From NCBI GenBank assembly GCA_964188305.1, contig OZ076889.1: a stretch of 64,000 bases of DNA. The stretch is one strand, 5' to 3'. Source of the stretch: Podarcis bocagei (Eukaryota). The translations under genes were made by a program, and so were the position numbers. Below are positions 1 to 64,000 of the stretch, piece after piece. The notes beneath the pieces were generated by a model, which had not been told where the DNA came from, did not search any database, and saw only the letters and a list, made by a program, of their open reading frames with translations. The first letter of the stretch is position 1. Every line of letters begins with the position of its first letter.

Positions 1-138
1 CGGTTTGGATTCTTAGATCACGGACTGCAGTTTCTTGAAGATGGACTTCTGGCAAGTGATGGGCTGCACCTCACAACGGTTGGGAGGAATGTTTTTGCCA
101 AAAATCTCAGAAACCTCATCAGGAGGGCTTTAAACTGA
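1..138 (+). CDS. CR1 ORF1 C-terminus (SGNH esterase-like), partial
   Basis: Frame 1 reads [45 protein letters not shown]; DGLHL motif of the SGNH domain; TGA at 136-138. Confidence 0.85.
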
Positions 139-143
139 CTAAT

Positions 144-3065
144 GTGGGGGAGGGAGACAGTGCTCCTGAAGGTAGGAGTCTATCAATTAATGAAGATGAT
201 CATCCAAATGTCATAGACCAAATGGAGCAAACAGCACGCGGACCTAGTGGTGGGAGGAAAAAATCCTTAAATAAGAGACACGGGGGAATGATTAATGGAC
301 TTCAATGTCTGTACACTAATGCGCAAAGCATGGGAAATAAACAAGATGAGCTTGAGCTCTTGGTACAGCAAACTAAATATGACATAATAGGCATCACTGA
401 AACCTGGTGGGATAAGTCCTACGATTGGAATGTAATAATGGGGGGATACAATCTATTTCAGAGAAACAGACCAGACAAGAAAGGAGGAGGAGTGGCGTTA
501 TATGTCAGGGATGTGTATACCTGTGAAGAGATCCAAGATTTAGAACCTCAAAGCCAATGTGAGAGCATTTGGGTCAAAATTAAGGGAGAGAAGAATAACA
601 GAGACCTCATTGTGGGAGTTTACTATAGATCCCCAAGCCAAACGGAGGACATAGATGATGCCTTCCTGGAACAGATGGCCAAGCATGCAAAAGGAAGGGA
701 GATAGTAGTAATGGGGGACTTCAATTACCCGGATATTTGTTGGGCGTCAAACTCAGCCAAGAGCATAAGGTCAAACAGATTCCTCACTGGCCTTGCAGAC
801 AACTTCATTGTCCAGAAAGTGGGAGAAGCAACAAGAGGAACAGCCATTTTAGATCTGGTCCTAACCAATGTTGATGACCTGGTTAGTGGGGTAGAAGTGG
901 AAGGATCATTAGGCGCGAGTGATCATGCTCTTCTGAAGTTTACTATACAGCGGAAAGGAGCAGCCAAGCATACTAGGACTCAATTTCTTGACTTTAAGAA
1001 AGCCGACTTCATAAAACTTAGGGAAGTGCTGGGTGAGATCCCATGGACAGCAATACTAAAAGGAAAGGGAGTTCATGATGGCTGGGAGTTTGTTAAGAGG
1101 GAGATAGTAAAAGCACAACGTCAGGCAATACCAGTGAGACGGAAACATGGAAGGTGCCTAAAGAAGCCAGGGTGGCTATCTAAAGAACTTTTAACTGAAT
1201 TAAGATTTAAAAAGGATGTGTACAAAAAATGGAAAAGGGGGGAAACCACCAAAGAGGAATTCAAACAAATAGCCAGCACGTGTAGACACAAAGTCAGAAA
1301 AGCTAAAGCACAGAATGAACTCAGGCTTGCTAGAGAGGTTAAAAGCAACAAAAAAGGCTTTTATGGGTATGTTCGTAGCAAAAGGAAGAACAAAGAAACA
1401 GTGGGGTCACTCAGAGGAGAAGATGGTGAAATGCAAACAGGGGACACAGAAAGGGCTGAACTCCTCAATGCCTTCTTTGCCTCAGTCTTCTCCGATAAAG
1501 AAAACAATGCCCGACCTGAAGAATTTGGAGCAAATGATTCAGCAAAGGAAACACAGCCCAGAATAACTAAGGAGACAGTACAAGAATATTTGGCTAGTTT
1601 AGATGTATTCAAGTCTCCAGGGCCAGATGAACTGCATCCAAGAGTATTAAAAGAACTGGCAGATGTGATCTCAGAACCACTGGCAGTCATCTTCGAGAAA
1701 TCCTGGAGAACAGGCGAAGTCCCGGCAGACTGGAGGAGGGCAAATGTTGTCCCTATTTTCAAAAAGGGGAAAAGAGAGGACCCAAATAATTACCGCCCAG
1801 TCAGTCTGACATCAATAGCAGGGAAGATTCTGGAGCAGATCATTAAGCAAACAGTCTGTGAGCACCTAGAAAGGAATGCTGTGATCACCAATAGTCAGCA
1901 TGGATTTCTGAAAAATAAGTCATGTCAGACTAACCTGATCTCATTTTTTGACAGAATTACAAGCCTGGTAGATGAAGGGAACTCAGTGGATATAGCCTAC
2001 CTTGATTTCAGTAAGGCATTTGACAAGGTGCCCCATGATATTCTTGTAAAGAAGCTGGTAAAATGCGGTCTTGACTCTGCTACCACTCAGTGGATTTGTA
2101 ACTGGCTGACTGACCGAACCCAAAGGGTGCTCATCAATGGTTCCTCTTCATCCTGGAGAAGAGTGACTAGTGGGGTGCCACAGGGTTCTGTCTTGGGCCC
2201 GGTCTTATTTAACATCTTTATCAACGACTTGGATGATGGACTCAAGGGCATCCTGATCAAATTTGCAGATGACACCAAACTGGGAGGGGTGGCTAACACC
2301 CCAGAGGACAGGATCACACTTCAAAACGACCTTGACAGATTAGAGAACTGGGCAAAAACAAACAAAATGAATTTTAACAGGGAGAAATGTAAAGTATTGC
2401 ACTTGGGCAAAAAAAATGAGAGGCACAAATACAAGATGGGTGACACCTGGCTTGAGAGCAGTACATGTGAAAAGGATCTAGGAGTCTTGGTTGACCACAA
2501 ACTTGACATGAGCCAACAGTGTGACGCGGCAGCTAAAAAAGCCAATGCAATTCTGGGCTGCATCAATAGGAGTATAGCATCTAGATCAAGGGAAGTAATA
2601 GTGCCACTGTATTCTGCTCTGGTCAGACCACACCTGGAGTACTGTGTCCAGTTCTGGGCACCACAATTCAAGAAGGACACTGACAAACTGGAACGTGTCC
2701 AGAGGAGGGCAACGAAAATGGTCAAAGGCCTGGAAACGATGCCTTATGAGGAACGGCTAAGGGAGCTGGGCATGTTTAGCCTGGAGAAGAGGAGGTTAAG
2801 GGGTGATATGATAGCCATGTTCAAATATATAAAAGGATGTCACATAGAGGAGGGAGAAAGGTTGTTTTCTGCTGCTCCAGAGAAGCGGACACGGAGCAAT
2901 GGATCCAAACTACAAGAAAGAAGATTCCACCTAAACATTAGGAAGAACTTCCTGACAGTAAGAGCTGTTCGACAGTGGAATTTGCTGCCAAGGAGTGTGG
3001 TGGAGTCTCCTACTTTGGAGGTCTTTAAGCAGAGGCTTGACAACCATATGTCAGGAGTGCTCTGA
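144..3065 (+). CDS. CR1 ORF2, endonuclease-reverse transcriptase, uninterrupted
   Basis: 973 aa with no stop; EN motifs LYTNAQS, GITETWW, MGDFNYP, SDH; RT motifs [26 protein letters not shown]; first in-frame ATG at 222, true start uncertain. Confidence 0.97.
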
Positions 3066-3166
3066 TGGTGTTTCCTGCTTGGCAGGGGGTTGGACTCGAT
3101 GGCCCTTGTGGTCTCTTCCAACTCTATGATTCTATGATTCTATGATTCTATGATTCTATGATTCTA

Positions 3167-3188
3167 CCCACAGCGCCACCCGCGTCCC
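3167..3188 (-). mobile_element. 5' end of a Sauria SINE interrupted by the CR1 insertion
   Basis: CCCACAGCGCCACCCGCGTCCC is identical to the terminus of the - strand SINE at 23094-23115. Confidence 0.75.
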
Positions 3189-4443
3189 CCACATTGGAAG
3201 ATACAGCCCTGTTATTAATGATACTGCTGCACTCCATTTGCATTACTTGTTTCTGTGGGGATGTCATCTTTTGAATTATGGCACCACCAGCTGTAACAGA
3301 TGCCTCATGTTATGCAGAATCCATTTGTCAGAGTCCACAGGTAAGCCAGGATCTGCGGCCTGAGACCCATTTCTTGAGCTACACAGTAAAATTGGCCTAT
3401 CAGCGTACCATTTGTGTCTTCAGACAATATCAACATGATACCTTTGGCCCCTGTGTTACAGATTCCCTTTTTAAGAAATATAAAAAAGGAAGGGAAAACC
3501 TCCTCCCTCCTTCCCACACACAACTGTGCATAATGCTTCTCATGATCCCTGCTGGGGGAACTTTCACTCCCTACAAACCAGATAGGAATAGATGCCTTGC
3601 CCAAAGCAAAACAGGAAGGAGAAGTGACAGGCCCACCCCCTCTTCTCCCCACCCCCTAAATCTTCAAAGCCCCAAGCCTGCATGACCACTGCCAAAATGC
3701 TCTATTGTAATCAGCAAATGAGGCAAGCCAGGCATGGAGCCTTGACTTGCAAGCCAGACAATGCGTTTTGTGACAATGCCAGTTAAGATACTATGGGCTC
3801 CTGTCAGCTCAGTTGCCAAAAGGGACTCTGACAGGAATATTAAAGACAGAGAGGCACAATGCCTTCTAGGGTTCACTATCCCTCACAGCTTTCCAACTTA
3901 CTTTTATGATTTTCATGTGTTCATCCCCCAAGTATTTAATACCCCAGGGGTGCTGCTAGCGAGGCTGTCAGACACTGATGAGATTATATTATCAAGATAA
4001 AAGAGAAGCCGCATCTAGTGCCCCCATTCCAGCAAAGGCTAATAATTACTAAGCGATAGAGCACACTTTTTAAAATAATAATAATAAAAAATTCCATTTT
4101 CCAGCCTTGGTCCACTCAGCCCCTATTGTGCCACCATCATTAAAGTATTTTATTTAATTTTTCAATGCAGTCCTTTTTTCAAAAGAGCCACCGCGTCGAA
4201 CTGCGAGAAATAAATTGCTACAGTGAGTTAGCAGGGGCTAATCACCAAGAGTCAAGGAAAATTATGATCTCAGCACTAAAGTGTTGATTTCATTTCTAAA
4301 AGGTTATATGGTCCAGAGTGAACATTAAAAACAAGTCATCCCTCCACCACTGATGGAAAAAAGCTGCTGTAAAACATACACCCTCCACTTACCACCAGAC
4401 TGCATAGGACTCTACTTGATGGGCTGTACGTGATGTAAATGAG

Positions 4444-5350
4444 GGGCTGAGCCTAGGGCTTGCCGATCAGAAGTTTGGCGGTTCGAATCCCCGTGACTAG
4501 GTGAGCTTCCGTTGCTCGTCCCTGCTCCTACCAACCTAGCAGTTTGAAAGCACGTCAAAGTGCAAGTAGATAAATAGGTACCACTCCGGCGGGAAGGTAA
4601 ACGGTGTTTCCGTGCACTGCTCTGGTTCGCCAGCATGGCTTAGTCATGCTGGCCATGACCCGGAAGCTGTACGCCAGCTCCCTCGGCCAATAAAGCGAGA
4701 TGAGCGCCGCAACCCCTGAGTCATCTGTGACTGGACCTAATGAGACAAAATATTATGGCAGCTGTAAACAAAATTTGCTCCCCCATATTCTATGATTTAA
4801 ATATCTTAGATAGCAGAGCCAATTACATCACTAAATTAATAATCCCAGCCCAACGTAGGGCTTTTATGCTGGCCCGGTTGAATGTTTTTCCCTCAGCATT
4901 TGTCTGGGGAAGATATCAAAACATCCCTAGAAACAAGAGATTCTGCAGATGCTCTATGAATGTCCCGGACACTGTAGAGCATATTCTCTTCCATTGCCCA
5001 TTGTACGGTACGCTCCGTCAACGCGTGCTGTCCCCCCTTTTGGGTGGTCTGGAACCCCAGCAAGGTGAATGTGTGGGATTCTGCCTATCCGACGTTGACC
5101 AAAGGGTAACGGCGGGGGTAGCTGAGTTTTTGGTAGCAGCCCTCCAAGGAGCAGGTTAACAAGGAAAACCACTGATTCTTTATGTATATATATATATATA
5201 TATATGTATGTAGCCAACTGCTGCCTTTTTATATATATCTCAAGGCTTTTATATGTTATTCTCTCTTTTATGGTTTTTATTTGCATAATGCCTAATAAAG
5301 GTTTGATTTCAAGACTGGACCTAATGGTCAGGGGTCCCTTTACCTTTACC
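4444..5350 (+). mobile_element. Sauria SINE split by a LINE fragment (SINE parts ~4444-4742 and 5313-5350)
   Basis: B-box GGTTCGAATCC, body matches copies at 22761 and 50351, (ACCTTT)n tail. Confidence 0.9.
4743..5312 (+). mobile_element. 5'-truncated non-LTR retrotransposon 3' end (RTE-X-like), with C-terminal CCHC zinc knuckle
   Basis: ORF 4740-5159 GRYQNIPRNKRFCRC...VEHILFHCPLY; AATAAA near end; 14-bp TSD GACTGGACCTAATG at 4729-4742 and 5313-5326; clade name tentative. Confidence 0.75.
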
Positions 5351-5679
5351 TATCACACTGAATTATGCTCAGGGTTCAGGGAAGTGCAGTTCTGTGTGCT
5401 GCAAACAAGCCTATGTTAACAGCTTTGCTGGGCCACACAAATGGTCTCTGCAATCGGGTATCACACCTTATGTTGTTCATCACAATTCCTTCTAATTTCA
5501 GTTCAAGTCACCTCATGCTTGTGTTTATATAGCCAAAACTGCACCACCCACACACAAGAGAAAGGTTCCAGCAGACTCAAAGTAACCCTGAGGTTTGTGA
5601 ATGTGTTAGTGGGAGAATACTAAAGGGGAGCCCCTCAAAACAACTCAGTGGCACAGAATATTGAGAAAGTGAGGCCCAT

Positions 5680-5869
5680 CTGCATTACACATTTAAAGCT
5701 ATTTAAACATTCATGGCTTCCACCAAACAATCCTAGGGACTATAGTTTGTTAAGGGTGCTGAGAGTTGTTAGGAGACCCCTAGTCCCCTCACAGAGCTAC
5801 AATTCTTCCCAGGGAATTCTGTGAAATGTAGCTCTGTGAAGGGAATAGGGATCATCTAACAACTCTCAA
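5680..5869. mobile_element. Palindromic MITE-like repeat remnant (host of the Bov-B insertion)
   Basis: Internal inverted repeats (GAGAGTTGTTAG...CTAACAACTCTC; CACAGAGCTACA...TGTAGCTCTGTG). Confidence 0.55.
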
Positions 5870-7128
5870 TGCTTTTGAATTATGGTGCTGGAGGATATTC
5901 TATAGAGTCCCATGGACTGCAAGAAGATCAAACCTATTCATTTTGCAGATGACACCAAACTGGGAGGGGTGGCTAACACTCCAGAGGACAGCATCACACT
6001 TCAAAACAACCTTGACAGATTAGAGAACTGGGCCAAAACAAACAAGATGAACTTTAACAGGGAGAAATGTAAAGTATTGCACTTGGGCAAAAAAAAATGA
6101 GAGGCACAAATACAAATACAAAAACACCTGGCTTGAGAGCAGTACATGTGAAAAGGATCTGGGAGTCTTGGTTGACCACAAACTTGACATGAGCCAACAG
6201 TGTGACGCGGCAGCTAAAAAAGCCAATGCAATTATGGGCTGCATCAATAGGAGTATAGCATCTAGATCAAGGGAAGTAATAGTGCCACTGTATTCTGCTC
6301 TGGTCAGACCTCACCTGGAGTACTGTGTCCAGTTCTGGGCACCACAGTTCAAGAAGGACACTGACAAACTGGAACGTATCCAGAGGAGGGCAGCCAAAAT
6401 GGTCAAAGGCCTGGAAACGATGCCTTATGAGGAACAGCTAAGGGAGCTGGGCATGTTTAGCCTGGAGAAGAGGAGGTTAAGGGGTGATATGATAGCCATG
6501 TTCAAATATATAAAAGGATGTCATATAGAGGAGGGAGAAAGGTTGTTTTCTGCTGCTCCAGAGAAGCGGACACGGAGCAATGGATCCAAACTACATGAAA
6601 GAAGATTCCACCTAAACATTAGGAAGAACTTCCTGACAGTAAGAGCTGTTCGACAGTGGAATTTGCTGCCAAGGAGTGTGGTGGAGTCTCCTTCTTTGGA
6701 GGTCTTTAAGCAGAGGCTTGACAACCATATGTCAGGAGTGCTCTGATGGTGTTTCCTGCTTGGCAGGGGGTTGGACTTGATGGCCCTTTTGGTCTATTCC
6801 AACTCTATGATTCTATGATTCTATGATTCATTCTTAGGGAAATCAGCCCTGCGTGCTCACTGGAAGGACAGATCGTGAAGCTGAGGCTCCAATCCTTTGG
6901 CCACCTCATGAGAAGAGAAGACTCCCTGGAAAAGACCCTGATGTTGGGAAAGATGGAGGGCACAAGGAGAAGGGGACGACAGAGGACGAGATGGTTGGAC
7001 AGTGTTCTCAAAGCTACCAGCATGAGTTTGACCAAACTGCGGGAGCCAGTGGAAGACAGGAGTGCCTGTCATGCTCTGGTCCATGGGGTCACGAAGAGTC
7101 GGACATGACTAAATGACTAAACAACAAC
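5870..7128 (+). mobile_element. Bov-B (RTE) LINE 3' fragment interrupted by CR1
   Basis: FGHLMRREDSLEKTLMLGKMEGTRRRGRQRTRWLD; GGGGTCACGAAGAGTCGGAC and (CAA)n tail; 12-bp TSD AACAACTCTCAA at 5858-5869 and 7129-7140. Confidence 0.92.
5943..6825 (+). mobile_element. 5'-truncated CR1 copy, same family as 1-3166
   Basis: Near-identical to ~2263-3145; ATTCTATG tail; TSD ATTCATT at 5936-5942 and 6826-6832; frameshift in the A-run at ~6089-6097. Confidence 0.95.
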
Positions 7129-7957
7129 AACAACTCTCAAATTCTGTGGTCTATGCAATCCAAGCTACATCTCCAAGTATGATTTCTGTCATTTCTGGCA
7201 CCTTGTAGAAATGGACTCCAGATGAACAACTAGAAGGACTTCTGCATAAATGAATGAGTGGCATATAACGGGCTTTAACACTTCTCCACAAAACATGATG
7301 CCAGCATTAGATTTATACCAAACCTAGCAGTAACCTTTAGGGGGGAAACCTTCTCTAATGGAACCTACAAATTATGAATCACTGACTATGTCTCCAAGGT
7401 AATTATGGCAAGGCTAGTTGTATCATTATTTGGACAAAAGTAAAAAAGTGCTAGTTCTGCACCATTCTCCACTTTGGTACATCATGTTTTCCTCGTTATG
7501 CTTTCTTCATTTATTCTATTTAATGGTGCACTTTCCCATCAATGGCCCTCAAAACTGCCAGCAATAAGACACCAACTAACATGTTTTGGAACAATAACCA
7601 CCATACAATGTCATTCAACAAATTGCCTTAAAAGTAGAGGTCACATTTCCTTGTGGATAACATTCTGTGGCACTAATACAAGGGATGGAAGGGTCCAGAC
7701 ATGAAAATGGACACAACAATAGATGTAATCCTTGCTTTTGTACGGTAGGTTACATCTCAGCCATGCAAAAGACAGAAGTCTTACATACACACCTCTCCTT
7801 CCTCCTTTCAGGCAAGCAAGAGGTATTAATACAGTTCAAGGGATGTATTTCAGCCCAGCAAAAGTACATGTTGGTGGGGCCTCTGAGAGGGGGTGGGGCC
7901 CCGAGAGCCAATTCCAAGGTTTTCATGGGGGGAAGAGAGGGAGGAAAGCCTTTAGTC

Positions 7958-8093
7958 CAGGCATGGGCAAACTCGGCCCTCCAAATGTTTTGGGACTACA
8001 ACTCCCATCATCCATAGCTAACAGGACCAGTGGTCAGGGATGATGGGAATTGTAGTCCCAAAACATCTGGAGGGCCGAGTTTGCCCATGCCTG
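7958..8093. mobile_element. Palindromic hAT-Charlie-type MITE
   Basis: Long TIRs CAGGCATGGGCAAACTCGGCCCTCCA; 8-bp TSD CTTTAGTC/CTCTAGTC. Confidence 0.9.
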
Positions 8094-8680
8094 CTCTAGT
8101 CAGTAAGAGGTTTAGAGTAATCTCTCAAGCCACTCCAGCAGCTGAAACTACACCCATATACAGAACCCATGGGGGGGGGGGGTTGGCAGCCCTAATCTGA
8201 TCCACTAGGGATACCTCAAACACACCATTATTTCCTTAATGTCCACACTCAGGACAAAGTAGATTTTCCACACAGCTGTCTACATGCAAGGTTGCTCATA
8301 TATTTAAAATATGAGCTTTCCTATACTGGCTATCCAGCCAATGACCACTTGGACCCACAGCTGAATCCTAAACCTCAGTGCCATTCTGTGGCAGCAAGTT
8401 CCACAAAATACAGGTAGCTGTGGAGAACCTGGGAGTCTCTTTGTAATGCTGCTGGAAAGATCCAGCCTAGAAAGCAGAGCCTCAGAAAGCACCACATGCT
8501 CCAGGGCCATTCTGCAAGGAATATTCCATAATAAAAACAAGAGCAGACAGGCTTACAGAAATTAGACCATCACATCTCCCAGCACATGCTATGATTTTGC
8601 TTCATCGTCCCTCTCCACAGTTTCCTTTGCCATCAGCATCTCTGCAATAGCCTCATGGCATCCTTAGATCCCAGTGTGGT

Positions 8681-8928
8681 GCCAGTGTGGTGTAGTGGTT
8701 AAGAGCGGTAGTCACGTAATCTGGGGAACTGGGTCCGCGTCTCCGCTCCTCCACATGCAGCTGCTGGGTGACCTTGGGCCAGTCACACTTCTTTGCAGTC
8801 TCTCAGCCCCACTCACCTCACAGAGTGTTTGTTGTGGGGGAGGAAGGGAAAGGAGATTGTTAGCCGCTTTATCACCTTTGGGTAGTGATAAAGCAGGATA
8901 TCAAATCCAAACTCTTCTTCTTCTTCTT
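8681..8928 (+). mobile_element. tRNA-derived CORE/MIR-like SINE (Squam3-like) with (CTT)n tail
   Basis: A-box TGGTGTAGTGG, core GGGTGACCTTGGGCCAGTCAC, CTT tail. Confidence 0.75.
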
Positions 8929-11900
8929 AGCCAGGGGAGAGCCAGAGAGTTGAGCCTACGGACTGGGACCACTTCCCACTCATGGAATACTGGAAATACT
9001 GACAGCAGCACTAGAAACCCAGTGTCAGTTTCCAGCTCCCCTGGCCTTATAAAAAACAAACAATGTAAGGGAAATTTGTGTTTGTAAGTTGTCATGCCTT
9101 AAAATAGTTACAGACAAGTGGGACTGTAGCAAAATGTTGCAGTATAGAGTGCTCACTCATTTTGTTCTGTTTTCAGCTTAACAAACACAGTTCCCAAAGC
9201 CCTTCCACTCCTCAGGATTGGAAACTATCCTACTCATTGCTATGTTCACGGTCGCTCCATTTCCATCTTTCTAGCCCACATTCCAATAGTATATAGGAAT
9301 ATATAGAAAACAACCACAGAAAAATATGGGCTTATACAGTATCCAGTTGCAGCAGTAAGTAACTGTCCTGTCAAGGCAAGGATTTTCACTTGGGTCGCAA
9401 GACTTTCTCCCCTCCTCCCTCCACCCACCCCCTACATCTGTTCAGGGGGTTCTCCGAAATCTCCAGAGCAGATTTAGAGAGGGTACAGGGCACACAGGGG
9501 GAGGAGATGGGAGGGATCCCACTGCGCAAGCAGAAATCTGTGTACTGGTGAGATGAAGGAATTGGATACCACCTACAGAAGCACACTTTTGTGGTAAAAG
9601 TGGGAGGGTCAGGCACCTTAGACAGTATTGTCGCTATGAAAAATAATCAGTTTCTCAATTTTGTACACTACAAAATTTAGTGAGCTCCTGGTTCTCAACT
9701 GTATCCTCCTTAAGCTGCAGGTGATCCCATTAAAAAAAAAAACTTGAGCAGGGGATGCTAACAAATCACCACCACCATTTTCTCTCTTTCATCTTACAGC
9801 TCCATTGCTGCCATCACTATGTGATAAAGAGCTTGAGAGTGTTATGGTTCAACCACCGGCTAAGCCATTTTGGGGCAAGCACTTTTCTTTGGAATCTGGC
9901 TATGAAGTTGCCCTCAGTCAATTTTGTGATGGTTCAGTCTTTGGCAGCTAAATATATTTATCATCTGGTTGTGGGCAGCTGGTGACCTCATAGCATCCTG
10001 GTTTCAGCATGCCTGAGACCATGTATAATTTTAAACAGTTGTAAAGAAGATATTTGCTCTTCTATTTGTGTAACAGATTAGTGGCCAAAAGGAGGAGATG
10101 ACTCAAGATTTCTGAATTTTGTAGATACTCTGATGGTCATAAGCCACTCATTTCAGTAAGACTACCTGATTTGAGACAGCCATGATTTTGAGTAAGATGG
10201 CATCAGGGCTCAGCTGCTACCTGCAAGGCCAAAGAGGTGGATTTACAGCAGTCTTCCAAACATCATATTTTCTCCAGGAAAAAGTAGTAGCAATGTCTCT
10301 ACCCCATGATGTCACCCTCCTATTAAGGAAAGGTGTCAGCATTATTTATTTATGGGGGAAGGAAATGTAGAGATCAGCATAGGCTCATCTGCTACTGCCC
10401 ATGAATTAAAAAGAAAAGAAAAATTAAAACATGTTCTGCATTTATACAGATACAAGTGCACACAGAATTGGACTCACAATTCCTGAAATCACACAGGAGA
10501 GACCTGTGGCCCTTAAGCACAGATCAGGGTATCATTCTGTGCCCAGCTCACTGCAGCCACAAGCTGCTGTCAATTCTGAGCAGCAGCGAACTTTTGACAA
10601 GCCCTAGAGCACCTGCCACTTGTACCAATTGCTTTGCTAAGCCAGGTGTTCTCATGCATCTACGAAATTAGGCAGGGAAAAGAGAGGGAATGCAGTTGAA
10701 ATGCTGCAGGGAAATTGTGCTGGCTGAGGCTAACTGGGCACATAGTATGGCCCTCTTGAGGTCCTCTTGACCAGCAGTTTCTGCTAGTCAAGAGAAGAGG
10801 TCGCTAGACAATGGACAATGTTTTAAGCTGCAAGGAGGACTGCTCCCATACAACTTAAATGATTGGTGGAAGGAGGGAGAGAGAAAGGATTAAAGGAGGA
10901 GATAAGTCTTGGAAAATACACAGCTTTAAGCAGACATTCTCTGAATCCAACTTTCCTCCACTGTTAGAATTATTAGTAATAACAGTATGCATCTCCAAAT
11001 ATACATCCCAGTGCAGAATGTCTATCAACACTGCATTACTTTCAAAGGAATTTGAATTTGGATGGTACACATCAGAACTCACATTCCAAGGAATGCAATG
11101 TGGTGTGAGGAGACCATCATTCCACTAGACCGCACAAAAGCCACAGCATTTTCATGAGTTGGCCTATATTATCATCATCATCTTACTTATGTCCTGCTCT
11201 TCCTTGAGAGTGGCTTTCCATGATGCTCATGGGGGTCTCCCACTCAAGCATGGGTGGTCCAGCACCTCCTAAGTTCACCTGTACTGTAGGATTAGATGCT
11301 CCCAGACCCAAAACAGGCCTACATGTAAACAGGTGACTTTAAGTGCATAATAGGATAAAGGGGGAAAGCATTTCTAGAAAGTAACAAGATGCCTTGAGTG
11401 TAATTTGAGAAACAAAATTATTTTGGTTTCTGCTTCCAAGGCCAGCCCAAGACATTTTGCCACCTGGGCAGATCACAAGTGACACACTCCACGCAAGGCA
11501 AGCTGTTTCGACATCTGAGGCAGAAAATCCAGCACGTGCTGCTTCTTCCCCTCCCTGGAACTACAAATGCAACAACACGCCTAATTATGAATCTGCTACC
11601 CTTTCACAACGCCCACAATCAGCTGCCTGAGGCAGCTGCCTCCCTCTGCCTAATAGTAGGGTTGGCCCTGCAACAGCATCCAGTGAAGCAGGTGTCTTAA
11701 CCTGCAGGTTGGGTGGTCCTGAGAGAAAGTAGCAGCAGGGGAAACGGGGAGGCCCCAGCTAGGGGTGCCCTCCATGTGGCTGTGCTGCAGCCCTCAGCAG
11801 CAGCCTGCTTCTCTGACACCTACTGTGACATCAGGGTTATCTTTAAAGTGATGCAACAAAATGCCACTCTCACTGCAGAAGAAATTACCTTGATCCAACA

Positions 11901-12494
11901 CCCCCCCCCCAAAAAAAATAATAATCAGGGGTGAGGCAGGGCAACTCCCCTTGTAGGTAAACACTTCTCCTCTGTACCCTTAGGGGACCCAGGAGGTGCT
12001 CTCCATTTTGTGGTTGATGTCAACAGCCTCCATCCTACCCTTCCTGAGATTGTCCATTGCTTCTGTGTGCCAGCTAGGGAGCTCCATCGCACGAGGGTGA
12101 GGTTGCAAGGGGAATGCAAGTCAGCAACGGAATCTGGGACTGGCAGGACACAAGTGGGGCAGGAATGTTCTTTCCTATGTTCTATGCGGGCCCGAGGTCG
12201 ACCTCTGCGGAGAGCAAGGTGCTGATTTTGCATGCTAAGGACCAGAACTCAACAAATCCCCCTGCAAGCATTGTTGGGGAAGGTATGAAGACCTCCAAAG
12301 ATTCACTGCCTCTTGCAGATACCCCGCCCGTACTGTGCTTTCCTATTCTACGCATGGAAGACTGCTGAATTAACAGTAGGGCTGACCGAGGAGTATTAGG
12401 AGCAATTGCTGTTGTTAGATTTTCTGGATTTCTTGTTAGTGGCCGGTGCCAGCACTCGGAGTTTTGCTTTCCACCGTGTTCGGAAAGCTTTAAA

Positions 12495-12498
<4 letters not shown>

Positions 12499-12537
<39 letters not shown>

Positions 12538-12552
12538 CACACACACACACAC
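12499..12552. repeat. (CT)n(CA)n microsatellite
   Basis: Seen directly. Confidence 0.95.
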
Positions 12553-12579
12553 CCCTCTCAAGAACACCAGTTGTCTTCA

Positions 12580-13950
12580 AACGTGCGCACTGCCAAAGCC
12601 CAGCCAAAATGGAGTGCACGTCAGACCTGCTCAGACGGCATCGGAGCCGCCGCGAACTCCGCGAGGAAGCCCTCGATTCCGTTGCCAAGAGCCCGTCCCT
12701 TACAAGCGGAGCCTGGCTTAGCAGACCCGGTTTCGCTCTTCTGACTGCCGGCGCTCCTGTTTCCCTTGAAGCAAGAGCGAAGGGACCCCCATCCCAGATC
12801 CGATTTCGACAACGCGCTCGGCGCTGAGAACGCTGAAGTTCAGTTCCCAAACTAGCTCGCCCGTCGCTCCAACCCCGAGAGCGCGCAACGCAGGCACCCT
12901 GACCAGCCTGCTGGCCGAAACCACCGCGTCCCCGGTGAGCCGGCCAGGCACAAGCAGGCGCGACGGAGCGGCGCAGCTCTCGCTGTCCAGCCGGCTGCAG
13001 GACCACCGCCAAGCCCCAAACTTGCGCGAGAGGAGCCCAGAAGCGGCTCGCTGCCCCGTCGAGCCCGCGGGGAAACTTTGCTCGCTCGCCTCCCTCCGAA
13101 GCGGCCGCGCCGAGCCATCTCCGACGTGCTTCCCTTACCGGTGGGCGGCGCGTCCTGGCGGCGGGCCCCCTCGGCTCTGGCGCCCCTCTCGCTCTACCCA
13201 GCTTGCTGCGCCCCGGGAGGGCCGTCGGGATCCGTCCGTCGCAACCGCGAGTCAGCAACGGTGTCTCGTGCCCGCGCCTCCTCGGCTCTGGCGCCCGGGG
13301 CCGCCTGGCATCGCCTCGGCCAGTCTCTCCGGCGGGGCTGCCCGGCGTCTCCCTGCTGCCGCTCGGCACGCGCGCGCAGCCTTTGCAGGAGGCTCCGCTC
13401 GCCACGGCATCCGGCTGCCTTTGCTCCGCGCGCTGCCAGCCTGAGCCTCAGCCTCCTCCGGGGGCTGCTGGGCGCGCAGAGGCGGGCGCACGGAAGGACC
13501 GCAGCGACCCCTACAGGCCGCCAGGGGCATTCTTCCCTTTTTTGGAGGTGAAGGAGCGTCTTAGGCTCCAGGGATCTAGGGAGGTCCCCTTACTAGATTC
13601 CTCCCTTCCGTCTGGGCGTAGGGGCTGCGTTGTGCTTCTTCCCGCGGCAGGTAAGAGTCGTTGCACCTTCATCATCAGCGGTGTGGCAGGCAGAAATTCA
13701 ACAGGTGGAGCTTTTCCTCTGGCATGCTGGTGCAGAGGTAAGGAAAGCGTGACTGTCTGCCTGACGCGAGGCTGTTCGAGAGCAAAAGTGGCGAGCCTGC
13801 GTTGTCCCTTCGCTTCCAAGGCTACAAGGAAGGAGATGCATTTCCTTCCTTGCCTTTGGGTGAGGAGCTGCATTTTGGGGGTCGCTGGAGGTCGATCAAG
13901 TTTGCGCTCCCATCCGCGCTTAATTGGGGTTGGGGTAAAGCGCGGGAGAG
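12580..13950. promoter_or_regulatory. CpG island / promoter
   Basis: Very high GC and CpG density with no transposon similarity. Confidence 0.85.
13139..13500 (-). other. Putative non-coding first exon of a - strand gene (possibly TAFA3/FAM19A3 by synteny); 5' boundary approximate
   Basis: - strand donor CCG|GTAAGG at 13139/13138 inside the CpG island; human TAFA3 lies head-to-head upstream of PPM1J; no TAFA coding exon found in the window. Confidence 0.4.
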
Positions 13951-16854
13951 TATCAGGGGTGCGTGCATATTGTGCCAAATTTAAAGGAGAACAAAGGCAA
14001 AGCGCTGAATTTCAAAGTATAAAATGAATTTAGTGGAAGACGTTGGGAGAGAGGAATCACTAATTGGCTCAGTATGTCAGTGAGAGCCAGACTGGCAGAA
14101 AAATAGAAGACACTAGGCTAGGACTTCTTAGCATAGTGCAAAGCCTAATAAGTCACTGGTTCACATTCTGAACACATTAGATAGCATTAGGAACTCTCTG
14201 TTTCCCACCTCCCACCCACAGTGTGGGAGTATCACACTGGCCTGCCTTGCAGGGGTGTTGGTAAAGAGTCCAAGAATACATGTGAAATATTTTCTATGCT
14301 CACAATTTCGATATAAATGCAAAATAAGAATATAATGGCTGACCACTCTCCCTGCTTTCTACAGAGCCTCCCTCCCTGTGTCCTTTCTTGCTCCTCCTCC
14401 TGACAGCCTTCTGCTGCCTGAAGAAAATATAAAGGGCCTGGTTCTGTCTCCTTCCAGCCCCAGCTGTTCAGTGCCATTCTGACCAATGCAGCTGCATGAT
14501 GCTTGGAGCTCAGGAAGGGGATTCCCGTTGCAGTTGCAATGAGTGGGGGGGGGTCAATGCAGGCAGGCTGCTGCTGCTGCAGAGTGGCTGGCAGTCCATT
14601 ATGACCTGATGCAGACATATCTACAGCAAGATCTACTTTAGCTGATGGGCTTCTGGGGCCAGGATGGACTGCAACTTCAAACCGGTTCACAAAACCTGTT
14701 TTATTCTACACGTAGGTAAGTAGTCTAGTCCCTGCCATTTCCCAATATGTATTTGGATAAACAGTGTAACATGCCCCCCATGCTTGGTATAATCACAATT
14801 GTAGAGCAAATGTGCAGCGTGAGATAACATTTAAACATTATTTGGCCGAGCAATATATCACAAGAATGCACACACTTAAAATGGGCCCTGGGTGGTTCTA
14901 ACATTTTACTATTCAGGATGCCAAGATCATAAAGCTTAAAAGACAACAATAACAATTTAATGGTTATTGAACAAGGGAGCTAAATTGAATGCATTTTTAA
15001 TACTAATCAAATAATTGAGGGAAACCCCTTAATAGTCCTGTGATAACAAGCCAATAGTGTGTTACTCTCAAAATAAAAATGTTTTTGTCGTGAAAAGTGA
15101 AAACAAATCAGATAAATTTCTTTTTTTTAATCACTGAAATTCTTGTTAAATTAGACCAGATTGTTCACCGGATGAAGCCTGCACAATTAAAATTTCATTG
15201 CTGTAAGTACAAATATGTTTGCTTCCAAATCATTTCACAGAAAATGAAATCCCCTTCCCACAGAAGCCTGCAGCTTTCAAGATTTCACGAAGTTCTTTCG
15301 GTATAGAAAAAGGCATGCTGAGCCGAGGTAGTTTTTATTCTTCACAACTAACAGCTCCCCAGGCAAGGAAGAAAATGAAATCCTAATGAAGTTCACTCTA
15401 TCCAAAACTCCAAAAGTGGCCTTTTAGGACAAAACCGCTGGTTTTATGTATGTAGATTTTATTGAAAAACCACACTGCTCTTTATACCAGTACTTAAGTG
15501 ATCTTGTCAATTTCAGAACTGCCTCCTAAGGTTTTGAAAGGTCAAGTGCTTAAGTTTGGCTTATATGGTCTTCTACATTTAATGCTGTACAGAAGGAGCC
15601 CATATCAATGGGTTTTGTATAAGAGGCCCAGAAAAATTAACTGGCTTGTTCAAGTTTACATAGAGTCTTTGGCTAGAGATGCGACAATGGCTACTAAACC
15701 TGCTGGCTATTTTCTACCTTCACTGATCTCCATACGTCTGAATACTGCAGGAGAGGAGAGTGCTGTTGTGCTCAGGTCTTGATTTCAGGCTTCCCATGGG
15801 CATCTAGTTGGCCACCGTGAGAACAAGGTGCTGGACCAGTGAAAAACATTTCTGTACCCACTTTCTCCATGCCAGGAATCGTTTTATAAACCTGGATCAT
15901 GCCACCTCTTACTTGCCTTTTCTCTTAAACTAAAAAGTCCCAAATGCTGCAACCTCTCTTCATAGGGGAGTCACTATATAACTATATTTGGTTGCAAGGA
16001 AGTGTCCCTTTGCGCTATCCCACTTCCCTCTTCTGCCAGCTCATTCATTCATTCATTCATTCATTCATGCATGCCACTTTTCCATCAATAAATCATGCTC
16101 GAACCAGCTTACAACAAAGAAAAAAGGGAATGCATTCCAAGCAAGCATTACAGAAGATTACTTAAACCACCACCAACTGGAAAAATAACAAGGGGGCTTC
16201 ACAGTTTTACCTTAGTCCTAGAAACACCCCTCCCAGCTTTTAATAAGTCTCAGTAGTTTCCTTGTTCTCTAGGACCTTACACTTTTCATCAGTATAGCAT
16301 TGCTGGCGGAAGGGGGAGTTATTTAACACGTTTCTCCAGTGCCATTTTCCTGATCTAACTTGCCTCCTAGCTGCTATTTGTCAGGTGGCAGGAGGCGGAA
16401 ATCAAGAATTATATGGGGAGCTTCCTATTGCTGGACAGAACAGGGCTTGATTGACATAACCATTTTGGGACAAAAGGGCGGGAGCATAATTAGACCCTCC
16501 AGGCCTCCCCATTTTGCCCACAATACTGTTTTGGCCACACCCACCTGCCGTACTCCTGATGTCATGCATGATGTCAACTGCAGGACAGGTAAAGACATGA
16601 CTGGGCCAAAGGAGGTTTGCAGCCACTTGTAAGATTGTTTAAGATTTAACCCTAACAAGGTCTTAGAGGCAAATCATCCCCCAACTTGGACCATTGGTCC
16701 ATCTTTGCCAGTGCCAGTTACTCTGTCTGGCAGGGATATTTCTCAGAACTTAAATCTGGTGTCCCTTAGCAGGAAATAGCAGGGACTGACCCAGAGGCCT
16801 TCTGCATGCAAAACAAATGCTTTGCTACTAATGCTCCTCCCTTGGATGATGACG

Positions 16855-17095
16855 ATTTATTACTTATACCCCACCCATTCAACTGTGTTGCCCCAGCCAG
16901 TCTGGGTGGCGTCCAACATAATATAAAATAAACACAGTGAAGTATCAAACATTAAAAACTTCCTGATACACGGCTGCCTGCAGGTGTCTTTGGAAAGTTG
17001 TGTCATTTATCTCCTTGACATCTAGTGGAAGGGCATTCCACCACTACTGAGAAGGCCCTCTGCCTGGTTCCTTGTAACTTCACTTCTTGCAGCGA
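16855..17095 (-). mobile_element. L2-like LINE 3' end fragment
   Basis: Resembles squamate L2 3' termini (TTTATTACTTATACCCCACCC...; GAAGGCCCTCTGCCTGG). Confidence 0.55.
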
Positions 17096-17292
17096 GAATG
17101 CTGAGAAAATTTCCATTAGTGGATCTATGAGTGGCGGGAACTACAGTTGCATAGTGTTTCCCCTGTGGTCTCAGTTTCAACCTTTTACTGTCCCTATGAT
17201 CAGATCATAAAAATATCGGAACCACCAGGATATGACTCCAAAATCCTATAAAACAGAATAGGTAGGGCGGATGCAAATAAAATAGAAGGGGG

Positions 17293-17294
<2 letters not shown>

Positions 17295-17333
<39 letters not shown>
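17295..17333. repeat. (GA)n microsatellite
   Basis: Seen directly. Confidence 0.95.
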
Positions 17334-17338
<5 letters not shown>

Positions 17339-18236
17339 ACACTTCTGGGAAACTGCTATGAAAGTGACAAGACAACGTTTTGGAGCAAAGAGTTTATACT
17401 GGAGGGAGTCCTTGAGGTCAAAGGTTCTGTGAAGCAGCACACTCTGCAAATGCGTATTAGCAAATGAGGCCACAGAAGGTACAGTGGAGTCCTTTAGTTT
17501 TGGAGCAGCCTTCTCTGTGCAGGATGCAGCGGCAGCAGCAGGAAAGAGGCACGAAATGAAGATGTGTGGCTGCAATCAAATTGCCCCGTAAAAGGAATCA
17601 CAATAAATTCTGCCCTTCCCGATTACAGGGGACAGGCAAACCTTCGAACCCATTAAGGGCTGCTCCTTTTCTTGATGAATTATCCAGGATGCACCAAGCT
17701 ATTTGCTGAGCTCTACTGTATTACACTAATTATAAATTAATATATTGCTCATTACACACACTGAAGCTATGTAGTCAACTAATGCACTGCACCAAGGAGG
17801 CTATTTTGAAGCATCCTCTGGTGTTCCAGTGATCTAGAGGCTTCATTTATTCATGGATTGGTTGAAAGGCCACTGCTGAAGGACTGTTCCCCGCCCTCCA
17901 AAACTCTGAGCTGCCAGAAAGTGCATTACCACTCCAAAGGTAACGTTCTGTACATCGGGCTATAGCCTCCTCCTTTTGAAGCTTTTATAAGGCAATGCAG
18001 CAGGGAAATTTCTGTGTGGAAATGGAGCAAATAACATTCTTTCATCTTCTTTATTCCGGGGTTTGAACTGACTTTCAGTTTTGTATGGTCTGCTTAAAAC
18101 ACACACACATGTGTGTGTGCTGCATATCTAAAGTAGGGCACTTACTCAAGCCAGGCATAACTAATCTGGATTAAGGGATCCCAAGTCTGCGCTTGTACTT
18201 ATGAACCACTTTCCTAGATCAGACTAAAATCCACTA

Positions 18237-18446
18237 CAGTCGAGCCTCAGGTTACGGTGGGGATCTGTTCCAGAGTTCCCGCCACAACGTGAAAACGACG
18301 CAACGCAAAGCATCGCATCTGCGCTCGCATGCGATTTAGCAGTTCTGTACAAGCACGGACAGTGTGAACCCAGAAGTAACCCGTTCCGGTACTTCTGGGT
18401 TTGCACCAGTCTGCAGCCAAGGGTGATGTAACCTGAGGCTCCACTG
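18237..18446. mobile_element. Tc1/mariner (Tigger-like) MITE
   Basis: TIR CAGT(C/G)GAGCCTCAGGTTAC, flanking TA on both sides. Confidence 0.85.
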
Positions 18447-19145
18447 TAATTCAACATTCTTTGCAACAATCCCAGCCACTAACAGGCACCACCAGGCAGT
18501 TCAATGGAATTTAGGGATCTGCTTTGTAGGCATCTCTCTTTGCCTCTGTTTGTGCTCTGCTCATCAGAGGATCAGCATGGCTGGGCATTTGCTGAGGGCC
18601 CATACTCAGAAGGGGGCCCGCTGACAGCCCATTCGTTCACACACCTTTCATTCTGGCATAGACAGAAGGCAGAGGTAAGAACGAAGAGCAATAGATGCCA
18701 CTACCTGCTTGCTCATCAGCTCTCTGCCAGGGAAGTTAGGAAGGGGTAGCAATGATGAGGAACAAGAGGGACAGGGAGTGATAATGGCGAAGAGGAGATA
18801 GTCAAACTGAGGAAGGGGATCCAAGGAGGATATCTTGTTCAAGGGCCCTCCAAACGCTGGCAGGAGCAAAAGAAGAGCCCTGCTGGTGAAGGAGCTAGAG
18901 AGACCCTCTTGGTCTAAGTGTGTCCATGATGATGGCTTGCAACTGACATGACCTACTTAGCATGACCCATTTAGCTGTCCACAAGGTGCTTTTAGAAGAA
19001 AAGTCAAACTGTCCACTTTCGACAGACTTTGTGGTCGGAAGTTTCCTGGTAGTGCTGATGCCTTTTGGGAAAGTCAAACGTTCAGACGTCGTGATTGGGG
19101 GATTCCTGGTGTTGTCGGAAAGGCAATGTCCAGGAGGGAAGAGGT

Positions 19146-19477
19146 TGTGACAGAGAGCAACCACCAAATCTGCTAAAACGTTTTATTTAGGAACTAAGAC
19201 CCTCATGCCCTGAAGACTGGCCACAAGGTGTTTCCTGTGAAGCCCAACTAGGTATTATCTGTTTGACTTTAGCAAAGCATGTCTGTGATCACATGTTCTT
19301 CACATGTAATGATGTATAACTGTATAAATATGTGTCATGAGCTCCTTAGAGTCACACAGATTTTTCAAGTATTAACCTATTCTGTGCCTTCTGCCACGGC
19401 TGAATAAACACTTTGGCTTTCCACCTCAGTGTGTTCCTTGGTTATGCTCACCCTGCTCAATTGGACACTTGTCCACA
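19146..19477 (+). mobile_element. Putative LTR (TG...CA)
   Basis: Preceded by purine tract AGGAGGGAAGAGG; TATAAATA at ~19324; AATAAA at ~19403; ends CCACA. Confidence 0.4.
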
Positions 19478-19618
19478 ATGCTGGATCAGGCCAAAGCCCT
19501 ATCAAATCATATCATCCTGTTTCTGGAGTGAATGATGCCTGTGAGAAGCCTGCAAGCAGGAGCTGGGTGCAACAGCACTCTCCCCACTTGCGATTCTCAG
19601 TAACTGGTATTCAGAGGC

Positions 19619-19822
19619 AAGGTAAGAAAGATAAAGGTAAAGGACCCCTGGACACTTAAGTCCAGTCAAAGGCAACTATGGGGTTACAGCACTCATCTTG
19701 CTTTCAGGCCGAGGGAGCTGACGTTTGTCCACAGACAGCTTTCCAGGTCATGTGGCCAGCATGACTAAACCACTTCTGGCACAACGGGACACGATGATGG
19801 AAACCAGAGCGCACAGAAACGC
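19619..19822 (-). mobile_element. Sauria SINE 3' half
   Basis: Similar to 22761-22925, including the AAAGGT tail. Confidence 0.8.
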
Positions 19823-21773
19823 TCCCTGCTCAGGGAAGGGGGCGGTGCATAACACTGTTTTCCAGGAAAGAAACATTGGCTTGTATTCAATGCAGCACTA
19901 AGTAACAGTCCCATCAATGCAAGGGTGGATGCTTGTGCAACAGGACTTTCCCCTCTCCTTCCCCTGTGCATGTTCTGCACCCTCTTCAAATCTGATCCAG
20001 AGGTTTGGGGGGAAACCTAGGATAGAATTAGGGAGTATATGGGGGGGCTATAAACCCTTGTGCTGATGACACCGTTGCTTGGTGCTGAATTGAATACAAG
20101 CCATTAACACCAATGTGAAGGGGAAGAAGGCGCACTACTGTAGGGGAACATAAGAGCAAATGTCTCTTTCTCTCAGGATAACTGATAGACCAGACTTCTA
20201 GGTGCTAGTGCTGGCAATGAAAATGGGCCATTCTAGATCCACTGGGGCTGCCATTATGGCATGCCATCAGCCTCCTCTTCAATCACAGTGACATCCGCAC
20301 ACTAAAGTTATTGTGCATTTTCTAACACAATTCTTAATGCCTGTATTCCAGAAAGCAAGATGTCCATCAGCCTAGCCTGTATCATCAGGTTGTTTGTCAG
20401 GAGAAAATGAGGTATGGATAGATTTGACCTTGCAATGGTCCCATCCAAAAAGCCTACATGAAAAAATCTACAGACAGACGCACGTTCCGCAAACCCCTCA
20501 AAACAAAGCCTGAATACAAACAGTTTTGGGAAGCCCGTTTTTCTTCTTGAAATGCTTTTGCACTTTGATTAAAGGTCTGAGCAAACTCAGGAATAAATAA
20601 ATAATGCTAAGAGCTCTGGCAGCCCTCCTTGCATGATCCTGCGATGTCAATAAACTAGCAAATGATACACAGGGCTGACAGGAAGAAAATGACCTGTGTC
20701 TGATATTGCATCGGTGTTTCTGTGTTTACTTTTACAAATTGCCCAGGAGAGCCTTGTGAAAAAGCAACAAAAAAACCTGGGTGGGGGAGAGGAAGAAGAG
20801 CGCTGTAAGAATAGGCAAACTGGAGGCCATTAATCATATTTTCAGTCTGCTTGTCCACTTATGATCAGCCATATAAGAGCTCTGCTACTTCAGTAAGGCA
20901 ACCTATATAATGCAGGTAGGAAAGCAGACAAGAATGATAAAGGCCATCAATGGATGCTCAGGAGGAAGGGTAGTTAATGGAGCTGGAACTTCACATTACG
21001 GGTGCTTCCAGGCTGCCACTATTTTTTCTGGTTGGATTCAGCCCCATCCCAGCAAATTATGGCTGCACAATTAAAGAATGGTTTGGAGCTCTTGTGAGGT
21101 AAACCTGCTTCCCTAATAGGATCTGGACTTTTTGCAATAAGAAAAGTGACTAGAAAAGGCACCATGAAGTGTAGGATATGCAACACTGCCTAATCTCTAC
21201 ACAAATCCAGGGGGATGATGGATCACACTGCAGGATTCTGAATCATGTGCAGGATCACACTGCAAGTCTTTGGACTTTTAGTAGAGGGATCATTTTGGAG
21301 TTGCAGATCATGGAAATGCATATAATGACAAAGTGTGTCTATAAAATGGTCTGTTATAACAACTCTGCAAAACATGGACTCCTTTTGTTATGATTTGGCA
21401 TTATCATTACCAATATGCAAAGTTGGAAAAGCATATTGTTGTGTAAGTTGTTAATTGGTGTGTGTGTGTGTGTTTAAAGTTAGGTGTCTTTTCTCACACT
21501 CATTCATCCATTTTCCAGAGTGCTTTCTTTCTTTGCTGCCTCTGATGCAGTCTGCTCTCCTACACAAAAACTTGTGCCATTATTAAATGTGTTAATCTTT
21601 AAGTCACTTTGTTATTTGTTCATCCAATTTCCTAAAGCTTTTTATTTGTTTTAATTTGATGATGAAATGCAAAGAAAGGGTGGAGAGTCTGTAGTCTGGT
21701 TTTGCTGTTAAACCAATCACATTGGCACAAAACTCATTCTCTCTTTCTTTTCATTAAAAAAGATTTGTCATTA

Positions 21774-22013
21774 CAGTGGTACCTCGCTTACAGTGGTTAC
21801 ATACGCTTCAGGTTACAGACTCCGCTAACCCAGAAATAGTACCTCGGGTTAAGAACTTTGCTTCAGGATGAGAACAGAAATCGTGCTCCGGTGGCACAGC
21901 AGCAGCAGGAGGCCCCACTAGCTAAAGTGGTGCTTCAGGTTAAGAACAGTTTCAGGTTAAGAATGGACCTCTGGAACGAATTACCGGTAAGTACTTAACC
22001 CGAGGTACCACTG
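21774..22013 (+). mobile_element. Tigger-like MITE, family A copy 1
   Basis: TIR CAGTGGTACCTCG, TA TSDs; shared body with 36442, 38549 and 48676. Confidence 0.92.
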
Positions 22014-22528
22014 TACAAATACATTGTTATAAGCATGCAAACTCATGCTTGGTGCTGCTCAGTCTAGCTCTGTGACTTCAGAATGCCATTGCCAAAGGCC
22101 CCCTGGCTACCCTTGCAAGCCTCCCAGTGCCAGCTCCCCCCCTTCTTCTTTTTTTAGAAAGCCCTTTCCCCTTGTTTCACATTTGCCTAGGCTGTAAATA
22201 AAGAGGAATAATGAGCTGGGTCTCTCAGTTCTCCTTAAACTGCTATTTAACCATAAAGAGGGAATGTGAGGCCCTCTAAGGATGCCTTGATAGATTTATC
22301 CTGAGCCAACATGCGTGAAAGTGGGTCCAGCAGCCTGAATAAAATTAAACCCTCCAAATGACAGCAGCGCCAATAGGAAAAGATGGCGCGACTGACAGGG
22401 GCTGCAGAGCATCGACACAGAAGCCAGGTCTAAGCTGAGGCCACAATTCATCACAGAGTTAAGTGCCCTTAAATCCATTCAAATCGGTGGGCTGAAGTAC
22501 ATATAGCTCAAGGGGCAAGAGTCTAGAG

Positions 22529-22640
22529 CAGGGGTGGGGAACCTACGGCCCTCCAGACATTGCTAGACTGCAGTTCCCACTATCCCCCATCATTGACCAT
22601 GCTGTCTGGGGCGGGGCTGATGGGAACTGGAGTTCAACAG
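22529..22640. mobile_element. Partial hAT-Charlie MITE
   Basis: GTCTAGAG target followed by CAGGGGTGGGGAACCTACGGCCCTCCAG; resembles 7958-8093. Confidence 0.6.
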
Positions 22641-22760
22641 GGTCATATGTTGGAATGGGCAAATGGCATCCATTATGGTTTCTCTCAAGTTGTCTAATCC
22701 TCTTTTCAAGCCATGAAAGTGGCCAGCCATATCAATACCATATCTTGTAGGAGCAAACTA

Positions 22761-23116
22761 AGGTAAAGGTAAAGGGACCCCTGACCATTAGGTGCAGTCG
22801 TGGCCGACTCTGGGGTTGCGGCGCTCATCTCACTTTATTGGCCAAGGGAGCCAGCGTACAGCTTCCAGGTCATGTGGCCAGCATGACTAAGCCACTTCTG
22901 GCGAACCAAAACAGCGCACGGAAACGCCGTTTACCTTCCCGCTGGAGAGGTACCTATTTATCTACTTGCACTTTGACGTGCTTTCTAACTGCTAGGTTGG
23001 CAGGAGCAGGGAGCGGGCAACAGGAGCTCACCCTGTTGCGGGGATTCGAACCGCCGACCTTCTGATCAGCAAGTCCTAGGCTCTGTGGTTTAACCCACAG
23101 CGCCACCCGCGTCCCT
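22761..23116 (-). mobile_element. Full-length Sauria SINE
   Basis: tRNA-like head, (ACCTTT)n tail; TSD TAGGAGCAAACTA / TAGGTGCAAACTA. Confidence 0.93.
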
Positions 23117-25550
23117 TAGGTGCAAACTATTGCACCATAATAGTGCCATGCAAAATCCGCACACAAAAATGTAACACAAGGAGGTTAGGTTCTTGCGCAC
23201 TTCGATTGTATATATAGTTGCTGAGAACACAGACTGGGCTGGGCTGTTTTAATTTCATTAGTTCTTCCATATTTCCAACATGCTGGTCTAGAGGAAATCA
23301 ATAATGACGCTGCTTGCTTCTGCCACCCCTGCTTTTCTCCCCTGATGTGCAGAAGCATCAGTCTTTGCATCCATGCACAGATTCTCTATTGTTATCAATT
23401 CACAGCAGCACTGTTTGTTTTTGGTAAAGCTGATGCCCCAAGCAATTTTTTTTTAAATCCTAATTTGCTTGGCCTTATCACTGGGGCCAGTTGCAGGAGC
23501 AGAGAATTCAATTAGTTCAACACAGCTGGAAGCTTGGTGCATCTCGGACTCAGGAAAGGCAGCTGTGTTGCGTGTTCTTTTCAAACTGGAACTTTGTGGC
23601 TTTTCATGCTGGCATCGCAGGGGGTTGTATCAGCAGTAATTATCTGGATCTGCCTCTGTGTATTTTCATGCTAGTACTTTGAAACTGCTTTGCTGTAGGA
23701 GGTGTACAGGAATTGCAGTCATCAGAACTTGTGAAAGCTCTCTTGCTTCCTCCCTCCCTCACACACCAGCAGCGAAGGAAGGAAGGCAGGTAAGGTAAGG
23801 TAAGAAGGCATGGTTACTAACCATGATGGTTATGCTCCAAATACCAGTTGCTGGAAACCACGGGAGGGGAGAGTGCTTTCGTGCTCAGATCCTGTTTGCA
23901 GGTTTCCCACAGCCATCTGCTTGGTCACGGTGAGAACAGGGTGTGGGCCTCAATGGGCCACTGGCGTAATCCAGCAGACTCTCCATAGGCATGTGTATAG
24001 GTATAGAACAGATTAGATGGACACCTTGTAAGTGCAGGGTTTTCTCTCTGTTTCTGAATGCCAGACAGCAGATCTGCTGCTTTGTAAGAGGGCCTGCTAA
24101 TGCCCTCCAGTGATGTACTATCTGTATATTTGTGAACCAAGCAAATATTACAGATATACCCAAGTCCCTAGAGTTTTGTCATATGAAGAAAGCCAAACCA
24201 GATGCAGCTTCTGCCTGCATCTATCTTCTGGAAGTGGTAGTGTGGTGACTGGCTCCATGGACAGCTGTGAGGGAGGATGGATTCATCCTCTGCAGGCAAA
24301 AGCTGCAGGTCAATTCCAACCTTTTTCTTCTGCCTGTGTCTGTCTCTATCTCCATCTGAGCTTTCTGGCCACCTTCCGTGGAGAGAGATCTGTGGGGGTG
24401 GGGGACTGCTTTTGTGGCACACCCTCAGCCCTCAAGATCTGCCCTGCTTGGCAAGGTCAGCTTGGCTTTTTATCTGCAGGGAAAATATCATTTTTTGGCA
24501 TGTTGACCATTCTTGTTGTCATTGCTTTGTTAGCTTTTTACCGCTTTACCTCTTCCTTGTCCTTACCTGTTTATCTTGTCATTTCAACACCCACCCTTCT
24601 TCCTTCATTGAAATAAGTAAATAAATGAATAATTCCTGAGTGCAGACCCTAATGAAATGTGCTGGGCATACCTATGACAGCAACCAATACCTGCCGTCTA
24701 TCTTAGTTGTAGCAGGAGTGCCTAGCCAAATAGTGAATCCGGCAATGCTCTGGCCAGGGTAGCATCAGGCAGTCTGACAGTGAACATGTCACTGTGGCTT
24801 TCCACAGATGTGTTGGCATCAGGCCTTTCCTATTTCTGCTGTTGTTACAATACAATAACTGCAAATGCTGCCTCTGAGCAAAGAAGGCATTAAATAGGGC
24901 AAATAAATAGGGATCAAGAGAGGGCCCCAGCACGGCAGGTGCCGGAACACTGATTGCAACTCACCAAACTCAGAGCAATTCTCACTCCTGGTTGCCTCAT
25001 TAAAAAGCATTTCGGAGCCCAGCAGTCATCCTGGCTGCCTGATTACATTTGCACATATGCAGGGTTGTTAAAAAAAAGGAAAATATTTAGAGAACGCACC
25101 GGTTTGGCGCCTTTTGCAGTCTTGCATTTTAATCAGCATTCCCGTGCAGCCCCTGGGTGCTTTGCAGAGCTGGATGTGGCAACTCTTCACTATGAGAGAC
25201 GGGCTTGTGAGAATTAGTGTTATGGGAAGGGTGGGGTGAGAGAAGATCATTATTGGGAAGCAAAGAAGAGTGCACTGCCGCTTGGATTCCAAAGCACATG
25301 GTTAATTAAACTTCAAGGCATATGCCTTGCCATTAGAGAACCCACCAGGAGCCTGAACCTCAGTCCCACATCAGAGGCTGCAATCACTGGCAACATTTAG
25401 GAACAGGCCATGAAGCACAGCAGCTGAGACTGCAGGCCAGGAAGGTGGGTTTAAGATCTGAGAGAGAAAGGTAGGTGCTTGTTAAAGGGCAAGAGTTCTC
25501 TTGGAAGCAAGGGGGGGAGGCAACTGGACATTTGATCCCTCCACTTGTCT

Positions 25551-25680
25551 NNNNNNNNNNNNNNNNNNNNNNNNNNNNNNNNNNNNNNNNNNNNNNNNNN
25601 NNNNNNNNNNNNNNNNNNNNNNNNNNNNNNNNNNNNNNNNNNNNNNNNNNNNNNNNNNNNNNNNNNNNNNNNNNNNNNNN
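25551..25680. other. Assembly gap (130 N)
   Basis: Seen directly. Confidence 1.
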
Positions 25681-28099
25681 GCCAAGGCTGGGCTCAGAGC
25701 AGCTTACAAGCAATAATAAAAACAAGTTGAATGATTACAACTTAAAAACAAAATTAAAATACAACATTAAAATGTCTCCACGATACATTGTTATTATTTT
25801 ATTGTTCTCCACCTTGGGAACTTGCTTTTTAGTTGAAAAGCAGGCTATAAATACACATGCACATACATGCATGCCTCTCAGACTAGCCTGGCTCACAGGG
25901 TTGTTAGGAGGACAAATGTGGGGCAGGGGGTAGAACTTGAGTGAAGGTTGAATATAAAGAGTGGAATTCCATGTTGCACTGTTATGATTGTTCCATAGGA
26001 TAAACATTTCTGCTTTCCAGGGAGTAATCTCTCCTCTCCTTCCCCCTCCCATGTTTCTGGGGGTTCCCCTGATCCCCCAGAGGTGATGGGGGTGGAGATG
26101 GAGTGAGGAGAAGGGGGAAAGCCCCATTGTCCTAGCAGGACTTGTTGCCCTGGCTCCTGCTAGTGCAACAATTGAGTTGAAACCAGCCCAAAATGTGTCG
26201 ACACACACACAAATTACCAGTACATACAAATGCAGCCCATCTTACGCTCTAAGGAGAGCACTGCTGGGTCACACCAATGGTCCTGTTTCCCACAGTTGCA
26301 TTTGGGAAGCCCACACAAGCACAATAGCAAGTTCCCCAGCAACTGGTATTCAGAGAAGTGTGCTGCCTCAGATCTTGGGGGTAATAGAAATCTCATGACC
26401 ATGTCTAGCAGCTAATAACTCCCCTTTTAAAACCACCCAAGTTAGTAGCCATCACTACATGTGGTGCCAGCCAATTCCTCAAATTCAGTAAGAACATTGG
26501 ATGACCCTGAGTCCTAACATTACAAAAGTGGGGAGGAGACAGGACATCCCCCTCTCTCTACTTCCTCCAACAGTGCCTTGCACTTCTTGTTCATCTATAT
26601 GAGTGTTGCATCTAAAGTACGATGTGATGTGGAAGACGTACTTTGGACAAGTCAGAGGCATTCCTGGTTTTCACAGTATAAGCATCCCTCTCAGCATGTG
26701 CTTCCTATTGTGGCAGGGGAAGATGGCTAGATGGCTTAAGGCTGTCTTGTGTTTCTCCATTTATTTATTTATTTATTTAATCATATATCAGGAAAAGCCC
26801 TTCAGCTCCTTATTGTACTTGGCTACTCTGGTCAAATGATGTTTCCGTTCTCAACCTAGCAGTTCACCAAAATACTTTCCAAGAAGACGACTACATACAC
26901 AAGCCCCTTCTCAGATCATGAGAACATCCAATGTCCCAAGTTATTATTATTATTATTTGCTTTTGATTGCTTGAATCTATCTATCACTCCTTTCCCTCAC
27001 TCTTCAGAGAGATCTTCTGTCCCATTCAGTTTGCAACTTCATCACACATCCACAGAAATAGGCTGCAGGTGGATTTCTTCCCATTGTGTGCACAAAAATT
27101 CACAAATGCAAATACTCCCAAGGCTGTTCGTCTAATAGTAGAATATTGCTTAGTCTCCATCAAATGGTTCCCAAATCCCAAATAGGTAAGGATATTTGGA
27201 ATAAATAGCCTCACCCTTCATTCCCTTCAGATCTCTTTGGCTGTCTGATCCTACTTCCAAATAACTGCTTCTGACAGCTGTAATCTAAACCATCCTGCCC
27301 TGTTTTGCTCTGGGACCCACTTTGGGTCTGCAGGGGATCATCCAAGTAAATTGCAAAGCAGAACAAAGCTAAACAATACAAATATCTGTCATCACATAGC
27401 TCAGATATCCACCTTGCCAGGAACAGCTCTCTATTGTCAGTGGAAGTAAAGGTAATATAGCAACAGACTAATATAGACTGACTAAATGCCCCAAGGCGTC
27501 ACAAAGTGCATTTAAGTCCCTGCTTCGTGGCATATTGAGAGGCCAAATGACCACTGGTCTTTATGTGGGCATTGCTGAAAATCTAGCTAGAGAGCACCAT
27601 GGCAGCAGCTGAGCAAGTTACAACAAATAACAAATAGAGTTATGGGCATCCCATAATAACTAGTGGGCTTATTAAAGTCCTCATCAGAACTTGTCTGCCC
27701 TGGAATGCATAGTTTTCTCCAATGTACACAGTGCTATATGCAATCTTGTCTAATGTACATATGTTAACACTCCACCCCAATCTCCAAGTGCTGAGAGACT
27801 CTGGGGGTTCGGGGGGTTTTCTGGGGTTCAGTTCCCTTGGAATGAAGGAGAGAGGAATGCCTGCTCCTTTTCCTAGAGAGCACCATCGCTTACCTCATTT
27901 GCTGAGATGCTGATGAGCACTCAACTGGCCAGCTAAGCCATTACCTTGGCAGAGGGGCTAGTTTGGCAGGCTACCTCTTATACATTATGCCCTCACAGAT
28001 ATAGGATTAAAGGTTTGGAAGGGGCCACAGGTTTCCAGCCGGACTGACCCCCTGGAAAAATCATAACAATAGTTTTATAAGCACCCCACCCTAATACGA

Positions 28100-28290
28100 T
28101 GCATTTTGCATGTTATGTTCACCCATACATGCATTTCTGCACACATTATTGGTTGGAGACCTGCATCACAAAATTCGGGAATGTGTGAATTTCGAAGGGC
28201 AGCTGTGTGTTCACTTTGTGTATTGTTTCAGGAAGTGCAAACTGGGTAGATTGGCTTTTAAATGTGCACAGAATCTAATTCCTCCCCCAT
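28100..28290 (-). repeat. Old interspersed repeat, related (inverted) to ~49900-50150
   Basis: Shared motifs in opposite orientation: AAAATTCGGGAATGTGTGAATTTCGAAGGG vs CTTTTGAAATTCGCACTTCTCCAAATTTTG. Confidence 0.5.
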
Positions 28291-28914
28291 GGTTAGTGGA
28301 GGATCCAAATGGGCTCATCTTCTGAGCACACACAGCCCCAATGAAGACAAGCATTTGGAAGTTTAGTTCTTTACTGGCAAAGCACTCAATTACATCAGTT
28401 CCTAAGGTGCAAGGGATAGAAGCAGCAATCCTGCTAATTGCCTAGCTAGGCACCTCCTTTTTCAGACTTGTGCTCCAACCCAGATAGTTGCAGCAACAGC
28501 CCAACCACATTTAACGCCCCCCCCCCTCGTCTGACATAGTGAGAGTAAGCAACTTGTGATTTCTCCTACACGGCAGCTCTAGCTGCTACCATCACTTTAA
28601 GCCCCTCCATGTCACTGAAGAGTGGGGAAGGGGACAGAGGTGATTCTAATCACCCAACTCTCTCTAGGACTGTCTCTTCCACCTCTGCACCTTCCTGTAA
28701 CTCTCCCCCACCTCCTCTTCTGCAATCTCTGACCACCCACACTTGTCCTCTTTCCCCTGCCTGATGGGTGGCTCAGAAGCCCACAAATCATTGGCCCCTT
28801 CCACTGGATCATCCTCTTGCCCCTTTACCTCCTCTGCCCACACTTCTGACTCCTGCCTGACCCTGACATCTCACTCACTTAATAGAGATTGACCAAAACT
28901 ATATCATTATCGTT

Positions 28915-29860
28915 ATTAAAATTTGCATACTGCCCTTCATCCAAAAATCCCAAGAAAGTTCACAACAGAAAAATACAAAATGAGAATACAGCATGCATAA
29001 TAAAACAAAAACAAACCCAGAACCGTCTTTCCCTTAGGACTTAGTGGTGCGTCGCGCCAGGGCGCCGGCCTCTCAGGGGCGCCCAGTGAGTGGGGGAGCT
29101 GCGAAGCTTTGCTGGCAGCCTCTCCTTTCCCTGCACGCCCGCCAGCTGTGCCCCACCAACCATAAGGCTGGCAGGCGTGCAGCTTCCCTCCCAAGCCTCT
29201 TCAGGAGGAAAGCGATCCCCACAGAGACTTAGGATGGAAGCTGCATACCTGCCAGCCATATGGTTGGCGGGGCGCAACTTCCCTCCGAAGCCTCTGCGGG
29301 GATTGCTCTCCTGCAGCGGCATGGGGGAGAGTTGCACCCCCCAATGGTTGGCAGTGCACAGCTTTGCTCCCCCCCATACGTGGTAATTTGAGGGTGCTGG
29401 GCGTATATTTGCACCCCAGCACCACATCTGCTAAAGACAGCCCTGAACAAACCCTCTCCAAAAAAAAATCCATAGAATGTTAATCAGCTGAACACCTGGC
29501 TCAAGAGAAACAGTTTTGCCTGGCGCTTAAATATATGTAATGAAGGCACCAGCCGAGCCTTCCTGGAAAGAGCACCCACAAATGGGGAGCCACCACAGAA
29601 AAGGCCCATTGAATTCTACACCAGCTGAAGTTTCCAAACTGTCTTCAGAGACAGGCTTGCATATAACGCATTGCAGTAATCTAACCTAGGGGTTACCAGA
29701 GCATAGACAACAGTAGTTAGGCTATCCCTGCTCAGATAGGGGTGTAGCTGGGCCACCAGCCAAAGCTGATGGAAGGCATTCTGAGCCACTGAGGCCACCT
29801 GAGCCTCAAGTGACAGCAATGGATCCAGAATACCTCTTAACTGCATACTTGCTCCTACAA
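28915..29860 (-). mobile_element. L2 LINE 3' fragment interrupted by a hAT element
   Basis: LDPLLSLEAQVASVAQNAFHQLWLVAQLHPYLSRDSLTTVVYALVTPRLDYCNALY is a typical L2 ORF2 C-terminal region. Confidence 0.8.
29018..29445. mobile_element. Non-autonomous hAT element with GC-rich fold-back interior
   Basis: Imperfect TIR CAGAACCGTCTTT / AAAGACAGCCCTG; perfect 8-bp TSD AACAAACC at 29010-29017 and 29446-29453. Confidence 0.85.
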
Positions 29861-31043
29861 GATTTTATTTACATTCAAGCAATATTATAGAATTGTAGAG
29901 TAGGAACGAATGCCAAGGGTAATCTAATCCAAGCCTGTGCAATGTAGGAATCTGAACACAAGTCCCCCAACCAATTTGAAACCATACCAGACCCTGCTTA
30001 GCTTTGCAAATGTGCTAGCAGTTTTATTGCTGCACCACTAGGATTCATACGAATAACAAAGACAAATAGGTGGTTAGGCACATAGATGGCATCATATATG
30101 GAAAGGCAGGGGAAGGAGTTGGGAGTTTTATGGACACAAAAATTAGGTTCTGAATTGCTCCTCTATCAGTCAGTTCCTCCCTACTATACACTAGAGAGCT
30201 AGGTGGTGGTGGTTTTAAAAATCAATCTCTTGTTGCCGACTCTTCCGGCTCAAACTCTCCTAAATTACCAGCATGTTAATCATTGATGAACGTGGCGCCA
30301 TCTGCTGGGAACTTTGATTCATTGATGCTACAAAAGTTCTGGAACAGAATTGTCAAAGACATATTCAAAACATCATGGAGCTCAAGGATGGTTCTACTGG
30401 GAATTCCAAAATTAGATACTAACTTTTACACGCGCACCCCACACAACTGCTTTGCAGTGGCTAGAACTCAAAATGCACTTAAATGGAAAAGCAATAGTCT
30501 GCCTTCACCTTCAGGTAGGTATAGAAAGCATCAGGAATATTTACTAGGAGTAATATATCGACTGAGCTAAAAGTGATACCCAGTCGTAAATGTAATCACA
30601 CTTTCATGTCCTTTCATGCAATTGACATGCAATTAAAAATATCTCAAAACAGGAGTGCCCCACCAGATTTGAGACGGCAGGCCAGGTTGGGTAGGGAGAG
30701 TCCCCGGATGGTGCTGTTCATGCATTGAGGGCTGCATCACCTCATTCAGGGGCTGATAGCATCGCTTCCCTGCCCCAAGCCCAGTAGATGTGTCCTTTCA
30801 GTCAGGGCACACCAGCCTTTCTGAAGGAGCCCAGATAAGGGCCACCGTAGCAGCTCTCAGAGGTGGGTGGGGAGTAGATGGCCTTTTCTCCCTGATGGCC
30901 TGGGCTTCCTAGGACACAAACACATGGCTGACAAGATTGTGCTGTGTGTTATTCTGCCCAGTCCCAACAGCTAATGGGGGGGGGACAGGAGGTAGGTACA
31001 GATCAATAGGGAGAGGGCAGAACAGAGAAGGAGCAGCTTTGTG

Positions 31044-31212
31044 CAGTGGCGTAGCGTGGGGGGTGCAGGGGGGGCTGGCCGCACCGGGCGCAACATCTGG
31101 GGGTTAGGGTTAGGGGGCGCAAATCCACGGGTTAGGGGGCGCAAATCCACGGGTTAGGGGGCGCAAATTACTTGCCTTGCCCCGGGTGCTGACAACCCAC
31201 GCTACGCCACTG
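31044..31212. mobile_element. hAT MITE with TTAGGG-containing subterminal repeats (short form)
   Basis: Perfect 17-bp TIR CAGTGGCGTAGCGTGGG; 8-bp TSD GCTTTGTG at 31036-31043 and 31213-31220. Confidence 0.95.
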
Positions 31213-34119
31213 GCTTTGTGGGTTCATTTCTTTGTACCCAGTGAATGGAACAGTCTGCCTTTCCAAGTCAGCCTAAAAGTGGGCTTGGAGGTAGAAGGGG
31301 CTTCCCTTCTTATAACAAGCTTGATGCATGGAGGCCATTTTCTCCCCCCTCCGCTCCCCTCCCTCCACACCTTAATGGAGCATGAATCACCTAGCTTGCG
31401 AGGAATCACTCCTCTGTGCAAGCCATTTGCAGGTGGTGAGAAGAAAATGGGGGGGCGCAGCCATTAAATACAGATGAAAATGGAGAGACATCTGCCCAAA
31501 AAGAACATAAAAGAGGAAAAAATGAGCTCCTTGAGGCCCTTTGACTCCGTTCTTCCCCCTCTGAGAGAATGAAAGCTTCAAGTACTTTGGAGGAGGCAGC
31601 CTGGAAGGGGAAAAAATGAGTTAGCTGTTTCAGAGTTGGTGCGCAAAAACCTCTTGCTAGTTACAGGCCAAGGGTTCCTTGCCTGTGAGGGGTGGACTTG
31701 CCACAGGCAGTCTGGGGCACCTACCACAGCGTGGATTGAGTGGATCTGAAAGGAACTGCCTATTTTGCTTGGGGCAAATGGGTCTGGTGAACGCTTTGGC
31801 CCAAACAGGAAGCAGCCATTTAGAGCACACAGGGTAGACACTGGTCAACACATAGAGGTCTGCTCTGCATTGCCCCTGTGATAGTGGGAGGTGCGCACTC
31901 TGAAAACATCGGACACATCCCCATCATACCTTTGAAGTGCTTGGCTTCTGCCCAAGAACCCTGGGAAATGCAGCTTATTCCCAGTACTAATATGGCATAC
32001 TATATTTCCCAGCATTCTTTGGGGGGAAGATGTGTGCTTTGATGTGGTTGTGACCATACATCCCAGTTTTGTAGTTACTTCCACTACCTCAAGATCTCCC
32101 TAGTTTTGAAGCTAGAGGTATTTTGACGTTGCTGGGTACTTAAGTTCAAGGAAGTGATCTTCCTCAAATAATTCCTCTTCGCCACCAGCTGGAGTCTAGA
32201 TCTGTTACTTCCATGGTCCTCACTTTCCAAATGTGTGCCATGGTGCCCAAGGCCATCAACTTCAGCCTTCTGATTTTAAGAATTTTCTTTCACTAAACAA
32301 GAGAAAGAAATAGGCTCATATTATAGTTGGTTCTTTTTTCAGCACCTGAGTGATGGACAGCATTCTTCTAACAGGCATGGGTATCAGTTCCAGAGAGAAA
32401 TAGGCAAAAGGAGAGAGAAAGAAATGCTCTTCCCAAACTCTCTTTTCAAGCTGAGTTCTCAGAGCATGGGCAAAAGGGGTTCACTCAATCTAGCATGTAA
32501 GCAGGAAACAGTACTTAGCACTTGGCTAGGCTGGGGAAATCTCTGGAAAAGCTGTAAAGCTGTGGCTTCTCCCTTCTCTCTTGCCAGACAGGAGGAAAGA
32601 CATGTCTGTCTCTTCAAGCAACAGCAACATGCAAAAGTTCATGTGTTGTGGATAAAGAGAAGCTTCCTTGCCATGGAAAGAATTGGCCTTGACAAATGAG
32701 TTTCCAGTGTTGTTTTTTTCTTTTGTTTTTAAGGAGGAAAGAGGTTAGGGTTCACTCTGTGATAGCTGCTTGTTTGAAAGTCAAAGAAACACATGCAGAA
32801 AATATATTTTTGGCTGCAATAGTTATATCAAGTGTTTTGGCATTCTCTAGTGTTCCTGTTCTTCTTTGGCTCTCTTCATTGGGTGAATTTTCCTCAAATT
32901 AGTGGGGAAGCTGTGTTTTTTAAAAAAAAAAAAAAATTAAATTTAAAAAACCTACACTCTGCAAAAAAAGTGTTATCTATAACACTGGAACCACTTAAGA
33001 ATCAGATTGTTCCCCCTCCACAAAAAAATTAATGTTGGGAATCTGAGGTGAGATACCCAGGCAGCAGAAGTTCTAGTCACCACACGGAGGTAGCTTAAGG
33101 TCCAACAAGTTTACTGTTGCAGGAAATAAAAGCTTCAGCAATAAAGTTCCAGACTTTGATATATACATACAGCTTGTAGCCTTTGCTGATACAGATATAT
33201 ACAAAGCACAAAGTATTTCTGTTCCAGCAATTCCAAGACATAACACAGACTTTGGTTCACTTCACAAAACTCAGTGACTGACTGATGAGCTGACATGATT
33301 CATTCACTTATATAGATGGCACTGGGCTGTTGCCATAGCTACTGGCTCAGCTCCCCCTGCCCCTGTTGCCTTATCTCATACATGGATTCATTTGTGCCCA
33401 TGAGAAAAATTAACCTCCATGTCATGTTCTACAAAACATCAGGGCAGTATGTTGAAATGTCTTATCCCTGGGCCCATATTCAACAAAACTTCTTTTGTAG
33501 TTCCTTAAAATAAAGAGAATAGAAGTCCAGCTATGCACAACTTCACTTGCATAAGGCACTGTTAGCAAACGTTCAGGAATTCTAGCTTTTTACTGTAATA
33601 AACTCCCCTGCGGTTTGATTTCAATGCAAAATCCAATTCCTCTGGGGAGGACAGAGGCAGGACAGAGGAATGGGGGAAGCATGAAGATTAGTTCTGGAAG
33701 AACGGGGGATGAGACTGACACAAGAGTGCTGACCCATATAAGAAATTTGAAGGGAACTAGGAAATTGGAGCTGACTCAAAGGGGCTTGCAAAAAAGGAGG
33801 CAATGGGAGGCATGGGAATGGGGTGGAAGATGAAAGCAGGGCCACGAAAGGGCTTGAAGAATGGGAAGGGGTGGTGAGGGTGTTTAGTTATTTTGCAATG
33901 TGTGAGGGGAGGAAAATTTGGGTTATCATGGGAAGGAGTTGTGTGCAAGGGGAGTTGCACAAAAGGAGAGGAGGAGGCATGGATGTGAAGGTGAGAACAG
34001 GAGGGCAAAGCAGGGCTGCAGAATAGCAGAGAGAAGTAACTTCAGAAAGGGAGTTGGGAAGGTGAAAAGTGATTTTATTGCTTTGAATACCAGCCCTCCC
34101 CCCCAAAAAATATTAGGAG

Positions 34120-34154
34120 GTGGTCTCTTCCAACTCTATGATTCTATGATTCTA
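34120..34154 (+). mobile_element. Extremely truncated CR1 3' tail
   Basis: GTGGTCTCTTCCAACTCTATGATTCTATGATTCTA, identical to the end of CR1 copy 1. Confidence 0.8.
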
Positions 34155-34269
34155 ACCTGCTCCAGTATTTAGTTATCCAAAACCCATTTATGCTGGGAAA
34201 ACTTCTTTTCAAAAACTAAAATCTTTGATTTCCCGTAATCGATTTTTAGACAACTGTGCTTGACCCAGG

Positions 34270-34410
34270 TCTAGAGTGGAATAAATAACTGCATCATCAG
34301 CATACACTAGAATGCAGATTTTTTGATCTCCTAGTTTTGAAATGTGCCCTTCTGGGTCATTGAAGACATTTTCAAGATCATTTAGAAACAGACTGAACAA
34401 AGCAGGAGGA
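34270..34410 (-). mobile_element. Non-LTR RT fragment
   Basis: LFSLFLNDL...ICILVYADDAVI (YADD motif). Confidence 0.75.
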
Positions 34411-34619
34411 AATAGATTGAGAACATGGCACTGGGGGAGACAGATTATCTACTCCTCTTGATATTTCTTCAACTTGAAGATCCACACACACACCTACCTG
34501 ATTTTAGTCCTGGAGTGGAGAAAATACTGTATTAGTGAGATCATCTAAGAACCCACTCAGAATTTATTTCTGTCCTGGGAATATACTCTCCAGTTAGTTA
34601 GGTAGACAGTATCACTCCA

Positions 34620-34821
34620 TCTTAAAAAGCAGAGACATCACCTTGCCAACAAAGGTCCGTATAGTTAAAGCCATGGTTTTCCCAGTAGTGATGTATGGAA
34701 GTGAGAGCTGGACCATAAAGAAGCTGACCAAACTGCGGGAGGCAGTGGAAGACAGAAGTGCCTGGCGTGCTGTGGTCCATGGGGTCACGAAGAGTCGGAC
34801 ACGCCTAAACGACTAAACAAC
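34620..34821 (+). mobile_element. Internally deleted Bov-B fragment
   Basis: Bov-B RT segment joined to the 3' terminus; TSD ATCACTCCA at 34611-34619 and 34822-34830. Confidence 0.88.
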
Positions 34822-35424
34822 ATCACTCCAGAAACAGTGGCATTCCTAACTTCTGGCCACTAGATGGTAGCATACAGCAAGACTGGAGGTAAAGCTCCCA
34901 AAACAACACACTATTGTAAGGCTTTAGAAACCTGATTGTGCCATCTCACACTAGGCAGTGGCAGTGATATTAACAATATTATGCACTGTTGAACAGCCTC
35001 TACTACTAGCTTAAGCGCACACATAATAAGGAAGTAGGATACCTTGTGTTCTAAGTTTGAGGACTGCAAGGACAAGAACATGCAGACAGTGTTGCCCTGT
35101 CTGACGCTAAAATTTGGCTTGCTCTCCCGCCTCTCACGCTCCATTCTATAGCATTGTTATAGTGTTCCCTGCAGCGTGGAGCCTAGTGCAGCCAAACCGG
35201 TCATGCTACCCTAAAATCACCTCTGATGTAGATTAACAACGAGAGGGTCCCTGCAGACATCATTTTCACTGTGCATTCACGATAATTTGTATTTATAGTG
35301 GACTCCAACAACTCGGCCCCATCTAGCATTGCCAATGGTGAAGGAACCGATCCTGATTCTCGGTTCAAGGAAAAAATCGGCATGAAAGGAGAATTTCTAG
35401 ATGCCAAGATCCACGTTTGAGGCA

Positions 35425-36420
35425 AGTACACTTCTGAAGTTTGCATACTGGATGTGCTTCCTTTGGTTTGATAAAACCTTTGGGCTGTTCCATATAAATC
35501 TCTTTTGAGATCCGTCCATGAAAAAATGTGGTTTTAATATCCATTTGTTTGGAAACTGCTATGCTCAAAAGCAGCCTAATGGTGGTGTAACGGCAAAAGT
35601 TTCATTGTAGTCTTCCCTATATGTACTTTTGTGCGTAACCGTTTGGCACAAGTCTTGCTTTGTAGCACCCAGTTTCCTCTTCTGCACGCTGCTTTACCTT
35701 GAACACCCACTGGCTTCCAACTGCCTGCCTGCCAGGGGGCAGCTTGGGGAGGGTACTGGTCTGCTTCTGATGCAGTGCATCAGTCCCTTCCTGTGCTGCA
35801 TCCCTCTTGCAGGCAAGTCTCAGCAGCTGGCATCTGCCCAATCTCTTCCCAAGTGGAAGGTTCTCGGGATTGCACTGACTTTGTGAGGTGGGGCAATTGT
35901 GGGGCTGGAGCACCTTTGCTGAGCATCTGATGCCTCACTCTGGAGTATCATCAGTCTCTTAATCACTCTCCAATGCAAGCATCTCATCATCAGTCTGCTC
36001 CCCTCTGGCTCTGCTGCTTCTTGGAATCTGCTCTTCTGCTTCTCCTTCCTGTTCAGCTTCTGTGCTAGGTGGTGTGACAGTAGATCTGGATTGTTATACA
36101 TCAATTCAGGAAAGTTCACGAGGGCTAGTGTTTCCTCCTCTGAGTCATCAGAAAAGCCTATCGCAGTTCCTCTCTTGTTAGCTTTCCTGTGTTCATCAAA
36201 ATTAACCACACGTCTTGTGCTGACTTTCCCCGTCTTCAAGTTCATCACCTTGTACCCGTTGCTCCCGGGAGCATAGCCAGACATAAGTCTCTTCTGCTAT
36301 GGAATCTAATTTGTGATGACTCCCCTTGGGTACATGTAACATGCCAAGCACACACACATGACACACGTTAGGTACTTTTCCATGTCAAAGTTTAAAAAGT
36401 TTATGTGTGGTTCCCTTGCT
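35425..36420 (-). mobile_element. Decayed Ty1/copia pol fragment (post-integrase region to RT)
   Basis: GYAPGSNGYKV...RRVVNFDE; LPPGRQAVGSQWVFKVK...YKARLV; QMDIKTTFFHG...EIYMEQPKGF; frameshifted, in integrase-then-RT order. Confidence 0.88.
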
Positions 36421-36441
36421 TGGCAGTCTATTTTGTAGATA

Positions 36442-36667
36442 CAGTGGTATCTAGGGTTACATATGCTTCAGGTTACAGCCTCTGCTAACCCAGAAATATT
36501 ACCTTGGGTTAAGAACTTAGCTTCAGGATGAGAACAGAAATCGTGCAGCAGCGGTGCAGCGGCAGCGGGAGGCCCCATTAGCTACAGTGGTGCTTCAGGT
36601 GAAGAACAGTTTCAGGTTAAGAACAGACCTCCGGAACGAATTAAGTACTTAACCTGAGGTACCACTG
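36442..36667 (+). mobile_element. Tigger-like MITE, family A copy 2
   Basis: TIRs and TA TSDs; similar to 21774. Confidence 0.92.
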
Positions 36668-38548
36668 TATATTGCAGTGGCTGCTGTATCTCCCCACATG
36701 CTTTTGGGAGGGTCAGAATCGCACAACATGCTCCTAGCTGTTTCCAGAAGAGGAATTTCAGGTGGTGCAAGATAAGCCCATGTTGGTTCAAGGAAAAATA
36801 GGTATAAAAAGGATAATTCCTGAATGGCATGATCCAAGTACATTTTGGTGAGAGAACCCCAGAAGAGACTTAAAATCATAAAATTTGCAGCCAAGTAAAG
36901 TGTGGAAATATAGCCTGTTAGACCTTTAAAATATTTCTTTTGCATTCCAAAACCTCCCCCTTCTCCCAGCATACTTTTGTTAAGTGAAAAATTGGTTTAT
37001 GTAGAAACTCTCCAAAGGTTAGGTTCATGTGCTGTTCCATACATCGGTCAGAAAAGTCACAGTCAGTAAAACATAGTTTAGTTCCAAAGTGGTGAAAGTT
37101 CCTAAATTATTGGTACAGGAACACAAGAGTGGTTGGCAAGAGCCATGCGGTCAGAGCTGGAGCAACCAGCTCAAAACCTCTTCACACATTGAGCGTCTCA
37201 TGGAGACGGGGGAGGGGTGAACAATTGCCTTGACTTCCTATATCCTTCCAGGGTAGGGACATAAGAAAGTGGACATAAGTAAGCCTGGCAGGACAACTTA
37301 GCATATAGTATTAACCTGTTCAGACTTAATCATGTTGGTTATGTGAGGCTGGTTCTCTGACACTACTCTCTGTCTCCCTGATTTCTAATTATAAACCACA
37401 CCTCCAAAGTGAAGATGCAGAAGGTGTTTCATGCACTGCTCAGGGTTGTCATGGAAACCCAGATATTCACACAGGTCCTAGACACAAAAGCGTCTTTTGC
37501 AGGAACATTGGGAGAAACTCCCAGTTACTAGGAATCCAGATTGCACAGTGGAATGTCCATTGGGAAAATATCACTACTGACTTTTTAAAAATGTAACTCA
37601 TGCCTTGGAGGGAGGGAGAGAGAGAGAGAGAGAGAGAGAGATACAGATAACACAGATAACACAGATAACACTGACAATATTTAACCCAAGGGAGTGGGGC
37701 TTACGGCCCGTGCGCGCACACACACACAGAGGTGTGGCAATGAAATGACAAATTAATGGTCATTTCCTTGTGGCCTGTAAGGAAGAAATTTACAGCAGAA
37801 TTGTTAACTGGTGTGCTAAATGCTAGTGATCTATCTGAAACCATCTATCTCCTATAAAACAAAAAGAAATACTTTATATGCATAAGGGAGTTAAATTTGC
37901 AGCAGTTGCACAGAAGCCAAAAAGGAAGTGTGTTGAAATATCTGTTATAAATTGCCAGCACGCCCATTTGCATCATTTTATTTATGTCTGCCGTTTGGCT
38001 GGAAGGAGTTACATAGTAGCTTCTGCTTTTATCGTTATTGTCTTGTTTTAATCTTGCGTACGCATGATACTCCAGTGACCTTGCTGATTAAAAGCTATAA
38101 ATCTGATTTGTAATTCATTGCCATAACACACACATTTGAGCATCCATAAATTCAAAATAAACATGCTGTAACAACAAACAGGCAACAAAGCAAATTCAAT
38201 CACCTCTCGCAGGACAGGCATTTCTCTTAGACTTATGAATTTCATGAGCATGGCTCTTTGTTGGGTGAGTTGCACCCTGAATGAGGATAGATCCAGGCAC
38301 CAGGAGCGGCACCATTTTATTTTGGACTTTCTTTATTTGGGTGTGTCCCCCCCCTTAAAAAACGCAAAAGATGAGGAATTATAAGGTGGGGTTGTGGAAG
38401 GAACAGAACGTTTTTTCATAAGGGGTGGGAATGTACTGTTGTGGGTACATTCTGGGATTGTGTTGTGGAAGAATATAAAAATAATGAACCAAAGTAGTAC
38501 TAAAGACCCACAATTACTGCTTTTTTGGTCATAGTTGCTCAACAAATA

Positions 38549-38790
38549 CAGTGGTACCTCAGGTTACATACGCTTCAGGCTACATACGCTTCAGGTTACA
38601 GACTCCGCTAACCCAGAAATAGTGCTTCAGGTTAAGAACTTTGCTTCAGGATGAGAACAGAAATCGTGCTCCAGCGGCACAGCGGCAGCAGGAGGCCCCA
38701 TTAGCTAAAGTGGTGCTTCAGGTTAAGAACAGTTTCAGGTTAAGTACGGACCTCCGGAACGAATTAAGTACTTAACCCGAGGTACCACTG
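38549..38790 (+). mobile_element. Tigger-like MITE, family A copy 3
   Basis: TIRs and TA TSDs. Confidence 0.93.
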
Positions 38791-39942
38791 TAGTGGCAAA
38801 AAGGTGGCAGCCAGAAGAGCACTGTTTGAAAGGGGAGGTTTGAAAGCATCTTGTTATTTAAAAAGAGTAACTGTGCAAATGTGAAATGCGAGAAATGAGG
38901 ATATATTCTTATTATTTAATAAATTTCTATATTGCCCTTCATCTGAACATCACAGGGCAGTTTACATATGCTTATAGACTTGGAGAATAAATGGCGCCCT
39001 ATTATTGACCCTGCGAATAGAGGAAACCAGCTGGATACCATCAAAGACTCATGGATAGCTATGTCATGATATATTTCAGAAATGAGGTTTGATATTTTAA
39101 ATTATTGGTTGTAATTTTTAATTTTTGTATAGTTTTATAATTGTCTGATAATGGCTGCAAGCCGCTTTAGTATTTTCTAAATAAATAAAATAATTAAGTT
39201 AATCCCAGAATGCAGGTGGTGTGGGGTGTGGATGGGTGCAAAAAGTGAGCTCCCAGGTCTTAAAAGTGGTGGAAGACTGACAGGCAGACTAGATAATATA
39301 TGACATGTGAAGTGTGTCGCTTCTAGATAGGCCCTAAGCGCATATAATGTTCCACAACAGTGCGGCCCTAAAGACTGCACCAACCTTTTCATTACACACA
39401 AGGGGCAATTTACAAGGCAAAACACAAAGCAACTCTTGAGAATACATGTTGGCCATCCCTAAGCATTCACAATCCAATCCATGTTTACTCAGAAGCAAGA
39501 TTTCAGTGGGGCTTACTTCCTAGCAAGTCTGTTTGGAATGGTAGTATAGCAGCAGAATCATATACATATCCACACAGAGCTAAGTCCCATTTGCTTCAAA
39601 AGAGCTTACTCCTAGGAAGCATAGGATTGCTGCCATCTTCATCTTTTTTTAATGGAACTGAATGTGTACTTGCTGCAATGAATAGAATCATCTATCATCT
39701 TCAATGAAAGATGCCAGAAGAGGGTTGCATAACTGACAGTTGTAGTACTATTAGTCTGATAGTTATCATAGATCAAAGGATGTTCAAGTAATTATGATTA
39801 TCATTGCTGTTGCAATAAATCGCTACTGAGAAGATGATGAGTTGTCTGCAGTAGTAACACAGCTGTAAGAAGAAGTAGCCCTCTGGGCACTGGGATTTTT
39901 ATTATTTTTACTGCTGCTGTCCCTTAGCAATGTTTGGTCATA

Positions 39943-39943
39943 G

Positions 39944-39987
<44 letters not shown>
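39943..39987. repeat. (GTCT)n microsatellite
   Basis: Seen directly. Confidence 0.95.
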
Positions 39988-40073
39988 AGGAAGGGTCACC
40001 AATAAGGATGAACATGTCCTTTTCCTGGTCCGAGGGTGTGTGCTTTCCAGAGGCTTCCCTTGCAATCGTGGGG

Positions 40074-40365
40074 TGTTAAACGGACACCCTATTAAGCACC
40101 CAGAGAATCCAGACTTTCTGCTCTGAAATATAATCGGAGTCCTGTAATGATTTCATGCTCTTTATTGTAGCTTGTAAAAAAGTGACTGAATTGCCCCCCA
40201 AACCTCAGGCTTTTATATACATTATTTACACAATAAGTCCCATCTGACTGGCTGATTCTGCTTCCCTCCTGGAGCCTGATTGGTCTTTTCCTGCAGGCCA
40301 ATCAGTTGTTGCATTCTAGGATCGTACTTGCCTATTGTTCTAAGATCCAAGCTTAGTACATAACA
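40074..40365 (-). mobile_element. LTR-like sequence, probably copia-type
   Basis: TGTTA...TAACA termini; on the - strand CCAAT boxes, TATATAAAAG and AATAAA occur in order; no matching TSD. Confidence 0.6.
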
Positions 40366-42686
40366 TGCTCTAAAACCCTAACCTCGATTTGATGCCATTC
40401 CCTCTCTAGTTTCAGATGTTTAAGAAAAACTGAGAAGAACTGTGCACAATAAATAAATGCACATAAATTCAATTTTCACAATTCATTCAGCGTGTGTGTG
40501 TTTTTGGTGCACACACATAATGCACACCGGAGCAGCAGTGATCCTTGAGCCTCTTCTAAGAACTGGGACATGCAGAGTGCTAATGAATCTGCAAATGCCA
40601 TTTCTTCCTTAAGATATGCAAGCAACTCCACCTCGTTTCCCTTGTTATGAAAATCCATCTTCTCTATTTTGCAGAAGGACCACTGAATGAAATGAGCCAA
40701 ATGAAAAGAGCCAATTCCATGCACGCTTCATTGGCTAACTTTTTAGTGGGCTGGAGCAACAGCTCAGATCCCTTTTGTAGCCGACTTCTCCTTTTTCTTA
40801 CGGAAGACACTGGCAGTCATGTTCCCCACAACTTTCCTGTCTACCTCTTTTCTTAACTAGGCATTTTCACAGCCTTCTCCCATTACCCTGACTAGCCACC
40901 ATTGTTTTGTTGTTCTGCAGGGTTTTCAATCCAAGAAAGGCGCTGCTTTAGCACATTTATCTCTGGGCAGGTACAGCAAGGGCATAAGCAGCATAAAATG
41001 CTGAAGGATCAGAACTGGGCTTGGTGGGGAAACAAACGCCTCATCATTTTTCTTGCCTGCACTCACAAGAAGGATGCCAATTTGTTCAATAAAAACTTTG
41101 TATACCTGTTTCACACCTAACAGGCACCAGTTCAAATCAACTGGCCAGAAACCAGAGCTGCCTATGAAAAGAGAATATGTCCAGTATTCTTCTCACTTTG
41201 AATGTACTATTTCCTCTCAGGTCTGGCAAAGAATTGAGTCATTCACAGTGTCCTTTACAGCGTGATTAATGGCAATTGAGGAAGCACAAACTAAAATGAG
41301 TTAAAAAACAAAACAAAACAAAACCCTCCAAAGAGGTTCTCTGTGAAGGGAGACAGACACATTTTAAAACACTAGCATGGTATTTCTCCAGAACCATAAG
41401 AAAGCTTAGGGTGGTGGCTACCTTTCTCCATCCTACTCCCTTCTTCCCAGGGTATGGGGCCATGTGCAGTTTTGCTGCAATCTGACAGCAACACAGGAAG
41501 GGATACATACACAAGCAAACTATCACCATGTACGTCAGGACCTTAACCACAATTTGAGTGGAGCAGCAAGCACACCAGCATTTCACAGGACAAATCCTAG
41601 AAGCCCTGTTGAGTTCAACAGATCTTGCTTATCTTAGCTGAGACGTCTTTTTCCCAGCTAAGTGTATACAGTACTTCAACCTTAGCTTTTCAAAAACAAC
41701 AGCAGGCATGCCCTGAGCTCTTGTGCCTTTGGAATCTAATCTTCACCCTGACTGAATTTTGCAGAATTGCTGGGACTTCGCTTTTGTGTGTTGCCAAGCA
41801 TCATGACCTTTCCTCCAAGGATATCAGTGGCTGTCCTGCTTATCCCAACATGTCTCTAATGTAGGTGAGGTAGACACTAGGTCAGTCACTTATAAGGTGG
41901 CTTGCCCAGGATCGTCTGATTATCTTCATGGCTCAACAGGAATTTCAACCCACACCTCCCTGGTCCACATCCCATATTCTTTCCACACCAGCTCTCACCA
42001 GTGAGAAAAGAATGGGATTATTCACACCTCTCTAAAGTGCATTAACCATTAATTCACTGGTCTTTTGTCAATGTTGCTTAGACAAACCAGAGTGATATGC
42101 AACTAAGCCAGACTCAGAGAACAGTCACTGAAAGGGGTGAGCATGACAGTTAGGTCCATTAATTTCAGCTGATCTACTCCAAGTAAAGTTTAACGGAATA
42201 CCACCCATAGTGATTGTCCTCAAATCTCTATCTCCACTTCTGGCTCCCCAAACTTGCTTGCTCTACCAAGCCACACTCCAGTCCTGCTGCTGACTTGGGT
42301 TTTGTAACCACAGCAAAACTTGCTGTGTAGGCAGGAGATTTATGTGTCATGCTGAGCAACAAACCAACTCACAAGGTAGACCTACAAAGAGGACTCAGAA
42401 AATACTGCTCCTTTTAGATAAATCAAACAAGTACTCTTTCATGAATTCCTGAGTTACCAAATGACTCAGCTTCACAAGGGGAGCTTGCAATTATCCTTAT
42501 TCACTAGACTATCCCAAGATCCAGCAGCCAAAGACTCCTCTCTTCATCCCCTGCAGTTGAAGCCTCCATGTGAAACCCAGAGTCCCTTGTAAACTCAGAA
42601 CAGAGCAAATACTACACACTCCCAATTAGACAACAACTCTGGCACAGGGAAAACAATAAAGAAAGGTGCTAAGAAGTGCATGTGCA

Positions 42687-43141
42687 CAGTGGCGTAGCGT
42701 GGGGGGTGCCAGGGGGGCAGGCTGCACCGGGCGCAACATCTGGGGGGGGGCGCGCTCGCTGCCTCCGGAGTCGCCGAAGAGCCTCGGGCGCAGGCTGTAG
42801 CAGAGCCGCATGTCTCGCGGAACCGACGAGCTGTGCGCGCGTCCGGGCTGAAGGCGCCCGGCAGGCAGCGGCTCTCAGCGCTCGCCGCGGAGGACGCGCC
42901 AGGCAGCCCCTCCTCACAGCCCCGCCTCCGCCGGTGCTGCTGCAGCTGCTGGGCCGTTGCATTTTCCTCGCCTCTCTGCCCCCCTCCTCCTCCGGGCAAG
43001 CGGCGTCGTTTGGGCGGCAGCGCCAGCGGCAACTCGCAGGTTAGGGGTTAGGGGGGGCGCAAATTACGTGCCTTGCCCCGGGTTAGGGGGCGCAAATTAC
43101 TTGCGTTGCCCCGGGTGCTGACAACTCACACTACGCCGCTG
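42687..43141. mobile_element. hAT element of the same family as 31044-31212, carrying ~290 bp of CpG-rich cargo (Pack-hAT-like)
   Basis: TIR CAGTGGCGTAGCGTG; perfect 8-bp TSD CATGTGCA at 42679-42686 and 43142-43149. Confidence 0.93.
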
Positions 43142-43762
43142 CATGTGCATGTTTCTTGGCTAGGCAGTGCAGTGCTAATGGAGGAGGAGGGTGACAATGT
43201 CACTCTATGGCAGTGACATCTTTGGAGCCAAGACAATAAGTATTATATAGAAAAGGTCTGGGGGACAGCATAAAATGGAACATGATGCAGTGGAGTCTGC
43301 AGAATAGTCATAAAGGAGTGTAGTAACATGGTGCTGAGAGCAAAGGAGAAAGCACAGGGTCACTTCAGTAATGTACATTTCTGTTCCTAAGGATTCAACC
43401 TAAACTCATTTTGAGCATCCTTTGGGATCTGGCTGTCTGAGATGACCAGTAGCTGCTGGGGGGCTGTGTGGTGACTCTAAAGCAGCGAAGAACTAGGATA
43501 CCCTGTCTGGAGTAATAGTGATTTGGATGGTACAGTAGTGCTTACCAGAGGTGAAGTGGTTGTGGGAGGGAGGCAGGTTCAAGACCTGTTACAATTTTGC
43601 AACAGAGGCCTGTTTCCAGCATCCTAGAGTTACCTAATCAGCATGAAAGGGGAGCTTTTTAGGAACTTAGAAATCTTCACACCCTTTGTATAGATGGGAG
43701 TCAATTGGCCCAAGAGGATGTGAGTCAGTCACTGGGGACTGGCTCCTAGGGTCACCCTAGGC

Positions 43763-44013
43763 CAGGGGTCAGCAACCTTTTTCAGCCGTGGGCCGGTCCA
43801 CCATGCCTCAGACCATGTGGTGGGCCGGACTATATTTTGAAGGGGTGGGATGAATGAATTCCTATGCCCCACAAATAACCCAGAGATGCTTTTTAAATAA
43901 AAGCACACATTCTACTCATGTAAAAACACACTGATTCCCAGATTGTCCGTGGGCCGGATTGAGAAGGTGATTGGGCCACATCCAGCCCCTGGGCCTTAGG
44001 TTGCCTACCCCTG
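43763..44013. mobile_element. Non-autonomous hAT-Charlie element (OposCharlie1/OC1-like)
   Basis: TIR CAGGGGT..GCAACCT; TSD CCCTAGGC/CCCTAGAG; internal CCTCAGACC...GGGCCGGACTATA...AATTCCTATGC resembles OC1 non-autonomous elements as recalled. Confidence 0.75.
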
Positions 44014-44574
44014 CCCTAGAGAGATAGCGTGTGGGGAAAATATTTGAGTCATTTTGTTTGGTCCAAAGTTAAACATTTAGGAATAGTAAAAACCCAAGGT
44101 ACTTCAGTGTCAAAAGAATGGTGTGCAAGTTCAGTTACATACAATGGAACTTCAAGAAACAGAATCATAGAGTTCAAAACAAGATAGTGGAGCACTCCAA
44201 ATCATTTGTCCATGTACATGCACGAAAATAGTACTTGTAGAGGAAAGGCAACAGGTGGATAATGCATCCCTACTTATAATCATTGTATATTCTCAGAAGC
44301 GACTATGCCTGTGACATCACGAAGGGGCCCTGCACTTCTGAATTTGCTGCCATGTTACTGGCACTCACCTTATTGAAAACTGAGGCAACAAAGGGCTTAG
44401 GGCAATTGGATATGGTAGGCTGCAATAGTTCAATGGTGTGTCCGACACAAATAGAGAATCTTTTTGTAGCACCTCAGAGACCAGCAGCATTTTTATTTCC
44501 ACGTTCCTTGCATTTTTATATCACCCTCTAAATTGAGCTCAGGCCCTTACACTACAAAAACCTAAAGCAGTATA

Positions 44575-44637
44575 AAAGGTAAAGGTAAAGGGACCCCTGA
44601 CCATTAGGTCCAGTCACGGACGACTCTGGGGTTGCAG
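44575..44637 (-). mobile_element. Sauria SINE 3' end fragment
   Basis: AAAGGTAAAGGTAAAGGGACCCCTGACCATTAGG, as at 22761. Confidence 0.8.
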
Positions 44638-44779
44638 TATACTGTACATATGATCATATAGACATCACTTTCCCCTTAAAATAACTGTGGATTGCCTGAA
44701 GATCATCGATGCTGTGTCCACGAATGTTGTAGCATCGAAAGCCCGCAAACATTTGGTCCACTAAATCTCAGTCCACACA

Positions 44780-45560
44780 ATAAGAAGCCAACGAGGGGCA
44801 GCCACTCTGCGGCGGGCGAGGCTCTCCAAAGCAGCCCGGTGGGGGGAAAGGGCGCGCGCAAGAGGGACTCCTCAGAGGTGAGGTGCTAAGGAGTCGCTTT
44901 CGCCCCAGAGGCCACTGGGGTGGGGAGGACACCGAAGGACGGGGCTCTGAAGACGCGCGCGAAAGGGAGGCCCTAGCTAGGCTCGGGGCGCCCCGAGAGG
45001 ATGCTGGAAGCTGGTTGGGGAGGGGGGAGGGGAAGGCGCTCGCTCGGAGATTCCCTGACTTGGCGGCGAAGCTGCAGCCCGAGCGGGCGGAGGCGGAGGA
45101 GGGGAGCGGAGCCAGGCAGCGCGCCTCCCTCTCCCGCCTCCCCGAGCCCGCGGCGCCCGGCAGCGGCTCCTGCAGCATGTTGGGCAGGGTGCGCTCCGCG
45201 ATGGCGCAACTCGTCGGGGGCCTGGGGAGCGGAGGAAGCCCCTCGAGCCCGCCGCCCGCCACGGCCTCCTCCGGCTCGGCGGCGCCTCCGCCCCCTCCTC
45301 CGCCCGCTGCCCCCGGGCCCAGCTCCAGCGCCGCCGCCAGCACCGGTCCCTGCCGGGAACCGCCCCGAAGCAGCTTCTCCAGACCGGCTTTCCTACAGCT
45401 CACGCCCGAGGAGCTTCTGCGGGCGGATGACCACACGGGCCGAGCCGTCCAGAGCCCCCGCGAGAGCCGCCGCCGCTTGCCTTGGAGCACCGGCTACGCC
45501 GAGTAGGAGAGGGCGGGCGAGAGGGGAGGGCAGGCGGGGAGAGGGCAGCTTCGCGGGACC
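44780..45560. promoter_or_regulatory. CpG island: PPM1J promoter and exon 1
   Basis: High GC/CpG content, GC boxes (GGGCGG), overlaps the start codon. Confidence 0.9.
45177..45502 (+). CDS. PPM1J: Protein phosphatase 1J (PP2C-zeta), coding exon 1
   Basis: MLGRVRSAMAQLV...SFSRPAFLQLTPEELLRADDHTGRAVQSP...RRLPWSTGYAE matches the PPM1J N-terminus as recalled; donor GA|GTAGGA, phase 2. Confidence 0.93.
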
Positions 45561-46049
45561 GCTGGGAAGCATACCCCACCCAGAGATTATTATTTTTAAG
45601 TGGGGGGGGGGTGCGTGCTTGTGGATCTTGTAGTTATGTCTGTCTCTCCCTCTCTGCCCTTCCCAATCTTGGGCGTGTAGCGGGTGGTAAAGTGTCTCTG
45701 AGCATGTTCAGACAACTTTGGGATTTAAAGATAAGGGCTTTCGGAGCCAAGGCGAACTTACGGTCTATGTATGGCTCGCAAAGCGAGCCTCCAGCTTCAG
45801 GGGCAGTCTACCATTGAATACCTGTTGGTGAGCGCGTGTTTGTTTCTACCACGGTAGGGGCGCACGTGGTGCTTGCGGGCTTCCCGCATGCATCAAGATG
45901 GTCCTTGGGGAATACGGATCCAGCACCAGAGCCCCTCCTATAATCTAACCTTTAACGTCGAGGTAGATTCCAGCCTTTCTTAATCATTCTAGCCATAGCT
46001 CCCTTAGTATGAAGGTGTCGAGAAGGGAGGGTGTATTCACGTGTAGATG

Positions 46050-46370
46050 AGGTAACGCGATGAGACTCGGGCTCTGGCCTTTCCAATCCGCCGATCAATT
46101 GATAATGGCCCTTTCCTCAAACGCGAGCAACCTCACCCCACATCCCCCACCCTTGCGCCGTAGGTCTTCGCGCAGCTGCGCCGCTCACCCTCTTGCAAGT
46201 TAGCCTGGCGCGCCCCGATCTCTGAGGACTTGTGAGCGCAGGTGCGCGGTCAGGTGGAGAAGCCCCGTCGCGTAGCCACTCGGCTGTCCAAGATGCTTCA
46301 CTCACCTTGGACGGTCTGAAGATGCTCTGCGGCCGCTCATGGAGAAGGCAGGGCGGGGCTATGGGGCTGG
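46050..46370. promoter_or_regulatory. Secondary CpG-rich cluster in PPM1J intron 1
   Basis: Retained CpGs in apparently non-repetitive sequence. Confidence 0.45.
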
Positions 46371-46801
46371 GAGTAGTTCTTTAAGCTAACCAAGCCTAGC
46401 AGGGTGCTCTGTGTCCGGTTTCGCAGAGGACAGTCTTCGTTTGGTGGGCAGTGAAGAAGAGAAAGAAGATACAGAGGAGAAGGGAGGGTGTTTGAAGTTG
46501 CCCATCACCTGGAAAGTAGACAGAGCAGGCATACAGGTTAGCTCCTCGCAATCTTCCCTGATGTGCTTAAATTGTAGCAATTGTTTTTAAAGTTTGTGTT
46601 TAGTTATATGCAACAACACATGCAAATTTTATGCAGTTTTTATCCAGTATGTTCCTTCTTTTTGGGTGATGTGCAGGAGGGAAAACGTGGAACACTGCCT
46701 GTGTATCTATTTTCCGCTTCTGCTGTTAAAGGCATATTGAGACTGTTACCTGTTTACATGCAACCTGATCCTTATGAGGAAGTGAGCTCAGCTGTGTACA
46801 G

Positions 46802-47003
46802 CAGAGCTTTCCAAACTGTGTCGCGACACATTAGTGTGTCGGCTGCAGTGTGTAAGTGTTGCACAGATTATCCCCACGCTCCTCCCAGGGCTGGAAAGGG
46901 GTTAGTTTCACCTCCGACTTGCTAGTAAAACTGATTAACTGTGTCATGAAATGATGCATGTTTAAAAAGTGTGTCACCAACATGAGAAGTTTGGAAAGCT
47001 CTG
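46802..47003. mobile_element. Non-autonomous hAT element
   Basis: Perfect TIR CAGAGCTTTCCAAACT; TSD GTGTACAG/GTGCACAG. Confidence 0.9.
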
Positions 47004-47327
47004 GTGCACAGTGACATTTTTATGTTCTAGGAACTGTGCATAGGCTTGCTGTGGGAGAATCTGTCTCTCTTGAATGATTTACATTAGGTGCAGCTGAGAG
47101 TCCCAGGAAAGGCTTGAGTTCCTTGCCGCCGCCTTTAAAGGTAAGGCAGGCAGGTGTTGGATTAGTTGCTGGGAGAGGTCAGTGATGCTATCAGACTGAG
47201 TCTCCTAACCTTCTTTTCTTCAGAAAGTTTGTAAATGATCATTTCTTGCAACAACACCCACCCACCAAAATTTGTCATTACAAATGGACAGCTCCTGTCT
47301 TTTTCTTCAGCTTTGTTCATAATAAAT

Positions 47328-47398
47328 ACAATATAGAGAAGATTAGTATAGCTCGTGAGGGAGGATGACCTTCGAATTCATGAAATATTCCAGATTTT
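47328..47398 (+). pseudogene. Degenerate U6 snRNA copy (3' two-thirds)
   Basis: Manual ungapped alignment to recalled vertebrate U6 gives 53/71 identities (AGAGAAGATTAG...AGGATGAC...AATTC.TGAA...TTCCA.ATTTT); ACAGAGA box and AGC triad are mutated. Confidence 0.8.
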
Positions 47399-48675
47399 GT
47401 CATATACAAGATGATTAAACACTGAAAATCAGGATCTCTTGGGGTCAAGGCCATCATGATTTTAAAAATAAAGCTCTCCATGTTCCACAGTCCCCATCAA
47501 ATTACCATCCCCACTTTGCTACTGTTAAAGGAAAAACAGACATTTTAAATGCAGTCTTGCATTTAATGTTAACCCACTTTTGGCTCTCATGCACACCCAC
47601 ACAAGCAGCTCTCTTGTCCTTGCAGTTGGAAGAAAAAGCTTGAAAATATGGCTAAATGTATTTTTGGAGAGAATCCAGAACATACAAAAATAGCAAACTA
47701 CTTTAACAGAAAATACACCCTCTGGTGTCTGGGGCTTGTATGGGTGAATTTTTAATTTTTATTCTCACTAAGATCACCACACATTATTCTGAACAGGTTC
47801 CTGCGGATAGAAATTCAGTAGCTAAAGTTTTTATGGGGTATAGCGAGATGCAGTGTTTGGGGAAATTGGCATTTAGCTGGTGAAATATAGGAGTTTGGAC
47901 AGACAAAGGAGCTCATGCTTGTTTTAGCTGGGTCTCTTTTTTAAAAAATATACCGGTAATTCATAGGGTTTATATTACAAAACACTGAAACTACATAAAA
48001 GAGAGCTTTTACTCCTTCCCTCTTTTATTCTATTTTTATTCCTATGTACATTTCACATATCTACATAAAATTATAGTTTCAGTTTCCAATAAGTGAAACG
48101 TTCCACTTTTCATAAAAGTGGATGACTCCTTGCTCCTCTGTCCCTGACCTTAGCTTGCCTTTGTTTGGCAGGAAAACACATCTTGGTTATAAGAAGGTTA
48201 CTAGGGCTCAGCCCTGAGATAATGATACAGGTTCTAAAAATAATTATCTAGATAGGGGAGGTGCCCTTTGCTGATCTGGTTTTCTTTTCTTTCTGAACTT
48301 TTTATTTAGGGAAGGAGAGACCTTGACCATTGTTGTCAATTGAACACTTGGATCTGTTTCCTCTGGAGAAGCTCCATTAAAATTACTGGTTACTCTCAAA
48401 GTTGCAGGTTGTGTTTATGCAGTGAACATTTACTGAGATAAATGCTGCTGAATTCAGTAGGGCTTATTCTCAACTAAGCATACATAGGATCTCAGCCTGA
48501 GGCGTAAGTGCACTTAACTTGAAGGCTGGATTGAAATCTGCTTCAAAGTAAAAGTGTTTAAAACAGGGGTATTTGGTTGTAAATGGAAACATATATTTGT
48601 AGCTGTGTGGAAACTGGCTGGGCGTTACCGTTTGCAGGATTTGGAACTTCCTAGATGAAAGTGATATATAAATGT

Positions 48676-48967
48676 AGAAATCATGCTCCGGTAGCGCAGC
48701 AGCAGCAGGAGGCCCCATTAGCTAAAGTGGTACCTCAGGTTAAGATCAGTTTCAGGTTAAGAACTTAATTCGTTCTGGAGGGCTGTTCTTAACCTGAAAC
48801 TGTTCTTAACCTGAGGTACCACTTTAGCTAATGGGGCCTGCTGCTGCTGCCGCGCTGCCGGAGCACGATTTCTGTTCTCATCCTGAAGCAAAGTTCTTAA
48901 CTCGAGGTACTATTTCTGGGTTAGTGGAGTCTGTAACCTGAAGTGTATGTAACCTGAGGTACCACTA
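48676..48967 (-). mobile_element. Tigger-like MITE family A copy 4, with an inverted self-duplication
   Basis: - strand copy whose missing end is replaced by an inverted ~89-bp internal segment. Confidence 0.88.
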
Positions 48968-50350
48968 TAACTGTTGTGCATCACTTTGAGATGCCTCATG
49001 AGAAGCGATTCAGAAATAAAATAAATAAGAAGTAAGCAAATAACCAGGACTGACTCAAGGCAATTTGCTCCTTGAGGCAGAGGGCAAGGTGGCACATCCC
49101 TCCATTCCATGCCCAAAACTCACTGGACTTCAACACTGGCAATGGGATGACTTCCTCCAGGGCACCTGAGGGCAGCAGGCTTGTTTAGGATGTGTGTGAT
49201 AGGCCTGGGGAACATTTAGGTCTAATGTTGAACAGTGAGGAATAGCCAGAGTGTCCTGGAGGAATAGCTGGGTGTGGGAAGGCTGCCATTGCTGCCCACA
49301 GCACCTGCCATCTGGGATTAGTGCCTCTCTCTGCACATAACTGTCCAACGGTGCCATGGCCCTGCTCAAAATGAGCCACCCTAATCCACTAATGCATGTT
49401 TGTTTTACATACTTCCATCATGCATTGCTGGAGAATGTAGAAAGTTAAGGTTCTTTTAAGGGTAGAAACGTACCAAAGGACCACTTCATAGGCAACAAAT
49501 TGTAAGAAATACAAATCTGGGTTTGATTCCCGTTTTCTTAAGAATCTTACCCATATAATGACATGTTTGCTGCAGTTATGCTTTATCATTTGTAGATGCA
49601 CATTTCTTTGTAATGTCTGAAGCTGCCCACAAATCTGTGAAGGCTGAGATAAAACTCAACACATTTGGGTGACATTATTTCTGAGAAGGAATCTAGGTGT
49701 ACCATGTAAGCTGCAGTCTTAACTATGGCTACTCAGAAGTATGTCCCATTGAATGCAGTGGGAGCTACTTACAGATAAGTGAGGTCAGGATTGCAGCTGT
49801 AGTCTTTATGGGATAACAGTAAATTGAATCACGTGATATGTACCAAATCACAGCACTGCCAAATTTCAAGCAGCCTCTGTAGCAGTTTTTCTTGCCCTGG
49901 GATCAGGGAGAATTTTGTTTCAGTTCGCAATTGGAGGACTTGCTTAATTCCCACTTTCCCAAAACAAGACATGAACTGAAACAGCCCTCTTTTGAAATTC
50001 GCACTTCTCCAAATTTTGCTATGCAAGTTTGTCAGCTAAGTAACGTGTACAAAAATATATATGCTAGTGCAACGTGTGCATAGAAATGCATATGTTAGTG
50101 AAAAATAACATACAAATATGCAACATATTAGGAGAAACAGTTTTGCAAGATTTGACATATTTGCCCATCCCTGCCCTTGACAGTGGCAAACAGCAGGGAA
50201 CCCTCAGGAAAAGCTTTTCACAGCTTGGAAATGATCTATCTCCATCTTCTGGAGTTCACTGTCTTGCAGTGGGGCCTGTACCAGCTGGCCCTGCTCCTGC
50301 CATTGTGTTCCTGCCCCCTGCTCTCATTGGGGGAAGCTATCCAAATTCAT

Positions 50351-50713
50351 GGATGTGGGTGGCGCTGTGGGTAAAAGCCTCAGTGCCTAGGACTTGCCGA
50401 TCGAAAGGTCGGCGGTTCGAATCCCCGCGGCGGGGTGCGCTCCCATTGCTCGGTCCCAGCGCCTGCCAACCTAGCAGTTCTAAAGCACCCTCAGGTGCAA
50501 GTAGATAAATAGGGACCACTTACTGGCGGGAAGGTAAACGGCGTTTCCGTGCGCTGCACTGGCTCGCCAGATGCAGCTTCGTCATGCTGGCCACGTGACC
50601 CGGAAGTGTCTGCGGACAGCGCTGGCTCCTGGCCTCTTGAGCGAGATGGGCGCACAACCCTAGAGTCGGACACGACTGGCCCGTACGGGCAGGGGTACCT
50701 TTACCTTTACCTT
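50351..50713 (+). mobile_element. Full-length Sauria SINE
   Basis: B-box GGTTCGAATCC, (ACCTTT)n tail; TSD TATCCAAATTCATG at 50338-50351 and 50714-50727. Confidence 0.93.
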
Positions 50714-51929
50714 TATCCAAATTCATGCAGTATCTCCGTGGGCTGGCAACCTAATCACCTCACTGGTAGATGATTTCCCAATGTGTGGAGGCATGATGGT
50801 AGGGGCAAAGCCAGCCAGGATAGGCCCACTCTCCACCTTACATAATTGAAAAGAACTATTTTTGCCTCATGATTACAGCAGATCTGCAGGCCAGTTGAAA
50901 AGTTGACAACCCCGCTAGTTGTATGTCATGGACAAGCAGATATATGACAACTGAGCTGGATTTAGCCTGCAGGCAAAGAACACACCACCAGGATCTGAAT
51001 GGTGATACCTGGAGCAGGTTCTGTGTGCTCCACTTCCTTCTCATTTTATGAGGTACTATATATCTTCCAACTCTTCTTTCTGCTTCCTGCCTTTTCAGAA
51101 AAGCTTCAGGAGAAGGAGGCATTGTCTTAAAATATATTTAAACAGACAGGCTATGGTCTGAAGAAACATGAAACACAGGCAGAGCTCTCATCTTTGCTAA
51201 AACGGGGGACTGAACTATGTGGGACACCATGTATATTAGTTTGATGGCAGGATATAAATGTATTAAATACATGATTTTCTTAATTATTTATTTTGGTTTC
51301 TGTGTGTGGTTGGGTATTTGCAATTTAAAATGATGACACTCCTCCAGTTTGTTTGTACTTCCAGTTCTTTTATGTATTTAAAAAGACATTGTTGCTTCAG
51401 AGGCACGTGGAGGGATTTGCTAACCTCTTGGCTCTGGGAAAGTGTACGTGAGAGGAAGTTTGAGAGTTTTAAAGCTCTCAGACTCTGTTCAACCACACTC
51501 CTCAAACGTCAACCCATTTTTGCTCTGCAAACAGAATTTCTGCATGCTCTTGTCCAGGGAACGTTTCCTGTTTCACATTTCTACAACTTCCTCCCACAAA
51601 GGTGGGTTGTTGTGCTTCTGCAACTGACGTTCGTATTGCTCTCATTTCTGTAGCCAGCACAAGGAAAAACTGAGAGATACTGCTTAACAACCGATGGGAA
51701 AGGTGAGGGATGAGGATGGTTGTTGCCATTGGTGGCAATCTCTTCTCTTTCACAGAGGGAGTGAACAACCAAGTGCTCTGAACTGATCCAAGGTTTCCAG
51801 AGTGCCTGCAGTAATAAAGAGCACTCAGGAAACATCAGCCCCAGATCAGAGCTCTTGGCTGCCTACTTTCCCCATGGAGGAGGAAAGAAAACTACTACCA
51901 ACAGGTTCTGCCCAAATGGTTCCCCGCAC

Positions 51930-52330
51930 TATTATTTTATTTTATATACTAGCCTTCATCAAAAGAGCTCAGGAAGGTTCACAAGGTAAAAATACAAGAT
52001 AAAAGCACAAATTAGTAGTTGAAACAGAAGCAACAAAACAATAATACCCCCCCAACACATTTAAATGGCTGTAGAATTTTAATCAGCCAAAGGCCTGATC
52101 AAAGAGGAGTGTTCTCACCTGGCACCTAAAATATATATAATGGAGGCACCAGACGAACCTCTCTGGGGAGAGCATTCCAGAAACAGGGAGCCACTGCAGA
52201 AAAGGCCCATTCTCCAGACTTCATGTGGAGGAGACACACAAAGAAGGGCCTCAGATGATGAACGCAAAGTCCAGGACAGTATATATGGGGAGAGACGATC
52301 TTTCAGGTATTGCGATCTTGAGCCGTCACT
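51930..52330 (-). mobile_element. L2-like 3' end fragment
   Basis: Similar to 28915-29017 and 29446-29610. Confidence 0.65.
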
Positions 52331-52679
52331 AGACTCTGAGCTGTATTTCTTTCCTCCAAGGACATGCTGCCACTGATGCTGCTACCAACATTTTTAGTGG
52401 CAGTGCTGGTGCATGGGTCACTAGAAATGGCTTAGTGGACCTGTTGATGGCCACAGGCCACCAGTTCAACAAGCACTAAAAGAAACCAGCGAAGTGGGAT
52501 AAGTGTACACACCACACAATGCCAGGGCCAGGTCTTAGGCAAGGAGGATTGCCCAGTCAGCAGACAGCATATTGTGTAATGTGTGAAACTGTGACTACCA
52601 AATATGCCCTCTTTCAGATTGTCTTCCACTTTCCTGGAAGAAGTGACATGACACTACGTCTTCAGCTTTGTAAAAAAGC

Positions 52680-53045
52680 TCTTCTTCTTCTTCTTCTTCT
52701 TCTTCTTCTTCTTCTTCTTCTTCTTCTTCTTCTTCGGTAGCTGAGTAAGATTGTCTTCCATGGACACAGTCTTAACAGTGAGTCCATAAGTGACTGTAGA
52801 GACCAGTTCTGGATCCACACATCCTTCCACAGTGGGGACACCGGTTTCTGGGCCAGAGTGGGTTTGCCAAATGTGCGTTCCTCTTAGCTCGTTTCTCCTT
52901 TTCGCACTGAGTTTGTGCTTCTTCAAAGTCCATGGCACCTTTGGTAAAGGCTGTTCTCCAGTTGTAGCGCTTGCAGGCCAGTGTTTCCCAGTTATCAGTG
53001 CTTATGTTACATTTTTTTATATTTGCTTTGAAAGCGCCTTGACGC
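52680..53045 (-). mobile_element. RTE-1-type LINE 3' fragment with (GAA)n tail
   Basis: KANIKKCNI...WETLA...CPHCGRMCGSRTGLYSHLWTH (C2H2 finger); (CTT)n at 52681-52735 on + strand. Confidence 0.85.
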
Positions 53046-53109
53046 ATGGGAAAAGGAAGTTCACTAATTTAATCAAACACTGTCTGTTTGCATCTTTCTT
53101 TCTGCCCAG

Positions 53110-53236
53110 GGTGATAAATGCTGGCAAGAGCCAACACAACGAGGATCAAGCGTGCTGTGAGGCAGTGTATGTGGAAAAGAGACGGGCTGTGAGGAATAAC
53201 CCAGCCCCCAAGGAAACCTCTGGAGATCTAGAAGGG
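53110..53236 (+). CDS. PPM1J: PPM1J coding exon 2
   Basis: CCCAG|G GTG; VINAGKSQHNEDQACCEAVYVE; donor GGG|GTGAGC. Confidence 0.95.
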
Positions 53237-53781
53237 GTGAGCAACACAATGGCTGGAGTTCCTTCTAAATGTCGGCTCTCAGTCCTAGGTCTACCTTCTC
53301 TATCCTGGTTTGAGGAGAGGAGAAAGTGATTCCACTCACAGCTGATGTATTGACACAAGATGTTTGGAACTTCAGAAGTTCCCTTGAGATTTGTTCCATT
53401 CTCCCCTGGAGTATTTATTGTCAATGTTGCTGTAAAAGGAATGAGTGGCACATGAATTTGCCATACGTGCTCTTCAAGCTTTTTTACTCCATAGCCTTTT
53501 ACGCACAGATCCTTCCCTCCGTTTCTCATCCTCAAGTTGCATTGCAGTAGATCAGAAGTCCGGGAAGAGGATGTCCATTAAGCCTCTAAATTTGCACACT
53601 GTGATTTAAGTTAACCAGTGGTGCAGAAGGAGCTGAATGTTGCTTCAACAATTAAAGTTCATGGAATCGTGTAGTGTTACTGCCTCGTCTCTTTTGGCTT
53701 TTAACATGTGTTTTGTTTCCTTCGGCTCTTCGGGGCAATTCTCTCTTATATTTGATTTGATTTGTACCTCGTTCCCTGCAG

Positions 53782-54105
53782 GGCACCAAAGGCCTGACGT
53801 TTTACTACTGGGGCTTGTTTGATGGGCATGCTGGAAGTGGAGCTGCAGTCATGGCATCCAAGCTGCTTCACTTCCAAATCCGTGACCAACTCCGAGACTT
53901 GGTGGACATCTTGCAAGACTCATCCCTTCCTCCAATCTGCCTGGAAGATAGTCCCAGGACAGTTCTAGGAGAACCAAACAGGGTTCCTCTGCCTGAGGAA
54001 GATGCTGAGGTCCCAAACAATGCCCTGCCACGCTTCCATATGGAAAAGGCCGTTTCCCATGAGAGTTTGGTGGTGGGAGCTATTGAGAATGCATTCAAGC
54101 GGATG
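53782..54105 (+). CDS. PPM1J: PPM1J coding exon 3
   Basis: CTGCAG|GGC; YYWGLFDGHAG (PP2C DGH motif)...VSHESLVVGAIENAFKRM; donor ATG|GTGAGT. Confidence 0.96.
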
Positions 54106-55200
54106 GTGAGTGTGCTAGGAAAAAACAGGGAGTATCCTGGAGAAGAAGGTCTGATTCAATGCTATAAAAACATTTTAAAAGATTTTACTGGCCAGAAGTG
54201 GAGTGCAATAGATAGAAAACTGAGTTTGCACATGGGAGATCCCAGGTAAAGAATTTTGTTTGACCTTGAAACTGACCAAGTGACCTAGGGTGAATTATTC
54301 ACTCCCGAATTTTCCTAAATCTCAGATTTAAATTAGAAAAGTATAGCTCTGATACCCAGCTGGAATCATTTGAGGTCACAAATGAAAGAAACCTAAATCA
54401 ATTGTTGTTGTTGTTGTTCTTGTTTTAAAAAACCCCATTTTCAATGAGCCCGCACAGTGACAGAAATGGCATAAAGTGCAAGCTGGAGACAGTCCTAGGA
54501 TCTGGGATGTGTTCCGTTCCTGCCTGGCTGTCCTCCCTCCAGAATGTGGATTCACTTCCTTTTGCAGCCAAGATGCTGACAGGGCAACCCATGACTATTT
54601 TGGTCTGACAGGGTATTTGCTTACCCAGCTTTCAGATCATGAGTCTGCTCTGCCTGGCTGTTCCTCTGCAGCTCAGCCTTGCGAAGTTCAGGCCCCCAGG
54701 CTCCATTGCTGCAGCACAGGAAGTAACATAGTCAGAAACTGCATACACTACAAGCATATAATTTTTTATGGCTTCCCACATGACAAACTGGGTGCAGGTG
54801 TGGGTCCTGAGAAGTTGAATAGCGATCCCCAGACCTTCAGTGCACAGAGTAAATGTGCTGTTGCTACTGTTTCACCTCCACTTTTAAAATAAGTTAGCAA
54901 TATAAGCATGTAAATCTGCACTATAGAGATAATTTGTCCATCAGTGATGTCTACACTGTCTGGTAGCAGCTTTCCAGGGTTTCAGACGTGGTACATTCCG
55001 AGTCCTACCTAGAGATGCCAGGAATTGAACATAGGACCTTCAGCATGAAAAACAGGCGTTCTATCAATGAACTACAGCCCTTCCCCAAATGCCTTTAAAA
55101 ATATTTGCAAGTCTCTCCATGACATTCCTTTCTACCTTGCTGTAATAATTAATCATGTAAACACTATTGTTCCTTTTAATAGTCATTGTAAACAATACCT

Positions 55201-55350
55201 GCAGGATAGCTCAGTTGGTAGAGTATCAGACTCCTAATCTTAGGGTTGTGGGTTCAAGCCCCGTGTAGGGTAAAAGGATTCCTGCATTGCAGGAGATCAG
55301 ACTAGATGACTCTTGTGGTCCCTTACATTGCTGCAGTTCTTTGATTCTAA
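55201..55350 (+). mobile_element. tRNA(Lys)-derived SINE with CR1-like 3' tail
   Basis: A-box TAGCTCAGTTGG, B-box GGTTCAAGCC, then GACTAGATGAC..GTGGTCCCTT..TGATTCTA resembling the CR1 3' end. Confidence 0.7.
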
Positions 55351-56796
55351 TAACGAGGAAGTGAATAGCCCTACTGAACTGATTGTGTGTGTGTGTGTGT
55401 GTTTTCCCTGATCCTATCTTGGAGAAATGCCCAATGCATTCTGGGATTGATGTGTGGGCAGAAACTTCTTCAACTATGCTCACACACCATGATATTGTCA
55501 TCTTATGATGAGAAGCCACCACACATAAACAAATTACATCACTGGAACAGCACGCAGTCCTTTGCAAGATTGCATATTAAAGCCACGCAAACTCAGATAA
55601 GGGAGCTACTTCAGGTGAGGATGGATGCACTGTTGCTGAAAAGCAAATATGTTCTGCCGGATTCCTAACTGCCGGTAACCTTGGGAGCAAAGGGAAGGGA
55701 AGTTTCTACAGATTTTTGTTGGGTTCTTCGAGAAGGAGGAGGAGGACAGGTTTAACCCTCCCTCTTAATGTATTGCAGTCCCAATCTCATTCCTTTTCCT
55801 TTCTGTGGCAGCTTTAAAAAAAAAATTAATGCATGTTAATTATTTGCATGCAATTAAAATCCTCCTAGCTTGGTCTAAATAGGAAGAGGAAGGGCAGGAC
55901 TAAAGGTCTAAAACAGATTAGGAAAAATAGGCATTGATTGACTTTAAAAGCAGATTAGGCGTTGATGTGGTTCCATTAGTAAAATAAGGAATGAGTCTGA
56001 GGGTTCTGCTGTTCTCCTTGACCCAAGAGGAAATCAAATGCTGTGAAGCCAATTTCAGAGACTTAGTAAGTTTAAAAGATAACCTCAAGTGAGTAGATCC
56101 ATACACCAGAGTATAGAAATATCAGTATTATCATGTCAGGTATGTATTTATCTGCAAATGCTTCCCCATTCCTACCTAGGTAAGTGGGGATTGGAAAAAT
56201 GTCTGCATTTTTTTAAAGGGAAATGCTTCAATTTATACACACCCTTTAGAACAGAAGCAATACATGTCTATTTTGTTCTTGACTGAGCTATATGCGCTTC
56301 CCAAGAAACATTGTTGGAAGTGCAGGTACCTATGTGGGAAGCTATTTGTGAGAGCGACAAAGTGGTGAGTGGGTAAAGAATGAATCACTCTCTGCTCCTG
56401 ATTGCTGCTTCCTCCACATGGCTTTTCCACATCTTAAAACAGATCATTGGGCTTCCTACCACTGCATGCATTCACGCCTTGTATTGGCAGGGCACTGGGA
56501 GCTACCAGAGCTTTGATGTTAAACCTTTGAGGCAGCTTGGGTGATTGCTGTAAAAGATAGTCCTACAGGGATGGAGGACCTATGCTTGGGTTTTGTTGTT
56601 GGACCACATCAGCATGAGCTGCCATGGGCCAATGGCCAAGGCCAGTGGGATTTTGGAGTCCAACAACATCTGGAGAGCCAAAGGTTTCCCCATCCCTGAC
56701 CACCTTGATGCATGTGTGTGCTTTCTGTCTTGTTGTGCTGTACCTCTCTTCAGAGAGCTGCCTTCCACAAGTGAGTCTCTTCTTCTGTCTCCCCAG

Positions 56797-56909
56797 GACA
56801 TTCAGATCGAGCAGGAACGGGTGGCTCGGCAGGCATCAGGAGGCTGCTGCGCCCTGGCTGCGGTTTATCTCCTGGGGAAGTTCTACGTGGCCAATGCAGG
56901 TGACAGTAG
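56797..56909 (+). CDS. PPM1J: PPM1J coding exon 4
   Basis: CCCCAG|GAC; GGCCALAAVYLLGKFYVANAGDSR; donor AG|GTAGGA, phase 2. Confidence 0.96.
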
Positions 56910-59900
56910 GTAGGAGAGAGACGAGGGCGGGAAAGGCTACTCTGCTGCTTGCTGGGTCGTGGCAGCCCAAGCCATGTCACCAGGAGCAGGATAAGATTCC
57001 TTGACTCCCTAGTGGAAATGAACCGAAGTCTTTCCCAGCCATAGTTGCCTGTTGGTCATGGAATGGAATGCCCTCATGTAAGCAAGTGAGCTTGGAAAGG
57101 TCATATGAGAGCCCAGAAGAAATATGTCTTTCAGGAGTGTTAGAGAGAAAGCCACTTACCCACCAAAGTCTATCTAGAAATACGCGCCCCTCCATGTGCT
57201 CGCCTATGCCCTATGGTGGAGGCAGTAAATCACCAGGGAGGTATACATATGGTGACACTAGGAAAGGAATAATATACCCTGGCCTTTACATGGTCATTAT
57301 CTGAGTTACCGAACCACTTTGATGCCAAAAGGTGTTTGTACAACCCCCACCAAGCGCCTGCATTTTTTAAAAAAGATAATTTTGTTTTTCAAAAACTTAG
57401 CTTTTTTAAAATCATATATTGCCTGGTTGCTCCCATTAGTACCCAGCTGCTGGTACTGTGAGGCCAAAGGTCCGATTTGGACCAGCCCATATCATTTATA
57501 AAAAAAAAATTGGCCACACCAACTTTTACACTTGGAGCACACCCATTTTCACAAGTTGGCCTTGTAGGATGGACCATGAGTCAATGAAGCCTCAGTGTGG
57601 AAAAGGCTGTTCATCCTTTCTGTACATAATGGAAGTGGGGGAACAAAATTGGGACTGCCAGCCCTGCTTGCGCTCTGTCTGTGTTTTCAGCAGGTATAAT
57701 AGCATTAGGTATAGGGCTAACAAGTGTTTCCCCATTTTCCTCCCCACAGATGCAGGCTTTACTGTACAAGGGGAAGGGGGGAAGGGGTGCTGTGTCTTAG
57801 GCATGGAAAAATCAATGTTTGTTGATGCGTTCCAAAAAATGTTTTTACTGCTTGTCTCTTTACCTTGGCCTTGCAGCAGCAATTTTAAAATAAATCTCTC
57901 TTTGATAATCAGGACATTCATCTAGTACTAATGCCAAATATGAAAACAGCTATATTTCAATGAGTAACTGTTTTCTTTATTTTTAACCCAAACTCTTTAG
58001 TAAACATTGAAAATAAATGAAAGTATTTTGAGAGTACCAGCATCTGACAGATGCTTTTCATAGATTTAAAACAAAAAACTAGTATCTGATATTTTTTGGG
58101 CAACCCCCCCCCCCAGGATTGTTGAAATCCTGCTCAAAATGCCCTTCTTTCACCTTTGGGTTGCTGACACCCTTGTATCTCAGGTCTTATTGATTTTAGC
58201 ATGCGAAGAGGGAAAGACAATATTAGAGGAGTCACCTCTCCCCGCCCCCTTTAAGGCCATGCTGTACCTTTTGTTTGCATTTTCTGAGTCTTTTTATAGT
58301 CTCCTTTCAATCCTAATCAGTATGAGGAATAGGCTTTAGTGTGCAACAACCATTCTGTTATGTAGATTCCATCCTGATGAATGTGGGTGTGTTTTGAAAC
58401 TGTTTTTGTCAATCTGTGGTCACTTTGGTAGGAAATTAGGTTAGAGAACAGGAAATCAGGAGGTTTGCTGATGGTACCTATAAACTGCAAGGAAGCCATT
58501 CTCAAAGTCATAACCAGCTTGGATGCATGGTGTTTGTGTGTGGGAGTGTAATCAGCGAGATATTGTATTGTAATCCAAGTGTGGAGTTGTCTGGGTATAT
58601 CTACGTTACAAACTTTCATTGGCAGTATACCAGTTTAGTAGAATCCTGAGAATGCAGTTTGGAGAAGGTGATGATTCTCCAATAGAGATTCTTAGCTCTT
58701 CTTCCTTACTGAACTGTAGTTTAGGGAGAATAGTCCCCATCATTCACAGGAAAAGGGCTCCATGAGTAGAATAGGCAGTGAGGCTGCATTTGTGGCCCTA
58801 CTCCCAACACTGTGAGTATTCCTGGAACCAGCCCCAACATCTAGGCACTGGTGGGAATGCCTGAAGAGGAGGAGCCTATGTGCATAGAGTTCCATCTGCA
58901 TAGGCTTCCACATGATCTGGAACCACAATTGTGTAGCACCCCCAATTTCATGGAGGCCAATGTGCACACATTTTCCCTTTCAGGGGCATGGAAAAGATAC
59001 CATACAACATTGGGGCAGCGACAGCAGTAGATAATACATAAAGTAGGCTAAGGAATAGTTGCTAGGCCACTTTTAGACTATAGAGCAGTGTAGATGTCTC
59101 CAGTTAATCCATAGTTGATACAGTGTCCATGGTTACAATTGCTGTTAGTGATTCATTTCTAAACGTGGAATACCATTACTTTCTTGGTGTGTCATCTTTG
59201 ACTTTTTTCTCATCAAATGTCTTTTTGTTGCCTTAAGAACCTTTGGAATACAGTATAGATGAATGAAAGTGAAACAAGGTTGCCAATTAGAGCAAGGGCC
59301 CCCAAACAAGGGGAATGATTGCAGGTTGTTGTTGTTGTTGAGTTGGCAAGTATTGGTTTTGTTTTCTCCACTGAGTCTTCTGCTTGTTCTGTTCCTCATT
59401 CTGATTTCTCTGTCAGTCTTCTTTGTGGTTTTGCATTAAAAACAGAGATGCTACTCTCTGCTCTGTGCATATTGGAAAAAAAACCAAGTAGGAAACAATG
59501 AATGGGTAAAAAGATAGGAAGGGCAAATTTGTTGGTAATGTGTCTGTGGCACATCCTCTCTATCACTGTTGCAGACAAATGCAAGTTTTTCATCAAACCA
59601 GAATAATTATTTAAATATGTCATAGTCCATTCTTTAGTGCAACAGAACCAGGATCCTGATGCAAGACTTAGACAAAATTAGAACTGCTACTTCCAGCAAA
59701 CCTGGAGGCTTTGGGAGTTAAGCACAGTTGTTGCCTACCATTGCAGTTCAGTTGAATTTTGTGTCTTCTTTTGTTCATAAAACCTTTTTTGTTTGAAAAC
59801 ATCAGCACTTCTCTTGCTCAGTCTCAGTATTTTAGCAATCAATAGTGTTGGCTGGAGTGAGAATTGTGCGTATTCAAATTTATGTATTGACCACTTTGTA

Positions 59901-60994
59901 TCTTATGGTTTTGTTGATGGTTACCCATTATGTTGGCCATGCTTCTCTACTCATGATCACCCTCCATTCTTTCTGCTCTGTTTTCTAGATTGATTTTTCC
60001 TAATGCTCTGCTTCCTTTCATCATGTGTTTGTGTTGTCCAATGTCCCACTGTTCAGGGCCGGCCCACCCATGAGACAAGGTGAGGCAACCACCTTGGGCA
60101 GCAGGATCCACAGGGGCAGTGGGCCTTGGAGGACTAAATCGGCCAGGATGCCCCACCTGGAACCTGCTGGACTTAGGCTATCATGCCAAGAACATCCCAG
60201 GCCTTCCAGTCAACCGGGGACTTCCGCCCCGGACTACAGACAAGCTCTGCAGAGCCTGCTGATCGGAGTTGTACTCCAAAATATCTGGAAGGCATCAGGT
60301 TCGGGAAGGCTCTAATCCATTTTACAGAGAGGTTTTTTTGAAGTGGGAGACAAATCCCAATTACCTATGCCTGCAACTTCCCGTACAGATAGAGAATTAC
60401 TGGTACCGGGCTGAAATGTGACACTTGTGTTCAGATCTCTTCTCCATGGACCGAATGGCCTTGTGTAAGACAAGGCCTCTAGAATTAACCTTCCTTACAA
60501 AATAAGGAGCTACAGTAATCCTTAGAACACAGCAGGAATGAATTCTGCCTCTTTAGACTGAAAGGGGTGCAGCGAGCTAGAGGATTCTCTCTTCCTCCAA
60601 TTGTGGTAGCGCAGTTGACAGGCGGCTATCAGGGAGACTCTGACTTATAGGTCTCTGAGCTCCATGATGCAATTGCAAGTGCCTCATAAGATGGCATTTT
60701 GGGAAGAGGAATCTGTGGGAGAGGGAGCCTCTTTAGGTTACTTAATGTATGACAATGCATTGCATTTATCAACTGCCTAGACCATTTTCTCGTGCCACAC
60801 TTCATGCTTATTCTTCTCCCCTAACCGCCTGCACAGTAATCACCTTTCTGTATAGAAAATAAGCATACACAAAGTGGACCTTAGCTAACACTGCTGCTTC
60901 CCTTTGCCTGCGGATGTCCTTTCTGCTTTCCCTTCCTATACTGTCTCTTTCTCTCACATGCTCTCTAATGTCCTCATTCCATGTTTCATTGCAG

Positions 60995-61079
60995 GGCCAT
61001 TATCATCCGTAATGGGGAAATCATTCCAATGTCCAGGGAGTTTACTCCAGAGACAGAGAGGCAAAGGCTGCAGTTTTTA
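60995..61079 (+). CDS. PPM1J: PPM1J coding exon 5 (gene continues beyond the window)
   Basis: TTGCAG|G GCC; AIIIRNGEIIPMSREFTPETERQRLQFL; donor TTA|GTAAGA; absent from the ORF track. Confidence 0.96.
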
Positions 61080-61832
61080 GTAAGAATTAACTTTTTTTTC
61101 CCCATCTGATTTATTTTAACCCACTGCCCAACACTTAGCACTATCACCCAAACCCATCCAGGAATAAACGTGAGAATGGAAGCTGTACTGCAGTTATTGA
61201 TGGAGGCGGGTATTAATTACCCTGCCTTGTGCTGAATATTCAGAACTCCGGGGCTTGTAGATCAAGGACATTAAAAATAGTGCTAAAAATGAAAAGCAAC
61301 CTGCATGAACAGGATTGATGTTTTTAACTGATCTGGCAATAAACCTTTGGAGGTGGCAGATATTGTAGCTGATAAACATTCAGTCTCTTCCTTCCATATT
61401 TCCAGGCTCTCTTAGTGAAGGTACAATAAAGAGAGGACCCAACTAGATGTGGTGTTAATTGCGTCCATCCACATAACATGTGTGTTCTCCATCCACTGCC
61501 ACGGTGCTAAAGAAAATGCACCACAAACTGCTCTTTGCATCAGGAGGGAAGCAATGGAGATTTTCCCTCCAGAGCATATAGCAGCTTTGAGGGGCAGTTC
61601 CTCTTGGGACCATCGCAGGCAGGTGGTGGTAGTGAGGGTTAAACTCTTCCTGCTCACTGCATGTGGTCATGATGCTGCTCAAGCTTCCCTGTGGCTGCTG
61701 TTTTACTAATGTGTGTGTGAATTGCATTTATTTAACTAACGTCATCCCTAGTTTGGTCCAGAGGCTCTGGTGGTGCTGGGCTCCTGCCTTTCTGCTTCCA
61801 AAATGCTCTTGAGCACTGCACAATAAAAAGTT

Positions 61833-62295
61833 CTGTATTTTTCGCTCTATAAGACGCACCTTTTCCCTCCTAAAAAGTAAGGGGAAATTTGTGTGCATCT
61901 TATGGAGCGAATGCAGCCTGAGCGGCTATCCCAGAAGCCAGAACAGCGAGAGGGATCACTGCGCAGTGCTCCCTCTTGCTGTTCTAGCTTCTGGCTTAGC
62001 CCCTCTGTCCCTTCCCCCACCTCCTGCAAAAGCCCCCAAGAGCCGCGCTCCCTTTAAAGAGTCACATAGAGCATGTGTGTGGCTCTTGGGGGCTTTTCCC
62101 TGAGGAGGGAGAAAAGCCTGCAAGCACCACACACACGCTCCACACGGCTTGTGAAAGGGAGCTCTGAGCAGAGCCTGGGATGCATACAGGCTCTGCTCAG
62201 CGCTGCCTTTAAAGAATATTTTCTTTCTTGCATTCCACCTCTAAAAACTGGGTGTGTCTTATGGTCAGGTGCATCTTATGGAGCGAAAAATACGG
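61833..62295. mobile_element. Non-autonomous Tc1/mariner element with CCG...CGG ends
   Basis: TIR C(C/T)GTATTTTTCGCTC(T/C)ATAAGA(C/T)GCACC; TA at the right flank, TT at the left. Confidence 0.88.
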
Positions 62296-64000
62296 TAATA
62301 CAGGCCCTGCTCACTTCCACCCTTTCACTTTGCTCCCCCTGCTGACCCCCCAATTCTAGAGTCAGGCTTGCAAGGTAAGGTTCACCCCCCCCCCCCGAGC
62401 TCTTTTCCCTAGAAGAGGAAGGAGCTGCCAGGGTTTTGTTAAAATTATTTGCATATTGCATGAGTTCTGCCCTGAGGCAGAGGAGGGGAAAGAATCCCTG
62501 GGCAGCACAGTGAGAGTGTCCAAAATGCAAGCAAGCAAGCAGAGGTGCTGCTGGCAATGCTTCCTGGCTCAGAGTGGACCTCCTTGGCAAGACACCAGGT
62601 GGAATCTTATCTGCTGTTCTATATCCAAGCAGCTTCCATGTCTTGGAAGGGAGGAAATTGCACCGAGTAATGGATCCTCTTCACTGGCTGCGATAAAGAA
62701 ACTGAGCACTCAGAAAACCAATCTTACACTTCCCCCGTGGGCTTGGGCCGTTTGCTTTGAGCCAAAGTCCTTTTATAGCTTAAACCCTTTTGTGTAAGTA
62801 GTGCCAGAGCAACGATCCTTTACACTGGGCCAGTGTGATCTGAAATGCCCCACTTAAATCATTGCAAGAGGGAAACCTGATGTATATAATCTTCTGTAGT
62901 TTTGCTTTTGTACCATAAAAAACAGAATTTGTTCTGCCCATTTCCTATTTTCTCTGGATTAGTTACACTCAAAATACACAAGGGGGTGAGTAAAGGGGGA
63001 TTCACTGCATAATTTGCTGCCCGTTTGAGTCCTGGGCCCCATTCTTGCAAGGTTTACCAGGTATGCTGAATGTAGATACTGCCTTCTGAGCTTTTGTTGT
63101 TGGCTCTTTGGCTGAGGGTTTGCTTGTTGAGTAATGGCCTCTTTTTAAAGACGTTGGCAAGTCATGGAAATCACAGTGCCAGCTCTGAAAATTAAACCCT
63201 GATTAGGGCAGCAGTGCCAGGAGGACAAAGAAAGCCCTTTTCCTTTGCAGGATGAAAAGGCAATGATCTCAAAGCCACCTTTAATTTTCTCTGAGTGTAT
63301 GTGTGGAAGAGAATGAATTGCTGTAGCAGGAGCATCTAACCTGGTATCAAAATGGGATTCTGACATCTCCAGACATAGCATAGGATTCAGTCTGGATTGG
63401 ATCAGGTTTCCCCCATTTGCACAGAAATAGGATAGATTGTCTAGGGTAATGGAAAATTATTGCCTGTTCAGCTAAACTTTGGTGCTTGCGCACTCACTGA
63501 GAGTGGTGCATTAGTCTCCCTTAAATATCTCTTAAATAATTTCAGCTTCTGTTTTCACTTTTGGATGTTTTTTGTGCCTGGAAGCTTTTTCTGCACAAGA
63601 CTCAGTCTTGTTAATTCATGCTTCATCTAGCAATTAGGTAGCTGCTTGATAAAACCACTTCAACCAAATCCTTTGCAAGTCACAAAGGTCTAGTTGCTCT
63701 CTGCTGAGTGGCTTTTTATTAACCAAATGTGACTTTATAAGGTTTTTCAAAACATTTGTGGCTTGGGGGAGATCATTGTTAATTCTGCCATGAGCAGAAG
63801 ATGCAAATGTGCCCTCAAGAGTCAACTGTAGTACTGAAAATAAAGTTTTGGCTTCAAACAAGATGAGATAGCAATCAAGACTGGGCCTTGTGTTTTTTTC
63901 TTTATTGTATAATAGCTGCAGGAGTGGGGATTCAGATATGATATGTTGGGCAGAGTGGGGATTTAACCCATGGTCCTGATCTAGGTTGCCTGTCCCTTGG

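Follow-up and report, generated by a model that had tools for sequence, protein, structure and literature searches.

How ORF2 is translated from the bicistronic RNA of a LINE is a long-standing question, and the answers obtained so far, reinitiation in L1, stop-start coupling in SART1 and 2A sequences in some single-ORF elements, all yield a free ORF2 protein. Among the retrotransposons of birds, turtles, crocodilians and many squamates CR1 is dominant, and a copy at the start of the DNA stretch analyzed here (the window, 64 kb in full) raises the question again. We consider it about 75% probable, on the strength of the sequence comparisons described below, that positions 1-3166 of the window constitute the 3' 3.2 kb of a young lacertid-lizard CR1 LINE in which the ORF1/ORF2 junction is a programmed -1 ribosomal frameshift site.

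The element and its ORF1/ORF2 junction

The features on which the analysis is based are as follows, all on the + strand.

1-135, +: last 45 codons of CR1 ORF1, C-terminus of an SGNH/GDSL esterase-type protein (translation, tblastn)
60-3065, +: ORF2 in frame 3, the -1 frame with respect to ORF1, without a stop from 60 to the TGA at 3063-3065
129-135, +: slippery heptamer T_TTA_AAC in X_XXY_YYZ phase relative to ORF1, kept at synonymous sites in CR1 junctions
136-138, +: ORF1 stop codon TGA, directly 3' of the heptamer
129-299, +: linker from the heptamer to the endonuclease domain, 57 codons in the -1 frame with no stop and with in-frame ATGs at 222 and 288 (frame analysis)
146-156, +: G-rich run GGGGGAGGGAG, translated as G-E-G in the -1 frame and located 10 nt past the heptamer and 7 nt past the stop
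318-926, +: apurinic-type endonuclease (EN) domain of ORF2 (Pfam PF03372, E = 1.8e-17, residues 64-266 of translated 129-3062)
1764-2414, +: reverse transcriptase (RT) domain of ORF2 (Pfam PF00078, E = 2.5e-35, residues 546-762 of translated 129-3062)
3066-3166, +: 3' UTR closing in a CR1-type 8-nt microsatellite, (TCTATGAT) x 5.5 at 3123-3166

The element has the attributes by which the CR1 clade is recognized, namely an ORF2 whose apurinic-type endonuclease is N-terminal and whose reverse transcriptase is central, an 8-nt microsatellite at the 3' end instead of poly(A) and an esterase-type ORF1. This last assignment rests on the 45 codons inside the window, ORF1 being truncated 5' by the window start, together with the PF13472 domain of the Zootoca and Podarcis ORF1 proteins in which the C-terminus, ...NLIRRALN, finds its match. 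In the ORF listing ORF2 appears as 144-3065, 973 aa. No second copy of an ORF1/ORF2 junction is present in the 64 kb window, which besides this element contains one piece of CR1, a 3' fragment at 5942-6829.

ORF1 (frame 1) ends in GCT TTA AAC TGA at 127-138, placing TTTAAAC in the proper phase directly before the stop, exactly as the initial annotation had it. Equally correct were its statements that the -1 frame, reading TTT AAA CTG ACT AAT GTG GGG, is that of ORF2 and remains open to 3065, and that the ATG at 142 lies outside this frame (it shares that of ORF1). Both elements expected of a -1 frameshift site at this level are therefore in place in the window, a phased heptamer and an overlapping -1 ORF that is open from the heptamer on. 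Because TTTAAAC occurs only 5 times per strand in the 64 kb window, a phased copy would be expected by chance about 0.002 times in the 79-nt overlap of the two frames (60-138).

A ribosome translating ORF1 would arrive at U_UUA_AAC carrying tRNA-Leu on the P-site codon UUA and tRNA-Asn on the A-site codon AAC. The majority of ribosomes would read one more codon, UGA, and release the esterase-type ORF1 protein, and a minority would slip back by one base onto UUU_AAA, read on in CUG ACU AAU GUG GGG..., cross the 57 codons of the linker and go on to translate the endonuclease and reverse transcriptase. The outcome would be a fusion of ORF1p and ORF2p about 1,300 residues long, similar in kind to Gag-Pol.

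Conservation of the junction across CR1 lineages

An alignment of ORF1/ORF2 junctions, put forward in the initial annotation as a way to check its proposal, gives a favorable answer: squamate, turtle, frog, bird and echinoderm-like CR1 all retain the phased heptamer, the stop next to it and the -1 offset, and the conservation extends to synonymous positions. The comparison set comprises 44 non-redundant junctions, many of them dead bird copies from one sample, so that independent lineages number about a dozen. GCT TTA AAC followed by a stop, with the endonuclease in the -1 frame, is found in the birds Anas, Theristicus and Lagopus, in about 75 copies from a bird-like JGI sample, in Varanus, in a frog, in two turtle lineages, in a marine echinoderm-like element, and in a 58%-identical relative assembled from many runs as well as an ENA contig.

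Between -60 and +45 in the 44 junctions CTTTAAACT is the sole block that is at least 95% conserved, and the conservation goes beyond what the amino acids demand. The Leu codon of the heptamer is TTA in 42 of 44 junctions; in three other conserved Leu columns CTG, CTT, CTC, CTA and TTG are all in use and TTA accounts for 4 of 113 codons. In the same manner the Ala codon preceding this Leu is GCT (39/40) and the Asn codon is AAC (41/42), with mixed codons for both amino acids elsewhere. When residue -3 is instead Thr, Asn, Ser or Asp the codon used is ACT, AAT, TCT or GAT, so that position 1 of the heptamer stays T, the sole exception being GAG TTA AAC in one lineage (L016). A stop codon (TGA, TAG or TAA) adjoins the heptamer in every non-decayed junction examined, and the endonuclease lies at a frame offset of -1 in all of them. 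The signal is not universal among esterase-bearing LINEs, because ORF1 of a fish element (L100, Cebidichthys) ends ...SYPHD TGA, lacks the heptamer and shares its frame with the endonuclease. For the CR1 elements that do carry it, the conserved junction suggests that EN and RT are made as a frameshift fusion to the ORF1 protein.

Routes into ORF2

The linker of the lizard copy contains 0, 4 and 10 stops in the -1, 0 and +1 frames, respectively, with P(no stop) = 0.02 on shuffling. Stops tolerated in this interval had been named in the initial annotation as grounds for abandoning its proposal, and in six loci chosen via ORF1 alone the -1 frame has none up to the endonuclease domain, as compared with 2-9 in the other frames (joint P ~5e-9). 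Entry into the ORF2 frame is, moreover, confined to a narrow interval. The -1 frame is closed 0 codons upstream of the TTT in one lineage (L017) and 2 codons upstream in two others (L101, L079), and entry must therefore be at the heptamer. Readthrough of the ORF1 stop (UGA-CUA) can be ruled out as a route, because four stops, the ORF1 UGA among them, interrupt the 0 frame over these 57 codons. Synonymous divergence in the linker among the window copy and two other lineages (L003, L016) is saturated (pS 0.55-0.73), so that dN/dS does not favor the -1 frame, and no codon-position periodicity is seen in linker codons 4-12. Judged by its sequence, the linker is kept open yet is fast-evolving.

It could be argued that ORF2 is reached by termination-dependent reinitiation or by some other unconventional start within the linker, as in L1 or SART1, with the heptamer conserved for a different reason. 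In this lizard family in-frame ATGs at 222 (84 nt after the ORF1 stop) and 288 do precede the EN domain, making an independent start possible for this copy, and Podarcis gene models begin ORF2 at the equivalent of ATG 222. Alisch et al. are said to have found in 2006 that human L1 ORF2 can be translated without a fixed AUG, and the search for a frameshift-stimulating structure described below returned none. However, five lineages (L014, L015, L016, L019 and L079) have no in-frame ATG in the -1 ORF before the catalytic Asn of the endonuclease, and where such ATGs are present their positions differ among lineages, so that none is conserved. Nor is there, in the ORF2 frame, a start codon overlapping or near the ORF1 stop, the arrangement seen in termination-reinitiation of the SART1, calicivirus and influenza B type. 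Reinitiation would, finally, require neither a constant -1 offset, nor a linker that is open from the heptamer, nor the synonymous fixing of TTA, GCT and AAC, and we regard it as unlikely. Human L1 is described as using unconventional termination/reinitiation for ORF2 and Bombyx SART1 as using UAAUG coupling (PMC3708506). Both LINEs face the same problem as CR1, since ORF2 lies behind a long ORF1 on one bicistronic RNA, but they make separate ORF1 and ORF2 proteins, whereas CR1 has no stop-start overlap, no conserved AUG and a conserved slippery heptamer. No 2A-like motif was seen by eye in the linker translation.

Conservation might alternatively reflect the protein alone, ORF1p requiring its C-terminal ...ALN and TTTAAAC being a by-product, with no recoding. 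While a C-terminal LN is nearly universal among esterase-type ORF1 proteins, those as distant as sea-cucumber-like ones have in common at the C-terminus only this ...LN before the stop, and the residues immediately upstream are wholly diverged (tetrapod RRALN versus echinoderm-like EQLCLN and SKHSLN). A demand on the protein leaves unexplained the single codons used for Leu, Ala and Asn, the third-position T that is retained as residue -3 varies among A, T, N, S and D, and both the frame relation of ORF2 and the open linker; we find this explanation very improbable. Still less credible, to the point of being negligible, is correction of the frame in the RNA itself, through transcriptional slippage or editing, such that part of the transcripts would carry ORF1 and ORF2 in one frame, for which we found no supporting point: raw RNA-seq reads (two runs with the same species label, depth about 40-50 reads per position at the junction) cross it without indels, none being among the variants listed over 1-1200, and the longest homopolymer in the heptamer is 3. 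Among the variants listed, which leave aside 55 with less support, there are also none with a share of at least 5% within 100-159.

A -1 slip at U_UUA_AAC leading to an esterase-EN-RT fusion, as initially proposed, is thus the route that the comparison supports, through the conserved signal, the open linker and the several lineages that lack an ATG. We infer that ribosomes do slip at the heptamer.

Candidate stimulators and comparison with known systems

Slippery sites are commonly assisted by a structure 5-9 nt downstream, and none was found here with folding tools that model neither pseudoknots nor G-quadruplexes, so that a stimulator of a non-standard kind may exist. The initial annotation had drawn a weak pseudoknot from GGGAG (148-152) with CTCCT (163-167) and AGAC (155-158) with GTCT (178-181). 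All four segments are located correctly, but the fold itself finds no support in either shuffled sequences or RNAalifold. The region 139-215 folds at -14.4 kcal/mol, no better than dinucleotide shuffles (-15.9 +/- 2.8, z = +0.55); RNAalifold predicts 0 pairs for a consensus across 13 lineages, and 14 lineages show no common fold, with MFE z-scores ranging from +1.1 to -3.5. Because no conserved downstream structure was found, the efficiency of slippage is probably low. A low rate would suit a LINE, whose need for ORF2p is far below that for ORF1p.

The sole conserved element 3' of the heptamer is the G-rich run. In 37 of the 44 junctions a distance of 10-11 nt separates its first GGG from the heptamer, which exceeds the usual 5-9 nt spacer. 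Candidate stimulators are then the always-adjacent stop codon and this conserved run, 7-8 nt beyond the stop. A G-quadruplex as the general stimulator was rejected, judged without formal modelling, as four GG tracts occur in some lineages only (for example Lagopus, GGGGGAGGGGG) and are absent from the lizard copy. Separately, in some bird and turtle sequences lineage-specific hairpins that include the G-run can be drawn by eye; these do not align with one another.

The closest parallel is the ORF1a/1b junction of coronaviruses and arteriviruses, which has the same heptamer in the same phase and where the downstream polymerase ORF is likewise in the -1 frame. The slippery site of equine arteritis virus is G_UUA_AAC, and the G_TTA_AAC of lineage L016 matches it. 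The viruses differ from CR1 in having a conserved pseudoknot 5-7 nt downstream with the 0-frame stop inside it; in CR1 there is no conserved structure and the stop is immediately adjacent. In this last respect CR1 is closer to Rous sarcoma virus, where A_AAU_UUA is followed directly by the gag UAG. In both, the heptamer runs straight into the 0-frame stop, beyond which comes a G-rich stretch, although the Rous sarcoma virus stimulator, unlike anything in CR1, is a defined stem-loop/pseudoknot. With the Gag-Pol of retroviruses and LTR retrotransposons CR1 would share the strategy of making much of a first protein, structural or RNA-binding, and little of a fusion bearing the RT; unlike those elements it is non-LTR and has no protease to split the fusion.

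We found no description of frameshifting in CR1 in the open literature searched, including targeted reading of the CR1 reviews PMC13343379, PMC4120745, PMC4316615 and PMC2817409, and an earlier remark may exist. Nor was a mention found in the 2A paper (PMC3708506) or in a 2016 recoding review (PMC5009743), and the only non-LTR recoding cases found in the first 300,000 characters of the latter are HeT-A and TART.

If frameshifting does occur, the RT would be delivered fused to the esterase-type ORF1 protein in a ratio set by the efficiency of slippage. This would bear on the assembly of the CR1 ribonucleoprotein, on the strong cis-preference of CR1 and on the annotation of ORF2, which current gene models begin at arbitrary ATGs. 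It would furthermore be a natural example of a conserved U_UUA_AAC without a recognizable pseudoknot. We hold it to be slightly better than an even bet that all esterase-type CR1 LINEs, from echinoderm-like elements to those of birds, express ORF2 only as a transframe fusion by way of an ancient U_UUA_AAC-stop signal that lacks a classical structure and is perhaps stimulated by the adjacent terminator and a G-run. Were this the case, cis-preference and the ORF1p:ORF2p ratio would have a physical cause inherent in the element, and esterase-type CR1 would be the first LINE clade with Gag-Pol-like expression.

Junction of the window element

The window opens within ORF1 of a CR1 LINE, with the following features:

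1-3166, + strand: CR1 LINE, 3' 3.2 kb, its 5' part cut by the window start within ORF1
136-138, + strand: ORF1 stop TGA, from translation of frame 1
60 to TGA 3063-3065, + strand: ORF2 frame, open on translation (frame 3, that is, -1 relative to ORF1)
3123-3166, + strand: 8-nt microsatellite (TCTATGAT) x 5.5 after a short 3' UTR, forming the CR1 3' end

The frame 3 product matches an apurinic-type endonuclease (PF03372, E = 1.8e-17) and a reverse transcriptase (PF00078, E = 2.5e-35) in Pfam, and the nearest proteins are CR1 products of Podarcis muralis and Zootoca vivipara at 93-94% identity. The initial annotation had proposed a -1 frameshift between the two ORFs, and its description of the site is accurate: ORF1 ends GCT TTA AAC TGA (127-138), the heptamer T_TTA_AAC lies at 129-135 in X_XXY_YYZ phase, slipping by -1 gives TTT AAA CTG ACT AAT GTG GGG in a frame that stays open to 3065, and ATG 142, held to be outside the ORF2 frame, belongs to that of ORF1. 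The ATGs in the ORF2 frame are at 222 and 288. TTTAAAC has five occurrences on each strand of the 64-kb window, which puts the chance expectation for a phased copy within the 79-nt frame overlap at about 0.002.

A 5'-truncated second CR1 copy (5942-6829, + strand) is 96.7% identical to 2262-3148, with the (TCTATGAT)n tail again at its end (6804-6829). A 35-nt stretch at 34120-34154, an exact match to 3108-3142 (3' end of the CR1 and its tail), is probably the remnant of a heavily truncated insertion. There is no second ORF1/ORF2 junction within the 64-kb window, and relatives were therefore fetched for comparison.

Junctions in other CR1 elements

Two bird gene models that share the -1-frame peptide GFKL came up in a search with the ORF2 N-terminus; at the DNA level both read AGG GCT TTA AAC TAG, and the endonuclease follows downstream in the -1 frame. 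An identical junction is present in a relative that was assembled independently from at least 24 sequencing runs and shares just 58% identity in this region, and likewise in an intact CR1 carried by an ENA contig; the source sample of the contig is labelled human oral metagenome, but since the contig carries an intact esterase-ORF1 CR1 it was not taken for human DNA and the junction alone was used. With a full ORF1 as query, 107 proteins were retrieved (lizards, Anolis, Varanus, a snake, turtles, poison frogs, birds and alligators), and almost every complete one has the C-terminus [RKED][RK][ATE]LN. Loci fetched via ORF1 alone read GCT TTA AAC plus stop in frog, turtle, grouse and a second turtle lineage. 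The Varanus junction is ACT TTA AAC TGA, that of one ENA family is GAG TTA AAC TGA (equine arteritis virus has G_UUA_AAC as its slippery site), and that of a distant marine element, whose ORF1 is closest to one of the sea cucumber Apostichopus, is AAT TTA AAC TAA. Another 80 loci, mostly from one bird-like sample, came from scanning JGI metagenome contigs. In the pooled table practically every junction reads GCTTTAAAC then TAG or TGA, and the endonuclease offset is -1 in every copy not visibly decayed; the distance to the endonuclease depends on lineage (93, 138, 153, 162, 174, 210 or 267 nt).

The signal belongs to CR1 proper and not to all esterase-bearing LINEs, since a fish LINE with an esterase ORF1 (Cebidichthys violaceus, L100:5300-5900) has no heptamer, its ORF1 ending ...SYPHD TGA and its endonuclease following an ATG in the same frame as ORF1.

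Several database labels touch on these elements. JGI sample Ga0065711 (L020-L099), a 'metagenome', holds hundreds of CR1 ORF1 copies on contigs of up to 79 kb with bird-type junctions and is largely an animal (bird-like) genome. Misnamed CR1 ORF1 proteins (among P0052, P0076, P0079, P0068) include 'SGNH/GDSL hydrolase family protein [Klebsiella pneumoniae]', whose 2.9-kb contig is probably contaminating animal DNA, and Varanus komodoensis entries are named, for example, 'Replicase polyprotein 1a' and 'Beta-parvin'. A very large esterase ORF1 family on Mb-scale ENA contigs (P0132-P0238, one cluster having 620 members) is known from proteins, all of which end ...FGSKHSLN, with LN before the stop.

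Nucleotide constraint and entry into the ORF2 frame

Deduplication at 90% identity and the requirement of an open ORF1 tail left 44 junctions from about a dozen independent lineages, across which the two properties singled out for comparison by the initial annotation, the heptamer at synonymous sites and the -1 offset, are both kept. TTA encodes the heptamer Leu in 42/44, while the codons at three further well-conserved Leu columns are CTG, CTT, CTC, CTA and TTG, TTA accounting for 4/113; the heptamer Asn is AAC in 41/42; and Ala at -3 is GCT in 39/40, the remaining Ala columns being mixed. With Thr, Asn, Ser or Asp at position -3 the codon is ACT, AAT, TCT or GAT, still ending in T, and heptamer position 1 thus outlasts amino-acid change. 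Between -60 and +45, CTTTAAACT is the sole block at least 95% conserved in the 44 junctions. Echinoderm-like and tetrapod ORF1 C-termini have only the final LN in common (EQLCLN, GNQDLN, SKHSLN versus RRALN). Such a codon pattern is what a fixed RNA signal, and not a conserved peptide, is expected to produce.

The -1 frame is closed by a stop directly before TTT in the marine element, and by one two codons further up in the main bird subfamilies and the second turtle lineage, and the far side of the entry window is closed by the ORF1 stop; on these boundaries, entry into the ORF2 frame must occur at the heptamer. From heptamer to endonuclease domain the -1 frame has 0 stops in six loci picked via ORF1 only (33-76 codons), as against 2-9 in each of the other two frames (joint P about 5e-9 by shuffling). 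dN/dS cannot pick out the translated frame, because the linker changes too rapidly.

An independent ORF2 start at ATG 222 or ATG 288 could operate in this lizard family. A conventional or coupled AUG start cannot, judging from the relatives, be the general mechanism, because no ATG precedes YTNA, the endonuclease motif with the catalytic Asn, in the -1 ORF of frog L014, turtle L015, ENA L016 and birds L019 and L079, and in lineages with ATGs their codon positions differ (4, 5, 16, 22, 24, 31, 39, 45, 48, 53 and others).

Frame correction at the transcript level is ruled out at a 5% reporting threshold: in two runs of RNA-seq raw reads that carry the same species label, depth across 1-1200 is about 40-50 reads per position, and no insertion or deletion is reported there. 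Among the variants listed for RNA and DNA reads of the family, a list that leaves out 55 less-supported ones, none within 100-159 (heptamer, stop, G-run) has a share of at least 5%, and the flanking positions 57, 87, 99, 160 and 189 vary among family members. Since the RNA-seq reads are of both orientations, host-gene read-through probably accounts for some of the signal; the reads establish presence in RNA, not autonomous expression.

Stop readthrough, for which the ORF1 stop context UGA CUA A (136-144) resembles the readthrough-prone UGA-CUA-G, is blocked short of ORF2 by four 0-frame stops in the 57-codon linker, the ORF1 UGA included.

Proposed mechanism

Comparative evidence from heptamer, phase, offset and open linker strongly supports the -1 frameshift, and we put at roughly three in four the probability that active CR1 elements carry a functional signal of this kind. 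In the best-supported reading tRNA-Leu and tRNA-Asn would slip in tandem by -1 on U_UUA_AAC; ribosomes that do not shift would terminate at the very next codon, and shifted ribosomes would decode CUR and go on into ORF2, so that ORF1p would be abundant and ORF1p-linker-EN-RT rare.

Textbooks cover -1 frameshifting at U_UUA_AAC and Gag-Pol-type fusions but not, as far as we have found, the use of these by a LINE clade. CR1 frameshifting goes unmentioned in CR1 reviews and ORF1 surveys (PMC13343379, PMC4120745, PMC4316615, PMC2817409), though a passing earlier remark in the original CR1 descriptions is possible. A paper on LINE recoding calls the mechanism of ORF2 translation unclear (PMC3708506), and HeT-A and TART are the only non-LTR cases found in those parts of a 2016 recoding review that were available (PMC5009743).

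Downstream of the heptamer, the complementary segments of the pseudoknot suggested in the initial annotation (148-152/163-167 and 155-158/178-181) are present, but folding lends it no support, 139-215 giving -14.4 kcal/mol versus -15.9 +/- 2.8 for dinucleotide shuffles (z = +0.55), and no conserved stimulatory structure was found by folding the window and relatives. The only conserved element 3' of the heptamer is a G-run (GGGGGAGGG), which starts 10-11 nt past it (7-8 nt past the stop) in 37/44 junctions. In the -1 frame it encodes G-E-G-(D), with codon 7 GGG in 36/40 and codons 8-10 varying synonymously (GAA/GAG, GGG/GGA/GGC, GAC/GAT).

The stop invariably adjoins the CR1 heptamer, a likeness to the Rous sarcoma virus gag-pol site (A_AAU_UUA_UAG), and by this analogy suggests that the terminator may take part in the shift. 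One possibility is that slow termination lets peptidyl-tRNA-Asn slip from AAC to AAA, a register in which, speculatively, the G-run would have the usual spacing from the P site. For tandem slippage on U_UUA_AAC we expect a low efficiency because there is no strong structure, and low efficiency would be compatible with LINE biology.
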